DNA of 64,000 nt from the IMG/VR virus record IMGVR_UViG_2778261503_000006, one strand, 5' to 3'. Every line of letters begins with the position of its first letter. Within the stretch, counting starts at the first letter, position 1. Under the pieces are notes generated by a model. It saw nothing but the letters and a program-made list of their open reading frames with translations, had not been told where the DNA came from and did not search any database. Both the position numbers and the translations under genes were made by a program. Below, piece after piece: positions 1 to 64,000 of the stretch. The stretch comes from a virus. Lineage: Duplodnaviria > Heunggongvirae > Uroviricota > Caudoviricetes.

Positions 1-141
1 GGAGGGTCGGGTAGGCTCTGGCCAGAACAGGATATTGTTCTTTTGTAAAGGCGCGCCCGTCGCACTTTAACCAGCCTGCTGGCGGTGTGGCGGTGGGCCA
101 CGGAACAGGCACACCAACGGGTAGCGCCGAGCCTTCTCCTA
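1..141 (-). CDS. tail-fibre C-terminal cassette, partial (conserved N-terminal segment of a third tandem copy; runs off the left edge)
   Basis: nt 1-152 is a near-identical copy of 441-592 and 912-1062, which encode the conserved first ~47 aa of the two complete cassettes. Confidence 0.35.
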
Positions 142-159
142 AACCAACGTTTCTATGCC
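134..159. other. candidate invertase crossover site (cix/gix-like)
   Basis: TTCTCCTAAACCAACGTTTCTATGCC resembles my recollection of gix (TTCC...AAACC...GTTTT); sits at a cassette junction. Confidence 0.3.
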
Positions 160-581
160 GCCCTTACGATGTAATTAAACGCAATGTTACGGGGACGAAT
201 GGTCACAAAATTAACCCCATCGCCTCGCGAAGGACCTGCAAATGAAAAACGGGAGAATCCAGGGTGGTTGTCAACGATTTGGTCATAGTTATTGATTGCA
301 TGACCAGACCCAATGTCAAAATTACCTGCGTAATGAGAAAAACTTGTACCATCCTGCCGTGAAAGCAGATCGCGCCCTGTATCCACTTTTCGCCCGTCGT
401 CCCATCCACGGATAAACTCACCGCGTAAATCGGGAAGACGGAGGGTCGGGTAGACTCTGGCCAGAACAGGATATTGTTCTTTTGTAAAGGTGCGCCCGTC
501 GCACTTTAACCAGCCTGCTGGCGGTGTGGCAGTGGGCCACGGAACAGGTACACCAACGGGCAGCGCCGAGCCTTCCCCCAA
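153..581 (-). CDS. phage tail-fibre C-terminal variable cassette with tail-collar-type motif; no ATG (the M in the track is a TTG artefact)
   Basis: 142-aa ORF; motif PWPTATPPAGWLKCDGR...YPxL...LPDLRGEFIRGWDDGR typical of phage tail collar domains; shares start and end (RPRNIAFNYIVRAA) with 592..1053 but differs in the middle. Confidence 0.6.
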   Translation of the reverse strand: MGEGSALPVGVPVPWPTATPPAGWLKCDGRTFTKEQYPVLARVYPTLRLPDLRGEFIRGWDDGRKVDTGRDLLSRQDGTSFSHYAGNFDIGSGHAINNYDQIVDNHPGFSRFSFAGPSRGDGVNFVTIRPRNIAFNYIVRAA

Positions 582-598
582 ACCAACGTTTTTATGCC
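395..598. repeat. direct repeat copy 2
   Basis: ccgcgtaaatcgggaagacggagggtcgggtag...aaaccaacgtt repeated; approximate left boundary. Confidence 0.8.
573..598. other. candidate invertase crossover site (cix/gix-like)
   Basis: TTCCCCCAAACCAACGTTTTTATGCC at the junction between the two cassettes. Confidence 0.3.
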
Positions 599-1053
599 GC
601 CCTTACGATATAATTAAAGGCAATATTACGAGGACGGTTTTCATTAGCTGTTGGCACGACACGAGAGGCGTCGAATCCAAGGTCATCGGTTTTGTCTATA
701 GTAGTTGTGTTATTCGGCATTCTCGCTGATCGTGTTCCTGCATCGTAAAAAGCCCCTCTGATTGCATCAAAAGACATACCGATCCCGCCATCTGCGAATC
801 CCTCAATATTTCTTATTGCATCCCCCTGTGAAGATAATAATTGTCGCCCGGCATCCACACCACGTCCGTCATCCCAGCCACGAATAAATTCACCGCGTAA
901 ATCGGGAAGACGGAGGGTCGGGTAGGCTCTGGCCAGAACAGGATATTGTTCTTTTGTAAAGGCGCGCCCGTCGCACTTTAACCAGCCTTCTGGCGGTGTG
1001 GCGGTGGGCCACGGAACCGGTACACCAACAGGCAATGCAGAGCCTTCCCCCAA
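592..1053 (-). CDS. phage tail-fibre C-terminal variable cassette (second variant)
   Basis: 153-aa ORF with the same conserved N-terminal ~60 aa and C-terminal 14 aa as 153..581 and a divergent central segment. Confidence 0.6.
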   Translation of the reverse strand: MGEGSALPVGVPVPWPTATPPEGWLKCDGRAFTKEQYPVLARAYPTLRLPDLRGEFIRGWDDGRGVDAGRQLLSSQGDAIRNIEGFADGGIGMSFDAIRGAFYDAGTRSARMPNNTTTIDKTDDLGFDASRVVPTANENRPRNIAFNYIVRAA

Positions 1054-1068
1054 ACCAACGTTTATCTC
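865..1068. repeat. direct repeat copy 3, adjacent to invertase gene
   Basis: same sequence as copies 1 and 2; approximate left boundary. Confidence 0.8.
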
Positions 1069-1070
1069 TC
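1045..1070. other. candidate invertase crossover site (cix/gix-like)
   Basis: TTCCCCCAAACCAACGTTTATCTCTC, 55 bp upstream of the invertase start. Confidence 0.3.
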
Positions 1071-1124
1071 AAATCCTCCCCACATTATCTCAGTACTTTA
1101 ACCACTCAAAAGGGAGTATTTTTA

Positions 1125-1697
1125 ATGCTGATTGGCTACATACGTGTGTCAACAAATGACCAAAACACAGATTTGCAACGCAATGCATTAATGTGCGCAG
1201 GATGTGAACAGATTTTTGAGGACAAAATGAGCGGAACCAAGTCGGAACGACCAGGCCTGAAACGCGCTTTAAAGTGCCTTAAAAGAGGGGATACATTGGT
1301 GGTCTGGAAGCTGGATCGGTTGGGTAGAAGAATGAAACACCTCATTGCTCTCACAGAAGAGTTACGCGCAAAAGGTGTCAATTTTCGCAGTCTGACGGAT
1401 TCAATCGATACCAGCACTCCGATGGGAAGGTTCTTTTTTCATATGATGGGTGCACTGGCAGAAATGGAGCGTGAACTGATAGTTGAGCGCACGCTGGCAG
1501 GACTGGCTGCTGCGCGAGCACAAGGAAGAGTTGGAGGACGTCGCCCGAAACTGACGAAGGAGCAGCATGAGCAGATCGCAAGATTGCTCCAGAAAGGGTA
1601 TGACAGAAAGCGGCTGGCAATTATCTATGATATTGGACTGTCAACGATCTACCGCTATCACCCTGTTGGGACTGTCATAACGCAACCTGAAATGTAA
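1125..1697 (+). CDS. cin: Cin/Gin/Pin/Hin-family serine DNA invertase
   Basis: 190 aa from ATG 1125 with AAGGGAG RBS; IGYIRVSTNDQ catalytic-Ser block, VVWKLDRLGR, C-terminal HTH; the track's longer ORF from 996 is an upstream extension. Confidence 0.9.
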   Translation: MLIGYIRVSTNDQNTDLQRNALMCAGCEQIFEDKMSGTKSERPGLKRALKCLKRGDTLVVWKLDRLGRRMKHLIALTEELRAKGVNFRSLTDSIDTSTPMGRFFFHMMGALAEMERELIVERTLAGLAAARAQGRVGGRRPKLTKEQHEQIARLLQKGYDRKRLAIIYDIGLSTIYRYHPVGTVITQPEM

Positions 1698-1913
1698 TTC
1701 TTTTTCAAATAATGAAACGCCGCGTGGATGCCATTTATCGCACAAGATAGAGTGCATTTATCGCGCGGCGCATCATCATTTGTTGATATGCGAATGTATC
1801 CAATAAGCATATGTCTCCCTTGTATGCTAAGGATACGATCCTAGAAGATGTCCTGTAAGGAAATAACAAACTGACTAAGTTAGTGGCGCATTAGATGTTA
1901 TTTCTGGAGGGGT

Positions 1914-2240
1914 ATGTTTGCAGATTATGAAAATCTGGCTGTAGTAGTCATAACATCCCTACTAAGTGGAACCGGCGTATTCCTTCTCGGAGTTAGAGAC
2001 GGGCGCATTTCTGCGTCCCTGCTCAATCTTGCGAGTGAATTGTTTACTGCGGTAACAGCCGGGCTTGCGGGGTATGGGGTGGCGGTTAGCCAAGAATGGC
2101 CTGAAGGTATCATTTTCTGCGTTGTTCTGATTGCCAGTAACAACGGTAGTGAAATTTTACAGGGCTTGAAGTCCAGAGCTAGTTACGTCTTGAATCTCTT
2201 AAGCGTAATAGCGAATGGGGGAAAAGGTGGAGAGAAATAA
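1914..2240 (+). CDS. holin-like small membrane protein (LydA-like by position and size)
   Basis: 108 aa with three hydrophobic segments; first gene of the operon after the invertase, as lydA in P1 (synteny from memory). Confidence 0.5.
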   Translation: MFADYENLAVVVITSLLSGTGVFLLGVRDGRISASLLNLASELFTAVTAGLAGYGVAVSQEWPEGIIFCVVLIASNNGSEILQGLKSRASYVLNLLSVIANGGKGGEK

Positions 2241-2686
2241 TGGGTAACTTTGGAAATTATTTCATTTTTATCATGGCATTTGTTGCCATCATTGACCGTT
2301 TCATTTTTCGTCGCAAGAGTGTTGAGATTTTGAGTATTGGTGACGCTGTAGTGAAAGAATCCGCTATAGCATTTCCTGTTTCGCTACGTGTTAAGCGAAG
2401 CTGGGTCAGCAATGCTCAAATCGAATATTGGTTGCAAGACCTGAAAAATCCATCTGTGGTTATTTCAGGGAAAACGCGACCAGTTGACGCCTCAAAACGC
2501 GGTGAGAGAGAAGAGTATTTGCTCATCGATACGAAATATCTTGAGCCAACGAAGTGGGATCTGAAAGTCACATTGACTAACGGTAACTGCCGACTGAATC
2601 CGCTTTATCGCATTTTCCCTATCAATGACTGCATAGAGCGCCAGTTTACGATCGAAAAGCGTAAAGGAGACTGGGATGTCAAATAA
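2240..2686 (+). CDS. hypothetical protein (LydB-like antiholin by position and size)
   Basis: 148 aa, start overlaps the stop of the previous gene; synteny only. Confidence 0.4.
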   Translation: MGNFGNYFIFIMAFVAIIDRFIFRRKSVEILSIGDAVVKESAIAFPVSLRVKRSWVSNAQIEYWLQDLKNPSVVISGKTRPVDASKRGEREEYLLIDTKYLEPTKWDLKVTLTNGNCRLNPLYRIFPINDCIERQFTIEKRKGDWDVK

Positions 2687-3296
2687 GAATAATTATGTTC
2701 TTCTTAATTATGATGAGTTAAACGAAAAGGGGCTGGCAAAACTCGTCAAAGAAATCAGCAAAGGTGGTTACAAGATAGCGAGGGTGATCCCTGCAAGTAA
2801 TGGCAGGAAGAAAGATGGGATCATGACGCGCACGTTTACCCTTATTGGTATTGATGAACAGACAATGGAAGTTCAGGTTAACGATACCGGTGATATATCT
2901 GGGATCAAACTGAATGGTAAAACAGTACCGTTCAAGCCAGTAAAAACAATGTCGGCTTTGGGGCAATCTCTTGCGGCTTTATTTAATCGCGGAGCAACTT
3001 CTTTCCAGAAGTCATTAGCTCGAAAACTTGCTCGTGCAGCAAAAAATATTGATGACGGAAATAAGAAGCGGCAGGGAGTTAAATCTAACGCTCAGAAATT
3101 AGCTGAAGCGAAAGAATCACGTGATGCACTCCGTGAAGATATCGCTAATGCTAACGACAAACTGTCTAAACTCCAGAGCAAGTCAGACAAAGTAATGCAA
3201 GATACGGGTAACGTTAAAGCTGCCTTGTCTCAGGAAGTAGCTAAGACACGTGCTCTTAAAGAAGAAATCGCGCGCCTGGAGGATGAGCATGATTAA
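2676..3296 (+). CDS. Hdf-like protein (shares a module with the following DarA-like protein)
   Basis: 206 aa; central segment resembles a segment of the 3283..5214 product (beta-rich stretch then K/R-rich helical stretch). Confidence 0.45.
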   Translation: MSNKNNYVLLNYDELNEKGLAKLVKEISKGGYKIARVIPASNGRKKDGIMTRTFTLIGIDEQTMEVQVNDTGDISGIKLNGKTVPFKPVKTMSALGQSLAALFNRGATSFQKSLARKLARAAKNIDDGNKKRQGVKSNAQKLAEAKESRDALREDIANANDKLSKLQSKSDKVMQDTGNVKAALSQEVAKTRALKEEIARLEDEHD

Positions 3297-5214
3297 CAAT
3301 CCTTTACGAATTAATATTCAGTCTACTTTTGCTGATACGATCCCCGGCTATGTGCCAAGTCGCTGGTCTTCAGAAGAATTAAGCGAAGATGACCTGATTT
3401 TTGAGGCGGCGACCTTAGAAGATATTGAGCTTGCCTATATGGGCAATGAAATTCTGGTTGTGTCTGACGAAGCTATGTTTGAGTCCATAACTACAACCAG
3501 AATTCGGTTAGCTCAAACAATGCGAGCTTTCGTCCGTGCGCTGAATCGTGGCCTGAATGGTACGAATATTATGGCAGGGACTGATGAAGCCGGGACCGAT
3601 GAAAATGGACGTAATTGTATTGGTGGTGCGATTATCGGTCGTGTACGTCGGGTAGCTAATATCCCTGTTTTGACCGCGCAGATACCGCTTACTGACGGGC
3701 AGAGTACAAGCATAATTTTCCACTCTCCAACAGCTGACGGGGCAAAAATAAAGAGTAACGACGAGCTTGTTGCATTTCAGTTTTTACTTAATAAGCGTAA
3801 CGTAACTCACGTTGTCGCCCCGATTGGTGGGAGAGATGTTTCTTTAAGCCAGGTATGCCAGGCGCTATCTAATTTGATTGAGCGTAACAGCGAAAAATTT
3901 AAGAAAGCAAAAGAGCGCCAGGACAAAATGAAGGCAGATATTGAGAGTTATCTCAATGAAGCAGATAAACTGGCAGAAGAACGGTCAATAATGATTGATC
4001 AGGTGGACGTTGCGCAACGTGGGCTGACTGAAAAGCGTGCTGCTCTTACGGAGATGCAAAAAAAACTTGATGCCCAGAAAGCCATCAACGAGGAATTACA
4101 AGAAAAACGCGATAAATTGTTGTCTGCTAAAGGTGAAAAAACGAAGGAACGAGCGTTTAGTGACCAGCTGCGACATGTAAAACATAATCTTGCCATTGAC
4201 GGAAAAACAGTGCTGGATAATGGCGCTGAAGTTAATTATATCACGTCCGGCAGTGACAATTTCGTTACGATAGTAGCACCTGAAGGTAAATTCAGTATTG
4301 ATGCCAGTGCTGTCAAAGGAGGCAGTTTGGCAGATGCTGCAACCAAATTACTTAAAGCCTACCGAGAGCATAACGCAGATAAATATAAAGTTGATGTGTT
4401 ACCAGGCCAGCAGGAAGACCCCGAACCACCACAGACAGACCCCGAGACGAACCCAGTATCACAACCAGAGAGCCAGGATGTAGGTAAATACCACTATGCA
4501 CTTCAATCTCGCCCGGCTGGTGTTGGTGCTGTGCCGGATGGAAATAAAGCCGTGCTTGATCGTCCTGACCAGGCTGATCAGTATTACGAATATGCTCGTC
4601 ACGGTATCATTACGTATGACCGTAAACTGACAGATGAAGAAGTCAGCCAGTACGAGTTGCTCTATCTTCCTGATGAAGATGAGCTGAAAGATTTTGCAGG
4701 CCAATTGGTTGTGTCCAGCATGTCGAAACATATTGATGGCTATGTAGACCTGTTTGGCAGTGACCTGAAAACATTCAAGGCGCAAGTGAAAATTCTTTTC
4801 CGCAAAGCGTTTCCAAACGTGGCGTATCCACTTGGTGATGGGGAGAACCTTTTCATTATGGACGTGTATAACGCCCTTCAAAATCATTCAAGCGAAGTAA
4901 AAACAGAGCATGTGGTTGAGCCGGAATCACAACCACAACCAGCACCAGAACAGGAGCCGGAGCCAGAAGAAGCTGGTGAATCAGCAAGTGAAGCTGATCA
5001 GGAGGCAGATAAAGCACTGGAGTACCTGAAATCCGTGCCGGAGCAGTTTACATCCCGCGATCTGACGGTCATCAGTGCTGAACTTGATCATGTGCAGGAA
5101 GCAGCAAACGCTCTAATCAGCGCAGGTCGATACGACGAGAACGAAGCCACTGTTGGTGCAGCAGTTGACTACCTGATCAACATTCTGGCTGAAATTCAGC
5201 AGGGAGGTGCTTAA
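3283..5214 (+). CDS. darA: DarA-like antirestriction/head-associated protein
   Basis: 643 aa from ATG 3283 with GGAGGA RBS; size and operon position match P1 DarA as I recall it; acidic Pro/Glu-rich linkers. Confidence 0.5.
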   Translation: MSMINNPLRINIQSTFADTIPGYVPSRWSSEELSEDDLIFEAATLEDIELAYMGNEILVVSDEAMFESITTTRIRLAQTMRAFVRALNRGLNGTNIMAGTDEAGTDENGRNCIGGAIIGRVRRVANIPVLTAQIPLTDGQSTSIIFHSPTADGAKIKSNDELVAFQFLLNKRNVTHVVAPIGGRDVSLSQVCQALSNLIERNSEKFKKAKERQDKMKADIESYLNEADKLAEERSIMIDQVDVAQRGLTEKRAALTEMQKKLDAQKAINEELQEKRDKLLSAKGEKTKERAFSDQLRHVKHNLAIDGKTVLDNGAEVNYITSGSDNFVTIVAPEGKFSIDASAVKGGSLADAATKLLKAYREHNADKYKVDVLPGQQEDPEPPQTDPETNPVSQPESQDVGKYHYALQSRPAGVGAVPDGNKAVLDRPDQADQYYEYARHGIITYDRKLTDEEVSQYELLYLPDEDELKDFAGQLVVSSMSKHIDGYVDLFGSDLKTFKAQVKILFRKAFPNVAYPLGDGENLFIMDVYNALQNHSSEVKTEHVVEPESQPQPAPEQEPEPEEAGESASEADQEADKALEYLKSVPEQFTSRDLTVISAELDHVQEAANALISAGRYDENEATVGAAVDYLINILAEIQQGGA

Positions 5215-5582
5215 TGACCATCTCTGTTTTAGACCGCCTGAAATTAGGTAAAGAGCTATCAGATCTAATGCAGGCGCAGAAAACGGCGCCAGTATTGCAA
5301 CGCGTCACCATTGGTAAGCAGATTGTTGATGTGATGCTGAAATTGGGCTTGGGGACTGCCGCGCAACCGGCAGCGGAACCGCAACAACAGACTGATCCTG
5401 TTGTAGATGAAGTTCCTAAGATAGTGACTGACTTCCTGGGCGGTGTGTTCACAAAGTCCACACAAATGGAATTTATTGATGCGCTGCGTGGGATCTCAAA
5501 CTATGTTGGCGAGTTCCTTACGTTGGAACAGGCAAAAGAGCAGACCATAAGCTGGGTGAAAGCCAACGGTTATGCAGGGTAA
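5214..5582 (+). CDS. small protein (DdrA-like by position)
   Basis: 122 aa, ATGA start/stop overlap with the DarA-like gene. Confidence 0.4.
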   Translation: MTISVLDRLKLGKELSDLMQAQKTAPVLQRVTIGKQIVDVMLKLGLGTAAQPAAEPQQQTDPVVDEVPKIVTDFLGGVFTKSTQMEFIDALRGISNYVGEFLTLEQAKEQTISWVKANGYAG

Positions 5583-5675
5583 TCAAAGGGGCTGAAATGC
5601 CCCTTTCACTTTCCTGTAAGTCCATAAATCACACACTTTTTACACTTCCTGCTTTCTATGTAAGGGGAGTGTATT

Positions 5676-8600
5676 TTGAACAAGTCAGTTACTTCCGCGC
5701 TATCCGAAGCAGCAGACATTAACAGTGTTATTGCGCTGGTTTCTTCATTAGAGAGGCGAGAAACACGCCAGGGGCGCAGTAGTTACGTAGTCACCAGTAA
5801 AGGGGCAGAGGTAAAGACGGCTTTTAAGGTCGTTGATGCCAGCAGTCTGATCATTTCGAACAACCTTGACGGTACGATTAATCCGGCCTTCCCGGAAGAA
5901 CTCCAGCCACGTGACCGTACACGGCTATCAAGCAAACTCCAGGTTAACCGTATTGCCTCCAATTTACGCCCGGCACAATTAACGGATTCCGGCATGAGCA
6001 GCCACGGAGCGCCGATAGTTGGTCCGGACAACGTTGTTGAATCCGGCAACGGAAGGAGCATGGGTATCTGGCGTGCCTATGAGCAAGGGCAGGCGGATGA
6101 ATATCGCCAGTACCTGATCGATCATGCAAAAGAGTTTGGTCTGAATCCTGACGACATTTCACAAATGTCTATGCCCGTATTGGTGCGAGAAAGACTCACA
6201 GATGTAGACCGCGCACAATTTGCCCGCGATTCAAACATCAGCGATCTGCAAGAGATGGCTGCAAGTGAAAAAGCGTATGCGGATGCGCAATTTCTCACTG
6301 AGAGCGTCATGGCGCTATTTAATCCTTCAGATGATGGAAATCTACTGGCGCGGTCCAATGATGCGTTTATTCGTGCGTTTTTGCGCGAAATAGGTGATAC
6401 GGCGACGGCAGGTTTGCTTACTGCCGATGGGCGTCCAACGAAACAACTTATCGACCGCATCCAGAATGCAATTTTTGCCAAAGCGTACAAGGATGAAAGG
6501 CTTGTTCGGCTGGTGGCGGAAGAGCCAGATCCGGAAATGCGTAACATTCTTACCGCATTAAATACGGCAGCCAGCGATTTTGCGCAAATGCAGTCGCTTT
6601 CAGGTGATGTTCACCATGACACGGTAACCGGACTGGTAGACGGTATAGAGCAATTGAATGGTCTGGATAAACAGGCTATTGCCGCGCTACAGGAAGCAAT
6701 TAACCTTGTTCGTGAAGCAAAAGATAACGGTCAGGCAGTAGAAGAGGTGATCGCACAGCGTGGATTGTTTGGAGATAGCACTCCGGAAGCAGAAGCGCTT
6801 GCTCTGTTTATTGTTGCCAACAACCGAAGCGCTAAGCGAATGGGGGCAGCTTTCAAGAAACTGGCGCAAAAAATTAACGATGAACTTATTCACCAGCAAC
6901 AAGCGTTAGGCGATATGTTCGGCGGCGGAGATGTCGATCTGCGTAGCATTTTATCTGCCGTTTCTGATGAAATTGAGGCTGAGTATGGCGAAGGTAAAGG
7001 GCTTAATTTCGCCATGTTTGAATCGGTTTCAGGAGAGGTCGAACCATACATTTCAAAGCTAATTGCTGATGCGACCAGCGTGGAGGACTTGATCCGAATC
7101 GTGAAGGTGTCAGAAAAAATTAAGGAGTCCGCAAAAAAAATAAAGCGCAATGTATTTTTGGAACTTGGTTTTTATATTCGCAATGTCACCGTTAATGAGA
7201 TTAAGGAGTGGGCTAAACGTTATGGATACAGCGACGCTGTGTTAACAACGATGTTATTGTCTTATCAACGCAGCAATTTTTATGCTAACGCACTGCGTGA
7301 CGCGATTGAAAAAGGAGATGAAGCTCCTTCGCTCGCAGATGAAAGAAATATTGATTGTGATATTGAAACGTTTTGCAACATATCAGAAGAAGGCGTGCCC
7401 GCTGAACAATTTATACGTGTTTTACATAATGCAGCAAAACATATTCCTGATGACTTTAGTATTGATGAATTGCGCAATGGTTGTCTTGTTTGGTTAGGTA
7501 ACTATTTAAAATCTCCAGCGTCTATTGCAGAGAAAACAGCTTTAAGATTTAGAAAGGAAATGAATAAAGCTGGAAGCGCAGAAGAGATGGTGTGCATAAT
7601 CCAAAATACTTTGAAGTTATTCAAAAAGAGCTTGCATAATATCGACGATATTATGGCGGCTGGTAGGAAAATAACAGCCAGTGTCGGAGTTAGCTCTGAA
7701 CTAACGGCAGAGGAGATCGCTGATGCGTATATTGAGACACTTGTCAGGCTTAAGGAGATAGTGGAATTAGCAGAGCATTCCTCATATTACGGAATCAAGG
7801 AGCGTGTTGACTTTACTATAGAACAAATCAATAAAGTTAGGTCAAATAAGGAAAAACTCACTGACTACCTTGCTGAGGTTTTGCACCAGAATGATCATGG
7901 GATTGGATATGATCTGAAAAAAATGCTTGTTTTTAATCTGGACATACCGGAAGACTTGCAAGCAGAACTATATGAAATAGCTTCATTAACACGTGGACAA
8001 AAAGCCTATCCTAATGCGCTTGAAAATGTAGTACATAAAAAAGTCAGAGCCGCATTTGACATGATTCTTGAATCGTCAAATGTGTCACATGACCAGTCTA
8101 AGGAATGGAGTCGTGGGATTGCTATTTCTGATGAAGCAGAGCAGTTAAGTGGTCACGATAATGAAACTTTCTCCCGTAAAGCATACAGTATTCGCGAGAC
8201 GATTGAAAAAGCCTATATTATTTCAGGAGGGACTTTATCTACATTAAAAAATATTAACCACAAGAACAATGTTCGTGCTTTTGCAAGTCGAAATGGGAAT
8301 ATAACAATTGATGCTAATAGTGATCACGAGCGTGTATTATGGCATGAAATAGGTCACCATATAGAACATTCAAATCCCCATCTATTGGAGAGGGCCAAAG
8401 CCTTCATTAAATCAAAAACTAACGGTAAAGTTTCTTATCATAATATTGGTAGCCGTGGCAGTGCTGAGTATTTGGTGCGAACCGACCTAAGTCATGGATA
8501 TATGTCTAAAATTTATATGGAAAATACGGTAAGTTCTGTCAGCGGCAGATTTATATCAAAGCCACCTGCATTAAGCAATTGCAGGGCGACTGAGATTTTT

Positions 8601-8717
8601 TCTATGGCCTTGCAGATGTATGCCGATCCGGAGCAGGCGACTAACTCTGTATTAAACAATGACGGCGTGCTGGAATTTTTCTTGGGATGTATGAAGGAGT
8701 TGCAAAATGAAGTATAG
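5676..8717 (+). CDS. large virion-associated protein (DdrB-like by position) with AT-rich C-terminal HExxH metallopeptidase-like module
   Basis: 1013 aa from TTG 5676 with AAGGGGA RBS; GC drops visibly after ~nt 7100; WHEIGHHIEH at nt 8339-8368. Confidence 0.6.
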   Translation: MNKSVTSALSEAADINSVIALVSSLERRETRQGRSSYVVTSKGAEVKTAFKVVDASSLIISNNLDGTINPAFPEELQPRDRTRLSSKLQVNRIASNLRPAQLTDSGMSSHGAPIVGPDNVVESGNGRSMGIWRAYEQGQADEYRQYLIDHAKEFGLNPDDISQMSMPVLVRERLTDVDRAQFARDSNISDLQEMAASEKAYADAQFLTESVMALFNPSDDGNLLARSNDAFIRAFLREIGDTATAGLLTADGRPTKQLIDRIQNAIFAKAYKDERLVRLVAEEPDPEMRNILTALNTAASDFAQMQSLSGDVHHDTVTGLVDGIEQLNGLDKQAIAALQEAINLVREAKDNGQAVEEVIAQRGLFGDSTPEAEALALFIVANNRSAKRMGAAFKKLAQKINDELIHQQQALGDMFGGGDVDLRSILSAVSDEIEAEYGEGKGLNFAMFESVSGEVEPYISKLIADATSVEDLIRIVKVSEKIKESAKKIKRNVFLELGFYIRNVTVNEIKEWAKRYGYSDAVLTTMLLSYQRSNFYANALRDAIEKGDEAPSLADERNIDCDIETFCNISEEGVPAEQFIRVLHNAAKHIPDDFSIDELRNGCLVWLGNYLKSPASIAEKTALRFRKEMNKAGSAEEMVCIIQNTLKLFKKSLHNIDDIMAAGRKITASVGVSSELTAEEIADAYIETLVRLKEIVELAEHSSYYGIKERVDFTIEQINKVRSNKEKLTDYLAEVLHQNDHGIGYDLKKMLVFNLDIPEDLQAELYEIASLTRGQKAYPNALENVVHKKVRAAFDMILESSNVSHDQSKEWSRGIAISDEAEQLSGHDNETFSRKAYSIRETIEKAYIISGGTLSTLKNINHKNNVRAFASRNGNITIDANSDHERVLWHEIGHHIEHSNPHLLERAKAFIKSKTNGKVSYHNIGSRGSAEYLVRTDLSHGYMSKIYMENTVSSVSGRFISKPPALSNCRATEIFSMALQMYADPEQATNSVLNNDGVLEFFLGCMKELQNEV

Positions 8718-9000
8718 CATTGTGAGTCCCGCTGGGATTAGAGGGATTGTTGAATGCTCTGATGACGGCACATTGCGTATATTTGAAGGCGATATTTCGG
8801 AAGAAAATATTGCGCAAGATTTACGCTTTATCAACACAAATTCCGCAATGGGGATCGTGAATACCATTCATGCCGATGGGGTGTTTGTTCTGCGGAGCCT
8901 GGAAACTGTTGGCTGGGAGGTTGAGTGGCCAGAGGTGGAAGGAGATCCTGACGACGAAGACGATACTGGCGAATCATATCAAGACATTGATGTGAATTGA
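8707..9000 (+). CDS. small acidic protein, possible partner of the upstream C-terminal module
   Basis: 97 aa, overlaps the stop of the 1013-aa gene, Asp/Glu-rich C-terminus, followed by a terminator. Confidence 0.5.
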   Translation: MKYSIVSPAGIRGIVECSDDGTLRIFEGDISEENIAQDLRFINTNSAMGIVNTIHADGVFVLRSLETVGWEVEWPEVEGDPDDEDDTGESYQDIDVN

Positions 9001-9013
9001 TATGATTGATAAT

Positions 9014-9036
9014 CCCGCCGTCAGGCGGGTTTTTTT
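9014..9036. terminator. rho-independent terminator (hairpin plus T-run), shared by convergent genes
   Basis: cccgccgtcaggcggg followed by ttttttt. Confidence 0.75.
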
Positions 9037-9298
9037 AGCGTGGTGTAAGAATAAATTCAGGATGCTCTCCAGCAAGCAATAACAGGTACTCAAATTCACC
9101 AGCCATAAGGCGTCTCGGTTTATTTCTATCTTCTTTGAATTGCCAAGCCCGGAGTTGATACCCCATTTTGTGGGCTAACTCCGTTTGCGTTAGCCCCATT
9201 CGCTGGCGGATTTCAATTATAGTTTCCGGGGTGTTTGGTGGGAGTTGTTTCACAATATGCCCTTTGCCAATGCTGTGATTCGCAACGAAGTATATCAT
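9035..9298 (-). CDS. XRE-family helix-turn-helix regulator
   Basis: 87 aa; RQRMGLTQTELAHKMGYQLRAWQFKE HTH signature. Confidence 0.7.
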   Translation of the reverse strand: MIYFVANHSIGKGHIVKQLPPNTPETIIEIRQRMGLTQTELAHKMGYQLRAWQFKEDRNKPRRLMAGEFEYLLLLAGEHPEFILTPR

Positions 9299-9310
9299 CG
9301 TTGAATCGAT

Positions 9311-9613
9311 TCACAGAGCTGCGCCGAATAGACCGCAGCATGGCATCCCTTCATCACAGTACCTGGCCCATTCTTTTTGGCATTCTTCTGTTTGCGCGTA
9401 TTGGCTTAACGCGTCATCCAGCATATCCCAGGCCTTATAGGAATCCTCTGCAACGCTAAACAAAGTCCTGCCTTCCCGGCTTAGAATTTGCAGATTGTAA
9501 ATGTTTTCATTGCTCAGACATGCGCGGCTGATATGCATGTAAACCGACCATGCAGGAACTCGATTTTTGATAGCAAGTTGGTGTAATTTGGAATTAATTA
9601 AAGAGCTTTTCAT
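9311..9613 (-). CDS. hypothetical protein co-transcribed with the downstream HTH gene (possible toxin-like partner)
   Basis: 100 aa from ATG 9613 with GGAGA RBS; 13-bp gap to the HTH gene. Confidence 0.45.
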   Translation of the reverse strand: MKSSLINSKLHQLAIKNRVPAWSVYMHISRACLSNENIYNLQILSREGRTLFSVAEDSYKAWDMLDDALSQYAQTEECQKEWARYCDEGMPCCGLFGAAL

Positions 9614-9796
9614 GGGATTTCTCCGCAGCAAAGTGGTCAACTTTTTCAATCTTAATGCGCACAATGTGCATATTCAAGTTTTATTCTTCACTTTGTTACG
9701 AGAGGGGCCAGCCAATATTTCTAGTTGAAAAGATCCATCATCAAAAATCACATACTGATTATGCTGCCGCAAACTGAAAACATTTCGCGGTGACTC

Positions 9797-11479
9797 ATGG
9801 CAACGAAAGACAAAAACAAAGGCTTTCTGTCGGCATTGAAGAAAGCCTTCAACAGTGGCGATGTCACGCCTGCCGATCCGGTCGTTTTTACGAGCGGTCA
9901 TAGTGTCGTTGCGCGTTCTGGTCTGTCCGCTTTACGTCCGGGGATACTGGGTGGCAATAGCGATGGCATGACAAGCGCGGCAGATACAGTATCAATTTCG
10001 GCAGAACTGCCCGGCGACCGCCTGCAAAAGTACAACATCCTGGAAACGATGGCTAAAAGCCCGACTATCTCGACGGCTTTAAATATTCACATTGCACATG
10101 CGCTTGCGCCTTCAAAAAAAACCGGACAAGCATTCATCCTTTCGCCAAAGGATGGTTCCGATGCCGAGGCAGTAAGTAGATGTGAAGAGTTAACCGCTGA
10201 TTTGGGGACGATGATTAATGACGGACTTCCTTCATGGGCCATGATTATGGCGATCTTTGGGGTGTCTTATGTCCGACCTTATGCTGAACAGGGCAGGGGG
10301 ATAACAGGCATTGAGTCCAGTTATTACACTCTGCCACACTTCGTCCAGGAGTTTTATCGTGGTAGCCAGCTGGTAGGTTTCAGTGGTGATTACATTCTGG
10401 ATACGCATAGTTTGCGCAGAGTAATAACCGAACCGTGGAATCTGGTTTCCATGAAAAATCCCTATTGGACGCCACAGCATAAAGTTATTCCGGTTAGCTA
10501 CGGCACAAAAGGGTACTCACTGTTAAGTGATCAGGCTGATAAGCCGTTAATGGAGACGCAGAATTACGGAACTTCATTCCTGGAATACAGCTATGAACCT
10601 TACCTTAATTTATGTGCTTCGCTCGCCGCGCTGAAATCAACGCGAAATAATGCAGCCAAAATTGACCGCCTGATTGCTCTTACGACGAACACACTGGACC
10701 CGGTTAATGCGGCGAACTATACGCGTGGCGTCAGCCAGGCATTGAAGCGTCATAGTGACCTGGTGGCGCAAAGGTCGATTAATGCCAACGCTATTCCGAC
10801 TGTGCTTAACCATCTGATACCTGTTATGGGAGACGGGAAGAACGGCATCACCATTGATACGCAATCCATACCCGCAGATATCAGTGGTATCGAAGACGTT
10901 ATGTTTCACCTCCGGCAGCTTGCTGCAAGCCTCGGCATTGACGCAACAATGCTTGGCTGGGCTGATCAGATGAGCGGAGGGCTTGGAGAAGGCGGCTGGC
11001 AGCAAACTGCTATCCAGGCTGCATTGCGTGCGAACTGGATCAGACAGGCCGCCCAGCGAACTATTTATCGGCTTCTGGACATTCACCTCGCTTATAAATA
11101 CGGCAAGGTTTACACCGAAACAAACCGCCCTTATGACGTGCAATTCAACTCAATGAACACAGCTATCCAGGAAGAGGAAAACCGAGAACTGGATGCACGC
11201 GCCAACTTTGTTGCTGTCATCTCCCAAATTATGGACCAGATCCAGAACAACCCGAAACTGGCTGGTAGCGACGCGTTTATGCGTTATCTGTTCACTGAGC
11301 AGTTGCACATCGACGATGACACTCTCAACACCATGATCAAAGAGTTTAAGGCGAATGAATCAGAGCAAAACAACGAGCATGGTATGTACGAATCCGCGCC
11401 GTTGTCGTCCGGTGACGATCCGGAAAACTGGACGCCAGAACAGTTAATAAACTTTGCAAAATTTGTGATGAGCAATTAA
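9797..11479 (+). CDS. large structural/morphogenesis protein (portal-like by size and context; not confirmed)
   Basis: 560-aa ORF with strong coding signal; no diagnostic motif recognised. Confidence 0.55.
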   Translation: MATKDKNKGFLSALKKAFNSGDVTPADPVVFTSGHSVVARSGLSALRPGILGGNSDGMTSAADTVSISAELPGDRLQKYNILETMAKSPTISTALNIHIAHALAPSKKTGQAFILSPKDGSDAEAVSRCEELTADLGTMINDGLPSWAMIMAIFGVSYVRPYAEQGRGITGIESSYYTLPHFVQEFYRGSQLVGFSGDYILDTHSLRRVITEPWNLVSMKNPYWTPQHKVIPVSYGTKGYSLLSDQADKPLMETQNYGTSFLEYSYEPYLNLCASLAALKSTRNNAAKIDRLIALTTNTLDPVNAANYTRGVSQALKRHSDLVAQRSINANAIPTVLNHLIPVMGDGKNGITIDTQSIPADISGIEDVMFHLRQLAASLGIDATMLGWADQMSGGLGEGGWQQTAIQAALRANWIRQAAQRTIYRLLDIHLAYKYGKVYTETNRPYDVQFNSMNTAIQEEENRELDARANFVAVISQIMDQIQNNPKLAGSDAFMRYLFTEQLHIDDDTLNTMIKEFKANESEQNNEHGMYESAPLSSGDDPENWTPEQLINFAKFVMSN

Positions 11480-11492
11480 CCGGAGGGAAATA

Positions 11493-12491
11493 ATGCAATC
11501 ACTGAATACTGTTACGGATCGCTTCTCCCTGGTAGAGAAAATCCGCAAACACACACCGCAGAACAACCGAAATTACGTCATTCAGTCGGTACGAGACACA
11601 TTCAACTCGCCAGAAACAAAAGAGCGTATCGCGCTGGGTGAGATGTATGGTTATTACGGTCATGGTCGCCGGGCGATGCACTATAACAAAACGAAAAGCC
11701 TGAACTTGCCGGAAGTCTCTGTTGTGATGGTAGATGGGAAGCCTGTTGTATTGGAGAACGTGCCGTCAAACAGGACTATCGACATTTCGATTGACGACAA
11801 CGGCATTGTTACTCATACGCAGGAAATACTGGATACAGACACCGGGCGTATTGTTCAGGGCATGATTAATTCTGGTGCTGGTGGTTGGTCGTGGGCTACA
11901 TCTGGTCCAGATTCATCGGTATCCCTGGTAAAGTCTTTCCACGGCTTTGATTACGTAACTGTGCCTAACTATATCAGCCTCGACAAGAAAAGCCTGATGC
12001 TTGAATCAGCAGAAGAGCGCGATGCGGCTATTCATGCAGCACTTATCGAACAAGGTTTTACCGATAACGCTGCTACGGATCTGGTTCACCACTTTTCAGC
12101 AATGAAAAATCAGCAAGCCATGCTCGAATCTGCACATCGTGAAGCCCTGGAATCAGAATTGATGCTCCTTGAAGTGGAAAACATACAGCTTCGAGATAAG
12201 CTGCGCGCTCAAACAGCGATGATGGAAAGCCAGGGGGAAAATGCAAAGCAATACCGCCGGATTTTGCGTGAAGCTATCCAGGAAATGCCTGTTTTTATCA
12301 GCGCAGAACAGCGCCGGGCGCTCTGCCGTATGCAGTCTGAAGATGATGCCCGCATAGTGGCTGCGATGCTTGAATCTCTTGGGGCAAATGCTACTTATGG
12401 CTTACCGGTATCAGGCAAGAAAGAACCAGAGTTATCACCGAAGGAGAACAAAAACACTACCCCGTTACTCTTCGTTTCCAGAAGGGGGTAA
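11493..12491 (+). CDS. hypothetical protein with C-terminal coiled coil (head protease/scaffold-like by context; not confirmed)
   Basis: 332 aa, 14 bp downstream of the previous gene. Confidence 0.5.
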   Translation: MQSLNTVTDRFSLVEKIRKHTPQNNRNYVIQSVRDTFNSPETKERIALGEMYGYYGHGRRAMHYNKTKSLNLPEVSVVMVDGKPVVLENVPSNRTIDISIDDNGIVTHTQEILDTDTGRIVQGMINSGAGGWSWATSGPDSSVSLVKSFHGFDYVTVPNYISLDKKSLMLESAEERDAAIHAALIEQGFTDNAATDLVHHFSAMKNQQAMLESAHREALESELMLLEVENIQLRDKLRAQTAMMESQGENAKQYRRILREAIQEMPVFISAEQRRALCRMQSEDDARIVAAMLESLGANATYGLPVSGKKEPELSPKENKNTTPLLFVSRRG

Positions 12492-12502
12492 TCGCCTTGT
12501 TA

Positions 12503-12520
12503 AGTTAAATTTCTAACATA
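12503..12520 (-). promoter_or_regulatory. operator-like motif (core TGTTAGAAA, reverse orientation)
   Basis: agttaaatttctaacata; member of the dispersed motif family. Confidence 0.4.
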
Positions 12521-12608
12521 GTGTATTTATATACACTGTTGATCCTGGTGGATGGGATCGAGTAGGATCGCGGTCACTGCTCCGGTAGCGACTGCCAAAA
12601 AAGCAAAA

Positions 12609-12629
12609 GCCGCTTCTCAGCGGCTTTTT
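12609..12629 (+). terminator. rho-independent terminator
   Basis: gccgcttctcagcggc followed by ttttt. Confidence 0.7.
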
Positions 12630-12781
12630 GGGTGTATAAATCCACTGCCATAGATTTATACGGTAGATAGATTTTTTCACGGAACTATCTGGCGAGTATT
12701 TTAAATTCAGTTTCAGTAACTTTCAACACTTCTGAGTATAAAAACAACACTGAATACCACAAAAAAATCAAAGGTCATCAG

Positions 12782-13654
12782 TTGAGTTTTTTTGCTCGTC
12801 ATAGCGGTCTTCTTTCCCCTTCACATAGCGCCATTATTGCCGAGTTCGCCAACCTGGCAGGGTCTACCGATGAATACATGATCCGTCGCTCATATGCTGA
12901 TATGTCCGAGATTACAGGACGCAGTATTTCTACTGTGCGCCGGGCATTTGCTGAAGCGACGAAGTGCGGAATGCTTGTTAAGCAACATCAGGTAGCGAAT
13001 AACAATGCCCAGGTGTGTAACGTATATCGGTTTACGACACAATTTCTCCACTTCATTCATGTAGCAATGGAGATAGGGGGTAAGCAGGGCATCAAATTTG
13101 CCAACGCCACAAAACTGGTTAAGCAGTTGATTTCAAAGGTTCGTTATTTTTTTGAAACTGGGAACCCCCTGTTCAAATTGAACAAGTCCCCCCATGTTCA
13201 AAATGAACAGCCAATAGAAAATAAGAGTCACTCTATAGCCAAAAGAAGAGAAAGATCATGCGCGGTTCAGCCAAAGGCTTCACCTGCAGATAGTTCTCAA
13301 ACGGATAACGGGGTACTGGATAAAAAACCAGTAATCAGGGAAGAACATACCAACCACTGCCTGGCGGCGGCAAAAGCGAGAGCTGCAAAGCGTCGTTCAG
13401 ACGAGGGGCACGCAAAACGGCAGGCTCTGTATCGTACCGCTGAAAATCTGGCAAAAAAATTTGCATGGATACGTAGTGCCGCTACCGCAGTGAATAAGCC
13501 TAAACAATCCAGTGCCCTAGATTTCTCAATGGATTATTCTGGCTCCCAGGGGTGTGCAACCATTGGTGAAGCCTTTGACCTGATGAAACAGCGTGGCTAT
13601 CGGTCTGAATTTGACCGTGAGGATTGGTCAATCCCTGCGGGATTTAGGGGATGA
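12782..13654 (+). CDS. DNA-binding protein, possible replication initiator (RepL-like by size and context)
   Basis: 290 aa from TTG 12782; HTH-like ITGRSISTVRRAFAEA; preceded by GATC cluster and palindrome. Confidence 0.4.
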   Translation: MSFFARHSGLLSPSHSAIIAEFANLAGSTDEYMIRRSYADMSEITGRSISTVRRAFAEATKCGMLVKQHQVANNNAQVCNVYRFTTQFLHFIHVAMEIGGKQGIKFANATKLVKQLISKVRYFFETGNPLFKLNKSPHVQNEQPIENKSHSIAKRRERSCAVQPKASPADSSQTDNGVLDKKPVIREEHTNHCLAAAKARAAKRRSDEGHAKRQALYRTAENLAKKFAWIRSAATAVNKPKQSSALDFSMDYSGSQGCATIGEAFDLMKQRGYRSEFDREDWSIPAGFRG

Positions 13655-13707
13655 CCTGTGTGTCTACAAAACATCCCAATGATCGGAAAATGCTCGGCCG
13701 ATTATTT

Positions 13708-13738
13708 ATGTTAGAAAATTAATTTGCTGTTTCTAAAA
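13708..13738 (+). promoter_or_regulatory. operator-like motif pair (atgttagaaaattaattt plus inverted partial gtttctaaaa)
   Basis: upstream of the icd-like/ant operon. Confidence 0.45.
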
Positions 13739-14067
13739 CGGAATGTATGATCTGCATCATCGACTGAAGTCATCCATTGCTGAAATTTTTAGTTGATCTT
13801 CCATGTTTTCAGGCTTATATTCATGCCGTCGTAGCAAATTCTGCGACCGGGTTTGACAGCCTGAATGTTAGTGCGGACAACCGCAGATTTCCGATATTGC
13901 GGTATTTTTGTGTCCGTAAACCGCGTTACGCCCGAATTATGGTGGGGCGTGATGGGGAGGCTTCGGCCTGCTGGTTTCACTAACGCCAGTCTGTCAACCC
14001 TGTCACGTCCTGCCACCTGTTTGACAGCGGGTGGCAGGTTGTTAAACCTGTTAGTGAGGCCGTAACT

Positions 14068-14292
14068 ATGGTTAATGCCAATCCTTGCTCACGTCCAGAA
14101 TTCATCTGGCGTTTCCACTCCCTGCAAAAACGCTGCGATCACTTCGCAATTGCCGCAACCGAAAAAGAAGCCCGTTCTCTGATCCCTGATCAGCATGGTG
14201 TTCTTACTGGTCGTTTCTCTACTTCCCCACAACCAAACACTAATCCCTGGTATCGCAATATTACCAATCCCGGCATTGCGGAGGCTCACTGA
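14068..14292 (+). CDS. icd: Icd-like host cell division inhibitor family small protein
   Basis: 74 aa; EFIWRF...AATEKEAR pattern; immediately precedes an antirepressor gene with TGATG overlap. Confidence 0.55.
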   Translation: MVNANPCSRPEFIWRFHSLQKRCDHFAIAATEKEARSLIPDQHGVLTGRFSTSPQPNTNPWYRNITNPGIAEAH

Positions 14293-14999
14293 TGGGTATC
14301 TGCATTCTCGAAAAACTATCAATGACCAGCATTGAGATTGCGGAGCTGGTGGGAAGCCAACACTCTGACGTTAAACGTAGTATTGAGCGTATGGTTGCTC
14401 GAAGCATTATCCGAAAACCGCCAATGGCTGTTTTCGAAAAAATCAATAACTTAGGATTGCGTCGTGGCGTTGAGGCTTACGTCTTCGAAGGCGAGCAAGG
14501 CAAACGAGACAGCATCATTGTCGTCGCGCAGCTCTCTCCCGAATTCACCGCCCGGCTGGTGGACCGCTGGCGCGAACTGGAAGAACAAGTACGCCAGCCG
14601 TTGACCGAAATAGAGATGATCGCTGCAATGGCTGCGAATGCAGTTCAGCAGCAAAAGCTGATTCATGCTGTTGAGTCAAAGGTTAGCCAGGTCGCTGAAA
14701 CCGTCGAGCAAATAAAGAAAGGCAATATTCCGGAAGGCTACATTGGCTACCGCCAGTTGGCGGCGAAATGCGGCCTGACTGAAGCCAAATGCCGAAACCT
14801 TGTCAACGCTTACCGGATTCCCACCGATACACATGAGTTTTTGACTCCAGAGGGGGTATTGTCGCGTCGTTCCATCGTGGCCTTATCTCCCTTCATGAAT
14901 GCTTTTAACCGGATGATGTCGGAGGCTGAACACCGAGGAAAACGCTGGTATCACCCCAAAATGGGGCAATTCCAGGTGATCGGTTGGGGAGGTGAGTGA
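14292..14999 (+). CDS. ant: phage antirepressor (Rha/Ant family)
   Basis: 235 aa; MTSIEIAELVGSQHSDVKRSIERM N-terminal Rha-type motif; C-terminal half near-identical to 52799..53740. Confidence 0.7.
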   Translation: MGICILEKLSMTSIEIAELVGSQHSDVKRSIERMVARSIIRKPPMAVFEKINNLGLRRGVEAYVFEGEQGKRDSIIVVAQLSPEFTARLVDRWRELEEQVRQPLTEIEMIAAMAANAVQQQKLIHAVESKVSQVAETVEQIKKGNIPEGYIGYRQLAAKCGLTEAKCRNLVNAYRIPTDTHEFLTPEGVLSRRSIVALSPFMNAFNRMMSEAEHRGKRWYHPKMGQFQVIGWGGE

Positions 15000-15196
15000 T
15001 GGACATCATGCAGGCGGTAAAAAAAATCAGGGAAGGACAGGCTGAAGTGTGCCGCCGTAAAGCATGGAGTGTTGGTGTATGGGCCTGGCCTGATAATTAC
15101 TCTACTACCGGATGGTTTTGTATTAATGGACTCCAGATCCGGGAAGTTGATTTATCGACGGCTGATATAGTCGGTAATGATTGGATCGTGACTTGA
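14996..15196 (+). CDS. DUF2829-like small protein (Tad2-like fold candidate)
   Basis: 66 aa; KKIREGQAEVCRRKAWSVGVWAWP...NDWIVT; homologous to the C-terminus of the fused 313-aa Ant at 52799..53740. Confidence 0.5.
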   Translation: MMDIMQAVKKIREGQAEVCRRKAWSVGVWAWPDNYSTTGWFCINGLQIREVDLSTADIVGNDWIVT

Positions 15197-15204
15197 AGCG
15201 TGAT

Positions 15205-15229
15205 GCCCCGGCCTGGCCGGGGCTTTTTT
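15205..15229. terminator. bidirectional rho-independent terminator between convergent genes
   Basis: gccccggcctggccggggc followed by tttttt. Confidence 0.7.
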
Positions 15230-15714
15230 CATGCCTCATTAGTTGAGGTTGCTGCGTCTCCGACTGGTAACAGGGCGGTATTGCGTGGTTCGCCAGCAGG
15301 CCAGCGATAGCCAGACACTCTTGATGTTGGGAATGCGCGAATATTAACCGCATCCCCCTGGTTCCCACCCAGGACAAGCAGATCGCCATTGGCGCGGCGT
15401 CCGACAACGAAGCCTACGTGCCCACCGCCTACGCGGGTAAATACAACGATACATCCGTATGCCGGTGTATCTAATTTCTCGCCCCAATCCAGATAGGATT
15501 TTGCCGACTCAAATCTTGTTGAGCGAATGCCTACACGTTCCAGCATTGCACCGACAAATGCTGCGCACCACGGCGTTTCATCGTCTTTAATTCCGCCGCG
15601 CTTGATGTCGCGCCAGAACTGAACGATTTCAGGGTTGTGTTTAGCGCCTTTTATTTCAGTCAAGCCAATGTGCTTACGGGCTTCAATTAGCCAGCGAGGT
15701 TCAATGTTTGCCAT
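15229..15714 (-). CDS. CHAP/NlpC-P60-like putative peptidoglycan hydrolase (TIGR02594-like)
   Basis: 161 aa; N-terminal Cys (PWCAAFVG) and downstream His (GGGHVGFVVG) spaced as in papain-fold amidases. Confidence 0.55.
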   Translation of the reverse strand: MANIEPRWLIEARKHIGLTEIKGAKHNPEIVQFWRDIKRGGIKDDETPWCAAFVGAMLERVGIRSTRFESAKSYLDWGEKLDTPAYGCIVVFTRVGGGHVGFVVGRRANGDLLVLGGNQGDAVNIRAFPTSRVSGYRWPAGEPRNTALLPVGDAATSTNEA

Positions 15715-15865
15715 ATTTTTCTCCCGGTCATGGGTTAATAAGTAGGCAAACTATGGGGAGTATGTGATTTTGACGGTAGTATCGTCCCCCTGAAAATAAC
15801 ATTCTCCATACCCTCTCAACCGTACCGCATAGCGGAATTTTTTACGGTTTAGAGGGGGAAATCCT

Positions 15866-18800
15866 TTGGACAAACTACTTCATTCAATCAGTGAAGCCTC
15901 CAGCTTAGGCGAACTGATTGAAATTGTTAGTCGGTTGCATAAATTACGTGCTGTTGCGACCTTTGGCGTCAGGAAAGCCGATGGCGTCAGTATTCAGAAA
16001 ACACGCCGGGCAGCAAACAATGCCGCAGTAAATCTTCTTAATTCCCTTCCGCCCGGCTTCGATGGGGCGAAATTAACTGACGAACAACGTCAGATTCTTG
16101 CTGGGTATACCGGTGAAGGCGGCCTGACAGATGGTGAGGGCAGCCAATACGAATACTACACGCCACAGTTTATGGCTGAAGGTATATGGGAGCTGTTTGC
16201 TGACTACGGTATTGATGGCGGTCACGTACTGGAACCATCAGCTGGCACGGGTATTTTCCAGGAGACAAAACGGCAGGGAATGATAATGACCAGCGCCGAG
16301 CTGTCTCCGATCTCCGGTCGAATCAACCAGCTGTTGCACCCGGAAGACGATGTGAACATTGGGGCGTTTGAGGCTCTGGCGGCGAAAGACGCAATGTATG
16401 ACCACGCTGTTGGTAACGTACCGTTTGGCGAAGGCCGTTCCGGCGTTGCAGGGCTTGATCCGGCATATGCAAACGAGAAGAACGTTGGCAATTACTTTGT
16501 GCTGCGCACGATCGACAAGGTTAAACCTGGTGGGCTTATCGTATTGGTGGTGCCGAATGGCATGACTGATGGTACGAAATACAAAAAATTGCGCGATAAA
16601 GTCAGCCGTAAAGCGGAATTTTTGGGCGCGCATCGTATGCCTTCCGGTACGTTCAGTGAATCAGGTACAGATACCGTGGTGGACGTATGGGTATTGCGTA
16701 AACACCCGGAAGCCTTCCTGGAGATGATCCCCGATACGGATGATTCGACGCTCAAATCGGCAAACGTCCTTTGGGTTACCTTCCTCAAAGGGAAATGGTT
16801 TACAACCGAAGGGAAGCGATTTGTTTACGGCGACATGGAACGTACCAGCTTCCGCAATACCCTAGTGGTGAAAAAAGACGGTCGTGTATCCAATGAGTCG
16901 ATGAAAACCGCGCTATCTCGTCGCTTTGATAGTCGCATCAATTGGGATTTGCTCGGCGTAACTACTCAGGCATGGCAGGGCGCGAAAGTGGGCGATAAAC
17001 GCCTTGTAGGCGGTATCTGGCATGAGTTTGATGGTCTGAAATGGGTTCAGGACACGACAACCAAATCCTCCGCGCTTGATGTAAGTCGATATGGTGTTTC
17101 GACGTTTGGCGATCTGCAGATCGCGTTCCAGTCAACAAACGGGATTCTGGCTTTGTCATGGGACCAGATATCGGCGATCGCGTCCGACTATCCATCGGTT
17201 GTCAGTGATGAAGTGGCAGCAATGATTCGCTTTGCTGGCAAGCAGCGAGAAAAAGACAGGGAGCGCGTTATGCGCGGTGCACTGATAGGTCAGTTGATCA
17301 ACAAGGCACTTGATTTGCGTAACCTGGGGGTGAACGTTGATGACAAACTGGCAGATGCATCCCGCTTGGCGGCAGCAGAAGTTGCGAAGTATGGACCACC
17401 GCACGCGATTAAGCTGAATGGGCTTGCTGAAGCTGGCGCTAAAAACTGGATGACGTTCACTGGCAATGTGAAACAGGATGGTTCCACTTCTGACCTTCTG
17501 GCAGGGCGACTTGATGTAACGGATGGTGCTGCCGGTATTGACTTTACGCGTCCTGAACAAGTGATAGCACATCTTTTTAGTGATGTAGCCCTTAATCCTA
17601 TAACGCTGGGCGACTTTCGTGAGGCGTTTGCTGGTGAACTGCCAGAGGACGACGACGCGGTCCTTGAATACCTGGCGAAATTTGATGATATCGCTATTGA
17701 TGGGTATGGCTGTCTGCTGCCGATGGACCGCGCCACCAGCGGCGATGTTGCAACCAAAACAGCACTGCTGGTGGGCTGGCGTGATGCGTCAACAGGTGAG
17801 CAGAAAGCGAACTTTGAGCGTCAGTTGGCGAAAATCGAAGAGAAACGCATTTTCACGCCACTAAATAAAGTCACCGTTAATCTGAATGCCCGCTGGCTGG
17901 ATCGCCGCTTGATAAAAGAGTTCCTGGCAGAGCAGGGCTATGACGAGTTTAAGTACACTGAACCTGATCTGAAGGTCGTCGATGGCATTCTGGTATCTCC
18001 GGACGATTACGAAGGTAAGGACGGGGTATTTACCGGCTATCAGCTACGAACCGTAAACGGCAAAAACGGGAATGAGTTCAAGAAGGCCAACAATAAAGAC
18101 GGCTTCCTGAACCAGTTAGAAAACTACCTGAACGGTGTTAAACCGCGTGGGCAGAACGCTAACGAGTACCTGGATAAAATTGCTCAACTGGAAGTTAGCT
18201 TTAACGACTGGTTACGCACCCACCCGCAGGCGGATCAGATAGCCCGTGACTATAACGACGCATTCAATGGTTTCATTCCGTTCACACATTCTGACGCACC
18301 GCTTGGCCTGGAAGGGATTAGTGGAAAGCGCATTCCTCTGACTTATCAGAATGAAGAAGTTCGGCGCTTGTCAGAAGATGGGCGTGGCATCATGGGATTT
18401 GGTACCGGGCTGGGTAAAACCACGACCGCGCTTGCGCTTGAGGCGTATAACTTCGAAACAGGTCGCACTAAACGCACGTGTATTGTTGTTCCGAAGGCGG
18501 TTTATCAGAACTGGTATCACGAGGCACAGAGTTTCTACAGTGCTGATGCCTTCGCCAATATGATGTTTATCGGTTTGGATGAAGTTCGTGATGACAGCGG
18601 AAATATTCTGACCGCGCCGGTGCTTGATGAAAATGGCGAACCACGCCTCGACAGTAACGGGCAGCCTCTTACCAGAAATGTTGTGAAAGAGTCCTCCAGC
18701 GCCGTTATCGTTCAGCGTATGAACATGATCCCGTCGTCAAATTGGCGAACGGTCATCATGACAAAAGAACAATTCGCGTCTATCCCGCTACGAGAAAAAA

Positions 18801-21800
18801 CCATCGAGGAGAACTCACAGCAAGCTGTCTTTAATGCTGTGGAAATGGGGCGTCTTGACCTGGCGTCCGGTAAACACCGTGATGCGCAGAAGAAGAACAA
18901 GATTAAGGATCAGGCCGCGAATACCGGTACAACGAAGAAGCAGAATATCCCTTACTTTGAGGATATGAACTTCGATAGCGTGATTGCCGACGAGGGGCAT
19001 AACTACCGCAACTCCTTTAATGCCGGGCGTGAAGCGGGACAACTGGCATATTTGCCTAACCCGGCAGTATCCAAGATGGCCCGCGACATGGCTGTAAAAG
19101 CTGCGTACATGATGAAACGCAACAACGGGCGTGGTGTAGTCATGCTGACGGCAACACCGCTGGTGAACAGTCCGATTGATGCCTTCAACATGCTGTCTAC
19201 TGTCATTCCGCAGGAAGAGTGGATGCGTATGGGCATCATTACGCCTGATGATTTCGTTCGTGTGTTTGGCAAAACAGCCACAGTTCAGGTCCAGAAAATT
19301 TCCGGGGAAGTGGAAGAGAAGCAGGGGCTGGTGGGCTTCCAGAACCTTGACGGCCTGCGTGGTATTTTCCATCGTTGGACCACTCTGAAGACTGCTGCAG
19401 ATGTCGGAGCGACGGTTAAAATTCCCGACATCATCGAGAACACCTTGCAGATCCCGATGACAGGGGAGCAGGAGACTGCTTATGAAGAGCTTCGTAAGCG
19501 TGCTCAGGAGTTAAGTCGCAATGATGAGCTGACAGTCGATGAAAACGGGCATATCACTAACGACAAACCGGATGATTTCATCTTCTCCATCATCCGTGAC
19601 ATGGATAAGGTTGCTATAGACCCGGATCTGTATGCCAGTGCGATTACATTCCAGTTCCCCGTTGAGCTTGCAGACCAGGTAAAAGCTATTGCTGATGCCT
19701 TGCCAAAAGTAGCTGGCGGTAAAGTGGCAGATGATGTTGATGAGGCCGAGGAAGACGGCGCTGGCGGGCTGGTCAGTACGCGTACCAGCAAGGTAGTGAA
19801 GACCGCTTTTAGTGAACATCCGACGCATGTTGAAATACGTGCCAGCATTGAACTGGAAGCTGAAATACTGAAGGCCATTGCGGCTGCCGGCATTGATATG
19901 CAGCAGGTGTCGCACCCCATCCCGCCGAAGTATGCCGCGCTGATCGAAAATCTTCGTGAAGGTCTGAAGAACGGTAAGCAGATCGTCTTTATTGATGAAA
20001 AAGCCCAGCACCAGAAGCTGCGCCGTATTATCGCCAGTGCACTGCAAATGCCGGAGCAGGAGATTGGCATTATCAATGCGACGACAGTTAGCCAGGCTGG
20101 TGGCATCAAGCTGAAGAAGGTGAATAAGCCGACCGAACCTACTCCAAACAAAAACGGTGAATACAAAGAAGGGGCATGGGAAACCTACTACAGCAAACTT
20201 GCCCAATATGAGGATTATCTCTCCGCTAAAAATGATGCTGGCCTTGAGGGCATGGAAGGTATTGCCGCCGACTATAACGAAGGTCGCACGCGCATCATAA
20301 TCTGTAACAAGAAGGCTGAAGTAGGTATTAACCTGCACATCGGGACAACCGATATCCACCACCTGACACTACCCTGGACACCAGCCAGTATCGACCAACG
20401 AAATGGGCGCGGTGCGCGCGTAGGTTCACCGCAAGAAAAGGTCAATGTTCACTACTATTGTGGCAAAGGCACATTCGACGACTTCCGTCTGGATACGCTG
20501 AAACGTAAGAAAGACTGGATCAAGATGGTGATGACATCCGACATGTCAGAGATCGCCAATGGTGATGCGGATGATGCTGATGAACGCGCCATTATGCTGG
20601 CGGCAAACCCGGAAGAACGCCGCGCAATCATGGCTCGCCAGGCGCAAGAGCGTGAAGAACGTCTGAAACTGAAAGCACAGCGCGAGGCCAACAATGCTCT
20701 CGATATCTACCTGAAAGCGGCAAACGCCGCCGGAAAAGATATCGGCATGATGGAGACAGAACTGAAAAGCGCGATGGAACAGATAGAGTATTACCAGCGC
20801 AATCTTGACGACCTGATAAAAGCGGGTACGAACAGGAATGGGCAAAAATACGCGCTTGAGCAGTTGAGTAGCTACAGAAAACGTGCGCGGGTGCTGCGGT
20901 TTGCGATCACCAGGGCAAAAGACGCGGATACCATAATGAAACGCTCTCGTGGTGATGTGGAGCGCGCTATTAAGTCTGGTGTGCTGGATATCAGTATCGA
21001 TGTTATTCAGAACCCACAGGAATATATGCGCACTGACAAGAATATCCTGTTGCATAAAGGTAGTTATTACCGTGCAGTCATTGATGATCGCGAAACAACA
21101 GCGATTGTCCGGGTGGAAAAAATTGACGGTGAAAAAGCACAATACCTCTGCCGTATCGCCTGGCTGGATAGAGCAAGTCGTTACGCTCGAGCACCGGGGT
21201 CAATCGTTACATTGCCGTTTGACTCTGTGATTGAAGCGGTAACTTTTGAAGAGGGGGTAGCTGAATCGCGCGCAACGGCTGCGCGTGGTGTTCAGTGCCA
21301 CCAGCTATCAACAATACTTACTCGCGATCAGTTCTATGATGCTATTCGCAATGGGGTAATGAATGTTATTGCTGGTAAACCTGGTAATGCATGGGGCGGT
21401 GGGTCAGCTATTAAATACTGGGCATATCGCACAGATGATGGTCAGATCGCGCTGTCATCGGCCTATGATGGCGTGATAGGCCAAAAAATCGGGCGAGCAT
21501 CGGATATAGCACCTGAGCGATGGATATATCCTGATGGCAACGACGAGGCGCTGAAGCGTGAAGTGGCAAAAATACAAGCCAGTGATAACCCGCTGAATAT
21601 CGTGGACGGCGAGGGATTCCTCCAGGCATTGTATGGGTATGATTACACCCAGGGAATGCAGGCATGGGGCGCACAGGCAACGATGGATGATGTTGCCCAT
21701 GAGTTCGAAAACTGGATGGCTGGGCGTGGTCTGTCAGGTCGTTCGCTTAATAAAGTCACTTCTGAAGATATTCTTAGCTTGTTCCGCAAACCGTCCGGAG

Positions 21801-22702
21801 AAGGTCTGGAATCATTCTGGAGGACCGTGCTGGCATACCGTTTATTCCAGGGCAGGATGAAAGCCTTTAGCAATATCGATGATATTGAACGGATGTTTAA
21901 TCAGGTCAAGATCGCGAAAATTAAGGCGAAGATCGAAAAAACACGTTCTGCGCTGGTGGCCTGGCGCGATGCATTGTTTGAGCAATATAAATCACTCAGT
22001 GATGCAGATGGATGGGCGGCATTGGAACAGCTGGCGAATAATGGGGTAGATGGAGCGAAACTCGCCATTGTTCAGGCTGATAACCCCCTGGAATCACCGG
22101 CAGCACAGTGGATTAAGGTGGGGGCTGTCATCAATGCATTTGATGAAAAACACATTAGTAAGGACGATTTTGCTGATGCTGTTTCTGTTAATCGCCTGGT
22201 AGAAATGGCTACCCGCCGCGCCCGTGAGTTGAAAGACGGCGACTATGTGAATGAGTTGCCGGATACGCTCAAATCGGCAACGTGGCAGGACTATGTATCG
22301 CTGAAAAACGGCGGGGCCACTGAATCAGAGATCGCGGAAAGGCTTGAGCAGGCTGAAAGCAAAAGAGAAGAGCAGGCGGCAGTGGCTGAAGCCAGAGCTG
22401 ATGAAGCGGCGAATGATGACTATATCATTGTGGTTAATGATAAGCCGATTCGCGCTAAGGCGCGTGTTCGCGGGCGCTGGTGGAGCGTCAGCGAGGACGT
22501 TGGCGCGGTTTATCTCATTGCCGACCAACCAGGTTCCTCGACAATACGGAACGCCAAAGACGCGATTAAGAAGATTGGCGGACGTTTCTGGAATTTTGAA
22601 GCAAACCCGGTTGCTGATGTGAACTTTGACCGTCCTGCATGGATGGTATCTACGCGTTACTCGGTAGATGAACTGCGTAAAATAATCGCCGATGCGGCCT
22701 AA
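15866..22702 (+). CDS. darB: DarB-like giant antirestriction protein: N-terminal N6-adenine-methyltransferase-like domain plus SF2 helicase domain
   Basis: 2278 aa from TTG 15866 with AGAGGGGGAA RBS; EPSAGTGIF (nt 16232-16258) and GNVPF MTase-like motifs; Walker A GFGTGLGKTT (nt ~18394-18423), DEGH box (nt ~18986-19000), motif VI QRNGRGAR. Confidence 0.75.
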   Translation: MDKLLHSISEASSLGELIEIVSRLHKLRAVATFGVRKADGVSIQKTRRAANNAAVNLLNSLPPGFDGAKLTDEQRQILAGYTGEGGLTDGEGSQYEYYTPQFMAEGIWELFADYGIDGGHVLEPSAGTGIFQETKRQGMIMTSAELSPISGRINQLLHPEDDVNIGAFEALAAKDAMYDHAVGNVPFGEGRSGVAGLDPAYANEKNVGNYFVLRTIDKVKPGGLIVLVVPNGMTDGTKYKKLRDKVSRKAEFLGAHRMPSGTFSESGTDTVVDVWVLRKHPEAFLEMIPDTDDSTLKSANVLWVTFLKGKWFTTEGKRFVYGDMERTSFRNTLVVKKDGRVSNESMKTALSRRFDSRINWDLLGVTTQAWQGAKVGDKRLVGGIWHEFDGLKWVQDTTTKSSALDVSRYGVSTFGDLQIAFQSTNGILALSWDQISAIASDYPSVVSDEVAAMIRFAGKQREKDRERVMRGALIGQLINKALDLRNLGVNVDDKLADASRLAAAEVAKYGPPHAIKLNGLAEAGAKNWMTFTGNVKQDGSTSDLLAGRLDVTDGAAGIDFTRPEQVIAHLFSDVALNPITLGDFREAFAGELPEDDDAVLEYLAKFDDIAIDGYGCLLPMDRATSGDVATKTALLVGWRDASTGEQKANFERQLAKIEEKRIFTPLNKVTVNLNARWLDRRLIKEFLAEQGYDEFKYTEPDLKVVDGILVSPDDYEGKDGVFTGYQLRTVNGKNGNEFKKANNKDGFLNQLENYLNGVKPRGQNANEYLDKIAQLEVSFNDWLRTHPQADQIARDYNDAFNGFIPFTHSDAPLGLEGISGKRIPLTYQNEEVRRLSEDGRGIMGFGTGLGKTTTALALEAYNFETGRTKRTCIVVPKAVYQNWYHEAQSFYSADAFANMMFIGLDEVRDDSGNILTAPVLDENGEPRLDSNGQPLTRNVVKESSSAVIVQRMNMIPSSNWRTVIMTKEQFASIPLREKTIEENSQQAVFNAVEMGRLDLASGKHRDAQKKNKIKDQAANTGTTKKQNIPYFEDMNFDSVIADEGHNYRNSFNAGREAGQLAYLPNPAVSKMARDMAVKAAYMMKRNNGRGVVMLTATPLVNSPIDAFNMLSTVIPQEEWMRMGIITPDDFVRVFGKTATVQVQKISGEVEEKQGLVGFQNLDGLRGIFHRWTTLKTAADVGATVKIPDIIENTLQIPMTGEQETAYEELRKRAQELSRNDELTVDENGHITNDKPDDFIFSIIRDMDKVAIDPDLYASAITFQFPVELADQVKAIADALPKVAGGKVADDVDEAEEDGAGGLVSTRTSKVVKTAFSEHPTHVEIRASIELEAEILKAIAAAGIDMQQVSHPIPPKYAALIENLREGLKNGKQIVFIDEKAQHQKLRRIIASALQMPEQEIGIINATTVSQAGGIKLKKVNKPTEPTPNKNGEYKEGAWETYYSKLAQYEDYLSAKNDAGLEGMEGIAADYNEGRTRIIICNKKAEVGINLHIGTTDIHHLTLPWTPASIDQRNGRGARVGSPQEKVNVHYYCGKGTFDDFRLDTLKRKKDWIKMVMTSDMSEIANGDADDADERAIMLAANPEERRAIMARQAQEREERLKLKAQREANNALDIYLKAANAAGKDIGMMETELKSAMEQIEYYQRNLDDLIKAGTNRNGQKYALEQLSSYRKRARVLRFAITRAKDADTIMKRSRGDVERAIKSGVLDISIDVIQNPQEYMRTDKNILLHKGSYYRAVIDDRETTAIVRVEKIDGEKAQYLCRIAWLDRASRYARAPGSIVTLPFDSVIEAVTFEEGVAESRATAARGVQCHQLSTILTRDQFYDAIRNGVMNVIAGKPGNAWGGGSAIKYWAYRTDDGQIALSSAYDGVIGQKIGRASDIAPERWIYPDGNDEALKREVAKIQASDNPLNIVDGEGFLQALYGYDYTQGMQAWGAQATMDDVAHEFENWMAGRGLSGRSLNKVTSEDILSLFRKPSGEGLESFWRTVLAYRLFQGRMKAFSNIDDIERMFNQVKIAKIKAKIEKTRSALVAWRDALFEQYKSLSDADGWAALEQLANNGVDGAKLAIVQADNPLESPAAQWIKVGAVINAFDEKHISKDDFADAVSVNRLVEMATRRARELKDGDYVNELPDTLKSATWQDYVSLKNGGATESEIAERLEQAESKREEQAAVAEARADEAANDDYIIVVNDKPIRAKARVRGRWWSVSEDVGAVYLIADQPGSSTIRNAKDAIKKIGGRFWNFEANPVADVNFDRPAWMVSTRYSVDELRKIIADAA

Positions 22703-22738
22703 CAGATAAGGAGCGGCCCCAACTGGGGCCGAATTTGA

Positions 22739-23173
22739 ATGACGACATTAATTGACACTGTAAAACCGACGGAATCCTACCTTGAGGACATTTTGCCGCA
22801 GGCGCTCAATGGCAGGAGTGAAGAGGCGTTTCTGGATGCATATCTGAATGGCATGGTGGAAAGGCTGAAACGAGATCCACAGCTTTATCACCTTTATGGG
22901 CCGTGGTGGCCTGCGCTTAAAACGTTATTGCTGGAGCGCGGCGACATATCATTTGGACAAGTTGTAGATAGTGATGTGGCAGAGATCTACAAAATGAGTC
23001 GCCCGGCGCTTACGGTTTTGGCTGGGCATCTGTATTCGAGCGATCGCCTGGAAAATGACGCGGTATACAATCCTGTTCATGCTCTGGAAGTCGCACCTTA
23101 TGCCGATGATACAGAGCCATACGTGTACACAAGTTACGACGAGTCTATAGAGAAATATCGAATTATGGGGTAG
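22739..23173 (+). CDS. hypothetical protein
   Basis: 144-aa ORF directly downstream of darB-like gene. Confidence 0.5.
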   Translation: MTTLIDTVKPTESYLEDILPQALNGRSEEAFLDAYLNGMVERLKRDPQLYHLYGPWWPALKTLLLERGDISFGQVVDSDVAEIYKMSRPALTVLAGHLYSSDRLENDAVYNPVHALEVAPYADDTEPYVYTSYDESIEKYRIMG

Positions 23174-23175
23174 CC

Positions 23176-23436
23176 ATGCGAAAGAATCGTAGGTTTACGG
23201 TCGAAGACCTAAAGGAATATTCCATATCGAAGGGGTATATCCTTGAGTTCCACCGATACAAGAAGGTTTTTACGCTGCGAAAAGCAGAAAACCCTGCGAA
23301 CTGGAGCTGGATATACTTTCCTCACACCGATGATAAGTTGGTAGAACTTGTTGATGATTTAACCTATGAAGGTTGGTTGATCGCAATCGACAAGACAATC
23401 AAAGAATTATCCGAACAGGATAAAATAACCCTTTAA
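23176..23436 (+). CDS. hypothetical protein
   Basis: 86-aa ORF, 3-bp gap from previous. Confidence 0.45.
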   Translation: MRKNRRFTVEDLKEYSISKGYILEFHRYKKVFTLRKAENPANWSWIYFPHTDDKLVELVDDLTYEGWLIAIDKTIKELSEQDKITL

Positions 23437-23572
23437 AAATAACAGGTTGGGTAAATGCCATGCGATTTACCCTCCTTGTTGATTAAGGTCACTCTTTACT
23501 CTAAAAGCAAATCCGACCTGTTGCATATAGACCATCCTTGAGTAGTATCTCTCTTGTTTTACAAATCTAACG

Positions 23573-24067
23573 TTGTTGTTATTATTTCGCATATTTACTA
23601 TCAATGGGTGTGTTAGAAAAATAGCGCGAAAGAGAAGGCGTCGCAGTGAATATTCTGAAACATCCCCACATGCCGCAGCTCTTAGAGAACTGGAGAAAAA
23701 CCCAGATCTAATCAAAAGGAACCATGAGCATTACGAGCAGGTTCGCGTCCTGGACTGGATGTATCGCAATATGCGTTATGTGTATGAGCATACTCACGCC
23801 ACTCCAAACGGTGGCCTGCGAGGCATAAGGACGGCAATAAAAATGGTGGCAGAGGGCCAAAAGAAGGGATATCCCGATCTTTCTATAGACCTTGCTTGTG
23901 GGGGATACCACGGAATGCGCATTGAGATGAAACATGGGAGAAATCGCCTGACTCCCGAACAACTCGTCTGGATGACTCGCCTCACAGAAGCCGGTTACTA
24001 CTGCTTTGAGGCGCGCAGTGCCGCTGAAGCCATAAAAGCTATCACGGAGTATGTTTGTCTTGATTAA
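23573..24067 (+). CDS. VRR-NUC domain nuclease (true start uncertain, probably internal)
   Basis: HEHYEQVRVLDWM...GYPDLSIDLACGGYHGMRIEMKHG: PD-(D/E)xK VRR-NUC pattern; operator-like motif lies inside the track's N-terminal extension. Confidence 0.55.
   Translation: MLLLFRIFTINGCVRKIARKRRRRSEYSETSPHAAALRELEKNPDLIKRNHEHYEQVRVLDWMYRNMRYVYEHTHATPNGGLRGIRTAIKMVAEGQKKGYPDLSIDLACGGYHGMRIEMKHGRNRLTPEQLVWMTRLTEAGYYCFEARSAAEAIKAITEYVCLD
23608..23625 (+). promoter_or_regulatory. operator-like motif (gtgtgttagaaaaatagc)
   Basis: core TGTTAGAAA. Confidence 0.4.
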
Positions 24068-24081
24068 ACGGAGAAATCGTT

Positions 24082-24282
24082 TTGCGGTTACTTAACGTGG
24101 CAGAACTTATCCCTGCAGGAACTAATGCTATCGCTCGTCGTCGCTCATGGCAGCAGGCTCTATGTATTGAGATCTCGAAACGTATCAATGGAAGTTTTGA
24201 AGCTCGCAATATTGTTACTGGCGATAAGGTTCACATAACCCCGGAAAGTGCAAGCGCTGATGATTGGGAGTTTGTACATTGA
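24082..24282 (+). CDS. hypothetical small protein
   Basis: 66-aa ORF. Confidence 0.3.
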   Translation: MRLLNVAELIPAGTNAIARRRSWQQALCIEISKRINGSFEARNIVTGDKVHITPESASADDWEFVH

Positions 24283-24578
24283 GCAAAAAATATTATGTGA
24301 GTCTGGCGTTCGCTGACGATGCGGGGAGGACGCGGAGTATCACGTTGAGCACACCGGTTAAGGCTGTGACAGCGCCGTTAATCCGTGAAGCTCTCAGAGA
24401 GCTGGAATTGGGGGAAAACTCGGCACTGTTGTCGGTTAGTTGGTTCGGGAAAATGTCAGAGAAACAATACGTGGATGGAGTTACCCCAATAACAGTAATG
24501 AGGCTACTTTCATTGCTGCAATGGGCCATCGTACCTGTATTTATCGCGTATCTTATTTATCAGGCTGCAACACAGTAA
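24264..24578 (+). CDS. small protein with C-terminal transmembrane anchor (start probably TTG 24279)
   Basis: C-terminal LLSLLQWAIVPVFIAYLIY hydrophobic helix; followed by terminator. Confidence 0.4.
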   Translation: MGVCTLSKKYYVSLAFADDAGRTRSITLSTPVKAVTAPLIREALRELELGENSALLSVSWFGKMSEKQYVDGVTPITVMRLLSLLQWAIVPVFIAYLIYQAATQ

Positions 24579-24588
24579 TTGCATAAAA

Positions 24589-24611
24589 ACCCGCCAATTA
24601 GCGGGTTTTTT
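24589..24611 (+). terminator. rho-independent terminator
   Basis: acccgccaattagcgggt followed by tttttt. Confidence 0.75.
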
Positions 24612-24650
24612 GTTTATTGCATCTTTCGATACTGTCATCAAACTAATAAA

Positions 24651-24670
24651 ATATGTTAGAAAAATAATTT
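24651..24670 (+). promoter_or_regulatory. operator-like motif (atatgttagaaaaataattt)
   Basis: 20 bp upstream region of 24692 gene. Confidence 0.45.
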
Positions 24671-24691
24671 AACAAAGTAACGGGAATAGCA

Positions 24692-25900
24692 ATGAGTCAA
24701 CACACTGATACTTCTAATCTGGAAATTATCTCGACAGCAATTGAAACGCTGCGCACACAAATCGCTCTTATACAGAAACGGAATCCGGGTGATGACCTGT
24801 CAAAGCGACTGCACGAGAGTGTCATTGCCACTACAGATAACCTGGTGGCGGAAATCAACAAGCTGCTTGATGATGGGGCAGTTGATTACAATAAGCTGGT
24901 GGATCAGTTTGAGGAATACCAACAAGCAGTTAATGATGGCTTGATCCGTTTTTCACAAGTCACAGGCGTATCAGCGACAGTTGAAAGCCTGGGTGATGCA
25001 GTTAATCAATTTGCCGCGAATATGCGTAATGAGATCGGCAATCTGGAAGCGCGTCTTGAACAGGCAAATACACTGCGTAAATCTGCCGAAGCCGATTTGA
25101 ACCGTTACAAAAAAGACTATCCGCCAAGCCTGACAAAGCGGCTGGATGTTGCGGAGAAGGATAACCGCACGCTGAAAAGAGAGCGCCGGGAACTAAAAGA
25201 GCGTTTAACCAAGCTCAATCAGCAATGCATTGATTATCAAGGCGAAGGCGTCACACTGCGTAAAAAGTTGGCTACAGCGCAGAGCATTATCGAAACATTA
25301 AAGCGAGAGTGCTCACAGCTTGGTCACGATCTGAACCGTGCTTGTGGCATGGGACAAAGACCAGAGACATTTCCACTTATGTATGATGGAAGGGATGCCA
25401 TTGCCTACATCCATGAGTATCCGCACGGCCTGGTTGCGGAAACTGGGCAGCGTGGCGAAGCACTGCTGACGGCTAATTACCATCAACAAATCAGAACCAA
25501 TCGCCTGTTAACGATGGATGTGATCCCATCGGTATGGGGAACGCCGCTTTACTATCGCCTGCCGGGCTTCGAAAAGGACTGGAATACCGACATAGACGAA
25601 TGTCTCGCAGATAAAATTATGGCGTATCTGGAGACGGATTTTCCGCGCTTATATCGCCGGATTATGGACTCTAAGGATGCGCCAATCGATGAATTAAAAA
25701 TGCGTCCGGAGACGCTGGAGGCAATCAAGCAGACGGAGTTTGATACTGTATTCAGTGTGGCCTGCATTCCAAGCTGTTTCCATGAAAGCATCCCGTTCAT
25801 GCAAGGAGATCGTCGTCAGGAAATCATTGACGCTTGCCGGGTATGGGCGAACGAATGGGATAAGAAGAATGGGGGTGTAGAAGATCTTTATGGGAAATAA
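24692..25900 (+). CDS. coiled-coil protein, function unknown
   Basis: 402 aa; long heptad-rich N-terminal half. Confidence 0.55.
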   Translation: MSQHTDTSNLEIISTAIETLRTQIALIQKRNPGDDLSKRLHESVIATTDNLVAEINKLLDDGAVDYNKLVDQFEEYQQAVNDGLIRFSQVTGVSATVESLGDAVNQFAANMRNEIGNLEARLEQANTLRKSAEADLNRYKKDYPPSLTKRLDVAEKDNRTLKRERRELKERLTKLNQQCIDYQGEGVTLRKKLATAQSIIETLKRECSQLGHDLNRACGMGQRPETFPLMYDGRDAIAYIHEYPHGLVAETGQRGEALLTANYHQQIRTNRLLTMDVIPSVWGTPLYYRLPGFEKDWNTDIDECLADKIMAYLETDFPRLYRRIMDSKDAPIDELKMRPETLEAIKQTEFDTVFSVACIPSCFHESIPFMQGDRRQEIIDACRVWANEWDKKNGGVEDLYGK

Positions 25901-25919
25901 TGTGTTAGAAATCTAAAAT
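25899..25919 (+). promoter_or_regulatory. operator-like motif (aatgtgttagaaatctaaaat)
   Basis: core TGTTAGAAA. Confidence 0.4.
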
Positions 25920-26055
25920 CACAATTCGAATGTATTGATTGTGAAGATAACTTAACATAGAATTTTCCTTGCTGGTGGGCGGTACCCACGTTTCGCTTGC
26001 TGGGCTTGATAGTCACTTATTGGTTATTGTTCGCCCACCAGCATTTAACAAATTA

Positions 26056-26074
26056 AAGTGTTAGAAATGTATAG
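26056..26074 (+). promoter_or_regulatory. operator-like motif (aagtgttagaaatgtatag)
   Basis: core TGTTAGAAA. Confidence 0.4.
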
Positions 26075-26650
26075 TAATGCAAGAGCACGCTTTGGCACCG
26101 TGCAGGCCAAAGTTCAGCAGGTTTAGTGCGGAAAGTGGTTTCAGAGAGAGCACTTTGCGGAGTAAACGACAATACATGTTGAGCCACGGAAGGTCTTTTT
26201 AAGGTGTTCATTGATGATGGTCCGGCAGAGAGTAACGGTACATGCTGCATCTAATCATCAATGCACATCTTCAACATTAAGGAGGCATAGGGATTTTTGT
26301 GGCGGTTACCTTTTGCCCTGAGTCTCCTTAATGTTGCGGTAATGCACCTATGCGGATGTGGCCTTGCATTGTGTCTTGAAAGAATGGGGTAAGGCCGGGG
26401 ATATCCCCAGGGGGAGGCACCCCCGCTGCAACGAACAGCCACAGACGGCAGTCGAGTGATGGAAACGTGTAAAGACTTTAAACCTCGTTACGGCTGGCGT
26501 GGCAAACGCGACAACCGAGACAGAGCGGTGACGGGCGGAGAGAGTGCCGCATCAAGAAAGAAGCCGACTTGTGATCCCTTTCAGCGGGCATTTGAAAGTG
26601 AATCCAGCTCAGGCAGTCGGCTTCTTTCTTGTGTGAGATGTAGCGTATTT

Positions 26651-26675
26651 GCCCATCTTCGGGTGGGCTTTTTTA
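26651..26675 (+). terminator. hairpin plus T-run
   Basis: gcccatcttcgggtgggc followed by tttttt. Confidence 0.5.
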
Positions 26676-27135
26676 GGGTTTTCGTCATGGTTAGCGACTT
26701 TGCGGCGGTTTAGAAACTGACCATTAAAGTAAATGCAAACGATGATCTGATGATGGTAGCGGCCTAAGAAGCCAGACGCCACGGGGTATGAGTCGTCCCC
26801 CGTCAAAAAAATCGACCGCAGAGTGTCCCCGTCTGTGTATTAGGGAACGGGGAGGCATAACAGGCAAGGGCGCTGGTGTGATTAACCAGATGAATGAGAA
26901 GGGTCAGGTCTTTCTGGTCAGCGCCCTTACCTGTTGCGTCCTTCCCGCGTAACAGCCATTGCTTAATGGCATCCTGGGAGAACTTCTTGTAACGGGTATA
27001 TCCCGTCATGCTGAAGGCGCTAATCACGCTGGAAGCCAGGGTTGTGCATCCCCTGTTACCGAATTGCAGCCAGGGCGCGGTGCGCCGAAAAGCATACGGA
27101 GGTGGAAGCCCTCGCCGGAGACGTACCCGGCAAGT

Positions 27136-27210
27136 GATGGTGTAGCTCAGCGGTAGAGCAGTTGGCTGTTAACCAACTGGTCGGTGGTTCGAATCCACCC
27201 ACCATCGCCA
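27136..27210 (+). tRNA. tRNA-Asn (anticodon GUU)
   Basis: manual cloverleaf: acceptor gatggtg/caccatc, D-arm gctc/gagc, anticodon loop ctGTTaa, T-loop ttcgaat, 3' CCA. Confidence 0.85.
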
Positions 27211-27215
27211 ATTTA

Positions 27216-27302
27216 GGGGAGTTAGTCCGTAGGGGTAGCGGGGTAGACTGTAAATCTACTGTCATTGCGACTCGGGTGGTTCGACTCCATCACTCCCCAC
27301 CA
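27216..27302 (+). tRNA. type II tRNA-like gene, anticodon GUA (Tyr) by manual fold; D-arm non-canonical
   Basis: acceptor ggggagt/actcccc, anticodon stem gtaga/tctac with loop ctGTAaa, long variable arm, T-loop ttcgact, 3' CCA. Confidence 0.55.
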
Positions 27303-27306
27303 AATT

Positions 27307-27382
27307 GCCGGTTTAGCTCAGTTGGTAGAGCAGTCGCTTTGTAAGCGAATGGTCAGCGGTTCGATCCCGTTAACCGGCACCA
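27307..27382 (+). tRNA. tRNA-Thr (anticodon UGU)
   Basis: acceptor gccggtt/aaccggc, D-arm gctc/gagc, anticodon loop ttTGTaa, T-loop ttcgatc, 3' CCA. Confidence 0.8.
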
Positions 27383-27836
27383 ACACAACAGGTAAGAGCA
27401 TTTGTAGAGTTCGACTCTCTACCGTGGGCTTTTTCCCGCGATGCGAGCCATAAATGCTCTTACCGTTGTGATGAAGTGCAGCTCTTTGAAGCAACCAGAA
27501 GATAAGCATCTGGCTTCACAACATAAACCGCAGGAACGACCAATAAACGGTAGTCCGTATGGAGAACACCCCGTTGAGGAAGAGGTCTGGCCGGAACCGT
27601 AACCGGCACTACAACGTTGAGAACACTGGCGTAACGGGGTCATATCCCAATCTACGAATAAATGTTGCGTTGCAGCGTGACAACCAGTGTTCTCAACATT
27701 GTGGTGAATGCGCAGGCTGATGCGCGAAAGACATTGCAGCTATTGCGGAAAAGAGCTGTTCGGCGGGGCAATTAAACGCCCGTGAGAGTCTGAAATAACC
27801 GCAAGCCGGAGATCAGCACCGGTCGCCACAATAACG

Positions 27837-27923
27837 GGAGAGTAGGGAGCATGGTGCTCAAGCGGTCTTGAAAACCGTCCCATTGCGCAAGCGATGATGG
27901 TTCGATTCCATTACTCTCCGCCA
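27837..27923 (+). tRNA. type II tRNA-Ser-like (anticodon UGA); D-arm short
   Basis: acceptor ggagagt/actctcc, anticodon arm gcggt-ctTGAaa-accgt (very like E. coli tRNA-Ser), 17-nt variable arm, T-loop ttcgatt, 3' CCA. Confidence 0.55.
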
Positions 27924-28214
27924 GTGCAACATTAAGGGTATTTGGCTAATTAAGCGAATGCCGGAAGCAGAACCGGATCACCAAATGCGTACAGGCGTCA
28001 TCGCCGCCCAGTCAGCCAAATGCTCTTACCATTGCGGTGAATGCGGCTAAGCGCACGCGGAACAGTTAAAACAGTAAAGGTGGTCTTTTTACTGGCGTAA
28101 CGAGAATCCATAAGTGATCCGGCGTTAATTGTTAACTGGTTAACGTCACCGGGAGGCGCCCGGCACCGCAACCTAACAGCAATGGCGTTTTGTCTTAAAA
28201 GGTGGCTGCAAGTG

Positions 28215-28343
28215 ATGGATTTTTGGGCGTTTGCCGATAAAAACCCGGAGTGGACATTATTGTTTCTGCTGGTGGTTGCATACGGGGTAGAGCAAGCGGC
28301 AAAAGCCTTACGCGGTTCTGGCAAAAAGCGTAAGCGTAATTAA
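28215..28343 (+). CDS. candidate 42-aa small membrane protein (below the track's size cut-off)
   Basis: ATG 28215 preceded by AAGGTGG; hydrophobic core TLLFLLVVAYGV and K/R-rich tail; ends 10 nt before a tRNA. Confidence 0.25.
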   Translation: MDFWAFADKNPEWTLLFLLVVAYGVEQAAKALRGSGKKRKRN

Positions 28344-28352
28344 CAGTAATCT

Positions 28353-28428
28353 GGCCCTTTAGCTCAGTGGTTAGAGCGGGCGACTCATAATCGCACGGTC
28401 ACCGGTTCAAGTCCGGTAGGGGCCACCA
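28353..28428 (+). tRNA. tRNA with anticodon CAU (elongator Met or Ile2/lysidine type)
   Basis: acceptor ggccctt/aggggcc with G1-C72, D-arm gctc/gagc, anticodon loop ctCATaa, T-loop ttcaagt, 3' CCA. Confidence 0.8.
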
Positions 28429-28880
28429 CATTTGGTTGTAACACGGCGTATGGCACATGCGTCGTTAGCGGTCTGGTGTAGCTGTTAGGTACCTTTTACT
28501 AACACTGCATGGGCACACCAGGTAGCCGGAATGTGCAAGCCCCGTTCATAGCGTCGGACTGCGGATTCACCATCCTGGCGATTCGGTGTGACAGCCGGAA
28601 GAGCACGGCGCACAACAGGAAAAGGCGTTTAATTAGCGTGAGCGCCGTTTCCGTTGTGGTAATTGCGGCTATGCGCTCGTGACGAAGCCATTTTCATTCA
28701 CTACGTTCTGATAAGTGACGTCGCCAGGAGTGGCTAACCTGGCAGGTGGAGGCACCACCGCCACAACTCCTTTCAATTCATCATATAGCCGCTCAGGCTG
28801 TACCCCTTAATTAATACGAAGTTACGACATCACTACCGGTACTTCCGGGGGATAGTCGCGCGTGTAAAAAAGGAAACGTT

Positions 28881-29456
28881 ATGTTAATGGCGAACGATAA
28901 CGCATATACAGAAGAAGATCTCATTTTGAGTGACTTCATAGGGAAGCGTGAACGCTGGACCCAAAAGCGAGAGGAAATTTACGCCTCATTAGTTCGCAAA
29001 GGCGTCAATATCGAAACCGCACAGAGCGGCGATATGACAGTGGTAAGCGTTGGATTGCACGGTGTAAGCGTGTCAGCAATCAATCATGAGCCATACGTTG
29101 CGTTATCCGAGTCAATGGTAAGGTTAGTTAAGTTCCTGAAATACACAGAAGCGAATAATGTAATCATTGGCAAAAAGAATATCCCTTTTTCCTCGGCTTT
29201 TTACTGGATGATGAAAGGGCTTGATGCCCGGCGGACATCATGGCCCAAAGGGAGCTATATATCGATGTTCCGTGGCAGTATTGGCAGCAAAGAAAAGCTC
29301 TTCGAATTCTTGCCGGAAGAGGCATTCGATATTGTGGAAGGGTGCGATGTGATGGTGATGCCTCGCCTGGTAATGATGAATGGGGATTTACAGGCGCAGA
29401 CAGACTGGTTTGCAACTGGTGTGGATATTATCGCGACTGACTGGGAGGCTTTCTGA
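28881..29456 (+). CDS. hypothetical protein with DUF2829-like C-terminal region
   Basis: 191 aa; C-terminal AFYWMMKGLDARRTSWPKGSYI...ATDWEAF resembles the DUF2829 pattern. Confidence 0.45.
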   Translation: MLMANDNAYTEEDLILSDFIGKRERWTQKREEIYASLVRKGVNIETAQSGDMTVVSVGLHGVSVSAINHEPYVALSESMVRLVKFLKYTEANNVIIGKKNIPFSSAFYWMMKGLDARRTSWPKGSYISMFRGSIGSKEKLFEFLPEEAFDIVEGCDVMVMPRLVMMNGDLQAQTDWFATGVDIIATDWEAF

Positions 29457-29848
29457 TGTACGGGACTACCAAATTAAGCACTCAACAGGCCACCAATATG
29501 GAGTGGTCTATCGCTAACTGTAAGATCGAGTCATGCAATGCCACGCGTACTGATGTGGGCCATAAAAGCACTATAACAGGCTATCTAGTAATGACCACCA
29601 GGGGGATAAGGGTTAGATTTCGCTGGAAAGCAGAGCAAGTAACCCCATTCAGAGAGCCATCAATGCCGCTGCAGGTTGAGCAGGATTATCTATGTTTACC
29701 AGAAATAGATGGAGGAATGCTGGTGGAGTCTGATGGTAGTAAGGCTGATTTTGAAGCCAATTTGAAGCTGGCACAGGCCGTAATCAATAGTTATCGCGGA
29801 CAGTGGATCGCAAAAGTGAAACATGTTGTTCGTTTGTCTCGCTGGTAG
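29456..29848 (+). CDS. hypothetical protein
   Basis: 130-aa ORF, start overlaps previous stop. Confidence 0.45.
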   Translation: MYGTTKLSTQQATNMEWSIANCKIESCNATRTDVGHKSTITGYLVMTTRGIRVRFRWKAEQVTPFREPSMPLQVEQDYLCLPEIDGGMLVESDGSKADFEANLKLAQAVINSYRGQWIAKVKHVVRLSRW

Positions 29849-29864
29849 CATTAGATATTTAGTA

Positions 29865-29883
29865 TTAATTTTCTAATACATTC
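29865..29883 (-). promoter_or_regulatory. operator-like motif, variant core (attaattttctaatacatt), reverse orientation
   Basis: upstream of Lpa-like gene; second variant ttagatatt at 29851-29859. Confidence 0.35.
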
Positions 29884-29956
29884 ATCTTTTTACCAGTCTA
29901 TACAGTTTTAACATTCTCATTATCATCCCCTCGGTCATTTCCTGCCCGGGGGATTA

Positions 29957-30349
29957 ATGGAACAAATCAGCAGCGCAGAAATTGCGGATATCATGATCAG
30001 GGCTGACTGCTATCTGACAGTCACTGAAATTACCACTCTCGCCAAAGAAAAATACCCTCATCTCCATGTTTCACGAGTAAGTGTAACTAACATCATTCGT
30101 CATTTTGTTCGTTCAAGCAGGGCAATCTGTGAGCTTGATGATCGTGTTTACCCACGAAAATACTGGTTGCATGGCCTGAACGGATATCAGTTCAAGGTGC
30201 GTGGGCGAACCCCTGAATATGGCAGTTTACTGGTTAAAAACTGTAGCAGGAAATCAGTCGAACAGGCGCGAAAAGAGCAACGAGAGCTGGTGGACATGGC
30301 GAATAAGCTGTGGAATGCCGCCGTTAAAAAGCGTGGTGTTGCTTTATGA
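29957..30349 (+). CDS. small regulatory protein (Lpa-like late promoter activator by position)
   Basis: 130 aa immediately upstream of terminase genes; synteny only. Confidence 0.4.
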   Translation: MEQISSAEIADIMIRADCYLTVTEITTLAKEKYPHLHVSRVSVTNIIRHFVRSSRAICELDDRVYPRKYWLHGLNGYQFKVRGRTPEYGSLLVKNCSRKSVEQARKEQRELVDMANKLWNAAVKKRGVAL

Positions 30350-31176
30350 GTCTGGTTAATTGGGAGGAGCACCGCGCCCGCTTTATAGCGTTGCGTGAAG
30401 AAAAAGGGATCACTGTAAAGGAATACTGTGAGGAGCATGGCCTTAGCTTCAATACAGCCAGAAAGCATCTCAATATGAAAAAAAATGAGGTGCGGTCGCA
30501 GGTAAAGACAACAAAAAAAAGCACCAAATCACCTGAAAAAAAACGGGCGGGAAGAGCAACAAAAAAGCTGGAAGAGGGTGCAGAAAAAACAAAATTTACA
30601 GAAATTGACAATTCGCAGGGCGCAGGTTCTTTCCGAAGTATGCCGAGAAAGAAAACTTCGGATCATGAAAATAATTCAAATAATAACAATGAGATAAAAG
30701 AATCTGTCAGGAGATCATTGCGCGAAAAAATGGCGAAAATGATCCCCGAAGAAGATAAAAACGCCCCAAAAATTGAGGGATCTTCTGCAATGATCCCTGA
30801 CGGTGCTGTGCAGCGTGCCACATTGCCAACTACGAATGTGGCTCGCGATATGATGAAGAACGGCGCAGAAGAACACCTGCGGTTAGCAATTCAAATGGCG
30901 CAAGAGCGCGCACTTCAGTATCAAAGCATTGTTGATCAGGAGGCCGAACGTCTACAGGCGGAAATAGACGCCTTGGGCGATAAAGAGCCAGAAGGAATGC
31001 ACCCTGGGCAGCGCCTTCTCGGTCTAATCAGTGACGCGGCCTACTACATTTTGGGATGTTCCCCTCCCACCAGCAGCAGCAGATCATTCAGTCAGTGCAG
31101 GAAACGGGGAGTAGGACGACCGTCACGTCCGGACACGGAACGGGGAAGTCGTCCCTTACCGCGATGTTGCTGTTGA
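30346..31176 (+). CDS. terminase small-subunit-like protein (PacA-like); 3' end probably not as in the track
   Basis: N-terminal HTH-like region; last ~40 aa (PPTSSSRSFSQCRKRG...) look like out-of-frame read of the next gene; overlaps 31056..32456 by 121 nt. Confidence 0.45.
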   Translation: MSLVNWEEHRARFIALREEKGITVKEYCEEHGLSFNTARKHLNMKKNEVRSQVKTTKKSTKSPEKKRAGRATKKLEEGAEKTKFTEIDNSQGAGSFRSMPRKKTSDHENNSNNNNEIKESVRRSLREKMAKMIPEEDKNAPKIEGSSAMIPDGAVQRATLPTTNVARDMMKNGAEEHLRLAIQMAQERALQYQSIVDQEAERLQAEIDALGDKEPEGMHPGQRLLGLISDAAYYILGCSPPTSSSRSFSQCRKRGVGRPSRPDTERGSRPLPRCCC

Positions 31177-32456
31177 TTTTTATGATCCTGTTCCCCGATG
31201 CCCGTGTCATCATTGTTGCTAACAAGATAGGCCAGGTAAAAACAGGCGTATTCAAATACGTTAAACAGTATTGGGCGAATGCAGTTAAGCGTCATGGGTG
31301 GTTGCAGACCTATTTTGTCCTCTCTGACACCATGTTTTATGAGCGCTCCCGTAAGGGGATTTGGGAAGTTCTCTGCAAAGGTTATCGACTCGGCAACGAA
31401 GAAGCGCTGGCGGGGGAACACGCGGCACATTTGCTTCTAATTCTGGATGAAGCATCTGGTATATCTGATAAGGCGATCGGCGTAATGACCGGTGCTCTTA
31501 CTGAAGAAGATAACCGGATGTTGATGCTATCCCAGCCAACAAGGCCAAGTGGTTATTTCTACGATTCGCACCATTCTCGAGCAAAAACCCCAGACAACCC
31601 GAAAGGGATCTGGACAGCAATTGTTCTTAACTCGGAAGAATCACCGTTCGTCACACCACAATTCATCAAGGAGAAGCTTCTGGAATATGGTGGGCGCGAT
31701 TCTATTGAGTACATGGTCAAGGTGCTTGGTCAGTTCCCACGAGAAATTAACGGCTATTTGCTTGGTCGTGATGAATGCGATCGCTCTGCTCGCCGCAAGG
31801 TGTTGTTGGAGAAAAACTGGGGATGGGTGGCAACGGCTGACGTTGGTAATGGGCGAGATAAGTCGGTCCTCAACATCTGCAAGGTATCAGGTCACAGGGA
31901 TAAGCGGCGCGTTGTTAACTTTAAGGTAATGGAGATGCCTGGCACTATGGACCCATTGGCCTTTGCTGACTTCATATATAACGAATGTACGCCGGAAAAA
32001 TACCCGAATATAACAATCGCGGTTGATGCTGATGGTTTTGGTTCTGATACGTGTGCGCAGTTGGTGCGTCGTGGTGCGAACCCGGTACGTATTCGGTGGG
32101 GAAAACCCATGTTTGCGAACAAAGACAGGGAGCGATTTGTTAATCAGCGTGCCTACGCAAATATTATGGCGCGAGATGCCATAAAGTCAGGGCGTATGCG
32201 GATAGACAGTGACCCTAAAACGGCAGAGCAAGCGTCAAAAATCCCCTTTTTACTGAATGAAGAAGGGAAAATGGCGATGATGCGCAAAGAGCACATGCGG
32301 CAAAAGCTAAACATCAAATCGCCTGACCGATGGGATACCTACTGCTTCACTATGCTGGTGGACTATGTGCCTGCTAATGAAGATATTGGTGCCGAAATGG
32401 CAACTTTCCGAGATCAGGTTCTGGCGGATATCGAAATGCCGGATCTGGATATATAA
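31056..32456 (+). CDS. terminase large subunit (PacB-like ATPase-nuclease)
   Basis: 466 aa; Walker A GHGTGKSS, Walker B LLLILDEASG, conserved GYFYDSHH block. Confidence 0.7.
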   Translation: MFPSHQQQQIIQSVQETGSRTTVTSGHGTGKSSLTAMLLLIFMILFPDARVIIVANKIGQVKTGVFKYVKQYWANAVKRHGWLQTYFVLSDTMFYERSRKGIWEVLCKGYRLGNEEALAGEHAAHLLLILDEASGISDKAIGVMTGALTEEDNRMLMLSQPTRPSGYFYDSHHSRAKTPDNPKGIWTAIVLNSEESPFVTPQFIKEKLLEYGGRDSIEYMVKVLGQFPREINGYLLGRDECDRSARRKVLLEKNWGWVATADVGNGRDKSVLNICKVSGHRDKRRVVNFKVMEMPGTMDPLAFADFIYNECTPEKYPNITIAVDADGFGSDTCAQLVRRGANPVRIRWGKPMFANKDRERFVNQRAYANIMARDAIKSGRMRIDSDPKTAEQASKIPFLLNEEGKMAMMRKEHMRQKLNIKSPDRWDTYCFTMLVDYVPANEDIGAEMATFRDQVLADIEMPDLDI

Positions 32457-32483
32457 AGCCCCGCGATGCGGGGCCGGTTGTGA

Positions 32484-33521
32484 TTACCAGAGCTTCGCGG
32501 CGTACTGCGTTTGGGGGAATGTGTATCCGTAACGTTCTTCGATTGCTTTGCCGTATTTTTTACGAGCTTCATTCAGTTTTATGCCGGTCAGGTCGTCTCC
32601 AGAGGCCATCATTACGTCTAACAATTCCAGATCCATTTTATCCAGCCTTGCCATTGCTTCACGTGATGTACGTATCTTACGCTCAATGATATGGCGAATA
32701 GCCGGATCGGCATCCTCCAGCATCTTAGCGGATTTCTGCTTAAGGCTTTCATTGCGAATATCGATGTTCCTTAAGATGTACGACTTCGCAACGTAGCTTG
32801 GCTGGTGTTTTTCCAGGTCACGAACACGATATAAGTTAAAATCGCCGAGAAGGCTGCAAGGTACCGATTCGACGCCAGAATAAATTGTAATGCTCCGGCG
32901 CTCACCAACATTATTGACAACGGGGATCGTTGTCTTCGGTAGTCTTGCGAAAACCAATGCGCCATGTGCGCCAACTCTAAAGCGAGAAAGGGCATTGCTG
33001 CCTTCGATGTTTGTTGTCAGCACAACATCTGTATATGCCTCTTTACGCGCCCGGTAGATCTCGCCTTCAGGCTCAGCTTCAAAGAAGCGCTGTTCTTCTT
33101 CAAGAGCACCTACGATTTGAGAAAAAACCCTATTTTTCAGGCTTTTCTTTATGATTTTGTCGTATTTTTTGAGCAATTGTTCACGTGTAAATGTACGTGT
33201 TGTTGTAGCGCTTTGCACAACAACATGCGTGCTTTGATTGGTGTCCTCAATGATGAATGGGATCGGAGAATATACAGACTCAACAATGTTCGACGCTTTG
33301 CCGTCGGCATCGCGGCACATGTCAACGAAGGCTTTCCATTCAGCAAGACATTTTTCAGCTTCTTCTAATATGTTTTGGTCATGCGTTAATGCAACATGGC
33401 GGAATTCCTCGCCAGCATAACTGGTATCATGGAAAACAGAGTTTGCGACCACCAGCTCTTTCCACCGTTCAGCGGTTTGCAGGAACCGTTTGTACTCTTT
33501 CTCGATCGACTTCTTACTCAT
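32484..33521 (-). CDS. hypothetical protein divergent from the recombinase locus (candidate immunity repressor by position only)
   Basis: 345 aa; operator-like motif 14-37 bp upstream of its start; no motif recognised. Confidence 0.5.
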   Translation of the reverse strand: MSKKSIEKEYKRFLQTAERWKELVVANSVFHDTSYAGEEFRHVALTHDQNILEEAEKCLAEWKAFVDMCRDADGKASNIVESVYSPIPFIIEDTNQSTHVVVQSATTTRTFTREQLLKKYDKIIKKSLKNRVFSQIVGALEEEQRFFEAEPEGEIYRARKEAYTDVVLTTNIEGSNALSRFRVGAHGALVFARLPKTTIPVVNNVGERRSITIYSGVESVPCSLLGDFNLYRVRDLEKHQPSYVAKSYILRNIDIRNESLKQKSAKMLEDADPAIRHIIERKIRTSREAMARLDKMDLELLDVMMASGDDLTGIKLNEARKKYGKAIEERYGYTFPQTQYAAKLW

Positions 33522-33534
33522 TATTCCTACTCGA

Positions 33535-33558
33535 TTTAGTTTTCTAACATAAAATTAC
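33535..33558 (-). promoter_or_regulatory. operator-like motif overlapping the promoter region of the 32484..33521 gene
   Basis: tttagttttctaacataaaattac; core TGTTAGAAA on minus strand. Confidence 0.45.
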
Positions 33559-33731
33559 TATGACAAATTTATGTCGAATAACAGAGTGAGTAAAGGATCG
33601 AACTGTGATTTTTTGTCATCAAATTTAGAAAACCAACTGTATAAACCACGCTTCGCAAATTAAAGACCATGAAGGCAACGTGTTACTGGTCAGAATCAAT
33701 CTGTGATGGATTAAAAAAAATCGCCATTTTA

Positions 33732-33763
33732 TAACTTTAAATAATTGGCATTATTTAAAGTTA
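33732..33763. other. rox-like 32-bp recombination site (14-bp inverted arms, 4-bp spacer)
   Basis: taactttaaataat tggc attatttaaagtta is a perfect 14-4-14 palindrome; its reverse complement matches the rox site of the Dre recombinase as I recall it; ~150 bp upstream of the recombinase gene. Confidence 0.8.
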
Positions 33764-33915
33764 GGCTATAATTATGGGTAGATGATCAGTATTGACATCA
33801 CTGAAAATACGCGCCTCGAATCAAAGGCTTGAATCTTGAAAATTAACTTATAGCTACCCTGTCATTTTTATATTTTTCGCGTAGCGTTATCTGTATATAG
33901 AGGTTAAATAGTTTC

Positions 33916-34944
33916 ATGAGTGAATTAATTATCTCTGGCAGCTCCGGTGGTTTTCTGCGCAACATTGGCAAAGAGTACCAGGAGGCCGCAGAAAACTTTA
34001 TGCGGTTCATGAATGACCAGGGGGCTTATGCGCCGAATACTCTGCGCGACCTCCGGTTGGTGTTTCATTCATGGGCGCGCTGGTGTCACGCTCGCCAGCT
34101 TGCCTGGTTTCCGATCTCACCAGAAATGGCCCGCGAGTATTTTCTTCAGCTGCATGATGCCGATCTGGCTTCGACCACCATTGATAAGCACTACGCCATG
34201 CTGAATATGCTGCTTTCGCATTGTGGCCTTCCGCCACTTTCGGATGATAAAAGTGTTTCTCTGGCTATGCGGCGCATCCGGCGCGAAGCGGCAACTGAAA
34301 AAGGCGAACGAACAGGCCAGGCTATACCGCTTCGGTGGGACGATCTGAAACTGCTCGACGTCCTGTTGTCCAGGTCAGAACGGCTGGTGGACCTGCGCAA
34401 CCGGGCTTTTCTCTTTGTTGCATACAATACGCTGATGCGTATGTCGGAAATCTCGCGTATTCGTGTAGGAGATCTGGATCAAACAGGTGACACTGTCACG
34501 CTACATATTTCACACACGAAGACAATAACGACCGCCGCCGGGCTTGATAAGGTGCTTTCCCGTCGCACTACCGCTGTGCTGAATGACTGGCTGGATGTTT
34601 CCGGGCTTCGCGAACATCCTGACGCAGTGCTGTTCCCGCCGATACACCGTAGCAATAAGGCCAGGATCACGACAACGCCCCTTACTGCACCTGCAATGGA
34701 GAAAATATTCAGCGACGCCTGGGTGTTGCTGAATAAAAGAGATGCTACGCCAAACAAAGGAAGATACCGGACGTGGACCGGGCATAGTGCACGCGTCGGG
34801 GCCGCTATTGATATGGCTGAAAAGCAGGTGTCTATGGTGGAGATCATGCAGGAAGGAACCTGGAAGAAACCGGAAACACTTATGCGGTATCTTCGCCGTG
34901 GCGGCGTGTCTGTGGGGGCTAATAGCCGCCTGATGGATTCGTAA
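33916..34944 (+). CDS. dre: Cre-family tyrosine recombinase (Dre-like)
   Basis: 342 aa; SVSLAMRRIRRE, LRNRAFLFVAYNTLMRMSEISRIRVGDL and WTGHSARVGAAIDMAEKQVSMVEIMQEGTW align block-for-block with P1 Cre. Confidence 0.85.
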   Translation: MSELIISGSSGGFLRNIGKEYQEAAENFMRFMNDQGAYAPNTLRDLRLVFHSWARWCHARQLAWFPISPEMAREYFLQLHDADLASTTIDKHYAMLNMLLSHCGLPPLSDDKSVSLAMRRIRREAATEKGERTGQAIPLRWDDLKLLDVLLSRSERLVDLRNRAFLFVAYNTLMRMSEISRIRVGDLDQTGDTVTLHISHTKTITTAAGLDKVLSRRTTAVLNDWLDVSGLREHPDAVLFPPIHRSNKARITTTPLTAPAMEKIFSDAWVLLNKRDATPNKGRYRTWTGHSARVGAAIDMAEKQVSMVEIMQEGTWKKPETLMRYLRRGGVSVGANSRLMDS

Positions 34945-34963
34945 ATTAAATTTCTAACACATC
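34943..34963 (-). promoter_or_regulatory. operator-like motif (aaattaaatttctaacacatc)
   Basis: starts within the recombinase stop codon. Confidence 0.4.
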
Positions 34964-35017
34964 TTTTTAGATTAACGCCTTTGCTGTAAAGTACCCTCGC
35001 CTATTTAGGAGGGTGCT

Positions 35018-35362
35018 TTGCAGAGTCAAATCACGGAATCAAGACGCTTCAAGGTGGATGGTTACACCGTAACCTTCGCCGCTGGTGTTAAGAACAGTCA
35101 TGCTGTCGTTGTGTTCGGCATCATGACCGGGCTTGAGGCCGTCCCTGTGTTTACCCTCGAAAAAAACTGGCGAAATCTGGAGGAAGCAGAAAGCTACGTC
35201 CGGAAAGTAACCATCATTGCCGCCGAAAAACTCCTGGCCCACTATCAGGAAAATTATCGCACTATGGTCGAGAAGATTAATCTCGCTTTCACTCGCCCCA
35301 CTACCGGCTTTATTGCACCGGATACTAATGCCGGTCGATATCCTGCAAGGGGGTGTCGGTGA
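35018..35362 (+). CDS. hypothetical protein downstream of recombinase
   Basis: 114 aa from TTG 35018 with AGGAGGG RBS. Confidence 0.4.
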   Translation: MQSQITESRRFKVDGYTVTFAAGVKNSHAVVVFGIMTGLEAVPVFTLEKNWRNLEEAESYVRKVTIIAAEKLLAHYQENYRTMVEKINLAFTRPTTGFIAPDTNAGRYPARGCR

Positions 35363-35835
35363 AAACTTATTACCCATCTCTGAATTGTTACCCGTCTTCC
35401 TATCCAGAATTATCCGGGAAGCTGTTAGCTCTATTAGCTAAAGCACCTACGGAATGGTTTAAGCCAGTCGTTATCAATCCACACTTCCTGGGTTACGGAT
35501 CTGTTCGCACTCGTAACGAACTCAAAAACCTACTGGCGCATGGATTCATTCGACACCGTGCCGGGAAAGGCTATCAGTTAGCGATTGCGCCAGAAGAGGC
35601 CGTGCGGCTATTCGCATATCGTGACAGCCAGACAAAAACTCGGGTAATAGCTCAAATACTTCATAACGGCAGCACCTATGCCCGCCAGTTTGGCGGCGAC
35701 ACGTCGCAGTTCTTGCGGGCGGTGCGATCGCTGGATGAGCAAGGAGTTATTGAAAGTTCCTGTCTTCCTGTTCCTACCGTTCCACATATCAAACGTCGGG
35801 TTTACACCTTCACGCAGAGAGCTAAAAAACAATGA
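35353..35835 (+). CDS. hypothetical protein
   Basis: 160-aa ORF from GTG 35353. Confidence 0.4.
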   Translation: MSVKTYYPSLNCYPSSYPELSGKLLALLAKAPTEWFKPVVINPHFLGYGSVRTRNELKNLLAHGFIRHRAGKGYQLAIAPEEAVRLFAYRDSQTKTRVIAQILHNGSTYARQFGGDTSQFLRAVRSLDEQGVIESSCLPVPTVPHIKRRVYTFTQRAKKQ

Positions 35836-36326
35836 TTTACGTAAAAGTGAAACGCCTACATCCGGCAGCAAAACTTCCAGCTTATGCCACCTCCGGATCG
35901 GCGGCGATGGATTTTGAGGCTGTTGAAATAAAACCATGCGTCGATAGCAATGGTGCAATTTCCTCAAGCTGGTGGGTGTATACCGGACTGGCTATGGAGA
36001 TCCCGCCCGGCTGGTGTCTGAAACTCTATCCGCGATCAGGATTGGGCTGCAAAAAACATACTCGCCTGGCTAACTGCGTAGGAATTATCGACTCCGATTA
36101 TCGCGGCGAAATCATGGCAAAACTGATTACTGATCCCGGCGGGGAAGGCGTTTGTCTCAAGCCTGGAATGGCTGTCATGCAAGGAATTTTTGAGCGTGTT
36201 GAACAAGTCTCACTAGTCGAGGTTGAGGAACTCAACGAAACGGAGCGTGGTGCTGGTGGCTTTGGTAGCACATCGGAAGGCCACTTTGAAATTAAGCGTT
36301 CACCGCTTCAGTACGAAAAGTTATAA
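35832..36326 (+). CDS. dut: dUTP diphosphatase (dUTPase)
   Basis: 164 aa; GIIDSDYRGEI and C-terminal RGAGGFGSTS motifs. Confidence 0.8.
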   Translation: MIYVKVKRLHPAAKLPAYATSGSAAMDFEAVEIKPCVDSNGAISSSWWVYTGLAMEIPPGWCLKLYPRSGLGCKKHTRLANCVGIIDSDYRGEIMAKLITDPGGEGVCLKPGMAVMQGIFERVEQVSLVEVEELNETERGAGGFGSTSEGHFEIKRSPLQYEKL

Positions 36327-36340
36327 GCAGAGAAAAGACT

Positions 36341-36781
36341 ATGAATAACATGGCAACGAAAGAGCTTTTTAAGTTCCGTCCCAAATACAAAGCTCACAAA
36401 AAAAATGGAACCACGGTCATCATTACGGATGACAACGGCGTGATGATTAATCTTACCGGGAGCGTAACTATTTCTGCTGGTGGCATCACCACCCAGCAAG
36501 AAGAAATCGACCTTGAAGCAGCCGACTTTTCAGACGCGCTGATGTGGCTGAAGGAAGGCAAGAAAGTTGCTCGACGCGGGTGGAACGGCGAAAACCAATT
36601 CTGCTGGCTGGTTCCTGAAGGACAGTACCCGGCACGAATGGAAGCCATTAAGGGATATTTCCCCGGCGACCTCGTTCCGTATGGTGCTTATTTCGCCTTA
36701 AAAAATGCACAAGGTGTAGTTGTTCCGTGGGTGCCTTCAGTTGGCGACCTGCTGGCCTGTGACTGGTTTGTTGTGGAGTGA
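36341..36781 (+). CDS. DUF2829-domain protein (Tad2-like fold candidate)
   Basis: 146 aa; FSDALMWLKEGKKVARRGWNGENQF...ACDWFVVE matches the DUF2829 hallmark as I recall it. Confidence 0.6.
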   Translation: MNNMATKELFKFRPKYKAHKKNGTTVIITDDNGVMINLTGSVTISAGGITTQQEEIDLEAADFSDALMWLKEGKKVARRGWNGENQFCWLVPEGQYPARMEAIKGYFPGDLVPYGAYFALKNAQGVVVPWVPSVGDLLACDWFVVE

Positions 36782-36787
36782 TTTGAC

Positions 36788-37555
36788 ATGGAAAGCACTA
36801 AAACAATTCAATACCGCTTGCGTAATGGCCTGCTGGTGGCTGTTAACGCCGACATGTCACTGCCGTTTGACACGATTGAACGCACTATCATGACGTATCT
36901 CGGCTTTAATGAAGAGCTGAATGAAGAGCATGGCGTAGCTATATGGAGTGATGCAGACAGCGGCGTTCGTCGTTACATCACCGCCAGGGGCAAAGACTAC
37001 TCTCTGGAAGAACTGTTTGCCCTTGCGCAGTCTTTCGAATGTGTAGCATTAGACCTGTTTAATGATCCTGCTATAGCGCAACGACTTATACGCGAGCTTG
37101 GGCTATCCGTTACACCAATTATATTTAAAAATGGCAGCCTGACTGGCACATGGCGCGTAGAACGCATCTCAAACTACCTTCCATATAACCGACAGTTAAA
37201 TGGAGTAATCTCCGGCGTTAACCAGCCCGTAGCGTGTGAAAATGTAAACCTAGTTGTCGCTGTTTTGGCAACCGCATGTCGTGTTATCGGTTTGGCTAAA
37301 CAGGCATTTATTCATTTCCCAAATGGTGCAGAAGGTAGCGCAGAGATTATCGCGTGTGATTTCGAATTTACCTGGATGCTACGCGAATATCTGGACCAAA
37401 CAGTATTCCGTGCCGAAGAACTGGATATGTATATCACGTCAACGATTCCAGACGATGTGCGAGCTGAAGCAATCGCTACAGCCAGGGCGAAATGCCGTGC
37501 GGCGATTGCAGAACAGGCCAAAGAAGAAGTTAAGGAAGTGGCAGATGGCGACTAA
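36788..37555 (+). CDS. hypothetical protein
   Basis: 255-aa ORF. Confidence 0.45.
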   Translation: MESTKTIQYRLRNGLLVAVNADMSLPFDTIERTIMTYLGFNEELNEEHGVAIWSDADSGVRRYITARGKDYSLEELFALAQSFECVALDLFNDPAIAQRLIRELGLSVTPIIFKNGSLTGTWRVERISNYLPYNRQLNGVISGVNQPVACENVNLVVAVLATACRVIGLAKQAFIHFPNGAEGSAEIIACDFEFTWMLREYLDQTVFRAEELDMYITSTIPDDVRAEAIATARAKCRAAIAEQAKEEVKEVADGD

Positions 37556-38639
37556 GAGCAATATTTATAAAGATCCGCGCTGGCTGTCGCTGGTGGAGAA
37601 ATATAAAGACAATTGGGTACTGGCAGCAAAAGAATTGTTTGATATTGATTTAAGCCACCAGCAACAACAAATTGTTGAAGCTATACAGCCCAATAATGCA
37701 AAAGCTACTGTCACCACTCCGTATGGGATCGGACGACCGCAAGTGCTTGCTGTTATTAGTACCCTTTATACGATTATGTATCCTGATTCCCGGACAGTAA
37801 TTGTTTATCCAAAATCAAATGTTTGCAAAAGAGGAATTGTTGCATATGTGTGGCAATGTTGGGAGGCATTGCTGAAAAAACAACCTTTTATCATTGAGTA
37901 TTTTAAGGTCGGTGATAGCGGTCTGATGTTCAATGAATTTTGGGGAATGTGCTTTTGTAACTTCCGCCTTAACTATGAAGATAGCATTGCAGGTCACTAC
38001 GCCGACCATCTTTTATTCATTATTGTGGATTCCGCACATATCAGCGATCGGGCATACAGCATTGTGTGGGCAAGCATGACTAGTGGTGATTCACGCATAT
38101 TGCTCACTTCAATTCCGTCACCAGAGGAAATAGGCTTTTTTTATGATTCACATCATGGACGTGCTTTAGCTGAAGATAATCCGAGTGGTGTATATAAAGC
38201 CATTAAGCTGAGTGCGGAGGATTCACCATTTATTACCCAAGAATATCTTGATCATTTTGCCGAAAGGTATGGCGGGCGAAATAGTGATGACTATCGTCGT
38301 ATGATTCTTGGTGAGTTCCCTGGTATTAGGGAGGCTGTTCTTGAATCAGATATGCCGAAGACAATGCGCTTTTCGATGCCTGATGGTAGTGAATGGACAA
38401 TACCATTACGAGTGATAGCCCGGCATCATGCGCAGCACCACGCCAAAAAACATGGCGTCACGACATTAGAATGGTTGAAATCGCACACCATTCCACTCTT
38501 CACTGCAGATCACAATGCTATCGTTGAGTGGGCAAAAACAATTCCGTGGGAGAATGTCGCTGAATACGCCCACATGCTAAAACCGCCGAAAGACAGGCAA
38601 GAAATTAGCTGGCTGACAGCAGAAAAAATCATTGAGTGA
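37545..38639 (+). CDS. terminase large-subunit ATPase-domain paralogue with degenerate catalytic motifs
   Basis: 365 aa from ATG 37545; aligns with 31056..32456 (SHQQQQI, HLLFIIVDSAH vs HLLLILDEASG, GFFYDSHHGRA vs GYFYDSHHSRA) but Walker A is TTPYGIGRP and no nuclease domain follows. Confidence 0.6.
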   Translation: MATKSNIYKDPRWLSLVEKYKDNWVLAAKELFDIDLSHQQQQIVEAIQPNNAKATVTTPYGIGRPQVLAVISTLYTIMYPDSRTVIVYPKSNVCKRGIVAYVWQCWEALLKKQPFIIEYFKVGDSGLMFNEFWGMCFCNFRLNYEDSIAGHYADHLLFIIVDSAHISDRAYSIVWASMTSGDSRILLTSIPSPEEIGFFYDSHHGRALAEDNPSGVYKAIKLSAEDSPFITQEYLDHFAERYGGRNSDDYRRMILGEFPGIREAVLESDMPKTMRFSMPDGSEWTIPLRVIARHHAQHHAKKHGVTTLEWLKSHTIPLFTADHNAIVEWAKTIPWENVAEYAHMLKPPKDRQEISWLTAEKIIE

Positions 38640-38645
38640 TAGTAA

Positions 38646-38675
38646 GAAGCCCGCCTGGTTGAGCGGGCTTCTTTT
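38646..38675. terminator. bidirectional terminator between convergent genes
   Basis: gaagcccgc...gcgggcttc hairpin followed by tttt. Confidence 0.7.
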
Positions 38676-39055
38676 CAAATATTGGAACCATATAGTTCAC
38701 GTAGTTTTTTCGCTACTGAAGATACGGGGATTTCACCAGTTGCAGCCCCCACTGCAAGCTCCACCAGCACGGGATCATCATATACCTGTATACCGTTACG
38801 GCGTAGAAATAGCAGCGCACTGTTTAGCGCGGTACGCTTATTGGCATCATTGAATATATGCCCTCTCGCCGTAGCCACCAGGTAGGTGGCGGAGACTTCG
38901 AAAAGGTCGGTGATCTCTTCGTAGGCAACTCTGGCCTGAACTCTCCCGATAATGGCCTCTGCCCTACCCGGATCTGACATTCCCGGCAGGCCGCCGTAGC
39001 GGCTTATATTCGCATCATGAAGCGCAATAAGTTCTTCCGGTGATATATGCCTCAT
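38675..39055 (-). CDS. doc: Doc toxin (Fic-fold kinase, death on curing)
   Basis: 126 aa; [22 protein letters not shown]... and Fic motif HIFNDANKR; matches P1 Doc as I recall it. Confidence 0.9.
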
Positions 39056-39276
39056 TATCGGTTAACCAGTTCCTTGTTGGTGGAGTCCAGGGTGTCAAAC
39101 AGGGATGCAAATTCGGCATCCAGCGCCGCTTTTTTGTAGGCTTCAAAAGTAGCCTTGCTGACAATTACTGCTGGCTCACGGCCTCTGCGGGTGATTTCAA
39201 CCTCTTCCCCGGCTTCAACATTGTTGAGCACTTCAGAAAGGTTGCCGCGCGCGGTACGGAAGTTAATGGATTGCAT
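39055..39276 (-). CDS. phd: Phd antitoxin
   Basis: 73 aa from ATG 39276 ([49 protein letters not shown]...); track's start at 39282 is an upstream GTG. Confidence 0.9.
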
Positions 39277-39384
39277 AAACACCTCGTGTGCTCGTTATGT
39301 GTACGCAATTATAGGTTTTAATGATGCTGAATACCACTTCTTGGTGCCTTAAATCCTCGAGATGCAGTCTTGCAATTGCTGGGA

Positions 39385-39807
39385 TTAAGCAGAATAAGTG
39401 GTTGGAATTCTGAGCAGTAATCCAATCTTGGCTATGTGCTCATATGGCAGCTCTCCGGTTTTACCATCATGTATCGAGGCTATCAGATTCAATTCTTGCG
39501 CCGCTTTACGAATTTCAGTTTCTGATGGAACAAGGCGAAAACCGATGTGTAACATTTTGATATAGAAAGGTAATAGTTCGTACTTCACCCGTAACTGTGC
39601 TGCCGCATCTTTCAAATCATGGATGATTTCTTGTTTTAAGTCAGAGCGGGGATTCGATAGCTTTGCTTGGTTAGACAATAACAGATGCGATATTTCCCCC
39701 AACTGTTCCTTGAATGAAATGTAAGACTCAACCCCCTTGATGATGAGTCGACCTAGGACAAAAACGCTTACTCCAGTGACAACAGTGACAAAAGCAGACG
39801 AACTCAT
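39385..39807 (-). CDS. hypothetical protein with N-terminal membrane anchor
   Basis: 140 aa; N-terminal FVTVVTGVSVFVLGRLII hydrophobic segment. Confidence 0.45.
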   Translation of the reverse strand: MSSSAFVTVVTGVSVFVLGRLIIKGVESYISFKEQLGEISHLLLSNQAKLSNPRSDLKQEIIHDLKDAAAQLRVKYELLPFYIKMLHIGFRLVPSETEIRKAAQELNLIASIHDGKTGELPYEHIAKIGLLLRIPTTYSA

Positions 39808-39941
39808 TCGCGTACCTAAAAAGAGAATTATAACCTCATCTTATCTTCAAGTGAGTAACCGCGTCTAATGGGAGGAATCATTTAAATGGCCAGGGCGATA
39901 TAGATCCAGTCATGCCTCTCTATGGTTTCTCTGAAAACAAA

Positions 39942-40331
39942 TCATATAGCAGGACTATCATCAAATTCACCGCCCCTGGCGTCATTGATAATGTGGGTGA
40001 TCACACCAAAAACAGCATTACTACCCGTGTAACCATCGTCATCTACTGGTAACGCCTCTTTCTTCCCGGTGCTTAAATCCTCCAGGTGCTGGCGCGGATA
40101 CTTCCGGTATCTTTTTACGCGATATTCTCCCTCCATAGCGCACACAAGCAGCGAACCATCAACTGGAGTAAGCGAAGAATCAACCACCAGCAAAGCACCC
40201 TGCAATATTCCCTCACGGTGATGGCTGTCTGCCGCCCGCATGAAGTATGTCGCTGATGGATGCCTGATTAGTTGCTGATCAAGAGAAATTCGGCTTTCAA
40301 CATAGTCCGCCGCAGGAGAAGGGAAGCCCAT
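39942..40331 (-). CDS. humD: UmuD-like S24 peptidase-fold protein (HumD-like)
   Basis: 129 aa; GFPSPAADYVE start typical of UmuD-prime-like proteins; sits upstream of phd-doc as humD does in P1. Confidence 0.65.
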   Translation of the reverse strand: MGFPSPAADYVESRISLDQQLIRHPSATYFMRAADSHHREGILQGALLVVDSSLTPVDGSLLVCAMEGEYRVKRYRKYPRQHLEDLSTGKKEALPVDDDGYTGSNAVFGVITHIINDARGGEFDDSPAI

Positions 40332-40578
40332 AGCGTTTTCACCTCAATAATACTGTTCATTTATACAGTATACATTAAAGAGACACATTTGGTGCAAACG
40401 CGTTACGTACATCAACCACCGCAGATGATTTTGTGCGCTTTGCTACTATTCATCACCAACGAATCAGCGTAACCTCGTTGCCCGGATTAGAGAAATGCAA
40501 AACGATAATAAAGGCTAAATCGAGGTAGAAAACACATTGTTTAAGGCCACTAATTGTGACCTCAAAGGGGAGAGATGC

Positions 40579-41130
40579 TTATTGGCTATGGCTAAAAATC
40601 AAATGAGACACTTCATGTGGTTGTAGCTCGTCAAGATCCGGGGCCACAAAACCTTTTCCGAAAGACTTCACAAGTGATTCACCAGCCGCATCATTGTCAC
40701 CTATTACGCGAAAGTCATACGGCAGCATCGCAAGTTGACGGCGTAATCCTGCGGAGAAAGTTGAACCTAACAGCGCCCACGAATTGCCGCCCGCGTTGTG
40801 TACAGCTGCGCTCTTAAAAATAGACTCAGTTATCCATATTGGGCCATCTTTTAAAGGAAGATAGGTTCCCCAAAGTAACTGTCTGCCGTGTGATCGCGTG
40901 AAATACCGGGCCATCTTCGGATTGCTATGCTGCTTAGGTGCACCTGGTCTATATGTCTGATACCCAGCCAACATCCCATCAAACCTGTAGAGAGGGAATG
41001 TAACTACTCCTTCGCTTTCATCGATCCACTGTCTATATGGGTGTATATCATGGCGGTAGTTGCGAGTTAGCAAATGAGCTTCCAGCTTTCCAAATTTTGT
41101 CATATTCCGTTCTTCCTGCATACTGGGCAT
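40579..41130 (-). CDS. hypothetical protein
   Basis: 183-aa ORF. Confidence 0.45.
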   Translation of the reverse strand: MPSMQEERNMTKFGKLEAHLLTRNYRHDIHPYRQWIDESEGVVTFPLYRFDGMLAGYQTYRPGAPKQHSNPKMARYFTRSHGRQLLWGTYLPLKDGPIWITESIFKSAAVHNAGGNSWALLGSTFSAGLRRQLAMLPYDFRVIGDNDAAGESLVKSFGKGFVAPDLDELQPHEVSHLIFSHSQ

Positions 41131-41405
41131 GTGTTCTCTGTGAAATATGGGAAACTATTATCCAGCTCATCTACCCACTGTTTATGGTCGAAGCAGAAAA
41201 ATATCTCCCACGGCATTCCATATTCTTCCATCCATAGGCGGATCTGCATTTCTATTGGAATCGGCGGTATTGCAGACACCATATCAACAGGATAACAGTT
41301 CAGACGACGTTCCAGTTCTTCTACTCTCTTCTGGAGATGAAATATCCGATCCAGATGCACACGCCGCTCCCGTGCCATTTTAAAATAAAGCTCGCCGGTC
41401 ATCAT
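41100..41405 (-). CDS. small coiled-coil protein with C-terminal Cys motif (paralogue of 41405..41689)
   Basis: C-terminal FFCFDHKQWVDELDNSFPYFTENTCPVCRK parallels AFWCYDHRRWCDELDSSFPYFAEGNSCPECRR. Confidence 0.4.
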   Translation of the reverse strand: MMTGELYFKMARERRVHLDRIFHLQKRVEELERRLNCYPVDMVSAIPPIPIEMQIRLWMEEYGMPWEIFFCFDHKQWVDELDNSFPYFTENTCPVCRKNGI

Positions 41406-41689
41406 TAACGCCTACATTCAGGGCAAGAGTTCCCTTCTGCAAAATAGGGGAAACTGCTATCAAGCTCATCACACCATCTGCGATGGTCGTAGCACCAAAA
41501 CGCCTCCCACGGTGCACGGAAATACTTCATCCACCAGGACACTCGATCAGGTATATCTGCTGGTGGCAGTTCTTCTGGCAATAATTTGCCTGATAATTCC
41601 CTTTCCGCCCGCGACAGCATTTTTTTGAGGCTCGCGTTCTCTTTTTCAAGCTCATCTACGCGCACCTGTAATTCAGCTTTCGTTGGCAT
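41405..41689 (-). CDS. small coiled-coil protein with C-terminal Cys motif (paralogue of 41100..41405)
   Basis: start set at internal ATG 41689 (MPTKAELQ...); track's longer ORF overlaps the upstream gene. Confidence 0.4.
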   Translation of the reverse strand: MPTKAELQVRVDELEKENASLKKMLSRAERELSGKLLPEELPPADIPDRVSWWMKYFRAPWEAFWCYDHRRWCDELDSSFPYFAEGNSCPECRR

Positions 41690-43193
41690 GGTCCACCTCA
41701 TGCTTTTCAGCCACCAGCGGCAATAAAGCCCTGGCCATCTTATGAACCAATAGTGCATCAATAATGCCAAGCGTATGCCCCGGCTTAATGTTTAATGCCG
41801 CCTCAAGGCGACACCTTTCCAGGCCACTTTTCTCGGCTTGTTTATGATGATCTGGTGTAATAACGTCGCCCAAAACACGGCTAATTCTTTCTCGTAATTG
41901 CTGGGTGCCAGCACACTTGATCGCTGTATCGTGGAGACGGTTAACCAGTTCGCGATAAACATGCGGCTTAATGCGGATACGTTCACCGGTGACGCCCTTT
42001 CCTGGCGCTGGCACCGAACTATCCGGAATATCCGGATAGTTGCCTGCCAGTCTACGCAACACAGCCTTAACGGCCTCAATACGGTCATCATCGCAACTTT
42101 CCGCCGTATCTATGCGGTCGAGCATGATGATGGCGTTATCAATATCAGGATTGCCGGTCCACTCATTACCGCGATTGGATTCGGCAGACTGGTTACCAGA
42201 TGCGGGTTGATTGTCGGCCTTACCCAGCCTGTCGTCGCTGCATGAATGCCCTTCCAGCCAGGCCAATGCTTGTCGCATGAAATACGCAATATGCTTGCCG
42301 TGGTAATCGTCTTCATCGATGTGAAAAGCGATACTGCGGATATATTCAATTGCGTTTTCAATGGCCTCCGGCGTTACCGGTGCTGACATATTTTGATTTT
42401 GGAGTGCCAAGACGCGGCTGGCATCCTCTACGCCTTTAACTGCATCTGCGCAGTAGTTATAGCGATTGCATTCCACTAACTTCTGCTTGAGATTTTCAAT
42501 TGCTTGCGCGACATCAGCCTGTATTGGCGGAACGGCTGTTTGCTCTCGAACGTCATTAGTCGCTATCGGTTCTGCTGCCAACTGACTGGCATATTTGTTA
42601 ATGGTAACGATAAGCTCTTGCTCGGCCTCATCCAGACAATCACCGATACCTCGCCTGTCACCGTCAAAATCATCGAAATCGGCACGAACTCTGGCAAACT
42701 TCAGGATTGCTGACAACACCTCACTAGGAATTACCGGATAGTTGGTTGACGTTTCCGCGATTTCCCGAAAATTATTGGTTGACGAATTCTTGCTTTCCCG
42801 AAAGTTTCCGGACTGAAGCATGGCGGTGCGGCAGGCGTTCCATATTTCGGCAGCAATATCGCGCTCGCTATCGGTTAATTTGTACGTGGAAACATAGCCA
42901 GAGAGCATTTCTACGTTTTCCGGAGTTGCTTCTTCCGGCACTACCGGCGCTGGCGGGGCGATGCGTCCAAGCAACTTATTTACCTCTTTCGCCATCGCGT
43001 CATATTTATCTAAATGGCGATTAGCTTCTAAGCAGACTCGGCGCATCTGATCTGAGTTAACTCGTTTAACTGGATCTGCTTCCAGCGATGCCAGCGCAAT
43101 CCGTGCCAGTTCCATTTGTTCACCACGGGTAAGCCCGTTTTCAAGCGGATTTTTAATGAACAATTCAATACGTTCTTTGGTAATAGTGGTCAT
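41673..43193 (-). CDS. large hypothetical early protein
   Basis: 506 aa; N-terminal MTTITKERIELFIKNPLENGLTRGEQMELARIALASLEA shared with 43469..43879; C-terminal segment resembles that of 50310..50921. Confidence 0.5.
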   Translation of the reverse strand: MTTITKERIELFIKNPLENGLTRGEQMELARIALASLEADPVKRVNSDQMRRVCLEANRHLDKYDAMAKEVNKLLGRIAPPAPVVPEEATPENVEMLSGYVSTYKLTDSERDIAAEIWNACRTAMLQSGNFRESKNSSTNNFREIAETSTNYPVIPSEVLSAILKFARVRADFDDFDGDRRGIGDCLDEAEQELIVTINKYASQLAAEPIATNDVREQTAVPPIQADVAQAIENLKQKLVECNRYNYCADAVKGVEDASRVLALQNQNMSAPVTPEAIENAIEYIRSIAFHIDEDDYHGKHIAYFMRQALAWLEGHSCSDDRLGKADNQPASGNQSAESNRGNEWTGNPDIDNAIIMLDRIDTAESCDDDRIEAVKAVLRRLAGNYPDIPDSSVPAPGKGVTGERIRIKPHVYRELVNRLHDTAIKCAGTQQLRERISRVLGDVITPDHHKQAEKSGLERCRLEAALNIKPGHTLGIIDALLVHKMARALLPLVAEKHEVDHANES

Positions 43194-43203
43194 GTGTTAC
43201 TCC

Positions 43204-43467
43204 TTAACCCGCAGTGCTTTCAACTGATGAGGGGAACAAAATCTTTTCATCAAACCCTGCATTCATATCATGAACAGCAACACACCAATCCATCGACGAA
43301 CGATTATCAAGAGTCTCCATGATTTCATCCATGCGGCGCAGGTCATACAGGTAAATGCTTTTATCGCCAATGGTGTAAAAACCAATTTTTTTCGGTGATG
43401 GACAGCGATCAAGAACGTCCTGTAATTCGTTCAACCATGCCCGTTCTTTTTTTGTTAAAGTTGCCAT
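43204..43467 (-). CDS. hypothetical small protein
   Basis: 87 aa from ATG 43467 (MATLTKKERAWLNELQ...) with AGGAGA RBS. Confidence 0.4.
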   Translation of the reverse strand: MATLTKKERAWLNELQDVLDRCPSPKKIGFYTIGDKSIYLYDLRRMDEIMETLDNRSSMDWCVAVHDMNAGFDEKILFPSSVESTAG

Positions 43468-43468
43468 A

Positions 43469-43879
43469 TCACTCTCCTTTCCCATGAAGCATAGCGGCGC
43501 GGCAGGCGTTCCAGCCTGTAGCGTATGCAGCCGCTTTGCTGCTGCCTTCAACTGGCGCATCCTGCCAATACATTTCATCCGGCACTACCGGCGCTGGCAA
43601 GGCAGCGTGATAGTAGAGTGGCATAGTTTTGTACAGTGGTTCGCCAGGACTTCCGTCAACCTGATTCCATTCTTCAACCCAGGCATCAACAACCGCTTTG
43701 CTGGTTGATACATGTTCTTCTGAATCTACATTTTGTCCTGATATACAGAACATAACTGCCTCTGCTTCCAGCGATGCCAGAGCAATTCGTGCCAGTTCCA
43801 TTTGTTCGCCACGAGTAAGTCCGTTATCAAGCGGATTTTTAATGAATAATTTGATACGTTCTTTGGTTATAGCGTTCAT
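43469..43879 (-). CDS. hypothetical protein sharing the N-terminal module of 41673..43193
   Basis: 136 aa from ATG 43879 (MNAITKERIKLFIKNPLDNGLTRGEQMELARIALASLEA). Confidence 0.45.
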   Translation of the reverse strand: MNAITKERIKLFIKNPLDNGLTRGEQMELARIALASLEAEAVMFCISGQNVDSEEHVSTSKAVVDAWVEEWNQVDGSPGEPLYKTMPLYYHAALPAPVVPDEMYWQDAPVEGSSKAAAYATGWNACRAAMLHGKGE

Positions 43880-43880
43880 C

Positions 43881-44636
43881 TCACTCTCCTTTGATGCGAA
43901 TGCCAGTAGCGCGGATTGCATCGATGACTTCAGAAACTTTGTATGCCATTACCGTTTGGTAATCATCGTGAAAATCTGTTCGATGAAGCATGCTGCTACG
44001 TTCCGGGAGCGATATTTCCCGAGCATCCAGTTCCTTAACGCGCTCCTCCAGTTCGTAGACCCTGCATTGTTCTCTATCATCAATCAGATATAACCCAAGA
44101 CATTCGCTTTCTACCCAACCGCCAAAATCATGATCGTAACGCTCACATGAAAACTCACCGTCACCGTCCTTTGTTGGAATGGTGTAACTATCTAATGGGC
44201 CACCATATGTCGGCACATTTCCCAATGTTGGATGCTCAATCCACATGAAAAATGCACGTCCGGTTATTGGGCAAATATCTGGCCGCCATTGGTTACGAAC
44301 AGCCTTGGTTTCGGATAATTCTTCAGCGTGTTGTTTTACTTCCTCAAGCTCAACTCTCAGCTTCCCAACCGTAAGAGCAATATCCTCGTTCTTCTGGTCG
44401 CGGCGTTTGATGTATTGCTGGTTTCTTTCCAGTTCATCCAGTAATGCCAAAGCAACCTTTGGATTAAAGGCAGCAATAAATTCAGCGTTGTTTTTCAGAA
44501 CGTGTTGCGCAATGGCCTGACCACTTAGTCGGACCTTATAACCACGTGCGCCACGGTGTGGTTTATATGAGTCCCAGTCTCCCCACGTTGCTTTCTCTGC
44601 CGCCTCACGCAGTGCCTGGTAATTAATTTTGCTCAC
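43881..44636 (-). CDS. Ead/Ea22-like family protein
   Basis: 251 aa; N-terminal YQALREAAEKATWGDW...AAFNPKVALALLDELE pattern. Confidence 0.5.
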   Translation of the reverse strand: MSKINYQALREAAEKATWGDWDSYKPHRGARGYKVRLSGQAIAQHVLKNNAEFIAAFNPKVALALLDELERNQQYIKRRDQKNEDIALTVGKLRVELEEVKQHAEELSETKAVRNQWRPDICPITGRAFFMWIEHPTLGNVPTYGGPLDSYTIPTKDGDGEFSCERYDHDFGGWVESECLGLYLIDDREQCRVYELEERVKELDAREISLPERSSMLHRTDFHDDYQTVMAYKVSEVIDAIRATGIRIKGE

Positions 44637-45072
44637 TGACTGCCTCCTTCTTAATCAGTTTACACAGGTGCTCCACAGCCACAGAGAGTGCATCCACCGC
44701 TCGTTTATCCAGACGCGGGGCCAGAGCAAGCAGTTCATTTATTGCAATCTGAATACCATGCTCCGCCGCCAGCGCCGCGCGATTGCTCTCCAGCTCTGCA
44801 ATGCGCTGTTTTGCGGTATCAAGTTCAATCGATAATTTTTCCAACTGCTCTTTATGCTTCTTGTATTCCTGATATGCGTGCCAGGACTGACCTTTGCGCA
44901 CACTATCAGTAATATCAGTAATCTGTTCTGGTGTTAGAGTGGTCAGTGGCTGTGCTGGGAAAATCAGCACTTTCCCGGAATCCCAATCAAAACCAGCGTG
45001 AATTGACTGAACCTCAACTGAGGGTGTTGAACCAATGCTGCCAGGCGAATGAACAACGATCGTTACATCCAT
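44623..45072 (-). CDS. hypothetical coiled-coil protein (start uncertain)
   Basis: ORF in track 44623..45168; internal ATG 45072 (MDVTIVVHSP...) preferred. Confidence 0.4.
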   Translation of the reverse strand: MDVTIVVHSPGSIGSTPSVEVQSIHAGFDWDSGKVLIFPAQPLTTLTPEQITDITDSVRKGQSWHAYQEYKKHKEQLEKLSIELDTAKQRIAELESNRAALAAEHGIQIAINELLALAPRLDKRAVDALSVAVEHLCKLIKKEAVSEQN

Positions 45073-45164
45073 ATCGCGACGATGGCTGTGGTTGTTGGAC
45101 AAAATACGATTCAACAAAATACGATTCACCAACTCAGAAAATTTGGAGAATTTCATGCGGAGCC

Positions 45165-45575
45165 TCAATATGCAAAATAGACCGTTGCCACGCCGTTATA
45201 GTGATCAAACGATACGGCGTTTACTTCATAACTGGCCGGGAGCTTCGAGCCAAGAACGTATCCGGGCCACGTTTTCCATGGAATTTCTCTATTCTCACTA
45301 CCCCCATATACCGTACATCCAAGTGAACCTACAGCTTCATTAGAACGCGTGCCGCACGTTATGAATCCCAGATTTTGCTTACTGCTCTTAATGGTGATTG
45401 AGTGAACGCTGGCTGATGCATTAGCAGCACGCTGTGCCTGTTGGTTTGCGATATTCGCAGAGTTCGCAGCAGCTACAGCAGCCGTAGTCGCGGCGGTAGA
45501 GGCTACAATAGCTGCTGAAGCATGCACTTGTTGGATATTCACCAACAATGCCGCGATAAAAATCATCTTCTTCAC
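45165..45575 (-). CDS. secreted Ala-rich protein with signal peptide
   Basis: 136 aa; MKKMIFIAALLVNIQQVHA signal-like N-terminus. Confidence 0.45.
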   Translation of the reverse strand: MKKMIFIAALLVNIQQVHASAAIVASTAATTAAVAAANSANIANQQAQRAANASASVHSITIKSSKQNLGFITCGTRSNEAVGSLGCTVYGGSENREIPWKTWPGYVLGSKLPASYEVNAVSFDHYNGVATVYFAY

Positions 45576-46294
45576 TTGTCAGCTCCTTTGCGAATCTGTT
45601 CCGCCCATTCTTCAAGGGATTTCTCCGCATATTCACCAGACAGGCCATCAATCGGATGCGCTTCATTAGCCAACTCTTCTTTCGCTGACAAAATCATGCG
45701 TGTAACGTCGAAAACTTCACGCAAAGACTTATTGATAAATCCGTGATTGAACGCAGCAGCAAGACGGCTGGCGGTATAGTTAACTCCCTCGTTGCGTGCT
45801 TCCGCACGAATTTCAGCCAGAAAAGCATCGGTGGCTGGCATATTTCCTGTTGCCTTCATGGCCTCCAAAATAACCAGAACGCCATCTCGCCCAACCTCCT
45901 CAGCGATAACCTCGGTGTTGTCGCCAACAACATCGCAGAATGCCTGAACTGCCTTACGAGCCAGTTCATTCTCCGCCGCCAGCGCCGCGAGATTAGTCTC
46001 AAGCTCTGCAATTCGACACATAGCATCAATATTTGTGTCCTCCAGGCGCTTAATTTCACCAAGAAGCTCCAGTGCAACCTTTGGGTTGAACGCGGCAACA
46101 TAACGAGCGTTGTTCTCTGCATTTTTCTGTCCATCAAAGCCGGTCCATTTGATAACGTCTTCACATCGTTCATCACCGGGCGTGTGCACCGCATAAGTAC
46201 CAGTATCCGTCGAAATAAATGCGACCCATTCGTCTGGTGTTGCCTTTTCTGCCGCCTCACGCAGTACCTGATAGTCAATTGTCATTCTCGCCAT
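45572..46294 (-). CDS. Ead/Ea22-like family protein
   Basis: 240 aa; YQVLREAAEKATPDEW...AAFNPKVALELLGEIKRLE; C-terminal region paralogous to 49503..50006. Confidence 0.5.
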   Translation of the reverse strand: MARMTIDYQVLREAAEKATPDEWVAFISTDTGTYAVHTPGDERCEDVIKWTGFDGQKNAENNARYVAAFNPKVALELLGEIKRLEDTNIDAMCRIAELETNLAALAAENELARKAVQAFCDVVGDNTEVIAEEVGRDGVLVILEAMKATGNMPATDAFLAEIRAEARNEGVNYTASRLAAAFNHGFINKSLREVFDVTRMILSAKEELANEAHPIDGLSGEYAEKSLEEWAEQIRKGADK

Positions 46295-46926
46295 CCTTCA
46301 CAGTTGTAATCACGACAGCCTTCAAAATCATATGGGCTGTACTGCCAGGTTATTTTTCCGCAATGCGGACAATTCCAACGCACCTTCCCGCTTCGCGACT
46401 TCTTTCTTCTGTTCTGCTCTTTCAACCAGTCAGGCATGACCAAACCTGCGCCCTGAACCATTGTTCTGCGGTTAAAGTTATTGATATTGAACGTCCGGCG
46501 CTTTGCTGCATCAGCAATGGAAAATGGCAACCAAACTATTCCTGGTTCGTTTTTGTTGGCGAAGCTAAAGATGGTCGCTTTACTGAAGTCATCTGTTGGC
46601 AATCCACCGTGTTGAAGCCAGTAAACATCGTTGCCGTTCCAGCTACCTTTTTTGTAGGCCACATACTCAGTGCAATCTGACTCAATCAGGCTTTCTGTAG
46701 GGATGTACTGGCAATCAACGTGCCACACAGCCATTGCATCCACACTATCGGCACAAACAGGCTGATCGATATCTCGCCCACAATTCCAGGCTTTTTGGGC
46801 TTCTTCCAGCGTGTAAATATGAGCGCGATCGATATCAGAACTGTAACCATTGCCGTTATGGCAATGGAATGAGGCGTTATTACCCACAGTTTCACGCAAG
46901 CACATCATGTAAAAGCGGTTATTCAC
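46282..46926 (-). CDS. hypothetical protein with C-terminal zinc-ribbon-like Cys cluster
   Basis: 214 aa; WNCPHCGK...CRDYNCEG. Confidence 0.45.
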   Translation of the reverse strand: MNNRFYMMCLRETVGNNASFHCHNGNGYSSDIDRAHIYTLEEAQKAWNCGRDIDQPVCADSVDAMAVWHVDCQYIPTESLIESDCTEYVAYKKGSWNGNDVYWLQHGGLPTDDFSKATIFSFANKNEPGIVWLPFSIADAAKRRTFNINNFNRRTMVQGAGLVMPDWLKEQNRRKKSRSGKVRWNCPHCGKITWQYSPYDFEGCRDYNCEGWRE

Positions 46927-47212
46927 TGGTTGCCTCCGCTTCCCACGTTTTCAGACTTTCACCACAGAATGGGCAAAATGAAACTCGAATAGGCGATTTA
47001 GAAAATTCACCAGACCGCAGCATGATCAGGTCTTGTGAATGAATTAATTCATGGTTATAGATTTTGTATTTCAGCAGACCTTTCCGCGTCGTGTATTCAG
47101 CATCCTGCTCCAGAGATTGTGCCAACGCCGCGCACGGTTCTATTTTTTTGTCATTAATCAAACAAGTGGAGATTCTGCACTTTGCAGCTCCGTCACCATT
47201 ACCTTGACTCAT
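46919..47212 (-). CDS. hypothetical small Cys-rich protein
   Basis: 97 aa; CPFCGES motif. Confidence 0.4.
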   Translation of the reverse strand: MSQGNGDGAAKCRISTCLINDKKIEPCAALAQSLEQDAEYTTRKGLLKYKIYNHELIHSQDLIMLRSGEFSKSPIRVSFCPFCGESLKTWEAEATSE

Positions 47213-47225
47213 TGCATTGCTCCCA

Positions 47226-48221
47226 TCAGTTATTGAACGTGATCACTCCGCGCTCAATGGCGAAGTCGAAAAGCTGGTTAGCGGCTACGTAAAGGCGTAT
47301 GCCATGTGCTTTTTCCCATGCCCGGACATCGTTTTCTGCGCTTCTGGCGCAGTCATCGCAAAGAGGAACAGTCCAGCGGTCGTGTTCGTTTAACGAGCGG
47401 GCGCGGTACATGAATGGGTGATTAACCTTGCCGCCGCAGCCTACACACGGGCGAGACACCACAAACCGGAGATAAGCCGGGCTTTTTCCGAGTAAGGTTT
47501 TTGGACGGCGCATATATAGGAGGCCAGAATCTTCATCGACGGACAGATTGACGATCTGCTCTGCGGAAATATCCACCAGCTCGCGGGTACTATGCTCCCA
47601 AGTAATATCCGACTCTTTCAGAGTGCCGGTAGGGATTTCAGTTTTTGGCTGACAAAATGCAATGCGACCAGCTTCATCAGGCAGTTCGTCTTTAAGATTC
47701 CGGCGAATGGCCCAAAAGGTGAGTTCAACCATGCTCAGATCGCGATCTGGCGGAAGTTTTAACTCGCTGGCAGCCCAGTTCATAATCCAGTTGGCGCGAT
47801 TCAGTGACAGTTGGTCTTCCAGCTTGCCGTATCCCTTCATCATGTATTCCGCATCATGCTTCCAGCACAGGCGAACGGCAGAACCGTTATAGAAATGGGT
47901 GGTTAGCTGGTGGCTGCAATCGCGCTTATCATGCACCTGGCAATCGTGAATGTTGGTGCTAACCCAGTGAACGAGAGAATCCTCACCACCTAACGCGTTA
48001 AATACGCGCTCACTTTGAAAAAAGGGTGCCAGTGACTGGTTGGCAACCAGTGAATAATTCAGGTCAACGACACCATCAGGGGTGTTTTCAGCCTGTTCAC
48101 GCGGCAATGGGGATATAAGAAAACGGCGTCCTGCGCCGATGTAATTGCTGGTGGGCTTATCTACAGGAAAGACAGCCACACCAGTTTCATTTACGACATA
48201 TGGGGTGATTATTGCACTCAT
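47226..48221 (-). CDS. hypothetical protein with C-terminal Cys/His zinc-finger-like motifs (DUF968-like impression)
   Basis: 331 aa; CVGCGGKVNHPFMYRARS...DRWTVPLCDDCA; operator-like motif pair upstream. Confidence 0.5.
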   Translation of the reverse strand: MSAIITPYVVNETGVAVFPVDKPTSNYIGAGRRFLISPLPREQAENTPDGVVDLNYSLVANQSLAPFFQSERVFNALGGEDSLVHWVSTNIHDCQVHDKRDCSHQLTTHFYNGSAVRLCWKHDAEYMMKGYGKLEDQLSLNRANWIMNWAASELKLPPDRDLSMVELTFWAIRRNLKDELPDEAGRIAFCQPKTEIPTGTLKESDITWEHSTRELVDISAEQIVNLSVDEDSGLLYMRRPKTLLGKSPAYLRFVVSRPCVGCGGKVNHPFMYRARSLNEHDRWTVPLCDDCARSAENDVRAWEKAHGIRLYVAANQLFDFAIERGVITFNN

Positions 48222-48260
48222 AATGCATACCGACTCTGTTTTGTTCCGATCGGTAAAATA

Positions 48261-48293
48261 ATATGTTAGAAAACTAAAATCAATGTTCTAACG
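48261..48293 (+). promoter_or_regulatory. operator-like motif pair in inverted orientation (atatgttagaaaactaaaatc / aatgttctaacg)
   Basis: 40-70 bp upstream of minus-strand gene starting at 48221. Confidence 0.45.
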
Positions 48294-48449
48294 TGATTTT
48301 GAGTGCGTAAATGATTTGATCAGACTTTAAGCTGCCCTCCCTTCACCTGCATTAGCGTCAGATTTCCGCTAAAAACCGCGCCCGTGTCTAGTTTCTATAG
48401 CCAGAACCATCAATACGGCTATATAAATTCACTTCATGCAGAGCCTGGG

Positions 48450-48761
48450 TCATGCGGCAACCTTCTCACGCAGCCAGATACAAACCGGACCATCTTCAGT
48501 GTCATGAATAGAGCCAACAAACCAGCCTTCACCCTCTGGTCGCTCCGGTTCCCAGGCGGCAATATCGGGACCAGCTGCGTCCAGATCAAAATCATCTTCA
48601 TCCATACTGCGAATAGTCCACTGAAGATTATTTTCCTTCATCCAGGCGTCAAATTCCTCAGTGGAAATATATTCACGACCTGCGCAAAACTTCTCATACT
48701 CCGGATGTGTCCAGCAGCCATATTCATCACGTTCTACCGGCATTTCTTTAATTGTGTTCAC
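48450..48761 (-). CDS. hypothetical acidic protein
   Basis: 103-aa ORF. Confidence 0.4.
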   Translation of the reverse strand: MNTIKEMPVERDEYGCWTHPEYEKFCAGREYISTEEFDAWMKENNLQWTIRSMDEDDFDLDAAGPDIAAWEPERPEGEGWFVGSIHDTEDGPVCIWLREKVAA

Positions 48762-48982
48762 TCTTCATCCTCCAAATCAGCAACCGCGTCCATCACATCA
48801 GAACCGCGAATAACTTCAAAAGCGCGGCAGGCCATTTGAAATACCCGTTGCTCTTGCGGGTGCGGAGACTCCCAATATTTGAAGCCTGGGCGATGCGTGT
48901 ACCCCATCATGGAATAAAAATCGCCAGCAAGTTCAATCGCGGCATCAACAAGTTCGCGATTTGTCATCGTCTGTTCTGTCAT
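48758..48982 (-). CDS. hypothetical small protein
   Basis: 74-aa ORF, overlapping stop/start with neighbours. Confidence 0.4.
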   Translation of the reverse strand: MTEQTMTNRELVDAAIELAGDFYSMMGYTHRPGFKYWESPHPQEQRVFQMACRAFEVIRGSDVMDAVADLEDEE

Positions 48983-49254
48983 TTGGTTTTCTCCTGTCTG
49001 AACATCACTATCATCAGGTCGCCTTTTGTCGCTATTCTGGCTGTTGTGCCTGGTTCAATGCGGCTAAGTTCAAATGCGTCATAGAACGCTTCTAATGCCT
49101 TCTGGCGTAGTTCCTGTTTGCGCCGTTTTTTCCACTCTTTTAGGAAAATGGAACCCAGCCATCGCCAGGTACGGGACATGATGTAAAGCCAACCAAGAAG
49201 TGCCAGACCGGTATTTAGGGCCGTATCGAGCGTTATCGTGGTGTCGATATTCAC
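48979..49254 (-). CDS. hypothetical small membrane-anchored protein
   Basis: 91 aa; LALLGWLYIM hydrophobic segment. Confidence 0.4.
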   Translation of the reverse strand: MNIDTTITLDTALNTGLALLGWLYIMSRTWRWLGSIFLKEWKKRRKQELRQKALEAFYDAFELSRIEPGTTARIATKGDLMIVMFRQEKTK

Positions 49255-49499
49255 TGTGGTGGTTCCTGCTTTTCTGCCTTCAATACCATGCGAGAACCAT
49301 CATCCAGCTCCCAATTAATTTCACCGCCTTCTGCCATGACCAGATGCCAGACGAGTTGAGCGGCCTCGTTGGTTACATCACGACCGCGATCATTGCCAAC
49401 ACGACGTTTTGTTCCATCCCCTAAGTCACGCATTTTTGCCAACACGATGGTTTTTGATAGCGGTGAAAAACCAAGCTGTAGTCGTGCGGTATTACTCAC
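49251..49499 (-). CDS. hypothetical small protein
   Basis: 82-aa ORF. Confidence 0.4.
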   Translation of the reverse strand: MSNTARLQLGFSPLSKTIVLAKMRDLGDGTKRRVGNDRGRDVTNEAAQLVWHLVMAEGGEINWELDDGSRMVLKAEKQEPPQ

Positions 49500-49502
49500 T
49501 GT

Positions 49503-50006
49503 TTACCTTCCTTTTCTAAGCTGTTCGGCGATATCTTCGAGAACGCCATCAGAGAATGAGCGGTCAAAATCGCCTTCCCGCGCATTAGCCATAAACTCAG
49601 TAGAGGTAAGAATCATCCGGGCAATATCCGCGGCGTTCTTCGCAGTATCATCAATAAAACCAGCTTCCCAAGCAGCCAGCATCCTGTTCGCCACAAAGTA
49701 AGCGCCCTCCTTGCGTGCTTCAGTCTTCACTTCATCCAGGAAAGTGTCGGTCGCAGGAGTGGTTTTTTGTGGTGATAGGGCGAGACGAATTGTTTCGAGA
49801 GCTGGATCTATTTCCACTGTTGGCACCTTGATAAAGCCAAGCTGCACGCCATTCATAATGAACGTGCGGCGATCCTCACATATCGCATTCAGTCTCGCAT
49901 TCTCCGCCGCCAGCGCAGCACACGCTTTCTCAAGTCGGGAAATTTCCGTTACATACTCAGCGTTACGCTCTGCCAGTTGTGCTGGCGTTAAACCTTCAGA
50001 CTTCAT
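49503..50006 (-). CDS. Ea22-like C-terminal-module protein
   Basis: 167 aa; DTFLDEVKTEARKEGAYFVANRMLAAWEAGFID parallels the C-terminus of 45572..46294. Confidence 0.45.
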   Translation of the reverse strand: MKSEGLTPAQLAERNAEYVTEISRLEKACAALAAENARLNAICEDRRTFIMNGVQLGFIKVPTVEIDPALETIRLALSPQKTTPATDTFLDEVKTEARKEGAYFVANRMLAAWEAGFIDDTAKNAADIARMILTSTEFMANAREGDFDRSFSDGVLEDIAEQLRKGR

Positions 50007-50313
50007 GTACTCTCCTTTCGAAATAAACGTACTGATTAATCATGCCCAGGGGCATTTCGAGTTTTTCCGCGATCTCACGGCGGGGAACACCACACTGATG
50101 AAGCTGCCGCGCCAGTTCTATATCGCTCTGCCGGAATTTGGCTGACGGATGAAAGTCTCCTTTCAGAATCATGCTGATCCCCAACTCCCGCGCTTTAGTC
50201 CTGACGGCATCACCGGTACGACCGATCAGCTTCCCAATACTCTCGACCGTCATAGTTCCGGCGCACTGGCGGAGTATCATGATTTCTGCCCTTCCCCATC
50301 CCCGCCAGCTCAC
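49996..50313 (-). CDS. small DNA-binding protein (HTH-like)
   Basis: 105 aa; IGKLIGRTGDAVRTKAREL and RREIAEKLEM helix-turn-helix-like segments. Confidence 0.4.
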   Translation of the reverse strand: MSWRGWGRAEIMILRQCAGTMTVESIGKLIGRTGDAVRTKARELGISMILKGDFHPSAKFRQSDIELARQLHQCGVPRREIAEKLEMPLGMINQYVYFERRVHEV

Positions 50314-50921
50314 GCAGAACTCCTTCTAACCAAAAGAACGCCATCTTCAGAAACAACGTTGCAGGACTTCAGGTAATTCATTGCCTCTTTCGGTAATGGA
50401 TTCTTTGGATCGGCGTTTGCCAGGGATTTCGATAACCTCATGATAAATTTGATCATTACCTTCTGGCGGAGCTTGTGCTCATGAGATAAAGACAGGTAAT
50501 AGGAAATGGTATGGGCTAAACGCTCACGAAGCTGTTCTGTGCCGTGATATACAGCAGCGATATCACGCAGTGCATTGACCAGTTCCCGGTAAATATGCGG
50601 AGCAACCTGGCATTCAATGTTGGTTGGTGACTCATAAATTACAGTCAGCCCCAGCTTTTCAGCCAGCGCGTGCTCTGCGCGAGCACCAACCGATTCTTCC
50701 CATCGATTGAGCAAGTAGATCGCATCAGCAGAACGCACCATTGCCAGGCAAATATCCATGTATTCACTCTGACAAAGGCCACCAGGTAACATAGCTGGAT
50801 TCAGAACGATATGCCCTTCAGCCATCAACTCGCTCGCTTTCGCATTAAACGCCGCACGGTTGTAATCTGGATAACCAGTCATCGGCCCCGCGATGTAAAT
50901 TTTCAAAACACGTTTCACCAT
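50310..50921 (-). CDS. DUF4406-like (nucleoside 2-deoxyribosyltransferase-like) N-terminal domain protein
   Basis: start set at ATG 50921 (MVKRVLKIYIAGPMTG...); KIYIAGPMTG motif. Confidence 0.5.
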   Translation of the reverse strand: MVKRVLKIYIAGPMTGYPDYNRAAFNAKASELMAEGHIVLNPAMLPGGLCQSEYMDICLAMVRSADAIYLLNRWEESVGARAEHALAEKLGLTVIYESPTNIECQVAPHIYRELVNALRDIAAVYHGTEQLRERLAHTISYYLSLSHEHKLRQKVMIKFIMRLSKSLANADPKNPLPKEAMNYLKSCNVVSEDGVLLVRRSSA

Positions 50922-51073
50922 CAAAATTTCCCCAGAATCGTGACGCAAAACATAAGCACTGCGAAAAGCTCAATACCAAGCTCAAGTAGCGCCAACGCCC
51001 CGAAAAACAACACATAGAACAGGCCAATCTCATTCACAGATGGCTGGTGGATCGCACTTAAAGCTATAAGCAT
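50921..51073 (-). CDS. candidate 50-aa hydrophobic peptide (below the track's size cut-off)
   Basis: manual translation MMLIALSAIHQPSVNEIGLFYVLFFGALALLELGIELFAVLMFCVTILGKF; GGAGGA RBS; stop overlaps next ATG (TGATG). Confidence 0.25.
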   Translation of the reverse strand: MLIALSAIHQPSVNEIGLFYVLFFGALALLELGIELFAVLMFCVTILGKF

Positions 51074-51113
51074 CATGTCCTCCAAACAGTTATCAGGAAT
51101 GATATTAATGTTT

Positions 51114-51146
51114 TGTGTTAGAAAATCAATTTTGAATATCTAACCA
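51114..51146 (+). promoter_or_regulatory. operator-like motif pair (tgtgttagaaaatcaatttt plus inverted variant atatctaacc) in a divergent promoter region
   Basis: between minus-strand operon ending 51073 and plus-strand gene at 51194. Confidence 0.45.
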
Positions 51147-51193
51147 TTTTGATCAATCATAGAAAAATCGTTGAAAAGTAAGAGACTGCCATC

Positions 51194-51772
51194 ATGCAGA
51201 AACAGAGTTATTGGGAGAAACAGAGACAAAAAGCCATGCAAAAATTGGCTGACCCGGCCTGGCGAGAGGAACAAAGGGCAAAGCGCCTTCAACAAGCTCA
51301 ACGCCAGCAGCAGCGAGCGAGAGAAAAAGCCGCATCGCCTGAATATCGGCAAAAGAAAATTGAAAAAGCAAAGCAATATGAACAGCGGAGAAAAGATAAA
51401 GCTGTATCCGCTCCGTCCAAAAAAACACGCACGTCACGCGGCCTGAAAGGCAGATCACTCACAGCCGATGAACGCCGGATACAGACCGCTATCGGTGCTC
51501 TCCCCTGCATTGCCTGCCATATTCACGGGCAACATAGCCCAGTGGTATCCCTGCACCATATCTTCGGGAGAACGGCAGAGAACGCGCATAAATATGTCCT
51601 CCCTTTGTGTAAATGGCACCACCAGTACGCAGCGCCAGCCGAGGTCAGAGAACAATATCCCTGGCTGGTCCCTGTTCATGCTGACGGAAAAATAGGCGGA
51701 AAAGCAGATTTCATGCGGCACAATGCCGATGAAATGACGTTGTATCAGATGGCGATTGAGTTGATAAATTAG
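51194..51772 (+). CDS. ref: Ref-like HNH-family nuclease with basic disordered N-terminus
   Basis: 192 aa; K/R/Q-rich first ~80 aa then Cys/His cluster LPCIACHIHG...SLHHIFGR...LPLCKWHHQ. Confidence 0.55.
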   Translation: MQKQSYWEKQRQKAMQKLADPAWREEQRAKRLQQAQRQQQRAREKAASPEYRQKKIEKAKQYEQRRKDKAVSAPSKKTRTSRGLKGRSLTADERRIQTAIGALPCIACHIHGQHSPVVSLHHIFGRTAENAHKYVLPLCKWHHQYAAPAEVREQYPWLVPVHADGKIGGKADFMRHNADEMTLYQMAIELIN

Positions 51773-51787
51773 TTTTCTAACATTTTA
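51767..51787 (-). promoter_or_regulatory. operator-like motif (aaattagttttctaacatttt)
   Basis: overlaps the Ref-like gene stop. Confidence 0.4.
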
Positions 51788-52103
51788 AGTTGAATTGAAA
51801 AACTCTCCGATGTACATTCACTACCGATTGGCACACCGGTCAACTTTTTGAGACAAACTGTTTAGTTTTTCGTATTATTGCCTCCGCCATACCTATGGCG
51901 GTGCAATATAGGTGGCTGAAAAGCCCCCGTTGACTCACGGTGTTCCAGCCTTTATTGCGCCGCCACCAGACCGTGGAACAGTCGATGGCGGCTCCGAAAG
52001 CAAGGAGTCACAACACTATGAACAACTACAGTCTTTTCCCATCACTCGTCTTCCACCACTCACGCGATAATCTGCATTCTTTACTCGCGCTGGAGGTGTC
52101 AAA

Positions 52104-52271
52104 ATGACGGTTCGCTACCTCAACTTTCAAATCAAGAACATTACTGGCGGTTGCTATGACTGGTTTGTCACTCTCGGAAAAGAAGTGATCACCGGGAAGC
52201 TGGATGAAGTGAAAGCTAAAGCAATGGCCTACGCCTGCAAGCAAGCCCGGAAGAAATCCGCCAAAGCATAA
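52104..52271 (+). CDS. candidate 55-aa small protein
   Basis: ATG 52104 with GGAGGTG RBS; below track size cut-off. Confidence 0.3.
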   Translation: MTVRYLNFQIKNITGGCYDWFVTLGKEVITGKLDEVKAKAMAYACKQARKKSAKA

Positions 52272-52376
52272 AATACTGACTGTTGCGCCCTGGCATTATC
52301 GTGGGGTATATTTCTACGGCACCTTAGAAAAACGGGTGCCGGGATTGAGACCCCGGATAATGCAAAAGGCGACACA

Positions 52377-52398
52377 GACGCCGAAAGCGTCTTTTTTT
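52377..52398 (+). terminator. rho-independent terminator
   Basis: gacgccgaaagcgtc followed by ttttttt. Confidence 0.7.
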
Positions 52399-52447
52399 GT
52401 GTCATGCCATCGCACAGCCATACGTAGCGTATAGCTCCAAGATCAAT

Positions 52448-52523
52448 GGTAGTGCTGGCTGGGCTGCCGAAAGGCAGGCCGGTTCCCTTTTGCGCCGGTA
52501 GTCTCAACCCAGCCAGTGCTACC
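52448..52523 (+). ncRNA. candidate structured antisense-type RNA upstream of the icd-like gene (c4-like by analogy); unverified
   Basis: 16-bp outer stem ggtagtgctggctggg/cccagccagtgctacc enclosing two hairpins. Confidence 0.3.
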
Positions 52524-52583
52524 GCCATTGAGATTGAGACCTCACGCGGTAGCTCCTTAAATTAGCAAAAGGAGGCTGCCAAT

Positions 52584-52799
52584 ATGGCTACTATCCCTAC
52601 CCCAACTCATTCTGAATTTATCTGGCGTTTCTATTCCTGCCAAAAGCACCTGTATATCTGCGTCATGGCTGCTACCGAATCAGAGGCGCGCTCATACCTT
52701 CCCGAAGAACCCTGCATTTTTGCTGCTCGCTTCACTCTTGATGCGATGGAGATCCTCAATTACTGGAATCTGCCGATGAACTGCGTGGAGGTGCGCTGA
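52584..52799 (+). CDS. icd: Icd-like small protein (second copy)
   Basis: 71 aa; SEFIWRFYSCQKH...AATESEARSYLPEEPCIFAARF; TGATG overlap with the ant gene. Confidence 0.55.
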   Translation: MATIPTPTHSEFIWRFYSCQKHLYICVMAATESEARSYLPEEPCIFAARFTLDAMEILNYWNLPMNCVEVR

Positions 52800-53740
52800 T
52801 GAATCTGTCCATCTCTCAAAAAGCGACAATGACCAGCATTGAGATCGCGGAGCTGGTAGGAAGTCGCCCAGATAGTGTGAAGAGAACTATCGAAACACTG
52901 GCTAAAAAGAGTGTGATCCAATTTCCACAATCTGTGGAAATTGAAAATAAACAATCAGTTGGCCCTCGTCGATTTTCCAAGGCTTACATCTTTGAAGGCG
53001 AACAAGGAAAACGAGACAGCATCATTGTCGTCGCGCAGCTCTCTCCGGAATTCACCGCCCGGCTGGTGGACCGCTGGCGCGAACTGGAGAATGCCCGGGT
53101 ACAGTTAAAATCAAAAGCCGAAATCCTGGCTGAAATGGCGCAAATGCATCTTGAGCATGAACGCCGGATCAACGCCGTAAATGCCCAGGTAGCCGAGGTA
53201 TCAGCACAAGTATCGATGGTCGCTGAAACCGTCGAGCAAATAAAGAAAGGCAATATTCCGGAAGGCTACATTGGCTACCGCCAGTTGGCGGCGAAATGTG
53301 GCCTGACTGAAGCCAAATGTCGCAACCTGGTTAACGCTTACCGGATTCCCACCGATACGCATGAGTTTTTAACTCCAGATGGTTTGCTTGCGCGACGCTC
53401 CATTGTGGCCCTGGCCCCCTTCCGGAAAGCCTTTAAGCAGGTGATGTCAGAGGCAGAACCACGCAATAAACGCTGGTATCATCCAAAGATGGGGATGTTT
53501 CAGGCAATCCACCATCCTGTGCCTGAAAGTCCAAAGGCAAACCTGTCGTTGCATACCGCCAGAGAGAGGATTAAAACAGGCTATGCAATCGTATGCCGTC
53601 GAGCATCCTGGCCTGAAGGTGTATGGGTGTGGCCCGAAGGTGGATCACGAAAGCACTGGCGCACTATCCGGGATGGGAAAATCCATGCGATTGATTTAGC
53701 TCCAGAGGATGTTGTTGCTACGGACTGGATTGTTAGTTAA
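52799..53740 (+). CDS. ant: phage antirepressor (Rha/Ant family) fused to a C-terminal DUF2829-like domain
   Basis: 313 aa; N-terminal MTSIEIAELVGSRPDSVKRTIE; C-terminal YAIVCRRASWPEGVWVWPE...ATDWIVS equals the separate 66-aa ORF of the first copy. Confidence 0.7.
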   Translation: MNLSISQKATMTSIEIAELVGSRPDSVKRTIETLAKKSVIQFPQSVEIENKQSVGPRRFSKAYIFEGEQGKRDSIIVVAQLSPEFTARLVDRWRELENARVQLKSKAEILAEMAQMHLEHERRINAVNAQVAEVSAQVSMVAETVEQIKKGNIPEGYIGYRQLAAKCGLTEAKCRNLVNAYRIPTDTHEFLTPDGLLARRSIVALAPFRKAFKQVMSEAEPRNKRWYHPKMGMFQAIHHPVPESPKANLSLHTARERIKTGYAIVCRRASWPEGVWVWPEGGSRKHWRTIRDGKIHAIDLAPEDVVATDWIVS

Positions 53741-53799
53741 TTACTGTTGCCCCGGCCTGTCCGGGGCTTTAACTACTAAATAACCGGATTCTCCGCACG

Positions 53800-54087
53800 A
53801 TGAAGAAAATAGATTTCACTTACTCTGCTGCCACAATCCAGCGACGTTTCAGTCTCATAAGGGAAGTGGAACTATCAAAAAACTGCTATCAAATTCTACT
53901 GGATGAAGAGTTTTCACTGATGGTTATAGCAGAAAAATTGGCTATGCCGAATGACCGACACAAGGTCATAGCCAGCCTCGATCTGGTGACAAACAGATAC
54001 TGGGAGACAGAGGAACTACATGAAGCGGGAGTAATTCGTGGCCTGATGGAGAATTCCGTTCCCCGTCGTTATAGTGTGATGAGCTAA
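53800..54087 (+). CDS. hypothetical protein
   Basis: 95-aa ORF. Confidence 0.4.
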   Translation: MKKIDFTYSAATIQRRFSLIREVELSKNCYQILLDEEFSLMVIAEKLAMPNDRHKVIASLDLVTNRYWETEELHEAGVIRGLMENSVPRRYSVMS

Positions 54088-54413
54088 AACTCACCTGCAC
54101 ACCGTCAGGCCCAACGCAAATAAATGAAACATCCCGCTCTTGGTGTTTCAGTGAAATAGCTCATTTTTAGCTTGGAAGCAACTTGATTATGAGCTAAGCC
54201 TGACATACACTTCAGCGAGAAAATGATCAAGTTAAAGACACAAAAGCTCTGTTTTAACAGAGCTTTTGTGTCTTTAAAACATAGATATCATGCCATATAT
54301 AGTGCCAAAATTAGTTTTAGACACTATATATATTATAAAAGGTAAAAACCGCTTCTACTTTTAACATCCACAGAAAAAAGAAAGCGGTTATAGATAAGGG
54401 AAAAGGAGGGGTT

Positions 54414-54719
54414 ATGCTCTATGCGGTTCCTCAGCAAGCTTCTGATTCTTTGAAGTTAATCAAGACTGTACTTCAGCTTATAGCATCTCAACAAGAAGTG
54501 TCACAGCAGTTAAAGTTACGGGTTTATGAGGTGATCAGAGAAGCCTCAAACTTAAGTGTAGATAAAGGTGATCAATTACAGATTCCTTCTCACAGAGAGT
54601 CCATCTCGCTCGCGGTAGAGATACGCCACACTAAGGCGCTCGCCCAGGTGCTAACCAAAGTAACTAGCGAAGATATGTTAGAACCCGTAATGGCCCGGAA
54701 TGTATTAGAGTACATTTAA
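54414..54719 (+). CDS. small helical protein, first gene of AT-rich three-gene operon
   Basis: 101 aa; ATG 54414 with AAAAGGAGGGG RBS. Confidence 0.5.
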   Translation: MLYAVPQQASDSLKLIKTVLQLIASQQEVSQQLKLRVYEVIREASNLSVDKGDQLQIPSHRESISLAVEIRHTKALAQVLTKVTSEDMLEPVMARNVLEYI

Positions 54720-55792
54720 TGCTTGCATTTACACAACTTACATTAGTTCGAAATAAGCTAAGGGAGATATCAGAATCTCCCTATTTTTCTAAAGACATGC
54801 ATGAATATCTTGCTGTTCTACAAGAAGCGGTAGATAAGCTCTATGAAAACCATGTGAATGTTGCTGATAAAATAATTGCGGATTGTACTTTTTTTATCAC
54901 CGATGCAGTTAATTTTTTCACTGGCAGTACTACAAAGAAAATTCCCTACGAGATTGTTTATTGCTTAAATGATGCCTGTAAAAAATGGATAAGTGAAAAA
55001 ACACTTATAACCACAGCCCTATCTCCAGATATGCATGGGTTTTATTTTAAGTCTGTAAACAAGAATTTGTATTCTTTATTTGATGAAGTTTTAAATGTCA
55101 AATTCGAGGTCGAATTAATTCAGATTTCATTACCTGAAATGTACAGAAGACGACCATTATGCTCTATACCTTTATATCACGAATTGGGACATTTCGTTGA
55201 TATTAGCAAAGGTATTTCTGAGCTTGCCTGTCTTAACTATCGTTCCAAGGACAAAGGCACACTTCCAGGACCAGAATGGAGTAATCTACCTGATGTTATT
55301 TGGATAAATCATTGCAGAGAATATTTTGCAGATCTATTTAGTGCCCAATTTATTGGAAAAAGTGGGGTAGATTTCTTATACAAATTAGCTGGCTCTCATC
55401 CTGCAAGCTATACTCACCCATCCACAGAAGATAGAGTTAAAATTGTAAGCGACTTTTTGAACAAAGTGGAAAATCCAGTTGTTGGCATGTTCAATGCTGT
55501 GATATCAGCCTTACATAAGGGTGGGCAGATTATTTCTCCTTGTTTGACATTGCCGACACCTTTGCTTGATGTGAAATCAGCTTTTGATAATGTGCGTCCT
55601 TTTGTTATTCGCGACCACAATGAAATGCATGCTTTTATTAACAGCAGCTGGCAGTACTTATGCTCTGAATGGGAAAAACCTACGGGTATATGGTCTGGGT
55701 TGTCAAAAGAAGCCATAGAAAAAACTATAAATGATTTGGTTGAAAAATCGATTCGAAACGTAATGATTCTTGAAAAATGGAGTGCACAATGA
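54719..55792 (+). CDS. HExxH zinc-metallopeptidase-like protein
   Basis: 357 aa; HELGH at nt 55178-55192; AT-rich; translationally coupled to both neighbours. Confidence 0.6.
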   Translation: MLAFTQLTLVRNKLREISESPYFSKDMHEYLAVLQEAVDKLYENHVNVADKIIADCTFFITDAVNFFTGSTTKKIPYEIVYCLNDACKKWISEKTLITTALSPDMHGFYFKSVNKNLYSLFDEVLNVKFEVELIQISLPEMYRRRPLCSIPLYHELGHFVDISKGISELACLNYRSKDKGTLPGPEWSNLPDVIWINHCREYFADLFSAQFIGKSGVDFLYKLAGSHPASYTHPSTEDRVKIVSDFLNKVENPVVGMFNAVISALHKGGQIISPCLTLPTPLLDVKSAFDNVRPFVIRDHNEMHAFINSSWQYLCSEWEKPTGIWSGLSKEAIEKTINDLVEKSIRNVMILEKWSAQ

Positions 55793-56406
55793 ATCTCCTA
55801 AGCAAAGCTGAATTGCTGCAATATTATGAATCAGAAGAACCTGAGTCGTTGTTCATTGAACCTCTTCTAAATAAAAACCAAATTGGAAACTTCACCATAG
55901 ACCTTAGACTTGGTTACGATTTTTTAGTGTCTATTATGACAAGGAAGCCGTCAATAGAGTTAATTCCCTCAAAAAACAATGATACTCATCAACCAATCAG
56001 AACATTTTTCCAGGAAACAAGGAGAGATCTTGGGGATAGGTTCATTGTTTACCCGAATCAAGTGGTACTGGCAACAACATTAGAATATGTTTGTTTGCCA
56101 CCAGATTGCTACGCTGATGTATTGTCCAGAAGCAGCTATACAAGGCTTGGTCTTTCATTAAATACCATGATACAACCAGGGTACAGAGGCTGTATATCTT
56201 TAGAGTTATTTAATCATGGGAATAGCCCTGTAGAACTTATTGTTGGATCTCGCATATGTCAAATTCGTATATTCAAGAATGAAACTGTCGGTGAATACAT
56301 AAGTCATGAGTCTCACAGGAAATATTTCGGAAATGTGAGGCCAACCGTCTCAGCAGCAGAAAGTGATAATGAATTAAATATGCTGGAAAAGATCCGACAA
56401 AAATGA
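55777..56406 (+). CDS. dCTP deaminase / dUTPase-fold enzyme (Dcd-like); alternative start ATG 55789
   Basis: IDLRLG, SSYTRLGL, PGYRGCISLELFN, GSRICQIRIF blocks align with E. coli Dcd. Confidence 0.7.
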   Translation: MECTMNLLSKAELLQYYESEEPESLFIEPLLNKNQIGNFTIDLRLGYDFLVSIMTRKPSIELIPSKNNDTHQPIRTFFQETRRDLGDRFIVYPNQVVLATTLEYVCLPPDCYADVLSRSSYTRLGLSLNTMIQPGYRGCISLELFNHGNSPVELIVGSRICQIRIFKNETVGEYISHESHRKYFGNVRPTVSAAESDNELNMLEKIRQK

Positions 56407-56494
56407 AAACTTTAATGCTTTATATTATAAAAACATACAGCGACAACGCAGCCACCAAGATGTGTTGTCGCCATGTTCAAAGTGCTAACACAGT

Positions 56495-56887
56495 TTAAAA
56501 ATCACCTGCGCGCTGTTTTTCAAGCACAGATTTAACATTTGGCACTTTCCCTTTAAAAGAATGGAAAGTGCCACATTTTTCTGTTTTAACTTCGCGCAGA
56601 GCTTCGCCATCGGCGTTCTGCCATTGATGGGATAATGTCATATCACCGCGAGAAGGAACATCCAGCGAGTACAGCGTGTAAGTTCCCCCCATCTCCGCAT
56701 ACTCCTGGAACACATAGCTCATTACGTCAGATTCAGTTTTTCGGTGTACGTTATCAACCTTATTCCCATTCAGAAATATGGCATCTGGATAGATTTTTAT
56801 ATCAAACCGACCGCACTTAACTTGTAAATTTCCGGCGCTCGCGATCAAAGGGAAAGACGCCAGTAAAGCAATTGTCAATCTTTTCAA
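56495..56887 (-). CDS. secreted small protein with signal peptide
   Basis: 130 aa; MKRLTIALLASFPLIASA signal peptide. Confidence 0.5.
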   Translation of the reverse strand: MKRLTIALLASFPLIASAGNLQVKCGRFDIKIYPDAIFLNGNKVDNVHRKTESDVMSYVFQEYAEMGGTYTLYSLDVPSRGDMTLSHQWQNADGEALREVKTEKCGTFHSFKGKVPNVKSVLEKQRAGDF

Positions 56888-56907
56888 TTCTGCCTCCGCT
56901 GCGTAAC

Positions 56908-57531
56908 TTATTGCCCGTATTTTTTACACCATTGCTCTGCCATTTGTTTGGCTAAAGGCCCGGCTACTGCACTGTATTCTGCTGTTTTACTTTGCACACA
57001 TGAAGCAGATGGTTTTTTATTTCGCTGCTCGGTTAGTTTGCGCTCATAAGCCATCATGCTATCGAACCCGGCAATATCACTTTGGCGAAGCATTCCCTTT
57101 TTAACCAAAAATTGCTGCCCCTCGGGCACCAACGCAAGCATAAAAAGTGGTTGCAATAACTCACCTAATCCTTGCTGGCGATACACTTCGAATTGCTGCC
57201 ATCCCTGACTTAATCTGGAAAGAGTATCTTTGGTTGAATAACCTGTTTTTGTTATAGCTTTGTCCGTCAGATATGCTGTATATGCAAAAACGCAAAAGTC
57301 AGTTTTACCAATAAACTGAGTTCCAACAGGCCGTAATGGAATGCCCTCCCTCTTGCAAAAGTCCATAATGGCCGCTTGTGAATGATCCCCACCAGCATTA
57401 TTCATAACCTGCTGCCCTGCCCTGAATTGTGCAGGTAACGCAGTTGCATTGGCAGTATTAGCAGATACGCATCCCAACATAGCCGCGAGCGCGGCCCCTA
57501 AAACCCTTAACTTCACTACACCATCCTTCAT
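56908..57531 (-). CDS. secreted/periplasmic protein with signal peptide
   Basis: 207 aa; LRVLGAALAAMLGCVSANTANA N-terminus. Confidence 0.5.
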   Translation of the reverse strand: MKDGVVKLRVLGAALAAMLGCVSANTANATALPAQFRAGQQVMNNAGGDHSQAAIMDFCKREGIPLRPVGTQFIGKTDFCVFAYTAYLTDKAITKTGYSTKDTLSRLSQGWQQFEVYRQQGLGELLQPLFMLALVPEGQQFLVKKGMLRQSDIAGFDSMMAYERKLTEQRNKKPSASCVQSKTAEYSAVAGPLAKQMAEQWCKKYGQ

Positions 57532-57799
57532 GTAAACAAAATGAAGTTTTATGTTATAAAAACAATTAACTACATCAACATGATTTAGGCCAAATTTCGG
57601 TCAAAAAATAAAATCCACAAAAAGTGGTTGACACTATTTTGGAAATCACAAACTGCACATAATCCATCGCGCTAACGGCTCCCGTTGAAGGTTCTTTTGA
57701 CGATTAACTTTCAGCCGAAGCGCGGTAGGGAGTCATAACGCCAAAGCAGGCCGCCATGTGCGGCCTTTTTTTGTATCCGTCATCCGTGGAGGAAGGAAA

Positions 57800-58453
57800 A
57801 TGGAAAAGATCGCAATATTCAGCCTGACCACCAGCAAGCCTCAAATGCTCACTGCAATACTGAAAGACGGTGCTCTCATTATTAACGAAGTAAAACCCCT
57901 TCCCGCGTCAGCATTGGAGCAAAAGCAAAAAATTCCTCCAGCTATAGCAGCCCTGCGGAAAAGCAAATTTAAGGTTCTAGTAGACGAAATTACGCCAACG
58001 ATCTCCGCTGGCACCGGAGCAAGCCAGGTGACTCTCAAGACCCGTCATGCCGATGGTAGAGCAGCAATCATCGTTGGGATGGAAAGATACAGAGAGTTAA
58101 AACTCCAGAAACTATTATCCCTGCCGCAAAATAACAAAGGTGCTTTCGAAATCCCCGACTCTATCGTTGATACCGAATACAACGGTAACGGAGAAGAAGT
58201 CTACAGGGTGAACTGGCAGGATATCAGGCCGGAGCATATTTTGATGATCCTGTGTTGCTACGCGACCGTATACCACAACGTTGCCAGTGCAGATTATGTA
58301 GAGCAGATGACCGGTACAGTCGAGAAAGAGCAAAAAACAGGCATACTCGCTTCGTTCCTGTCCATTATTGGGCATGAAAAAGTTAAAGCAGGCACCTCCC
58401 AGCCAAAGTCACTGGCTGGGAAAGAAGTTGATGAAGATACCGTGATACTTTGA
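57800..58453 (+). CDS. hypothetical protein
   Basis: 217 aa from ATG 57800 with GGAGGAAGG RBS. Confidence 0.45.
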   Translation: MEKIAIFSLTTSKPQMLTAILKDGALIINEVKPLPASALEQKQKIPPAIAALRKSKFKVLVDEITPTISAGTGASQVTLKTRHADGRAAIIVGMERYRELKLQKLLSLPQNNKGAFEIPDSIVDTEYNGNGEEVYRVNWQDIRPEHILMILCCYATVYHNVASADYVEQMTGTVEKEQKTGILASFLSIIGHEKVKAGTSQPKSLAGKEVDEDTVIL

Positions 58454-58781
58454 TCACATTAGTAGCTTTGTTAACTCCCTCAATACCAGGTAGAAGAGTA
58501 ACAAAAATATTGACGCGAGTATTTGAGTGGTCAATGAAGCGTTCATAAACAGATCAATTAGCATTAATAATTCGAATATAACATCCATGTCATTCACTCC
58601 GTTTAATTTTTAATCTAATGCCAGCAAATGAAGCTGGCCCCCGCACAAAGATTAATGAAAGTCACTTGTCACCAGTGAGGGGATTTATGAACCACATCCC
58701 CCTGAACTGGTGGCCTGTCTGTTTCTCACATTTCACACCCTGCATACAGTTTCCCCCAGGTTATGACTGAGAGGCTTTGTT

Positions 58782-59111
58782 ATGGGCTATAGCAGACTCG
58801 ACGACAGGTACATTGAAGACGATATTTTTCGTGCGCTGTTTCACCAGGAAATGATTAAGCGGGTATCGGAGTATCACTCTGATAATTTCCAGTACACGAT
58901 AAAGATTGATGAAGTATATCGTTCAGACCTTGCAGCCTACCGGGCGTATGGCAATGCAGATTTGCGCTGGGTATTCCGGGTGCTGGTGGGCCATGAGTCA
59001 GAAATGGAAGAAATGCCCGCCGGGACCACGTTAACTCTTCCTGATGTGGCATGGCTGAGGAACAAGATCCGTGATTACGCGAGCGCGGAACCGGAGATAG
59101 AAAATGCCTGA
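58782..59111 (+). CDS. hypothetical protein
   Basis: 109-aa ORF. Confidence 0.4.
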   Translation: MGYSRLDDRYIEDDIFRALFHQEMIKRVSEYHSDNFQYTIKIDEVYRSDLAAYRAYGNADLRWVFRVLVGHESEMEEMPAGTTLTLPDVAWLRNKIRDYASAEPEIENA

Positions 59112-60297
59112 TTTCCTGAAAAACCAGGACGGGCGCTATATCACTGACGGCCTGTCCTCTAAGGACTTCACGCGTTTATTCGACCTTATCAGGAAAGAAC
59201 AAACCCGTAAGCGCCGACAAGCTCACCGGACGCTGACGCCAGGTAGACTGAGGAACAAATCCGCCGAAGATATTCTCAAGTTAGGGAAGAAAAAAGGCGG
59301 CACGTTCTTCACGCGAGACGACCTGAAAGGTTTCGAAAAGCTACGGAGTAAAACACGCGAAAAATATGACAGCAAGACGGCTGGCATCACATACGCCCAG
59401 CTGGTGGCATCCAGCCAGGCAATCGATATTAAGCGTGCAAATAACGCCGTGGATGACGGATCTGGTATCAAAAGAGCTACACCCGTATCTCTTCGCCACA
59501 ACGTGATTAATATCCGCGTAGAAGCATCGGATATATCCGTCCACCAGCACCATATCGTCCGGATACGCTTTGAAGAATGGGATCAGATGGTTGATGACAT
59601 CGCAGAAGACGATAAATCAGCTCTGAAAATCACTAAATCACTGTGCGCCGGGCGAGTGTCTTTCGATTGTGACTGTGGTCGTCATCAATACTGGTATCGT
59701 TACATCGCTACTGCGGGTAACTTTGCCCTGGCCCCGCCAAAAGAATACGCCTATCCAAAAGTTCGTAACCCTAAGCTACAAGGCGTCGCCTGTAAACACG
59801 TGATCCACTCAATGACGCGGTTACAGTCCGCAAGTTGGCAAATGAGTATTGCTCGTGCACTACAAAAGGCTGCAACGCAAATTGCATTTGGTGACGATCG
59901 CCGACGTACAACCAAACACTTCTCAAAAGAAGACGAGAAGGAGTTTAATCGCAATCGTAGCAGTAAAACGAACGTTGAAGCCGCCAAACGCGAATGGAGA
60001 CTCTATCAGAAGCGCCAGGCAGCTTTAAGTACAAAACTGGCAAAGGACAACGGCAAGATCGACAAACTACGTGACCAATTGACCAAGGCCAGAAAGTTGT
60101 CAGATGCACAGAAAAAACGGGCGGCAGCAAAAGAAGCGGCCTTGCAACGTGAGAAACAGAAAAACAAGGAGCTTCAGCAACGCCTTGCCGATCAGTTCGC
60201 ACTGAAGAAGCAGGCGTTCATTGATGCGCTTGTCATGGCTGGAACACCACCAGCACAAGCTGAAAAAATGTTCATGGAGTATGTAAAAAAAGCATAA
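59104..60297 (+). CDS. SWIM-type zinc-finger protein with K/R-rich coiled-coil tail
   Basis: 397 aa; FDCDCGRHQYW...(x30)...CKHVIH fits CxCxnCxH. Confidence 0.5.
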   Translation: MPDFLKNQDGRYITDGLSSKDFTRLFDLIRKEQTRKRRQAHRTLTPGRLRNKSAEDILKLGKKKGGTFFTRDDLKGFEKLRSKTREKYDSKTAGITYAQLVASSQAIDIKRANNAVDDGSGIKRATPVSLRHNVINIRVEASDISVHQHHIVRIRFEEWDQMVDDIAEDDKSALKITKSLCAGRVSFDCDCGRHQYWYRYIATAGNFALAPPKEYAYPKVRNPKLQGVACKHVIHSMTRLQSASWQMSIARALQKAATQIAFGDDRRRTTKHFSKEDEKEFNRNRSSKTNVEAAKREWRLYQKRQAALSTKLAKDNGKIDKLRDQLTKARKLSDAQKKRAAAKEAALQREKQKNKELQQRLADQFALKKQAFIDALVMAGTPPAQAEKMFMEYVKKA

Positions 60298-60330
60298 ACC
60301 ACACATAGCCTAGCTGCCTAGGCTAGGCTT

Positions 60331-61059
60331 TCATCTTTTTGAAAAATCAATTTCCGTTTTATCAAATAAATTTGAAATATCAGCAACCAATTTATTAAAA
60401 TCATGATCGCCATTATAAAGCGAAGTCTTCTTTATTGCCATTACAAAATCATATAACTTTTCTGGGGAGTCAATACCAACCCCTCTACTTTTAAAAAGCT
60501 CAATGATAACTCCAACATCATCATATAATAATTTTATTGCCGCCATAATCTCTTTTTGCTGCCTAAGCAATCTCTCAAGTTCATTTTTATTTTCATCCAT
60601 AATTCTTTTGTTGAATTGTGTATCATTAATACTTTTTATTATTTCAGTCTCTTTTATTTGCAACGCCTTTCTTTTATTTTGATCCATGTCGGCATCCAAA
60701 TACCTTATCTCTGTATATATTTTACTTGTTAGCTTTGATACGCAAAGAGTGACAATCGGAGCTGCAATTGATGCAATAATTCCAAAAATAAATGGCAAGC
60801 AAAAATGATAAAACCAAGGAGACAAAACGCCTTCATAAACTAGAGGAATCTTACCTCCAACAAATGTTACAGATAAAGTATATAGGATATCATCCTTTGA
60901 CTTCATCAATATTAGTATATCTTTCCAATTAATAATTAGAAAAGAAATGAATATATATGCAAACACTTTATTAAAAAGCTTGTCTTTTATGGCATCTCCA
61001 AAAGATACTTTGATTAGATCATTTTCAGTCAATTTTTCTGTTGATGAATCTGTATTCAT
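60331..61059 (-). CDS. AT-rich membrane protein, candidate abortive-infection/exclusion protein
   Basis: 242 aa; two hydrophobic helices (VFAYIFISFLIINW; FCLPFIFGIIASIAAPIVTLCV) then coiled-coil tail; very low GC. Confidence 0.5.
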   Translation of the reverse strand: MNTDSSTEKLTENDLIKVSFGDAIKDKLFNKVFAYIFISFLIINWKDILILMKSKDDILYTLSVTFVGGKIPLVYEGVLSPWFYHFCLPFIFGIIASIAAPIVTLCVSKLTSKIYTEIRYLDADMDQNKRKALQIKETEIIKSINDTQFNKRIMDENKNELERLLRQQKEIMAAIKLLYDDVGVIIELFKSRGVGIDSPEKLYDFVMAIKKTSLYNGDHDFNKLVADISNLFDKTEIDFSKR

Positions 61060-61198
61060 ATAAACTACCGTGATTTCTAATATCTATTTTATGAAAATTC
61101 ATTTCCGGTTCGTTATCGAACATCGGTTCGACCGCACGCAGTGCGGCCTCATAATCTTGTTCTGTACGGATAGATTTAATGTTCATTAATTACAAAGG

Positions 61199-61225
61199 AA
61201 AGCCCACTTGCTAAGTGGGCTTTTT
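61199..61225. terminator. hairpin plus T-run between minus-strand genes
   Basis: aaagcccacttgctaagtgggcttt followed by tttt. Confidence 0.6.
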
Positions 61226-61242
61226 GTATGTGTTTTACTATA

Positions 61243-61581
61243 TCAGGCTGCTTTTTTATTCAGGTTCCGCTGAGAAATAAATTTTTCAGCAGTATTGATA
61301 CGACTTAACTCTTCCTGAACGCGCATATCATTTTCGACTTCCCACAGGTCTACTGCGGTCTGAAGATTAATCCAAAAATCTACAGAAGTATCGAATGCTT
61401 TTGCCAGGCGATATGCCATATCCATCGTTAGCTTACGATTATTATTAACAAGAGCACTTACGGTGTTACGATGAACATGAAGTATTTCTGCTAACTCGTT
61501 GATCTTCAGCTCTAACGGCTCCAGGTATTCGTACAGCAGGATATCACCTACGGTCGTCGGTTTTCTGGTTGCCTGTTTCAT
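61243..61581 (-). CDS. higA: HigA-family antitoxin (HTH)
   Basis: 112 aa; ILLYEYLEPLELKINELAEILHVHRNTVSALVNN HTH. Confidence 0.8.
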   Translation of the reverse strand: MKQATRKPTTVGDILLYEYLEPLELKINELAEILHVHRNTVSALVNNNRKLTMDMAYRLAKAFDTSVDFWINLQTAVDLWEVENDMRVQEELSRINTAEKFISQRNLNKKAA

Positions 61582-61651
61582 TTTTTGCCCTTACTAGCGT
61601 GCGTATTAAGTGGACTCTGGTCAGAACCCGGTCCGTAACCGGGTATCTGTT

Positions 61652-61954
61652 TTAGTATTTGTGAGGGTCGAGATACAAGTCCTCGGCCTTTCCGTTAACC
61701 CACCTAAAAATTAACCTATATTGCTTATTCACCCTTACTGATGAATAGCCATTTAGCTTCCCTGACAGTTCCTCATACCGATTACCTGGTGGTGATCTTA
61801 AATCCTTACAGGTAGTTGCGGCATTGATAATGTCCAACTTCCGTGACAATGTCATATGAATATCAGGAGGTATCTTTCTATGTGGTGTTGAAAATTCAAA
61901 AAAATCATCAAGCCACGCATCCCTGAAATCCTTTATGTTAATTTTTTTGGTCAT
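61652..61954 (-). CDS. higB: HigB-family toxin (RelE/ParE superfamily)
   Basis: 100 aa; GNRYEELSGKLNGYSSVRVNKQYRLIFRWVNGKAEDLYLDPHKY matches HigB C-terminal pattern; toxin-first order. Confidence 0.8.
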   Translation of the reverse strand: MTKKINIKDFRDAWLDDFFEFSTPHRKIPPDIHMTLSRKLDIINAATTCKDLRSPPGNRYEELSGKLNGYSSVRVNKQYRLIFRWVNGKAEDLYLDPHKY

Positions 61955-62116
61955 TAGTCATTTGATCCTCCGTGATGATTACCGAATGCCATAACTATAG
62001 CGCACCGTTGCACTGTGCGCAAGTGCATTTTATGAATTCCCCCTCCTTCATCCAAAATCACAATCTCCAGAAAATCTTCCTTTCGATACCTGACAGATCG
62101 ACCTTTGAGGATGCTT

Positions 62117-62908
62117 ATGGGCCGTTTTGACGAATGGTTTGCTGACGATGCAAACCTGGCAAGTAAGGAGTCAGAACATGACAGCACGCAGAGAGAAACG
62201 CCAGCGCCGATTGAAGCGAATGCAGGAGGCGCGCCGGAACATGGCAATACCGGTTCGGATTCATTCAGCATTCTGGAAGAGCAACCCGCCGCCAAAGCTG
62301 ATAGCCATGATAATTTTGCTGATAGCAACGGTGGCCTTACTCCGGATGCTGGCGAATCAGATATAGCCATACTTCCATCTTCCCTGGCTGGCAGAGAACC
62401 GACTCCACAGTTAAAAGCACGCTATAACGGGCATAAAGCCTTTAACGACCAAATCCGCGCAGACTGGATGCTGATTATTGAATCCAGCCCAGACGCGTTT
62501 CAGGCTCTCTTATATCGACCAGATGTTGGCACATATGGGGTAGTCAGCGACGAAACAGGAGAAGAGTCATTCACCGAACTGGATAACAACCAACGCGAAC
62601 TGACTTACCAGGAACCTGAAATCGTTTATGTGCTGGATAACCCTGACGGGCGTGACTCTTTCCATGCGATTGACGCAGACGGTGAGCAGGATGGCTTAAC
62701 CGATGATGTTCTGATTCTGCGTATTGCAGCAAATAACGTCCCCGTCGGCTCAATTCTTGAATGGAATGAAGAGATGGTAAACGGCGTAGCGCGCCGCTGG
62801 TGGTACGTGCACCGTATTTTTAGCTACGGCACACAGCATGTTGGTTCGCTTTACTACTGCATACCTGCCAGGAATTTTGATACGACTCAAAACGGAGTGA
62901 TCGAATGA
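62117..62908 (+). CDS. hypothetical acidic protein (possible virion protein)
   Basis: 263 aa from ATG 62117 with GAGG RBS. Confidence 0.45.
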   Translation: MGRFDEWFADDANLASKESEHDSTQRETPAPIEANAGGAPEHGNTGSDSFSILEEQPAAKADSHDNFADSNGGLTPDAGESDIAILPSSLAGREPTPQLKARYNGHKAFNDQIRADWMLIIESSPDAFQALLYRPDVGTYGVVSDETGEESFTELDNNQRELTYQEPEIVYVLDNPDGRDSFHAIDADGEQDGLTDDVLILRIAANNVPVGSILEWNEEMVNGVARRWWYVHRIFSYGTQHVGSLYYCIPARNFDTTQNGVIE

Positions 62909-63672
62909 CTTCAAATAAAACCCTCCTGGCGCGAACAGGTGAATGGCAAACCTCACGCACAGGAAAATTCCAGACCACGGGCTTTGAAAACGTGGATAAC
63001 GCGTTTGCGACGCTAATCAGCAACATTTTTTCTGATATCTTACTGGTGGCCCCCGCGCCGGAAGAAAAACGCTTTGCGTCATTCCTGAATCGTCCACCAG
63101 CAGAGCGTGTCTATGTGGCCCGTTTCGACAATGCGATCGAGTTTCTTAAAGCAGTTCGTCGCGCAAATGCCGGGCAAGGGAGAAAACCTGAAAACCAGAA
63201 CATTAACCGGGATGCTCTCCCCCTGGTCAATATCTCACGCAATATGGATATCAATTATATCAACGATGATCAGCAGATTGACCGCAAAAAAGTAGCCAGT
63301 TTTTGCGAACCGGATACCGGAATGCCTTTAGCAGAACTGGAATACACCCAGGCCATTCTGACGTATGACGTTACGTTAATGGCAACTGATAAAGCGACCA
63401 TGAGTCTGATGTGTAATTCGCTGGGCGCACGGCTTCGCCTGATGACAGGTACACAATTTGAAGCAACCACTCACCTTGTTCGTGTCCCGGTCCCGCTGAT
63501 TTGCTCGATACAGGATGCCAAAGAAGTCGGCTTTACGGATGTTTCAGCACCAATTGGAGAAGAGCGTATTTATGCCACACAAGCGCCGATAAGTGTGATT
63601 GCAGACGTGATCACAGCATGGGAGTTGGACGCAAAACGTATTATTACCGAAACCTCGATATCTATGGGGTGA
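62905..63672 (+). CDS. hypothetical protein (possible virion protein)
   Basis: 255-aa ORF with overlapping start. Confidence 0.45.
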   Translation: MTSNKTLLARTGEWQTSRTGKFQTTGFENVDNAFATLISNIFSDILLVAPAPEEKRFASFLNRPPAERVYVARFDNAIEFLKAVRRANAGQGRKPENQNINRDALPLVNISRNMDINYINDDQQIDRKKVASFCEPDTGMPLAELEYTQAILTYDVTLMATDKATMSLMCNSLGARLRLMTGTQFEATTHLVRVPVPLICSIQDAKEVGFTDVSAPIGEERIYATQAPISVIADVITAWELDAKRIITETSISMG

Positions 63673-63675
63673 TAA

Positions 63676-64000
63676 GTGGCCCAGGAGTTACAACAATATT
63701 TTCTACAGTCAGTGCTCATTAACGATAACAAAGTGCCACGAGACTGGATTTTTACCGCAGTATATGTAGAAAAAACCAGCCTCAAAGCCCCTTTGCTAAA
63801 ACTGGAAATTCATGACGCTACCGGCACCGTAATTGATGACTGGAAAGCCAAATACGGTGCATCGCTGGTGGCTGAAATGGGCGATCCAAACGGTAATGCA
63901 GGCACTTTTAAAACAGATTTCTTTGTTACGTCTGCAATGCTGGCTGGTGATGTTGTTACCGTTATTGCTGTCAGTGAAGACGTGCGCAGGTTTAAGATCC
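63676..64000 (+). CDS. hypothetical protein, partial (runs off the right edge)
   Basis: open frame from GTG 63676 to window end; not in the track because no stop is reached. Confidence 0.35.
   Translation, partial: MAQELQQYFLQSVLINDNKVPRDWIFTAVYVEKTSLKAPLLKLEIHDATGTVIDDWKAKYGASLVAEMGDPNGNAGTFKTDFFVTSAMLAGDVVTVIAVSEDVRRFKI

What the first reader, a model, noticed from the sequence alone, without database searches (positions are those of the whole stretch)
60331..61059. Strongly AT-rich membrane protein bracketed by terminators next to higBA: candidate abortive-infection/exclusion gene
Seen: a 242-aa minus-strand ORF with the lowest GC in the window, two predicted transmembrane helices and a charged coiled-coil tail, flanked by hairpins (60306-60328; 61199-61225) as a stand-alone unit immediately beside higBA. 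Inference: single-gene Abi-like or superinfection-exclusion cargo; no family recognised.
Basis: partly seen in the sequence, partly recalled or inferred. Interest (0 to 1): 0.55.

Follow-up and report, generated by a model that had tools for sequence, protein, structure and literature searches.

The report
Uncharacterised prophage membrane protein beside higBA
The AT-rich gene is real, intact and under selection, and belongs to an unstudied family of two-pass membrane proteins that temperate phages and plasmids of enteric bacteria carry in their swap-prone cargo slots, often just behind a HigBA toxin-antitoxin pair; it is a reasonable but untested anti-phage candidate.

Summary
The window is a near-copy (99.3%) of the P1-like phage-plasmid D6. 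The ORF at 60331-61059(-) is D6 orf73, annotated hypothetical.

- It has the lowest GC of the window (29.2% against 47%).
- It has two hydrophobic helices followed by a roughly 110-residue continuous helix.
- Hairpins lie at both stated positions.

No Pfam, NCBIfam, PADLOC, PDB or fold match exists; only PHROG 8191, of unknown function.

I define a family ("X") of at least 68 sequence clusters in Enterobacterales. It is always AT-rich and always on mobile elements:
- the gene 7|25 slot of D6-like plasmids, which is empty in P1;
- the orf30 (S|V) and ogr|D slots of P2-like prophages;
- a Mu-like prophage, plasmids and an island.

X is not purely stand-alone. It is repeatedly the third gene behind toxin-first, HTH-antitoxin TA pairs of three families. 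Here, a 295-bp deletion has reduced a second HigA gene (D6 orf72) between higA and X to a stub.

X alleles differ by 42-58% in amino-acid sequence inside 97-99% identical flanks. The membrane hairpin is conserved and dN/dS is 0.1-0.2.

A defence or exclusion role is plausible but unproven, and Abi versus exclusion cannot be resolved in silico.

The parts
60331..61059 (-). Gene X (the D6 orf73 homologue): 242 aa, a member of PHROG 8191 and of the family defined here.
   Evidence: (E 7.5e-115).
60970..61059 (-). Residues 1-30: N-terminal tail ending in the conserved I-K-D-K-L-F-N motif. Inferred to be cytoplasmic.
   Evidence: Alignments A2 and A3. Positive-inside count: 7 K/R flanking the N and C sides against 3 in the loop.
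60901..60969 (-). Residues 31-53: transmembrane helix 1, with the invariant Asn44 (N-W-[QEK]) in mid-helix, followed by K-S-K-x-D-I.
   Evidence: This is the most conserved segment: 83% mean pairwise identity among slot alleles.
60814..60900 (-). Residues 54-82: variable loop with a short helix and a beta-hairpin. Inferred to be periplasmic.
60736..60813 (-). Residues 83-108: transmembrane helix 2, with invariant Pro89 and Pro101 and near-invariant Gly93.
60487..60735 (-). Residues 109-191: charged helix continuous with TM2 (coiled-coil-like). This is the most variable part.
   Evidence: pLDDT above 90. (31% mean identity). (dN/dS up to 0.84 in one recent pair).
60334..60486 (-). Residues 192-242: small helical C-terminal domain with a semi-conserved Y-x3-G-x-x-I-[ED]-x3-D-[LF]-x2-F motif.
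60306..60329 (.). Bidirectional hairpin between the convergent genes 25 and X.
61025..61186 (-). Stub of D6 orf72 (a COG5499-type HigA, 119 aa in D6). The first 30 codons (61097-61186) are native. The frame then runs on across the deletion junction and overlaps the X start codon.
61096..61097 (.). Junction of a 295-bp deletion relative to D6. It removed the orf72 HTH domain, the orf72-X hairpin (GCGGTCTGGATGACCGC) and part of the spacer. The same junction occurs in Salmonella plasmid pSa1423-160k.
61197..61225 (.). Hairpin immediately after higA, 12 nt before the orf72 start codon. It is the terminator of the swapped-in PF05015 higBA cassette, with a weak T-tract on the minus strand.
61243..61581 (-). 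higA (HTH_3 antitoxin).
61652..61954 (-). higB (PF05015 HigB-like RelE-fold toxin).
59104..60297 (+). P1 gene 25 homologue (tail protein), the left edge of the slot.
62105..62908 (+). P1 gene 7 homologue (tail protein), the right edge of the slot.

Best explanation
X is a functional accessory ('moron'-type) inner-membrane protein carried by temperate contractile-tail phages, phage-plasmids and plasmids of Enterobacterales. Its most likely job is to protect the lysogen against other phages at the membrane.

Proposed mechanism (inferred, not shown):
- The conserved, polar-studded two-helix hairpin (Asn44, Pro89, Gly93, Pro101) is the working part. It oligomerises through the long cytoplasmic helix.
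- The fast-evolving cytoplasmic coiled-coil and C-terminal domain sets trigger or target specificity.
- On infection the protein perturbs or permeabilises the inner membrane, giving an abortive-infection-type outcome.

In many elements X is transcribed as the attenuated third gene of an autorepressed HigB-HigA operon, which would keep a potentially harmful membrane protein low until infection. In this window the native promoter and the cognate HigB have been replaced by another higBA cassette and the adjacent HigA is deleted, so X would be expressed only by read-through.

What is shown: gene integrity, purifying selection, family, contexts and cassette history. What is inferred: topology, oligomerisation, anti-phage role and mode of action.
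For: Function is retained:
- All allele classes keep an open frame of about 240 codons in 29-40% GC DNA.
- dN/dS is 0.08-0.20 in unsaturated pairs.

The gene is cargo, not core:
- It is absent from P1, P7, SJ46, RCS47 and JK004.
- It is AT-rich against its flanks in 15 of 15 contexts.
- It lies antisense to late operons in the D6 7|25 slot, the P2 orf30 slot (S|V) and the P2 ogr|D slot, and beside the umuDC, Tlde1 and gtrABC cargo of a Mu-like prophage.
- Its neighbours include an AAA_21/AAA_15 ATPase with a C5 methylase, a KAP NTPase and SocA_Panacea.

The allele pattern is typical of specificity genes:
- Alleles share 42-58% amino-acid identity, with dS of at least 1, inside flanks that are 97-99.7% identical.
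- The membrane hairpin is 83% conserved against 31% for the coiled coil, and one recent pair shows C-terminal dN/dS of 0.84 against 0.10.

TA linkage:
- Tight HigB(PF09907)-HigA-X operons occur in three deeply diverged lineages and two different slots or replicons.
- An operator-like palindrome lies in the promoter upstream of higB, and a hairpin lies between higA and X.

Conserved polar and helix-breaking residues inside the TM helices argue for more than a simple anchor.
Against: - There is no experimental datum.
- There is no similarity to any Abi, Sie or defence HMM and no informative fold match.
- No enzymatic or known sensor domain is present.
- No sigma-70-like site lies on the minus strand between 61060 and 61440, so expression in this window is uncertain.
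- Guilt by association in phage hotspots is weak evidence.
- A variable coiled coil may simply be weakly constrained.
- X is IS-disrupted or frameshifted in some elements.
- TA modules may sit upstream only because the slot tolerates insertions.
Confidence: 0.3

Rival explanations
1. X is a superinfection-exclusion protein. It is made constitutively in the lysogen, sits in the inner membrane and blocks genome entry by incoming phages, possibly contractile-tail relatives. It would do so by interfering with the ejection channel or tape-measure insertion, without killing the cell.
For: - X is a moron inside tail or baseplate gene clusters of P1-like, P2-like and Mu-like myoviruses.
- From my own knowledge, this placement recalls the HK97 gp15 exclusion moron.
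- The loop between the TM helices is variable.
- Allele swapping occurs inside conserved flanks.
- X persists although the neighbouring HigA decays, so X does not need an antitoxin.
Against: - Most of the protein, and most of its variation, lies in a domain of about 130 residues inferred to be cytoplasmic. An entry blocker does not obviously need that.
- No PHROG annotated as superinfection exclusion matches.
- Topology is not verified.
Confidence: 0.25
2. X is an integral third component of a HigBA-based tripartite system. It could be a membrane effector, or a platform whose level or activity is gated by the TA pair, analogous in layout to PD-lambda-2 or the toxin-antitoxin-chaperone system HigBAC. 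It would have little activity alone. In this window it would be an orphaned leftover.
For: - The order toxin, then HTH antitoxin, then X, with gaps of -4 to 91 nt, recurs with PF09907/COG5499 pairs that have co-diverged to 26-54% identity.
- The same order recurs with PF05015/HTH_3 and PF05016/HTH_3 pairs.
- The triad moved as a unit to another slot (L024) and into Klebsiella IncFIB plasmids (L013).
Against: - X occurs alone in the same 7|25 slot of more distant P1-like elements and in P2-like and Mu-like prophages and an island.
- X stays intact and under purifying selection where orf72 has been truncated twice independently.
- X alleles are exchanged independently of the TA: the TA is 97-99% identical while X is 57% identical between L013 and L014.
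Confidence: 0.12
3. X has no defence role. It could serve the element itself (for example lysis timing, membrane remodelling or lysogenic conversion of envelope properties), or it could be selfish or neutral cargo. In this particular window it may be silent.
For: - No defence homology was found.
- There is no predicted promoter of its own, and the native promoter has been lost.
- The P2 orf30 slot also holds non-essential genes of unknown role.
- X is disrupted in some elements.
Against: - Purifying selection and long-term retention in the slot hold across P1-like lineages whose tail proteins have diverged to 49-73% identity.
- Antisense placement argues against a late lytic role.
- The allele-replacement pattern is unusual for housekeeping phage functions.
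Confidence: 0.25

Closest known systems
HK97 gp15, P22 SieA/SieB and T4 Imm (prophage or phage inner-membrane superinfection-exclusion proteins; comparison from my own knowledge)
   Same: - A small inner-membrane protein.
- Encoded as a compositionally odd, terminator-bounded insertion inside the tail or late genes of a temperate phage.
- Absent from close relatives.
   Different: - No sequence or profile similarity.
- X has a cytoplasmic coiled-coil region of about 130 residues that those proteins lack.
- No exclusion phenotype has been shown.
Two-TM membrane effectors of abortive systems (lambda RexB; 2TM effectors of retrons, CBASS and Pycsar; comparison from my own knowledge)
   Same: An N-terminal TM hairpin as the conserved part, with a variable cytoplasmic part. 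This is compatible with trigger-dependent membrane damage.
   Different: - No partner sensor or enzyme gene is consistently adjacent.
- No nucleotide-binding domain is present.
- No PADLOC hit.
PD-lambda-2 (Vassallo et al. 2022, PMC9519451)
   Same: - A three-gene layout that starts with HigB-like and HigA-like genes.
- D6 orf72, the gene just upstream of X, matches PD-Lambda-2_B positions 1-119 with E 4e-43.
   Different: - PD-lambda-2B carries a C-terminal peptidase and is the toxic part, and PD-lambda-2C is P4-antitoxin-like.
- orf72 has only the HTH part.
- X matches no PD-lambda-2 model.
HigBAC and CmdTAC toxin-antitoxin-chaperone defence systems (bioRxiv 10.1101/2024.02.24.581848; mentioned in 10.1101/2024.10.15.618418)
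   Same: [quoted passage not shown]
   Different: [quoted passage not shown] X is a membrane protein with no SecB similarity, and it survives loss of the antitoxin.
PHROG 8191, and weakly PHROGs 13369 and 4780
   Same: X is a full-length member of PHROG 8191 (E 7.5e-115). It is a distant relative of PHROG 13369 (E 1e-5) and PHROG 4780 (E 1.4e-3).
   Different: All three PHROGs are annotated 'unknown function'.

Membership tests
Known Abi and other defence families (PADLOC-DB v2.0.0, 5027 models) | Profile match to a defence-system protein. | tested here: not met
   No hit for X at E up to 1. NCBIfam returned only sub-threshold coiled-coil noise.
Superinfection-exclusion families (Pfam SieB and others; PHROGs annotated as exclusion) | Profile match. 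| tested here: not met
   No Pfam hit above noise for 9 family members. The only PHROG hits are to families of unknown function.
Moron (Hendrix-type autonomous insertion in a late operon) | Present in some relatives and absent from others at the same junction. | tested here: met
   Genes 25 and 7 are adjacent in P1 (3-nt gap). D6-like elements carry the cassette there.
Moron | Atypical base composition. | tested here: met
   29.2% GC against 47%. The same contrast holds in 15 of 15 loci.
Moron | A terminator of its own. | tested here: met
   Hairpin at 60306-60329 directly after the stop codon.
Moron | A promoter of its own. | tested here: inconclusive
   No sigma-70-like match on the minus strand between 61060 and 61440. 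In intact triads the promoter lies upstream of higB.
PD-lambda-2 | HigB-like A, HigA-HTH-plus-peptidase B, and P4-antitoxin-like C. | tested here: not met
   orf72 matches only positions 1-119 of the 402-position B model. X matches no model.
Toxin-antitoxin-chaperone (HigBAC type) | The third gene is a SecB-like chaperone. | tested here: not met
   No SecB or other Pfam match. X is a predicted membrane protein.
Two-TM tetrameric cation channels (KcsA/NaK fold) | Significant fold match and a conserved selectivity-filter motif. | tested here: not met
   Best Foldseek E-value 3.6, probability at most 0.15. The T-F-V-G-G stretch of the E. coli alleles is not conserved in the family.
PHROG 8191 | Full-length profile match. 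| tested here: met
   E 7.5e-115 over positions 1-242 of 242.
Type II HigBA module (the neighbours, not X) | A RelE-fold HigB toxin gene followed by an HTH antitoxin gene. | tested here: met
   PF05015 E 9e-35 and HTH_3 E 7e-11.

The most novel reading that the evidence does not exclude
X defines a new membrane-based anti-phage family of temperate myoviruses and their plasmid relatives. It would work either alone or as the gated effector of a previously undescribed 'HigB-HigA-X' tripartite system. In that system, autorepression by the TA pair and an intra-operon attenuator would hold a pore-forming or entry-sensing membrane protein in check until infection, and swappable cytoplasmic coiled-coil alleles would set phage specificity.
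Probability: 0.15. Interest if true: 0.7.

Novelty: new variant of a known kind. Interest (0 to 1): 0.45.

Why it matters
If X is an anti-phage or exclusion factor, four things follow:
- It would add a compact, enzyme-free membrane family to the defence repertoire of clinically common D6-like phage-plasmids of E. coli and Salmonella, and of P2-like prophages of Klebsiella.
- It would give a function to the P2 'orf30' slot and to the D6 7|25 slot.
- It would offer a natural allele series, with a conserved hairpin and a variable tail, for mapping specificity.
- The repeated coupling to three different HigBA-type modules would be a testable case of TA modules acting as expression gates for a downstream effector.

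If X is not a defence gene, the result is still a clean description of a decaying composite cassette.

Tried and rejected
Searches that found nothing useful:
- Pfam on X and on 8 relatives returned only coiled-coil noise (TniB, FlaC, TraS and others, all below cut-off).
- Pfam on 10 longer relatives showed no informative domain fusion.
- NCBIfam returned noise only.
- PADLOC returned nothing.
- A PDB profile search returned coiled-coil noise.
- The genome-contig scan with A4 found no relative. The alignment A3 was too diverse for locus searches.
- Promoter scans of stand-alone relatives were uninformative.
- Accession numbers and signature motifs of X were absent from the searchable literature. 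They were also absent from the held supplements of the DefensePredictor, Vassallo 2022 and Rousset 2022 papers.

Ideas considered and rejected:
- The K+-channel-like idea (TM, short helix, 'TFVGG', TM, C-terminal helix) was rejected. The motif is not conserved and the fold match is insignificant.
- P2 Orf30 is not a homologue of X.
- Cronobacter phage JK004 has a 103-aa plus 139-aa gene pair upstream of gene 26. I did not test the 213-aa gene that follows it, but X queries did not match the JK004 record.

Full report
WHAT THE WINDOW IS

Window 59000-63000 aligns over its full length, at 99.3% identity, to Escherichia phage D6 (MF356679), a P1-like plasmid prophage. The D6 annotation places the region between homologues of P1 tail genes 26/25 (58782-60297, + strand) and 7/24 (62105-63672, + strand). 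Between them, on the minus strand, D6 carries four genes:
- orf70, a RelE-family toxin;
- orf71, HigA;
- orf72, a second 'HigA family' protein of 119 aa;
- orf73, a hypothetical protein of 242 aa.

The finding is orf73. I call its product X.

THE OBSERVATION

The ORF is present at 60331-61059(-).
- Its GC content is 29.2% (GC3 23%). This is the minimum over all 729-nt windows of the 64 kb, whose mean is 47.0%.
- In DNA of this composition, a 242-codon stop-free frame has a chance of about 1e-10.
- Hydropathy gives two segments, residues 32-52 and 83-110.
- AlphaFold2 on a 30-sequence alignment (mean pLDDT 79, pTM 0.38) gives helices 31-53 and 58-67, a small hairpin at 71-79, one uninterrupted helix at 81-191 (pLDDT above 90 over about 100-170) and a small helical end at 199-234.
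- The tail from residue 109 to 242 has 24 K/R and 24 D/E.
- Counting K/R, there are 7 next to the N- and C-terminal sides of the hairpin and 3 in the loop. This favours an N-in/C-in topology. That is an inference, not a measurement.

One point needs correcting. The upstream hairpin (61197-61225) does not abut X. A 53-codon ORF (61025-61186) lies between them and overlaps the X start codon.

THE CASSETTE HAS A HISTORY

Aligning the window with D6 shows a clean 295-bp deletion, with its junction at 61096/61097. The deletion removes three things:
- the C-terminal HTH two-thirds of orf72;
- the hairpin that follows orf72 (GCGGTCTGGATGACCGC plus a T-tract);
- part of the spacer before X.

The 53-codon ORF is the first 30 codons of orf72 running on out of frame. 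Intact orf72 matches the HTH part (positions 1-119 of 402) of PADLOC PD-Lambda-2_B (E 4e-43) and PHROG 1373. The same deletion junction is present in the error-rich Salmonella plasmid pSa1423-160k. The five closest plasmids keep orf72 intact.

Relatives show what the locus looked like earlier.
- In some E. coli D6-like plasmids (L004, L005, L044, L045) the slot holds a tight operon: HigB (PF09907, 100 aa), then orf72-type HigA (119 aa), then X. The gaps are 3 nt and 14-60 nt.
- Upstream of that higB lies a sigma-70-like promoter (TTTACA, 17 nt, TACTCT). Its spacer contains the perfect palindrome GTCCCATATTGGGAC, which is operator-like.
- The hairpin between higA and X looks like an attenuator.
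- In D6, this window and most other plasmids, the PF09907 higB and that promoter have been replaced, right up to the orf72 start codon, by a different module. This module is PF05015 higB plus HTH_3 higA plus its own terminator hairpin, which ends 12 nt before the orf72 ATG.
- orf72 was thus orphaned. It has been truncated at least twice independently: to 53 codons here and to 66 codons in the commonest allele class (L003; PHROG 10398).
- X stays intact throughout.
- No sigma-70-like site is found on the minus strand between 61060 and 61440. In this window X can therefore only be expressed by read-through of a hairpin with a poor minus-strand T-tract, or from a cryptic promoter. This is an inference.

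X IS A FAMILY

A word-indexed search found only 17 clusters, all from E. coli. An exhaustive profile search of 1.84 billion representatives found 68 at E of 1e-3 or better, and 26 at 1e-10 or better. Nearly all are 200-270 aa and match end to end. The sources name Escherichia, Salmonella, Enterobacter, Klebsiella, Citrobacter, Kluyvera, Pseudocitrobacter, Rahnella and Pantoea. Every source name is 'hypothetical' or 'coiled-coil domain-containing'.

The 30-sequence alignment shows:
- invariant Asn44, Pro89 and Pro101;
- near-invariant Ser39, Ser54 and Gly93;
- the signature D-[KR]-L-x-N ... S-[FL]-x3-N-W-[QEK]-x-I-[LI]-x-[IL]-x-K-S-K-x-D-I-x2-T-L.

PLSDB holds 157 plasmids with a tblastn match. 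Of these, 147 are non-mobilizable, and most are about 90-kb phage-plasmids. Among sequenced phages only D6 has X. No Pfam, NCBIfam, PADLOC, PDB-sequence or structural match exists. X does belong to PHROG 8191, of unknown function.

WHERE X SITS

(i) The gene 7|gene 25 slot of D6-like elements.
- This includes lineages whose tail proteins have diverged to 68-83% identity (Enterobacter; L014, L025, L046).
- It also includes lineages diverged to 49-73% (L028, L029), where X stands alone with only 134 bp upstream.
- P1, P7, SJ46, RCS47 and JK004 have genes 25 and 7 adjacent.

(ii) A different slot of a P1-related Pseudocitrobacter element, present as HigB-HigA-X.

(iii) Klebsiella IncFIB plasmids (55 records), as HigB-HigA-X flanked by IS elements. 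There X is split by IS903B.

(iv) P2-like prophages of Klebsiella and Rahnella, between gpS and gpV and antisense. This is exactly the inter-operon gap that holds the non-essential orf30 in P2. P2 Orf30 itself is unrelated to X.

(v) A P2-like prophage, between ogr and gpD.

(vi) A Pantoea Mu-like prophage, after the tail-fibre genes, a Tlde1-like gene and umuDC, and before AlpA, Bro-N and gtrABC.

(vii) An Enterobacter plasmid next to a KAP NTPase.

(viii) A viral contig, after an AAA_21/AAA_15 ATPase and a C5 methylase.

(ix) A Pantoea chromosomal island, beside an integrase and an IS3 element.

In all 15 loci measured, X is 29-40% GC against 37.5-57% for the rest of the locus.

RELATION TO TA MODULES

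X follows toxin-first, HTH-antitoxin pairs of three families:
- PF09907/COG5499-type;
- PF05015/HTH_3;
- PF05016 (ParE_toxin)/HTH_3.

The PF09907 triads have diverged in all three genes. HigB is 26% identical between L004 and L014 and 54% between L014 and L024. HigA is 28% and 53%. X is 33% and 28%. The linkage is therefore old.

Three facts show that X has a function of its own:
- X also occurs alone.
- X survives decay of orf72.
- X is exchanged independently of the TA. L013 and L014 share a 97-99% identical TA but only 57% identical X.

SELECTION AND ALLELE REPLACEMENT
- Across D6-like loci the flanks and the first 90 nt of orf72 are 97-99.7% identical. X is only 71-73% identical at the nucleotide level, or not alignable at all. 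The break points lie at the orf72/X boundary and at the gene 25 stop codon.
- Between allele classes dS is at least 1, so these are old alleles moved in by recombination.
- Unsaturated pairs give dN/dS of 0.08-0.20. One pair gives 0.10 for the membrane part and 0.84 for the C-terminal part.
- Mean pairwise identity among slot alleles is 83% for TM1 plus the KSK motif, 64% for TM2, 49% for the loop, 31% for the coiled coil and 41% for the end domain.

INTERPRETATION

The following are shown:
- X is a real, selected, horizontally mobile accessory membrane protein.
- It occupies swap-prone cargo slots of three unrelated temperate myovirus types and of plasmids.
- It is frequently wired behind a HigBA-type operon.

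The following are inferred:
- The conserved TM hairpin, with mid-membrane Asn and Pro/Gly residues, is the active part.
- The long helix mediates oligomerisation.
- The variable cytoplasmic region provides specificity.

My estimates for the function are:
- about 0.3 for an abortive-type membrane effector, which is my preferred reading;
- about 0.25 for superinfection exclusion (an entry block);
- about 0.12 for an obligate third component of a HigBA system;
- about 0.25 for a non-defence or silent role.

The sequence data cannot separate the first two. The large variable cytoplasmic part and the TA coupling tilt me slightly towards the first. Persistence of X without any cognate antitoxin tilts towards the second.

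COMPARISON WITH KNOWN SYSTEMS
- X resembles exclusion morons such as HK97 gp15 in genomic placement, and two-TM Abi effectors in architecture. Both comparisons come from my own knowledge. X is a member of neither by any test available here.
- PD-lambda-2 and HigBAC share only the gene order HigB, HigA, third gene.
- I found no mention of the family, its accession numbers or its motifs in the searchable literature or in three defence-screen supplements.

VERDICT

Tools add four things: the identity of the gene (D6 orf73), a family definition, its distribution, and the decayed tripartite origin of the cassette. The function remains untested. The finding is a moderately interesting, well-defined experimental lead rather than a discovery.

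Noticed in passing
window 61096/61097 (and 61025-61186): A 295-bp deletion relative to phage D6 truncates the second HigA-type gene (orf72) and removes the hairpin before X. The same junction occurs in Salmonella plasmid pSa1423-160k. The commonest allele class has an independent truncation of orf72, to 66 aa.
   Followed up: yes
window 54100-57600: A second AT-rich island (GC 0.36-0.40) is absent from D6. It holds a + strand operon of 101 aa, 357 aa and a 209-aa dCTP-deaminase-like protein (Pfam DCD, E 1e-30), plus two minus-strand ORFs of 130 aa and 207 aa. None of the five has a PADLOC hit. The island sits in the sim/mat slot, which also varies among D6-like plasmids.
   Followed up: partly
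L005:4190-4275 (E. coli D6-like contig): Upstream of the PF09907 higB lies a sigma-70-like promoter whose spacer contains the perfect palindrome GTCCCATATTGGGAC, a likely HigA operator. This promoter-operator has been lost in D6 and in the window.
   Followed up: partly
L013 (Klebsiella pneumoniae pQDE2-C, MK773537) 4171-6765: A HigB-HigA-X triad has been transferred to IncFIB plasmids (55 Klebsiella records). X is split by an IS903B insertion, and both halves are still detectable.
   Followed up: partly
gene 7|gene 25 slot of P1-like elements (L004, L005, L014, L025, L028, L029, D6): Three different toxin-first TA families (PF09907, PF05015, PF05016) alternate upstream of X in the same slot, and some elements have none. 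The slot therefore acts as a TA-swapping site as well.
   Followed up: partly
L016:7833-8576 and L020:5638-6402 (P2-like S|V slot): Further unknown cargo genes share the P2 'orf30' slot with X. One is a 247-aa protein with a weak HNH_5 hit. The other is a 254-aa protein listed as DUF6650 in the precomputed table but with no hit in my scan. Neither resembles P2 Orf30.
   Followed up: no
L042:3712-4634 and L045:4986-5728: X is split into two ORFs in two viral contigs, either by a frameshift or by a sequencing error. This suggests occasional pseudogenisation.
   Followed up: no
L049 (Cronobacter phage JK004) 28-755: A 103-aa plus 139-aa overlapping gene pair, of the same sizes as the HigB/HigA pairs seen next to X, lies upstream of the gene 26 region in a P1-like phage that lacks the 7|25 cassette.
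   Followed up: no
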